This document shows, one piece after another, positions 1-12,876 of a stretch of 12,876 bases of DNA (positions within the stretch are counted from its first letter, which is position 1; each line of letters begins with the position of its first letter). The notes below the pieces were generated by a model. That model did not search any database, was not told the DNA's origin, and saw only the letters and a list, made by a program, of their open reading frames with translations. Where the stretch lies: contig JAZDHP010000039.1 in NCBI GenBank assembly GCA_043805855.1, forward strand, positions 1 to 12,876, in the 5' to 3' direction. Position numbers and translations under genes: made by a program. This DNA is from Candidatus Micrarchaeota archaeon (GTDB taxonomy: Archaea > Micrarchaeota > Micrarchaeia > Norongarragalinales > UBA8480).

Positions 1-2
1 AA

Positions 3-845
3 GACAAATATACTCGCTCGGATTTAACGCGGCTTGTTGAAAAGTGGTCTTGGCAAGGAGAATATTCACTGCAAGAAGATTTGTTTGACAAAGTGTATTT
101 TGAAGAGCAAATTAAACAGTCTGCGAATATTGACGACAAAATAGTTGATAAAATAAAGGAGAACAAAAAGGCGTTTGAAGAGACGCTAAAAACATTAGAT
201 GCAAATACGCAAAAGTTAGCGCAAATCGTTAACAAGTACGTCGTTCTACGCACGCACCGCATTGACATTGTGAAAAAGTTCCTCGTTAATATGAGGCAAT
301 TTTACATTCATTTAACAAAGCTGCTGCAAGGCAAAGGTTTCACATACAATGAAATAATTAATTTAACGCGGCGAGAAATTGTAGATTTTCTTGAGAAAAA
401 CATTATCCCAAATTTAAGCGATACAAAGAAACGCGTAAACGGCGAAGTCGCCTATTTGTACAAGGGAAAGGTTGAATTTATTTCAATTACAAAGCTAGAA
501 ACGCAAGAAACTAGAGCGCCGAATGTAAGTTTAACAAAGGGAAAACCCGCCAACGGAGGCACAGCAACTGGGCCAGCAGTAATTGTAAAAACAAAAAGCG
601 ATTTACTTAAAGTGCGCAGCGGCTGCGTATTAGTTGCACAGACTACTTATCCAGAATACACGCCGTTCATGAAAAAAGCAGTTGCAATTGTCACCGATGA
701 AGGCGGGGTAACATCACACGCAGCAATAGTTGCAAGAGAATTGGGAATTCCTTGTATTGTCGGCACGAAAAACGCAACAAAAATATTTACAGACAACGAA
801 CTTATCATAGTAAATGCGGACAAAGGAACTGTTGAAAAAACTTAA
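3..845 (+). CDS. PEP-utilizing enzyme family protein with C-terminal swivel phospho-histidine domain (5'-truncated by window edge)
   Basis: The frame is open from position 3 (DKYTRSDLTRLVEKWSWQGEYSLQEDL...), so the TTG at 81 is probably not the true start. C-terminal motifs are VLVAQTTYPEYTPFM and GGVTSHAAIVARELGIPCIVG (catalytic His). The protein ends right after this domain. Confidence 0.85.
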   Translation, partial: DKYTRSDLTRLVEKWSWQGEYSLQEDLFDKVYFEEQIKQSANIDDKIVDKIKENKKAFEETLKTLDANTQKLAQIVNKYVVLRTHRIDIVKKFLVNMRQFYIHLTKLLQGKGFTYNEIINLTRREIVDFLEKNIIPNLSDTKKRVNGEVAYLYKGKVEFISITKLETQETRAPNVSLTKGKPANGGTATGPAVIVKTKSDLLKVRSGCVLVAQTTYPEYTPFMKKAVAIVTDEGGVTSHAAIVARELGIPCIVGTKNATKIFTDNELIIVNADKGTVEKT

Positions 846-854
846 ACATAACCC

Positions 855-893
855 TTTTAATTACTAGTAATTAGTATACTTACGGGTAATTAC
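855..893 (+). promoter_or_regulatory. Promoter/operator of the DUF4258 operon: TATA-like TTTTAA plus palindromes
   Basis: Perfect 16-bp palindrome TAATTACTAGTAATTA (858-873), plus AGTATACT (873-880) and GTAATTAC (886-893), directly upstream of the ATG at 897. Confidence 0.6.
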
Positions 894-896
894 TTT

Positions 897-1112
897 ATGA
901 AAACCACGTTCACAGGACATGCATTGAAGCGCATGTATGAACGGAACATAAGCCCAGAAGAAGTAAAACTGTACCTTGGAAGGGGAATGAAGTGGTTCGC
1001 GAAAACAGAGGGCGAATCTGGCCGTTGGCATTCTAAAATGGGTAATGTTGAAGTGGTTTTTGAAAGTACTGAAAAAGAAACAACCGTCATTACGGTTTAT
1101 TGGGTGGAGTAA
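897..1112 (+). CDS. DUF4258-like small protein (RelE/BrnT-like putative toxin nuclease fold)
   Basis: 71 aa with the characteristic FTGHALKRMYERNISPEEV N-terminus and VITVY C-terminus. It lies directly upstream of a Zn-finger/AbrB gene. Confidence 0.75.
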   Translation: MKTTFTGHALKRMYERNISPEEVKLYLGRGMKWFAKTEGESGRWHSKMGNVEVVFESTEKETTVITVYWVE

Positions 1113-1114
1113 AA

Positions 1115-1441
1115 ATGAAGTGTCCAATGTGTTATACTGAAGTGAAAAGGGGGAAAGTTACTGAAGAATATTTAGGCCACGAACTAGGTGAATTTGAAGG
1201 GTGGATCTGCTCAAAGTGTGGGGAAACTTTACTAACTGAGCAAAGCGCCAAAGTTGCATTTAATAAAGCTAAGAAACTTGGACTAACTGGATTAAGCGAA
1301 AGGGGAACAATTGCGAAGAGTGGCAACTCATTGGTTGTACGCATTAAAAAGACATTGGCAGATTACTTAAACATTACTGCTGGAAAGCAAGTTTTCCTGC
1401 ACCCAGAGGGAAAAAATAAGCTTGTGGTAGAAATAGCGTGA
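1115..1441 (+). CDS. YgiT/MqsA-type zinc finger fused to AbrB/MazE/SpoVT DNA-binding domain (putative antitoxin/regulator)
   Basis: MKCPMC...WICSKCGE (two CxxC pairs) followed by IAKSGNSLVVRIKKTLADYLNITAGKQV (AbrB signature). The ATG at 1115 follows SD-like GGTGGAG and is preferred over the TTG at 1100. Confidence 0.8.
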   Translation: MKCPMCYTEVKRGKVTEEYLGHELGEFEGWICSKCGETLLTEQSAKVAFNKAKKLGLTGLSERGTIAKSGNSLVVRIKKTLADYLNITAGKQVFLHPEGKNKLVVEIA

Positions 1442-1914
1442 CAAACAAAATCACAATTCGCAAAGCAACTCTTGTTGATGTTCCGTTACTTTTGGAAAAC
1501 TGGAAGAAGTTAATGCGTTTAAACGCGCAAGTGCATCGCATTTATAGGTTAAAGAAAAAACACACTGATTTTTATCCGCCATTCATAAGAAAAATATTAA
1601 AAACACGAAAGGCAGTAGTGTTTATTGCAGAAATCGACGGAAAATGCGCTGGGCACATTCTAGTTGAACTAAAAACTTTGCCAAAATGCTATGTAATTAA
1701 ATTAGAAGCGTACATTTCTGAACTTTTTGTAAAGAAAGAATACCGCAGGAAAGGAATCGCTACACGTTTGCTAGCCGAAGCGGAGAAGTGGGGAAAGAAA
1801 AAACACGCCGCACAGTTCGGGCTAACTGTAAACGTGCAAAACAAAAACGCGCAGGCTTGCTATTCTAAATTCGGGCTGCAAGTACAGCGTTTTAAAATGA
1901 TAAAGGAAATCTAG
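1438..1914 (+). CDS. GNAT family N-acetyltransferase
   Basis: IRKAT N-terminus, motif A ISELFVKKEYRRKGIATRLL, and NKNAQACYSKFG. The GTG start overlaps the upstream TGA (GTGA). Confidence 0.9.
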   Translation: MTNKITIRKATLVDVPLLLENWKKLMRLNAQVHRIYRLKKKHTDFYPPFIRKILKTRKAVVFIAEIDGKCAGHILVELKTLPKCYVIKLEAYISELFVKKEYRRKGIATRLLAEAEKWGKKKHAAQFGLTVNVQNKNAQACYSKFGLQVQRFKMIKEI

Positions 1915-1968
1915 GCAAAAACAGATGTGTTTTAAATCTAATTTACGTCAATTAGGTTAGGTGAAAAT

Positions 1969-2550
1969 ATGTCGAAAAGCACTACGCAGGAACGTAATGT
2001 TATTGAAATAACCCGAAATACAACTCACGCTCGTTTAGAAACTCCAATGATTGTACGCAGAACATCAACTGGCCGCACTGACTTTGTATATCACGAAGCG
2101 CAATATGTAATTGAATCAGGGGCACTAACCACCAGAGGCCGAGTAGCCGCAGTTAAACGCATTGCAATGGTACTAGATCATTTAAACCATGAAAAACTTG
2201 CTACGGGCCGCGTGCCGAACGTGCACCACTCAGTTGAAATTACATCAAACTACCACCTGCAAGATACGCGCGGAGAACCTAAATCTGGATTTATATCTAT
2301 AGCAGTACGCGCTGGCGGTCACGTTAAAAAAACAAAAATTCGCCCAAATGCGCCGCAACTTGCTGAAGTTGAACACACGTTTAGGCGCCTAGATGAACAA
2401 GCCCGCAAAGCAATAGTAAATGCAATTAAAGCATTTAGATTAAAAGCAAAAGTATACACCAACCGGAAAATATTGTACGATGACTCAGCAACTGGCCTTA
2501 GTGATTTTGACCGCACTTTCAGGAGAGGCGAAGAAAAGCCAGAAGCATAA
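1969..2550 (+). CDS. Hypothetical basic protein (193 aa)
   Basis: Long ORF with SD AGGTGA shortly upstream of the ATG and TATA-like TTTTAAAT at ~1930-1937. No motif recognised. Confidence 0.7.
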   Translation: MSKSTTQERNVIEITRNTTHARLETPMIVRRTSTGRTDFVYHEAQYVIESGALTTRGRVAAVKRIAMVLDHLNHEKLATGRVPNVHHSVEITSNYHLQDTRGEPKSGFISIAVRAGGHVKKTKIRPNAPQLAEVEHTFRRLDEQARKAIVNAIKAFRLKAKVYTNRKILYDDSATGLSDFDRTFRRGEEKPEA

Positions 2551-2574
2551 CAACAGCTACTTTAGAAATAAACA

Positions 2575-2625
2575 GCAAAAAAAAGAGAAAATTAAAGAAA
2601 AAAAATAAAAATTAAGAAATAAAGG
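2575..2625 (-). terminator. Oligo-T tract terminator region for the r-protein/valS operon
   Basis: A-rich tract on + (AAAAAAAAGAGAAAATTAAAGAAAAAAAATAAAAA) reads as U-runs on the minus strand just after the rps3ae stop, between convergent genes. Confidence 0.55.
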
Positions 2626-2634
2626 GGTAAGAAG

Positions 2635-3321
2635 TTAAGCAGGTACTTCGTTTGCTTGTGTGTTTTCTTCAGCTTCTTCTTTTTGTTCTTCCTGCGTTTC
2701 AGGCTGTTCAGCTGGTTTTTCCTGCGATTCGACTTGTTCTATGTCAAACACTTCTTTTAATTCAGTTTTGTAGATTTCAATTCTCTTTATTGGAAAGAGC
2801 TTTTTCAATTCGCCGAGTAGTTCAGTCGACGCTTTGCCGCGGAGAACCTCGTTGATGAACTTGCCGAAGTCTTCGTTGGAGATTTTATTTCGCAATGAAG
2901 TTGCAAGTGTTGAACGCAATACGTGGCGCTGTGAGGAACTGGCTTTACCGTTTGTTACAATTAACACTTTTACTGTGAATTCAACGCCGTCGCTTGACTT
3001 GACTGGCAAAATGTTGTAAAGCATTGACCTGTTTCGACGGCCTAGAGCTTGAATGTGCTCGCGTGCCAACGCGTGGCCGATGAATTTTGAATAGGCGTTT
3101 TTGCCTTTTATCTCTTCAACTCGCAATTTCACATTTATGTACATGTGTGACAAGTCTTTCGTAATGTCTTTTAATGGCATTTCGATAATTCTATTAAGCA
3201 AGTGAACTGGATCTTGTGCTGGCACTTGCGCTACTTCAACTTCGTTGAATAGCTTTGGTGCAATTAATGTAAACCACTGTTTTACTTTCCAAGTGTCAAT
3301 TGCTTTTTTCTTAACTGCCAT
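2635..3321 (-). CDS. rps3ae: 30S ribosomal protein S3Ae (eS1), with acidic C-terminal tail
   Basis: KKKAIDTWKVKQWFTLIAPKLF, NRIIEMPLKDITKD and KKLFPIKRIEIYK motifs. SD GGTGA. Downstream of rps15 as in other archaea. Confidence 0.95.
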   Translation of the reverse strand: MAVKKKAIDTWKVKQWFTLIAPKLFNEVEVAQVPAQDPVHLLNRIIEMPLKDITKDLSHMYINVKLRVEEIKGKNAYSKFIGHALAREHIQALGRRNRSMLYNILPVKSSDGVEFTVKVLIVTNGKASSSQRHVLRSTLATSLRNKISNEDFGKFINEVLRGKASTELLGELKKLFPIKRIEIYKTELKEVFDIEQVESQEKPAEQPETQEEQKEEAEENTQANEVPA

Positions 3322-3342
3322 AAATATTTTTCACCATTTTTT

Positions 3343-3795
3343 CTACTTTACGATAAGCGCTGCGGTTTCTGGGTCGTATTTCCATTTTGCAGGTAGTTGT
3401 TTACCTCGGTAATATACCACTAAACGTTTTATTTTAGCTTCAATGTGACCTAGTTTCGTCCTGTTTGCCTTGTCACTTGGATTTTTCTTTAAGTGTTTCA
3501 TTACAGTAACCGCTTTTTGTAAAAGCGCAACTAAATCCGAAGGATATTTCGGTGTAAGTTGCTTTTCTGCAAGTATTTGAGAAATGGTTTTTCCAGTAAT
3601 TTCCCTAACGCTTGGCACCCCATATTGATCGCGTAGGATTAGCCCAATTTTAGCTTCTGTTTTACCTTCTTTGAAGAAAGTTTCAATAAAAGTAGCTAGT
3701 TCTTCCTTGGAATAGCCCACCCATTTCTTTGCATTGCTTGTAACTGGTTTATTAGACCCGGATTTGCCCTTTTTTCGCGTATGTAATCTAGCCAT
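3343..3795 (-). CDS. rps15: 30S ribosomal protein S15 (uS15, archaeal type)
   Basis: MARLHTRKKGKSGS, IGLILRDQYGVPSV and EAKIKRLVVYYR...LPAKWKYDP. Confidence 0.97.
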   Translation of the reverse strand: MARLHTRKKGKSGSNKPVTSNAKKWVGYSKEELATFIETFFKEGKTEAKIGLILRDQYGVPSVREITGKTISQILAEKQLTPKYPSDLVALLQKAVTVMKHLKKNPSDKANRTKLGHIEAKIKRLVVYYRGKQLPAKWKYDPETAALIVK

Positions 3796-3810
3796 AAAAT
3801 AATCAACTCT

Positions 3811-6195
3811 TTAAACTTTAAAATTAATAGAAAGTTCATTGTTCTTTGAAACATTCAGGGTTTTAATCCTAGCGATTTTGCTTATATCTATCTCAATATC
3901 GCCAAAGTCGCCTAAAAGCGCTTCTGGAACGCCAATATCCCCACTCGCGATTGCCTCACTGAGAGATATCTGTTTCGAGCTGCGGAACTTCCTTGCTTGG
4001 GCAATTACCTCGTGCAGTAGGACCGCTAGTTTCTCTGCCTGTTCGTCAGCTGGTATTTTCACTTCGACGGGCCAACTGGAAACGTGAATAGATTTGACTT
4101 TTTCCTCGCTGGCGAAGCCCATTTCATGGAATAGCTCTTCAGTGACAAACGGCGCAAACGGTGCGAGTAACTTAAGCGTTGTTTTGAGCACTTCGCGTAA
4201 GCAATACTGTGCTTCGCCTTTATTTGCCGCGTCTTCATAAATACGATATTTTACATCTTCAAGGTAATAATCGCAAAATTGGTGCCAGAAGAAAGAGTGA
4301 ACAGCGTTAATCGCAACGTAGTAGTCATACTCGTTCAACGCTTTGGTTGCAACTGCAGTTGTCTTTGCTAAACTGGACAAAATCCACTTATCCGTTATCG
4401 AAAAGTTCTTTTCTTTGGGTTCTTTATATCCTTCAAGCGCCTTTTCAACGAATTTAGCAGCGTTCCATAACTTGATTAAGAAGGAATTCGCGTATTCAAT
4501 ATCTTTATAGGCAAATGGACGGTCTTTTGCCATTACTCCAGAAAGCGCAGCCCATTGTCTTAGAGAATCGGCGGGGAACTTCGCAAGAAGTGCTTCTGGA
4601 TCTTCGTAATTGCCAAGGCTTTTGCTCATTTTCTTTCCATCTGTTCCTAAAATACTTCCATTAATAAGCACGTCTTTGAACGGCGCCTTGCCAGTAAGCG
4701 CCAAGCAACGGTAAGTAGTGTAAAACGCCCACGTGCGTATAATTTCCAACCCCTGTGGCCTCAACGACGCAGGGTATAGCTTTTCCCAGTCCTTTTCAGG
4801 CCAGTTAGCAATCACAAGCGGCGAAATACTCGAGTCAACCCAGCAGTCACATACGGAAACTTCTCCCTTTATTGCGCCGCCGCAATCGCATTTCTTCAAG
4901 TGGAATTCTTGCAACGCTGGGTCAACTGGCAATTCGCTTTCCTTCGGAGGGTAAACTTTGCCGCACTTGTCGCAGTTCCAAAACGGTAACGGAGTACCGT
5001 AGATTCTCTGGCGCGAGATAACCCAGTCAAAATCAATAAAGTTCGCCCAGTCAATTAAATATTGAACTGCAAACGACGGATACCACGTCATTTCCTTTTG
5101 GCCAGCGTCTTTAATCTTCTGCGACCAGTCTTTCAATGCCATGAACCACTGGATACTTGAAAGTAACTCAACTGGCTTATTGCAACGATCGTGAACTTTT
5201 ACAGTTTGTTGAAGTGTTTCTTGCCTTGTCAACACACTTTTTTCTTTTAGTTGCTCTAGGATTTTCTCGCGCGCTTCGTGAATCTTTAAACCATTAAACT
5301 CGCCGGCGTTTACCAAACGGCCGTAATTGTCAAGCGCCTCGATGAAAGGCAACTTATAGCGGTACATCCATGCAACGTCGGCTTTGTCTCCAAAAGTGCA
5401 AACCATAACCGCGCCAGTTCCAAAAGCCGCGTCTACTTCACTATCAGCAATTATTTTAACTTCTTTTCCAAATGGAGTAACTGCGTTTTTACCAATGTAA
5501 CTTGCAAAACGAGCGTCTGTAGGGTTAACCAGCACAGCAACGCACGCGTGGAGAAGTTCAGGCCGCGTTGTCGCGATTGAAAATGGCTTGCTGTCAACTG
5601 TGAAATTTAAATAATTTAATTTAGTTTCACGCTGAACGTCGTCAGTTTCTGCCTTTGCAATTGCACTTTGGCAGTTAATACAAAATAAAACCGGGTGTTT
5701 CTCTTTGTAAACTAACTTCTTTTCATACATCTTCAAAATTGATAGTTGTACCTTTTTGTGATAACTTGGGTCAATTGTCCGGTATTCGTATTTCCAGTCT
5801 GGCGCAAAACCCATTCGCTCCATTTGGCTTTTCATCTTCGTGATGTTTTCCAATGTGAATTCAACGCACTTCTTTTTGAACTCCGCCCTGCTTAGCTTTT
5901 CCTTACCGTGCATCTTTTCAACTTTTACCTCAGTTGGAAACCCCTGACAGTCCCAACCCTGCGGGTAGAAAACGTTAAACCCTTTCATCCTCTTGAATCG
6001 ACTAGCAAAGTCAAAATAAGCATACGAGAGCACGTGCCCCATGTGCAACGCGCCTGAGGTAAATGGCGGCGGGGAGTCAATTGAATAAATTTGCGCTTTA
6101 CTCTTTGGGTCAAATGCGTAAACTTCATCATCGGCCCATTTTTTGGACCATTTCTTTTGAAGTTCAACAGCCTCGAACCTTTGGCTAAGCGGCAT
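3811..6195 (-). CDS. valS: Valine--tRNA ligase (archaeal type)
   Basis: SIDSPPPFTSGALHMGH (HIGH motif), GWDCQGFP, ATTRPELL, GTGAVMVCTFGD, DWVISRQR, LRPQGLEIIRTW and KMSKS. SD GAGGT overlaps the rpl24e stop. Confidence 0.96.
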   Translation of the reverse strand: MPLSQRFEAVELQKKWSKKWADDEVYAFDPKSKAQIYSIDSPPPFTSGALHMGHVLSYAYFDFASRFKRMKGFNVFYPQGWDCQGFPTEVKVEKMHGKEKLSRAEFKKKCVEFTLENITKMKSQMERMGFAPDWKYEYRTIDPSYHKKVQLSILKMYEKKLVYKEKHPVLFCINCQSAIAKAETDDVQRETKLNYLNFTVDSKPFSIATTRPELLHACVAVLVNPTDARFASYIGKNAVTPFGKEVKIIADSEVDAAFGTGAVMVCTFGDKADVAWMYRYKLPFIEALDNYGRLVNAGEFNGLKIHEAREKILEQLKEKSVLTRQETLQQTVKVHDRCNKPVELLSSIQWFMALKDWSQKIKDAGQKEMTWYPSFAVQYLIDWANFIDFDWVISRQRIYGTPLPFWNCDKCGKVYPPKESELPVDPALQEFHLKKCDCGGAIKGEVSVCDCWVDSSISPLVIANWPEKDWEKLYPASLRPQGLEIIRTWAFYTTYRCLALTGKAPFKDVLINGSILGTDGKKMSKSLGNYEDPEALLAKFPADSLRQWAALSGVMAKDRPFAYKDIEYANSFLIKLWNAAKFVEKALEGYKEPKEKNFSITDKWILSSLAKTTAVATKALNEYDYYVAINAVHSFFWHQFCDYYLEDVKYRIYEDAANKGEAQYCLREVLKTTLKLLAPFAPFVTEELFHEMGFASEEKVKSIHVSSWPVEVKIPADEQAEKLAVLLHEVIAQARKFRSSKQISLSEAIASGDIGVPEALLGDFGDIEIDISKIARIKTLNVSKNNELSINFKV

Positions 6196-6205
6196 TTTAA
6201 AACCT

Positions 6206-6364
6206 CTATTTCTTCGTCCACTTCAAGTTAGCTGGCTTTCGTTTTAACTTGAAGTTACATTCGCACTTGTGCGAACAAAAAAAGTTCGAAGAACCATCTT
6301 TGTGAAACAATTTAATCCCACGGCCAGCTGCCGCGTCTCTAGAACAAAATGAACAAATTACCAT
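6206..6364 (-). CDS. rpl24e: 50S ribosomal protein L24e (eL24), absent from the supplied ORF track
   Basis: Manual translation: MVICSFCSRDAAAGRGIKLFHKDGSSNFFCSHKCECNFKLKRKPANLKWTKK* (52 aa). Has the CxxC...CxxKC Zn motif and KWT end, and sits in the canonical position after rps28e with an upstream GAGGT. Confidence 0.95.
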   Translation of the reverse strand: MVICSFCSRDAAAGRGIKLFHKDGSSNFFCSHKCECNFKLKRKPANLKWTKK

Positions 6365-6377
6365 TTTTCACAAAACC

Positions 6378-6794
6378 TCATCTTACAATTGTTTTCTTTT
6401 TCTTCTGGCGCAACGGCCTAGCTTCGCGCTCGCTTTCAGTTAAAACTAAATAATCTTTTACACGCACTGGACCCTTTACATTGCGGCGAATAATACGGCC
6501 TTTATCGCGACCAGTAAGCACCTTACAAAGCACTTGGTTAACTTCACCAAACACACCGGTTTTGCCAACAATTTCAGTAATCTGTGCAATTACTCCGTCA
6601 ATTTCTAATTCTTGCTTCTCAGCTGGAGCTTTTGATTCAACTGGCTTTGCTACGCCTTCAGTAGTTTCCTTTTGCGGTTCACTCTTCTCTTCCTTTTTCA
6701 CTTCTTTTTCTTCCCGCTTGCCCTCTTTCTTTTCTTCTTTTTTACCCTTGTGAGCCGATGCAGCGGTTTTTTCACTTTCAGTTTTTTCAACCAT
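6378..6794 (-). CDS. rps28e: 30S ribosomal protein S28e (eS28) with long charged N-terminal extension
   Basis: Core [37 protein letters not shown]...LTESEREAR. Located between rpl7ae and rpl24e. Confidence 0.95.
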
Positions 6795-6803
6795 TTAAAA
6801 ATT

Positions 6804-7181
6804 TCAACTCTTTTCCTGTTTAGCTGGAACAAACTTAGAAGCCAATTCCTTCAATGTAGATTCTCCTGAACCTGCGGCAGTTATAGCAACAGCAGCAGTG
6901 CCGACTTTTAGACCAGCAGCTGCGCCTAGATCTTTCTTAGCCGCAACAAATAGAAACGGAATTGCACGCTCTGCGCAAATTGCAGGTAGGTGCATTACAA
7001 TTTCTTCTGGGTCAACGTCCTCTGCAATAATAACTAGTTTCGCTTCGCCGCGTTCAATTGCCTTTGTAGCTTCGTTTGTACCTTTACGTACACCGTTAGC
7101 TGCTTTTGCAGATTCAACAACTTGCAGTGCTTTAGCCTGTACATCTACAGGAGTCGCGAACTTAACATAAGACTTAGCCAT
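6804..7181 (-). CDS. rpl7ae: 50S ribosomal protein L7Ae (eL8)
   Basis: YVKF...VRKGTNEATKAIERGEAKLVIIAEDVDPEEIVMHLP...KKDLGAAAGL. SD GAGGTG upstream. Confidence 0.98.
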   Translation of the reverse strand: MAKSYVKFATPVDVQAKALQVVESAKAANGVRKGTNEATKAIERGEAKLVIIAEDVDPEEIVMHLPAICAERAIPFLFVAAKKDLGAAAGLKVGTAAVAITAAGSGESTLKELASKFVPAKQEKS

Positions 7182-7231
7182 ACCTTTACATACACCTCAA
7201 ACTATTCTCATTGGTTTATATCTACTTTTAT

Positions 7232-7270
7232 CACACAGTCATGAAAAATTGAAAACTAATATCCTGTGCA
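7232..7270 (-). promoter_or_regulatory. Candidate K-turn/K-loop hairpin in the rpl7ae 5' UTR (L7Ae autoregulatory site)
   Basis: Minus strand reads UGCACAG-GA-[uauuaguuuucaauuuuuca]-U-GA-CUGUGUG. This is a 7-bp stem capped by tandem G.A/A.G pairs, with U before the 3' GA. Confidence 0.5.
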
Positions 7271-7284
7271 GTACAACAAATAGC

Positions 7285-7303
7285 AAGAAAAAGGTATTAT
7301 AAG
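7285..7303. promoter_or_regulatory. Bidirectional TATA element between divergent rpl7ae and orphan gene
   Basis: TATTATAAG (7295-7303), preceded on + by purine-rich AAGAAAAAGG. It is ~24 nt before the ATG at 7327 and, read as CTTATAATA on minus, ~25 nt before the rpl7ae leader hairpin. Confidence 0.55.
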
Positions 7304-7326
7304 CTTACGGCGCTGGCTTTATACCA

Positions 7327-7914
7327 ATGAAACCCATTTCCCACGTTGCAGTAATTATACACCCGCATTACACATTTGACTATTTCAATCACCCGCCGCG
7401 AGCTACGCAGAAAAAATTACCACTAACGCGAGCGAATCTAGCCCAAATGGTTGCAGACAGCGACGCATACACTGAACGCATGTTTCGTTCAATCGCGGCA
7501 ACAAATCGATTTTACAAGAGAGAAATTCAGCGAGTTAAGAAAAACCCCAATGCAATTCTCGCAATGGCGTTTTAAACTAACGAAGACATACTTAGCGATG
7601 TAGCGTTTGAAATGAAAAAACACCGCGCGTTGCCATCAACAATTGCAGACATGCTGACTCACAATCAATTAAACCAACTTAAACTAGAGCAAATGGCAAA
7701 AAAATTAGGTAAGCGCTACATTGCACTACCACCAAGTCCCTACCGTGCCGGCGAACACTTAAAAAGAACAATTATGGAGAGAAAAATCGTACTAGACAAA
7801 GGCGCAAAAATGCACGTTTTTGGAGAAATGCGCAGAGCATGCGTTGAAGCAGCACATTACAGTTTAAAAGAAGCCGGCTTTAACCCACAAATAATTGAAT
7901 CAAAAAGCGTCTAA
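7327..7914 (+). pseudogene. Single ~195-codon gene interrupted by one in-frame TAA (7573-7575); weak isochorismatase/cysteine-hydrolase-like pattern
   Basis: ORFs 7327-7575 and 7612-7914 are in the same frame, and the 12 codons between them (TNEDILSDVAFE) are open. Motifs: VAVIIHPHY near the N-terminus and VFGEMRRACV near the C-terminus. Confidence 0.6.
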
Positions 7915-7928
7915 AAAAATATTTATAG

Positions 7929-8378
7929 CTACTTAGATTTTCTTTCAAAAAGTTTTTTACTCTTGTAAGGCCAACGAATTACTTCAATTGGCTTGATTTT
8001 GTCAAGCTCTTCTAAAAGTTCATCAGGGAACCATGAAGAAGAAAAATTAGCCTCGCCTTTAGAGTGCTTAATAAATAACGTTGGAAACCCGCCTTCAACG
8101 CTATAAAAAATTCTAATTAATTTAACTCCAGATAATTTAACGATTTTGCTAAAGGGCATAAATAACATAATTGAATTTCCTTTCACCTCTACCGCTGTTG
8201 GCTGCACTATAGTACCGGCGGCAACTACCACAATAAAAAATAAACCACCAACTAACATCGGTAGAAATGCCAAGTAACCTCCTGCAAAGTTTCCAACCGC
8301 TTGAACTATCGCCCAAACGCCGATTAAGAAAATAACGAGCGCAAAAATCCAGTGCCAAACTTTTCTCTCAAAACGCAT
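7929..8378 (-). CDS. Hypothetical membrane protein (two TM helices plus soluble, possibly PH-like, C-terminal domain)
   Basis: Hydrophobic segments VWHWIFALVIFLIGVWAIV and YLAFLPMLVGGLFFIVVVAAGTIV. The ATG at 8378 follows SD GAGGT and is preferred over the TTG at 8426. Confidence 0.75.
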   Translation of the reverse strand: MRFERKVWHWIFALVIFLIGVWAIVQAVGNFAGGYLAFLPMLVGGLFFIVVVAAGTIVQPTAVEVKGNSIMLFMPFSKIVKLSGVKLIRIFYSVEGGFPTLFIKHSKGEANFSSSWFPDELLEELDKIKPIEVIRWPYKSKKLFERKSK

Positions 8379-8426
8379 GAAAACAACCTCGAGTAATACT
8401 AAAACGCAGACGATATAAAAAAGCAA

Positions 8427-10067
8427 CTAGCAAGAAAACACAAACGCAAGTTTTGCTTTTTCCTTTTTATCAAGACGCGCAAACCCAACTCTCTCGAACT
8501 GCACTGCGTCCCCGATTTTCAGCGCAGCGCACTCTTTCTGGCACAAACCTTCAACCACTTTCAAACTATTTTCATTAAACGTTTCGTCATCGTCTTTCAA
8601 AAGCTGGCCAGGATAATAAACAACGCACTTCAACGCATCTTTTCCAACCCACTGTAACTTCTTCGTATCTGGAATTAACTCGTTGCCTGCGTTTTCACCG
8701 TCAATTACGTGCGTTTTCTTGTCAACTTTCTTTACCTTAACGTTGAAACTGTTTTTCAAGCGGAATATTTCGCCGGTTTTCAGCGTGTCAGCGTCGGCTT
8801 TTGGAATGTAAACAACTTCTTTTCCAATTTTCACTTCAACTGGATTAGGCACAAAGAAAAAGTGAGGCGAATTCTCCAGTTCCTTGCGGTTAAACGATAA
8901 TAGCTGGTCAATCGTTGGGTTACTTTCAACTTTGCTCAGGCCAAACGACAGCACGAATTTCGTAATTGCTTCAGGCGTAATCCCACGGCGGCGTAGTCCG
9001 ATCAACGTCGGCAGGCGAGGGTCATCCCAGCCCCACAATTTACCACTTTCAACTAGCGATCGAAGTAAACGCTTTGAAATAGGCATTCTAGTTATTGATA
9101 ACCGAGAAATCGTTACTAGCGTCGGCTTGCGAAGCTTGAGTTTGTCTAGCAAGAAAAAGTAAAGTTCATCGCGCAGTTCATATTCCTTGCTGCGCAGCGG
9201 GTGCGTTACCCCGAGGAGTGAGTCCATCACTGCACCTTGAAAATCATAAGTTGGCCACACGTGGTACTTTGTCCCCTGACGATAATGTGGGGTTTCAATT
9301 ATTCTCCATAACGTTGGATCGCGCATAACTGTGTTCAACGAAGTCATATCTCCCTTCAGACGCACAACTGCCGCTCCCTTCGCGGTTTTTCCACTCAGCA
9401 TTTCTTTCCATAGCTTCAGTTGTTCAATTGGTTTTGCATTGACACAACTACATCTTTTCTTTTTCTCGCGATTTCCAGAAGTTTGCTCTTGCGTACAACT
9501 GCAAACATAGGCATCACCTTGTTTCAACAACTGCCCGTTCAACAAATACATTTTTGGAATCCAATCAGAACAGTAAACCTCTTCATCCCAATTGAGTTTC
9601 AGCCACTTTATACCTTCGCGAATCGCGTCTACGTATTCGAGTTTTTCTGCCTCGGGATTAGTGTCATCCCAACGCATAATCACTTTGCCGCCGTTTTCTC
9701 TAGCCGCAGTCCATTCGAGACAAAACGCCTTTGCATGGCCAATATGCGGATAGCCATTTGGCTCAGGTGGGAAACGCACAACAACTTTTCCTTGTTCAGC
9801 GTTGGGAAAAATTAGTTTCTTCTCTTCTTCTTTCTTTTCAAAATATTCAAACGAAGCCATTTGCTTTTCGATTTCTTTTTTGCTCAACTTGTTAACTTCG
9901 GCAACGATTTTGCCAATTAGTTGCATTGTTGTTTTCATATCTTTCTTCGCATCGGGAAACTCCGCAATTACTTTACCTACAACCCCGCCAGCTTGTGCCT
10001 TCCCATAGTCAAACGCGTTTTTCAAAACGAGTTTGCGAATAATTTGTTCAAGTTGCGATTGTGACAT
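8427..10067 (-). CDS. gltX: Glutamate--tRNA ligase (archaeal, probably non-discriminating)
   Basis: VVVRFPPEPNGYPHIGHAKA (HIGH motif), RWDDTNP, WPTYDF, ISKR (KMSKS equivalent), GWDDPRLPTL and QFERVGFARLD. Has the archaeal N-terminal NAFDYGKA domain. ATG 10067 is preferred over TTG 10073. Confidence 0.95.
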   Translation of the reverse strand: MSQSQLEQIIRKLVLKNAFDYGKAQAGGVVGKVIAEFPDAKKDMKTTMQLIGKIVAEVNKLSKKEIEKQMASFEYFEKKEEEKKLIFPNAEQGKVVVRFPPEPNGYPHIGHAKAFCLEWTAARENGGKVIMRWDDTNPEAEKLEYVDAIREGIKWLKLNWDEEVYCSDWIPKMYLLNGQLLKQGDAYVCSCTQEQTSGNREKKKRCSCVNAKPIEQLKLWKEMLSGKTAKGAAVVRLKGDMTSLNTVMRDPTLWRIIETPHYRQGTKYHVWPTYDFQGAVMDSLLGVTHPLRSKEYELRDELYFFLLDKLKLRKPTLVTISRLSITRMPISKRLLRSLVESGKLWGWDDPRLPTLIGLRRRGITPEAITKFVLSFGLSKVESNPTIDQLLSFNRKELENSPHFFFVPNPVEVKIGKEVVYIPKADADTLKTGEIFRLKNSFNVKVKKVDKKTHVIDGENAGNELIPDTKKLQWVGKDALKCVVYYPGQLLKDDDETFNENSLKVVEGLCQKECAALKIGDAVQFERVGFARLDKKEKAKLAFVFSC

Positions 10068-10079
10068 TTTCAAAACCCT

Positions 10080-11147
10080 TCAAATACTGCGTTTGATTAG
10101 ATACTCTGCAAATGCTTTCAACGCTTCTTTTGCCGGAGATTGTTTAACCAGCGGTTCAAGTTCCTTCCATGCGATTTCCACTAGTTCTTCAGCGCGTTTT
10201 GCACTGTATTTAATTCCACCGTACTTTTCAATAATTGCAATTGCCTCGTCAATAACCTTCTGGTCGTCTGGATGCTGTAGCAAAATTTCCCTTAACCTAG
10301 CGGCGTCTTTCTTGTCCGCTTTTGACAAACAGTAAATCGCCATCAGCGTACGTTTACCTTCGTGAATATCCTCGCCGCGTCCTTTGCCTTTTGCAAACTC
10401 TTCGCCAGTTAAGTTCAAAATGTCATCTTGAATTTGAAACGCAACTCCAATTGTCTCTGCAAATTTTCCAATTGCTTCAACTTGCTCGTCATTTGCCCCA
10501 GCGAGTAACGCGCCGATCTTTGCGCTCATTCTTGCAAGCGTACCGGTTTTGTACGCGCACATTTGCAGATATTCTTGTTCGCTGACGTCGTACTTGTTAC
10601 CCCGATGCCACCAAATATCCATCCCCTGACCGTAAGAAATGTTAATCATTTCCTGCGAGTAAACTTCATACGCTTTTAACAACATCGCATCGGGAAACTT
10701 ACCTTTGTTTTTTATCAAAGCTAAAAGCGGCAAATAGTACATTGCATTGCCAGCATTTATCGCAACGTCCACTCCGTATTTCTTGTGAGTACACGGCTGC
10801 CCGCGTCGCAAAGCAGAGTCGTCTTCAATGTCATCAATCATTAACGTTCCATTGTGCACAACTTCAGGAATTAGTACAAAGTCCATTACTTTTTTCGCGT
10901 CGCCGCCAAACGCCTCGTGGCTTAGTAGGAATAACCCTGGTCGCCAGCGTTTTCCACCGCGCGATAGCAAGTCCCACGCGGGTCCGTGAATACACTGCGA
11001 GGCGGTTTCAACATCATAAGCATAACGCGCTTTACCGCAGATTTTTTCCATTGCCTCGCGAGTTAATTTCTTCGGGATAAACTCTTCAATCTTCGCGTCA
11101 ATTTCCGCCTTGTTACTCTCTAGAACTTTCTTAATATCAACTACCAT
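10080..11147 (-). CDS. idsA: Trans-polyprenyl diphosphate synthase (GGPP synthase/IdsA family)
   Basis: GGKRWRP, FARM LMIDDIEDDSALRRGQP, GQGMD, YKTG, SARM FQIQDDILN and GEDIHEGKRT. Confidence 0.9.
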   Translation of the reverse strand: MVVDIKKVLESNKAEIDAKIEEFIPKKLTREAMEKICGKARYAYDVETASQCIHGPAWDLLSRGGKRWRPGLFLLSHEAFGGDAKKVMDFVLIPEVVHNGTLMIDDIEDDSALRRGQPCTHKKYGVDVAINAGNAMYYLPLLALIKNKGKFPDAMLLKAYEVYSQEMINISYGQGMDIWWHRGNKYDVSEQEYLQMCAYKTGTLARMSAKIGALLAGANDEQVEAIGKFAETIGVAFQIQDDILNLTGEEFAKGKGRGEDIHEGKRTLMAIYCLSKADKKDAARLREILLQHPDDQKVIDEAIAIIEKYGGIKYSAKRAEELVEIAWKELEPLVKQSPAKEALKAFAEYLIKRSI

Positions 11148-11225
11148 CTAATTCAGACCCCCTAAATAATACAATACACGTTAAGCGCAAGAAATAATTT
11201 AAAACACAACTAATGCCTCAACTAG

Positions 11226-11921
11226 CTATTTGCCAAGCGGCATTGTTTTCACCGCATCTATAGCTGCACTTACCCGCTCGTAGGCTTTTGCCGCGTCGCG
11301 CTGTGCAAATACAAATGTTATCTTTCCACGAGTGGAAAAAACATCTTCAATATTAATACCTGCGATTTCAAACTGCTGCGCGAAAAACTGAAGAAGCCCG
11401 GGCACCTCAAAGTTCATCTGCTGAACGTCAACAGTAATTATTGACAAGTTAACAACTTTCACAGAAAGCTTGGCAGGGGAATTAATGCGCGATTCAATAA
11501 TTGGAAGAAAGCGCGAGTTACAAAGTATAACTAATTCGTTTGACCGCGCAATTACGTAAAATTTTTCACCAGCTTTAAAGTCAACTTCTGGCAAAATTTG
11601 TTCAATTTCCTTGAGAAACTCAACTTCCGGCCACTGTTTTATAACAAGCAAACACATGTCACTTCTTAAAATAATCTTACACCCGCGAACAGATTCAAGC
11701 AATTTCGGCGACTTGAAATTCGCAGGTCGCAATTGAATATGTCTTCGTACGGCAACAGCAACTGCATCTAAACTAGCTTCGCCGCCCATCTTTTCAGAAA
11801 CAACAGGAAGAATAAACCGCGCAACAGCAGAATAATTTAACAAATCATAGTCAATAGAAGCACGGAGAAACGTTAACTCACCAAGCACTTCACGCACTGC
11901 GTCGGAAACCGAATAAACCAA
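11226..11921 (-). CDS. Archaeal ACT-domain-containing protein (N-terminal helical/HTH-like domain plus ACT domains)
   Basis: LLNYSAVARFI...DAVAVAVRR N-terminus and VPGLLQFFAQQFEIAGINIEDVFSTRGKITFVF ACT signature. TTG start with upstream GGGGTTGA. Confidence 0.8.
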   Translation of the reverse strand: MVYSVSDAVREVLGELTFLRASIDYDLLNYSAVARFILPVVSEKMGGEASLDAVAVAVRRHIQLRPANFKSPKLLESVRGCKIILRSDMCLLVIKQWPEVEFLKEIEQILPEVDFKAGEKFYVIARSNELVILCNSRFLPIIESRINSPAKLSVKVVNLSIITVDVQQMNFEVPGLLQFFAQQFEIAGINIEDVFSTRGKITFVFAQRDAAKAYERVSAAIDAVKTMPLGK

Positions 11922-11999
11922 AATAAATCAACCCCAATAAACTAAATGCAAAAAAATAGCTAAGCTGCAAAAAAGCCAGTTAAGAAAAGAAGCAAAACA

Positions 12000-12018
12000 A
12001 GTATAAAAACCTTCCGAA
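12000..12018 (-). promoter_or_regulatory. BRE/TATA promoter for the ACT-domain gene
   Basis: Minus strand reads TTCGGAAGGTTTTTATACT, about 80 nt upstream of the TTG at 11921. Confidence 0.45.
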
Positions 12019-12101
12019 ATACGACAAATTATTCGTAAAAACTACACGCCGTTCTTTTTGCTACAAAATCTCTTAAATTTGTCACTACTTGATCAAAAAA
12101 A

Positions 12102-12118
12102 CGGAAACTATTTATATA
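12102..12118 (+). promoter_or_regulatory. Strong BRE/TATA promoter with no coding gene directly downstream
   Basis: CGGAAACTA-TTTATATA. The expected TSS at ~12137-12142 coincides with the 5' arm of the terminal helix GCAGGAG. Confidence 0.65.
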
Positions 12119-12136
12119 CCCATTTTGTAAGGTTTT

Positions 12137-12361
12137 GCAGGAGGTGCTAAACAGCACATAGATAAAAAAACAGATGTAGGTAAAGAGACAGTGTGTTGCG
12201 TGCTGGGAAACAGAACAAGTTTGTGAACGGACCAAGCTAACTCAACTAGGGAGGTTATCCCGTATATAGTTTTGATGTCTTTGGCCTTTGGTTTAAAACC
12301 GTTCGGAATCGCGACCCCTTTCAAGCAAAGAAAAGCGGTTACAAAAAAACAAACTCCTGCG
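12137..12361 (+). ncRNA. Putative structured non-coding RNA of unrecognised family (~225 nt)
   Basis: Has its own TATA box, terminal helix GCAGGAG(12137-43)/CTCCTGC(12354-60) and six further compatible helices found by eye. A T-run lies at 12388-12394. No convincing ORF. Confidence 0.55.
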
Positions 12362-12379
12362 TACCAGCTCGTCACCTTC

Positions 12380-12417
12380 AAAACTAATTCTTTTAAAACT
12401 AGTAAATCATTAGTTTT
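12380..12417 (+). promoter_or_regulatory. TATA box (TTTTAAAA, 12391-12398) flanked by a 9-bp inverted repeat; probable leaderless promoter
   Basis: AAAACTAAT (12380-12388) and ATTAGTTTT (12409-12417). The ATG at 12420 is ~21 nt after the TATA, with no SD. Confidence 0.5.
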
Positions 12418-12419
12418 AC

Positions 12420-12791
12420 ATGGCTAAACAAGAACCTTGGCATAAACGCGCAGCGCGTGCTTTTGGAAGTATTGTAAAAACCAGCAAGAGCGAAACTCAT
12501 GCAACTAGTCGAGAGCATCCCAAGCACCTAGTTGTTTTTGCGAACTGGACAACGGAATCTCCCGGACGTCGAAAACAGCATTTTAAAGTAGCTCAAGTTG
12601 TCGTGAGAGGAGCTAAAACTTACGGAAGCGATATTATAGTCAAACGAGATGGCACGTTCATCTTGCCAGCTAGACAAACTAATTTAGGTTCAACACATAC
12701 GCTACTGCCAATAACCAGAGTGCGCGAGCTAAGCCAAATGGCAAAAGTAATACAAGCAGCGCACAAGGCACTGCTTCAACACGCAAAATAA
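12420..12791 (+). CDS. Hypothetical basic protein (123 aa)
   Basis: ORF with TATA at leaderless spacing. K/R/H-rich, with no recognised motif. Confidence 0.65.
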   Translation: MAKQEPWHKRAARAFGSIVKTSKSETHATSREHPKHLVVFANWTTESPGRRKQHFKVAQVVVRGAKTYGSDIIVKRDGTFILPARQTNLGSTHTLLPITRVRELSQMAKVIQAAHKALLQHAK

Positions 12792-12794
12792 CGT

Positions 12795-12875
12795 TTACGC
12801 TTCAAATTCTTCAATTTGCGTTAAGTATTGGTCGTCGCTTAATATGCGGCCTTGGGCTTTGAGCACTTCTCGAGC
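12795..12875 (-). CDS. 3' end of an unidentified gene running in from beyond the window
   Basis: Open minus frame AREVLKAQGRILSDDQYLTQIEEFEA* ends at a TAA (12795-12797), converging on the 12420-12791 gene. Confidence 0.6.
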   Translation of the reverse strand, partial: AREVLKAQGRILSDDQYLTQIEEFEA

Positions 12876-12876
12876 A

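Follow-up and report, generated by a model that had tools for sequence, protein, structure and literature searches.

We describe a gene for a structured non-coding RNA of ~240 nt at positions 12140-12380 (+) of the window, i.e., the whole 12,876-nucleotide stretch of Candidatus Micrarchaeota DNA that was analysed, and we put the probability that it is a stand-alone gene for an undescribed RNA family at roughly 0.7. The RNA gene is real, single-copy, syntenic and non-coding, and its fold is under selection. The RNA matches no known RNA family and is therefore new, i.e., a family without a relative in Rfam, albeit not a proven new mechanism. A preliminary description of this DNA had proposed a stand-alone, promoter-driven structured ncRNA of undescribed class, and this is supported by covariation, by the lack of any Rfam match and by the finding that no reading frame is kept.

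DPANN genomes are ~1 Mb in size and hold little spare DNA, yet a 500-nt intergenic region is kept for this 240-nt RNA. To our knowledge, archaea have yielded very few large RNAs with defined structure beyond rRNA, tRNA, SRP RNA, RNase P RNA and guide RNAs. No ncRNA of this kind was found described for DPANN or Micrarchaeota in the literature that was searched. A new, well-supported fold provides a target for RNA structure and partner hunting, and, through its fixed pairing with the gene for a protein with ACT domains, gene regulation could be approached experimentally in organisms that cannot yet be grown alone.

Conservation and synteny

Homologues occupy the same syntenic place in 11/11 related loci, drawn from two Candidatus Micrarchaeota genera and eight metagenome contigs, and at every one of these loci the RNA lies upstream of, and divergent from, a gene encoding a protein with DUF7523 and ACT domains. 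Blastn found the RNA in two of 40 relatives, both from the same genus, and nhmmer found it in all eight metagenome loci collected via the neighbouring ACT protein. CM searches of 68 genomes of the order returned one copy each in this genome (G000), G001, G002 and G007. CM scores were 170-231 bits in ten genus-level sequences and, in the family-level relative G007, 28.7 bits, or 115.6 bits with the R2 model. The order-wide search gave nothing convincing beyond genera g1 and g5, and a filter-off search of 26 far loci gave a best E value of 0.004. Genus g3 contains weak full-length CM matches that adjoin the uS2 gene and have a motif order like that of the C13-type RNA described below. On a DNA contig that is ~93% identical, three of the 40 listed differences fall inside the 241-nt RNA, all in one loop, and 35 fall downstream (with 18 more unlisted).

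Transcription and extent of the gene

A 100-nt contig from a groundwater metatranscriptome (depth 33) matches positions 12141-12215 without mismatch, thereby containing 75 nt of the RNA followed by an A-rich loose end; as a single assembled contig, it is not a readout of strand, transcript ends or level. Its end at 12141 equals the predicted start, at a distance of ~26 nt from the TATA box centre, and the flanks are uncovered. Another contig, X2, covers positions 11900-12021 only, and no RNA contig extends over the remainder of the RNA, which is no sign that it is absent.

The BRE/TATA promoter named in the preliminary description is present, is kept in all 11 genus-level sequences and lies 22-29 nt ahead of the RNA 5' end, with T-runs behind the terminal helix. 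The gene hence carries promoter and terminator signals of its own, as found for stand-alone structured ncRNAs. Transcription would proceed from this promoter with a start at ~12140/12141, and would probably end at the T-run at 12388-12394. The latter had been taken for a separate TATA box of the next gene (12391) and is here reread as a likely oligo-T terminator; in most relatives, T-rich runs follow roughly 10-70 nt behind the end of helix L1. The 3' end had been set at 12361, and the terminal helix T1 together with the T-run behind it would place it at ~12380 instead. The box TTTGTCACTACTT just upstream of the promoter might be bound by a regulator or might belong to the divergent promoter region.

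Conserved fold of the RNA

The RNA would be closed by a short terminal helix (GGAG/CUUC), which is followed by a 5' hairpin and by 40 nt of conserved, unpaired sequence in which the boxes GUGUAGG and GAGACAGUG lie (Table 1). Two stacked long-range helices, L1 and L2, would then lead to a three-way junction with a long irregular arm (tip GGGA-GGUUA-UCCC) and a shorter arm (tip CUUU-CAAGC-AAAG).

Table 1. Positions of the RNA gene, its signals, its predicted structural elements and its divergent neighbour in the window
Feature	Positions	Strand	Remarks
ncRNA	12140..12380	+	~241 nt; 5' end from promoter distance and contig end
Conserved upstream box TTTGTCACTACTT	12078..12090	.	Directly 5' of BRE/TATA; near-invariant in three genus genomes
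Archaeal promoter	12100..12118	+	Purine-rich BRE-like AACGGAAACT, then TATA box TTTATATA (12111-12118)
T-run TTCTTTT	12388..12394	+	Likely archaeal oligo-T terminator (putative function)
T1 5' strand GGAG	12140..12143	+	Pairs with 12376-12379; inside GGAGGUG 12140-12146
T1 3' strand CUUC	12376..12379	+	Inside CACCUUC 12373-79
Hairpin Ha (P2 of the preliminary description)	12144..12157	+	GUGC/GCAC, loop UAAACA
Unpaired boxes (A/G)UGUAGG(A/U)AAA and GAGACAGUG(U/C)GUU	12174..12197	+	Between Ha and L1; near-invariant columns
L1 5' strand GCGUGCUGG	12198..12206	+	Partner CCAGCUCGU at 12364-12372
L1 3' strand CCAGCUCGU	12364..12372	+	
L2 5' strand GUUUGU	12219..12224	+	Partner ACAAAC
L2 3' strand ACAAAC	12349..12354	+	
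Long irregular hairpin arm	12228..12301	+	L3, h4, h5, h6, h6b, h7
L3	12228-31/12298-301	+	3-4 covarying pairs
h4 CCAAG/UUUGG	12232-36/12287-91	+	Invariant but paired
h5	12237-39/12282-84	+	Invariant but paired
h6	12240-43/12274-78	+	
h6b AACUA/UAGUU	12244-48/12267-71	+	Three covarying pairs
h7 GGGA/UCCC, loop GGUUA	12249-52/12258-61	+	3-4 covarying pairs
Conserved bulge UUUAAAA	12292-98	+	In long arm
Junction UUCGG(A)	12302..12306	+	Between the two hairpin arms; UUCGGA in 8/10 genus-level sequences
Second hairpin arm	12307..12340	+	h8, internal loop, h9
h8 AAUCGC/GCGGUU	12307-12/12335-40	+	95% paired, 3-4 covarying pairs
h9 CUUU/AAAG, loop CAAGC	12318-21/12327-30	+	
Divergent neighbour, 231-aa protein	11226..11921	-	Helical DUF7523-like N-terminal part and tandem ACT domains; syntenic at 11/11 loci

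The run GGAGGUG at the 5' end is a perfect Shine-Dalgarno (SD) complement of the 16S tail of this genome, and CACCUUC near the 3' end is similar to that tail itself (CACCUCC). A script was used to check T1 and Ha in the relatives. For T1, 9/11 sequences have a complementary pentamer at 1-3 nt from the end of L1, with an outer pair of G-C, U-A or A-U. Pair 13:21 of Ha is C-G in three, U-A in five and U-G in two sequences. In the family-level relative G007, L1, h8 and h9 are rewritten completely. There, L1 reads CGAGCGCGUUAA/UUAGCGCGCUCG (and CGCGUUGG/CCAACGCG in L036), h8 reads UUGUG/CACAA and h9 CUCC/GGAG; Ha is GGUGG/CCACC, L2 has a G-C to A-U change, and the unpaired boxes, which are candidate contact surfaces, are kept as GUGUAGAC..AGAGAUGUGU. 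L2 is 96.7% paired in the MAFFT alignment A7, and double changes occur in 8/9 pairs of L1 in the CM alignment A9, which is fitted to the structure.

The strings quoted in the preliminary description were all found where they had been placed (each arm was printed). The fold drawn from them is 77.5% paired overall in the ten-sequence MAFFT alignment, albeit unevenly. The arm GGGA/UCCC, the hairpin CTTT/AAAG and the inner four base pairs of P2 hold, as do the three outer pairs of AACTA/TAGTT, which covary (AU/GC, AU/UA, UA/CG). The proposed terminal helix P1 (GCAGGAG/CTCCTGC) is 64% paired, with two pairs that hold in just 1-2/10 sequences; AGGT/GCCT reaches 66% and the CTG/CAG hairpin 38.5%, and the four-way junction is not conserved in the ten-sequence alignment, the corrected fold having a three-way junction instead. 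AACCGTT/AGCGGTT (78.6% paired) is beaten by AAUCGC/GCGGUU, at 95% with three covarying pairs. The pairing GAGACA/UGUCUU (P3b; 3' strand 12276-81) is 91.7% paired with no compensatory change; h5 and h6 compete with it, and it would form a pseudoknot in the corrected fold. Both A-rich linkers AAAAAAACA exist (12164-72 and 12343-51) but are not conserved as a pair, the second being half of helix L2.

Covariation and folding energy

RNAalifold gave 48 pairs, 12 of them compensatory. On the plain MAFFT alignment A7, which was not fitted to the structure, the 46-pair model has 88.9% of cells paired (82.3% when shuffled), 16 pairs with double changes (9.4 shuffled) and a covariation score of 0.279 (0.162 shuffled). 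None of 500 shuffles reached the observed paired share, double-change pairs and cells, or covariation score, whereas further pair types were no more numerous than in the shuffles. Slid controls were 36-47% paired. The CM alignment A9, which includes G007 and is fitted to the structure, gave 91.4% paired, double changes in 26/46 pairs and a covariation score of 0.401 against 0.195. Compensatory changes beyond the controls thus argue for a conserved fold. Many of the double changes are inherited and not independent, because the strong homologues represent one genus and one family-level genome.

The thermodynamic signal is weak. RNAfold z-scores were -1.21 for 12137-12361 (22/200 shuffles equally good), -1.16 for the opposite strand and -1.29 for 12140-12380; such a comparison with shuffles had been proposed in the preliminary description.

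A second RNA and a possible common origin

A second undescribed RNA, the more widespread C13-type, has short boxes in common with the window RNA and lies in the same genome at G000:C13:~3040-3190, where it holds the boxes GAGACAGUGG and GUGUAGGG and the hairpin AAGGA-GGCAA-UCCUU. This RNA of ~100-150 nt was found by blastn in 27/41 relatives, with several copies per genome, and its ~19-nt core is 90-100% identical across families. By eye, the core AACCCCAAGGAGGCAAUCC forms a hairpin that is enclosed by GUGGUG/CACCAC and AGAGAA/UUCUCU; RNAalifold on a MAFFT alignment returned 10 pairs only, because the 3' half of the alignment is misaligned.

It is possible, if doubtful, that the window RNA arose from this family with its core AACCCCAAGGAGGCAAUCC, as a paralogue or descendant that is specific to the lineage and has become larger, and such an origin can coexist with a stand-alone gene for a new RNA. 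The C13-type RNA is present in G000 itself, and in other genera it adjoins the ACT gene, where it forms the leader of a gene for a small membrane protein with two helices: the same place there holds a promoter, (G)GAGGUG ~25 nt on, a leader with CCCCAAGGAGG and a 59-76-aa hydrophobic ORF. Since these genera hold a shorter RNA-like leader and a membrane-protein ORF beside the ACT gene, a cis-regulatory ancestry is possible, in which case the ligand- or protein-binding role of the leader would have been kept after loss of the ORF. The R2 model gives weak matches at syntenic spots in L029 (18.1 bits, E 0.004), L016 (11 bits) and L021 (10.9 bits), and genus g3, with its weak full-length matches next to uS2, is a possible bridge. 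Both types share the boxes GAGACAGUG and GUGUAGG, GGAGG in a hairpin 5' strand, a YWAU-type loop and SD-like purine runs.

However, the C13-type is shorter and multicopy and has another helix order, and neither profile nor CM searches give a significant link. The C13-type profile finds just the short GAGACAGUG box in window-type RNAs (E 13-48 each), blastn with the C13 RNA misses the window RNA and the R2 model misses C13 in G000. The order of the common motifs differs between the two types, and in the window RNA CCAAG and GGGAGGUUAUCCC are 13 nt apart, with enclosing helices unlike those of the C13-type. Furthermore, GAGACAGTG occurs five times in the genome, against ~8 expected by chance (our own arithmetic estimate).

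Genes on either side

The RNA could alternatively be a cis-acting 5' leader, e.g., a riboswitch, attenuator or protein-binding operator, of the 123-aa ORF at 12420-12791 (+), which starts 40 nt behind it on the same strand. The ACT-adjacent RNA-like leaders of other genera do run into a small ORF, and translation could be gated by the terminal runs of the RNA, of which one is SD-like and the other anti-SD-like. Even so, we consider this reading improbable. No constant same-strand downstream gene, as goes with a cis leader or riboswitch, was found: the gene encodes 123 aa in G000 and an unrelated-looking 99 aa in G001, and in 6/11 loci a convergent uS2 gene follows directly or nearly directly. 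A T-run stands behind the terminal helix, and comparison with a close relative shows fast divergence of the 123-aa ORF but not of the RNA.

On the other side, Pfam finds DUF7523 in 14/17 and ACT_7 in 12/17 members of the protein family of the divergent neighbour. The AF2 model of the 231-aa protein has a pLDDT of 88.8, and Foldseek matches it to aspartate-kinase regulatory domains (E about 1e-7); for the N-terminal 82 aa, the ESM Atlas returned unnamed or DUF7523 clusters only.

Known RNA families and coding potential

As a check suggested in the preliminary description, the window was compared with Rfam 15 (4227 families), and no family matches the RNA at gathering score or E <= 10. Across the window, the region searched at E <= 10, ten related loci and eight C13-type loci, matches were at chance level only (snoU2-30, E 3.7; mir-202, E 0.34; EGFOA-assoc-1, E 0.9), besides an RNase P RNA in L070 that is unrelated. 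The RNA could instead be a known family's far-diverged representative, i.e., an SRP RNA, an RNase P RNA, a guide of the H/ACA or C/D class, or something tRNA-like. In favour of this are its size and closed rod-plus-junction shape, reminiscent of the S domain of SRP RNA or of small RNase P RNAs, and an ACA after the h8 stem in G000. Archaeal SRP RNA (RF01857) and RNase P RNA (RF00373) are likewise a few hundred nt long with paired 5' and 3' ends, and have long-range helices leading to a two-arm junction and conserved unpaired boxes. However, both are encoded elsewhere in the genome and their models do not match the window RNA: SRP RNA lies at C1:2668-2939 (69.7 bits, E 6.4e-16; gathering score of 96.5 not reached) and RNase P RNA at C20:5180-5525 (50 bits, E 1.7e-13; gathering score of 84 not reached). 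With 5S, 16S and 23S also found elsewhere, the very diverged housekeeping RNA that had been offered as an alternative is not borne out. By eye, none of their conserved motifs (helix-8 loops; P4, CR-I and CR-V) was seen in the RNA, and Rfam matched neither the RNA, at gathering score or E <= 10, nor the ten related loci.

Archaeal H/ACA guides have a two-sided pseudouridylation pocket, a kink-turn or K-loop in the upper stem and an ANA box immediately 3' of the lower stem. The ACA after h8 reads UCA or CCA in relatives (by eye), and h8/h9 has a 3' loop side of 4 nt, an upper stem of 4 bp and no GA-GA kink-turn (by eye), which argues against H/ACA. As for a C/D box RNA, with its C (RUGAUGA) and D (CUGA) boxes, the sole UGAUG string (12273-77) is not kept in relatives, and the one weak Rfam match (E 3.7) is on the opposite strand and beyond the limits of the RNA. 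ARAGORN found zero tRNA or tmRNA genes in the window, and the RNA is no more similar to the 16S or 23S of this genome than shuffles are. Overall, a known family has a very small probability. A 23S or 16S fragment or mimic, prompted by GAGACAGU, CCAAGG, UUUAAA and GUUCGG, was rejected (local alignment 25 and 21; shuffle means 23 and 22).

A small protein-coding gene, such as the 89-codon minus-strand frame 12112-12381, or a non-autonomous mobile repeat is scarcely credible: although ORFs of 51-89 codons overlap the RNA, no frame stays open among the relatives (longest open stretch per frame 26-83 codons), 1-nt gaps dominate, variable columns by codon phase (50/46/49) show no 3-nt periodicity, Pfam finds nothing on the local ORFs, and each genome has a single copy of the RNA, always in the same syntenic position. 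The overlapping ORFs, which the preliminary description had singled out for scrutiny, show no codon-like conservation.

Orphan structured ncRNA motifs from comparative genomics of intergenic regions fill much of Rfam. The window RNA resembles them in that it occupies a long intergenic region of a compact genome, has a promoter and terminator to itself, keeps its fold by compensatory changes and has a narrow phylogenetic range; it differs in that it matches no Rfam 15 family and in its host, a DPANN archaeon (Ca. Micrarchaeota).

Possible function

As a best guess, the RNA would work in trans or as the scaffold of a ribonucleoprotein, and the ACT protein might control it. A role in trans, be it that of scaffold or of regulator, is a tentative suggestion. 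A protein or another RNA could conceivably be bound by the unpaired boxes that do not vary, by the UUUAAAA bulge and by the UUCGGA junction, which we hold to be about as uncertain. With a similar lack of confidence, we suggest by analogy that its transcription might be governed by the divergent ACT-domain (amino-acid-sensing) protein. In bacteria, several sRNA genes are divergently paired with their own regulator, e.g., gcvB-gcvA, oxyS-oxyR and sgrS-sgrR. As in these pairs, the RNA gene here is divergent from a gene for a small-molecule-sensing protein, with the pairing kept at 11/11 loci and a conserved box just 5' of the RNA promoter. The host, however, is an archaeon, and the protein has DUF7523 and tandem ACT domains and is not a LysR- or ROK-type DNA binder; any binding of nucleic acid by it is putative. 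The window RNA is also far larger and more tightly folded than typical base-pairing sRNAs.

A search of the genome for antisense targets of the conserved boxes gave chance numbers of short matches only. A GGA-motif 'sponge' was considered and dropped, with 5-6 GGA against about 4 expected (counted by eye).

In a more far-reaching and unlikely scheme, the window RNA and the C13-type would be two branches of one large undescribed Micrarchaeota RNA superfamily with SD-like GGAGG hairpins and boxes GAGACAGUG/GUGUAGG, forming an amino-acid-responsive switch with the DUF7523-ACT protein. In most genera, the RNA would control a gene for a small membrane protein in cis, and in this genus it would have been freed from its ORF and enlarged into a trans decoy or scaffold, its 5' end mimicking a ribosome-binding site and its 3' end the 16S tail. 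The C13-type RNA, being order-wide and multicopy with a nearly invariant 19-nt core, suggests more unannotated RNA biology in these genomes.

Distribution and genomic setting of the RNA

The intergenic region at the right of the window holds a genuine gene for a structured RNA, one that had not been described before and has a narrow range. The contig (C39), of which the window is the entire 12.9 kb, belongs to a genome of 1.03 Mb that is 92% complete (G000), and it carries the usual housekeeping genes of archaea, encoding the ribosomal proteins S3Ae, S15, S28e and L7Ae, a polyprenyl synthetase and class I tRNA synthetases of the Ile/Leu/Val/Met and Glu/Gln types. The RNA sits in a 498-nt gap with the gene of a 231-aa protein (the ACT gene) on one side and a 123-aa ORF, for which there was no Pfam or NCBIfam family, on the other.

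When the gap was compared with 40 relatives by blastn, matches were found in two genomes only, both of the same genus (74% and 79% identity), and these took in the promoter together with the proposed RNA and left out the remainder of the gap. Homologues of the ACT protein occur in 53 of the 68 genomes of the order, and eight metagenome loci obtained through this protein were all matched by a profile of the RNA (E 6e-39 to 2e-67); L037, a duplicate of L036, was excluded from later alignments. A covariance model built on the RNA core (R1) gave the ten genus-level sequences scores of 170-231 bits and found one further full-length homologue in G007, a genome of another genus in the same family (28.7 bits, E ~1e-6; 115.6 bits once included in the model). 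Convincing covariance model matches were limited to 4 of the 68 genomes, in single copy each, with none in one same-genus genome (62% complete). The RNA keeps company with the ACT gene, lying upstream of and divergent from it in 11/11 loci.

Features discussed, with coordinates in the window unless a contig or locus is named
Feature	Coordinates or place	Strand
ACT gene, 231 aa	11226-11921	-
Conserved box	12078-12090	
TATA box	12111-12118	
RNA, corrected bounds	12140-12380	+
T1 (terminal helix), 5' strand GGAGGUG	12140-12146	
T1, 3' strand CACCUUC	12373-12379	
Ha (5' hairpin), 3' strand CAGCACAU	12152-12159	
Alternative partner of Ha strand, GUGUGUUG	12191-12198	
RNA core in R1	12170-12373	
Match of metatranscriptome contig	12141-12215	
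T-run TTCTTTT	12388-12394	
ORF, 123 aa	12420-12791	+
uS2 gene, apparent 3' part, GCTTCAAATTCTTC	12797-12876	-
Invariant unpaired box, GUGUAGG(A/U)AAA and GAGACAGUG	between Ha and L1	
Invariant unpaired box, GGAAAC	behind L1	
Invariant unpaired parts, UUUAAAA, UUCGGA, GGUWW	bulge; junction; loop of h7	
C13-type RNA	G000:C13:~3040-3190	+
C13-type element	L057 ~640-790	
Possible third small RNA	G000:C34:~2045-1950 (L058)	-
Weak g3 match	G005:C29:17234-17419 (L073 1501-1686)	-
Weak g3 match	G011:C26:4464-4650	
RNase P RNA	L070 2491-2629 (G027:C24)	-
16S gene	G000:C5:62463-64899	
23S matches	G000:C5:55607-61835	

Secondary structure and covariation

Folding energy alone fails to set the region apart: RNAfold z was -1.21 for 12137-12361 on the + strand (22 of 200 shuffles equally good), -1.16 on the - strand and -1.29 for the corrected bounds, therefore the case rests on comparison with relatives. 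From a plain MAFFT alignment RNAalifold predicted 48 pairs, of which 12 show compensatory changes; the long-range helix L1, which MAFFT had one column off in half of the rows, was added by eye. A 46-pair core model was then scored twice, and none of 500 shuffles reached the observed values in either alignment. The count of further pair types was not above shuffles, being reached by 467/500 (A7) and 48/500 (A9).

Scores of the core model on the unfitted alignment (A7) and on the covariance-model-fitted alignment including G007 (A9), the latter biased towards the model used for fitting; cell counts overstate independent events, as the ten genus-level sequences are kin
Measure	A7 (shuffled)	A9 (shuffled)
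Cells paired	88.9% (82.3%)	91.4% (80.0%)
Pairs with double changes	16 (9.4)	26/46 (14.4)
Covariation score	0.279 (0.162)	0.401 (0.195)
Shuffles reaching the observed values	0/500	0/500
Cells paired, 3' partner slid 1-3 columns (control)	36-47%	40-47%

The most telling sequence is that of G007, where L1 is CGAGCGCGUUAA/UUAGCGCGCUCG against GCGUGCUGG/CCAGCUCGU in the window RNA, and the second-arm helices are CUCC/GGAG against CUUU/AAAG (h9) and UUGUG/CACAA against AAUCGC/GCGGUU (h8). The core is a three-way junction of the long-range helix L2, the long arm (h4-h7 and h6b) and h8/h9, enclosed by L1 and T1, and an unconstrained MFE fold of the corrected bounds recovers T1, L1, L2, L3, the long arm and h8/h9. 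The same MFE fold pairs the 3' strand of Ha with part of the conserved box between Ha and L1, replacing Ha; every genus-level sequence can form either pairing, which may mean a conformational switch. G007 supports Ha only.

The preliminary description was right in its call and partly wrong in its fold. The strings it quoted are all present where it placed them and a conserved fold with compensatory changes bears out the call of a structured RNA, but its own fold pairs just 77.5% of cells. Little remains of its helix P1 (64% paired, with two pairs present in 1-2 of 10 sequences), the CTG/CAG hairpin (38.5%), AGGT/GCCT (66%) or AACCGTT as the partner of AGCGGTT (78.6%). The four inner pairs of P2 hold, including a covarying pair that is C-G, U-A or U-G, as do GGGA/UCCC and CTTT/AAAG. 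AACTA/TAGTT keeps its three outer pairs, which covary and were adopted as h6b. The AGTTTG/CAAGCT hairpin is paired but invariant in the genus, competes with L2 and h4, and is impossible in G007, which favours L2 (UUUAU/GUAAA); GAGACA/UGUCUU is 91.7% paired with one-sided changes only, and would be a pseudoknot competing with h6 in the corrected topology. The proposed four-way junction is absent, and the 'symmetric' AAAAAAACA linker pair is peculiar to G000.

Promoter, ends and expression

The TATA box is conserved among relatives. Expression was assessed on assembled contigs of public runs only, which prove neither strand nor ends: a 100-nt groundwater metatranscriptome contig (depth 33) matches the RNA without mismatch and stops at 12141, ~26 nt downstream of the middle of the TATA box, followed by an A-rich loose end. 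It fits an abundant small RNA, and over the 901-nt stretch compared there was no second RNA contig among those assembled. A DNA contig of a ~93% identical strain covers the whole stretch; out of 40 listed differences three fall in the RNA (12262-64, a loop), two upstream and 35 from 12399 on, with 18 further differences beyond those listed.

The two ends of the RNA pair in T1. A script search placed an N-GAGG-complementary pentamer 1-3 nt behind L1, and 9 of 11 sequences have it. Eight of these nine have five Watson-Crick pairs in T1, and over the nine the outer pair is G-C in four, U-A in four and A-U in one; G002 carries a single A.C mismatch there, and in G007 the search gave no pentamer partner. 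T-rich runs follow T1/L1 in most relatives, therefore the 3' end is placed at ~12380-12394 and not at 12361 as first proposed, and what had been read as a TATA box of the next gene at 12391 is the T-run behind the RNA. The window RNA is a single-copy, promoter-driven, non-coding gene with its fold under selection.

Alternative explanations

A leader of a fixed gene was rejected, since downstream of the RNA the relatives have unrelated ORFs or a convergent gene for ribosomal protein uS2, the latter directly or almost directly 3' in 6/11 loci (identified by Pfam for G002 and by sequence likeness for the remaining loci). The contig apparently ends within this uS2 gene; the string GCTTCAAATTCTTC there resembles the uS2 gene ends of loci L039 and L040. 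The 123-aa ORF is inserted between the RNA and the uS2 gene, its place being taken in G001 and L038 by different small ORFs of ~98-99 aa in either orientation, and it evolves far faster than the RNA when compared with the ~93% identical strain.

A coding gene was rejected as well: no frame stays open throughout the relatives, 56 of 88 gap runs are single-base, and variable columns fall 50/46/49 by codon phase. Universal RNAs are accounted for, with SRP RNA, RNase P RNA and 5S, 16S and 23S rRNA found on other contigs of the genome, and likeness of the window RNA to 16S or 23S is not beyond shuffles. Rfam gave no match in the window at gathering scores, a single chance match outside the RNA at E <= 10 over the region, and nothing on ten loci adjoining ACT-gene homologues, among which only L009 carries the RNA. 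A tRNA search of the window found none, and a repeat is dismissed by one copy per genome. Among the papers listed by full-text searches on DPANN and Micrarchaeota non-coding RNA, subscription journals aside, none described such an RNA.

The ACT-domain neighbour and possible function

The N-terminal part of the 231-aa protein is helical, with weak DUF7523 matches in 14 of 17 family members and database matches to unnamed clusters only, while ACT domains are found in 12 of the 17. The structural model of the protein is confident (pLDDT 88.8), and its match is to aspartate kinases, namely their regulatory tandem-ACT domains (E ~1e-7), which suggests that the protein is probably a small-molecule (amino-acid) sensor.

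In bacterial regulator/sRNA gene pairs the regulator protein controls the sRNA gene. By analogy, the fixed divergent pairing with the ACT sensor and the conserved box at 12078-12090 hint, tentatively, that the ACT protein could control the RNA gene. The RNA might possibly act in trans as a folded RNA, and its invariant unpaired parts would be natural contact surfaces, though both suggestions are speculative. The RNA's 5' end is perfectly complementary to the tail of the G000 16S rRNA (GAUCACCUCCA), to which the 3' strand of T1 is similar, so that a function in translation control or at the ribosome is conceivable.

A second RNA and further observations

In other genera of the order, the ACT gene is adjoined by a promoter, by (G)GAGGUG ~25 nt further on and by a leader of 130-170 nt, which carries an invariant AACCCCAAGGAGG and runs into a hydrophobic ORF of 59-76 aa. 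Such leaders, paired divergently with ACT-gene homologues, were seen at loci L016, L019, L029, L030, L012 (family and genus f11 g19), L021 (G006), L023, L026 (genus g2) and L025 (family f2); those of g19 carry an invariant CACGUAACCCCAAGGAGG, the ORF encodes a two-helix membrane protein of no Pfam family, and the stems vary in sequence and stay complementary (e.g., GAAGGGCGCC/GGCGCCUCUUC versus AAGGAGG/CCUCCUU).

The leader core also occurs without the ORF, within an undescribed element of ~110-150 nt in G000 (the C13-type RNA; loci L057 and L059). Its helices, GUGGUG/CACCAC, AGAGAA/UUCUCU, GGC/GCC and the hairpin AAGGA-GGCAA-UCCUU, co-vary among relatives by eye; the closing helix reads GAGACAGUGGUG...CACCAC, and AACCCC precedes the hairpin. 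Across families the ~19-nt core keeps 90-100% identity, and blastn found the RNA in 27 of 41 relatives and 11/11 of the family, with at most four copies per genome and no Rfam match. The G000 copy adjoins a LigT-like 2H phosphoesterase gene, and in G027 ~900 nt separate a C13-type core from the RNase P RNA, which scores 33 bits and is truncated by the end of the locus.

The boxes GAGACAGUG and GUGUAGG are common to the C13-type and window RNAs. Profile and covariance model searches gave no significant link between them, and weak full-length matches in genus g3, adjoining uS2, have intermediate features; we treat common descent as possible only, and rather doubtful. These g3 matches (~18 bits) adjoin Memo-like and uS2 genes just behind a 61-aa membrane-protein ORF, in a genus with no ACT-gene match, and in motif order (GAGACAGUGG ... 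AAAGGACAACC ... AUGGAGGUUUUCCAU) they seem to stand midway between the two RNAs.

A possible third small RNA in G000, upstream of a CYTH-domain gene, has a TATA-like box, AAAUUGAGACAGUGGUAGAGAAAAAAGC, the GC hairpin GGGGCU-CACAA-AGCCCC and a U-run. In G000 the 16S gene extends over 2437 nt and the matches to 23S over ~6.2 kb, with the 23S model in two pieces; these spans are far above mature lengths, therefore both seem to carry large insertions (introns).
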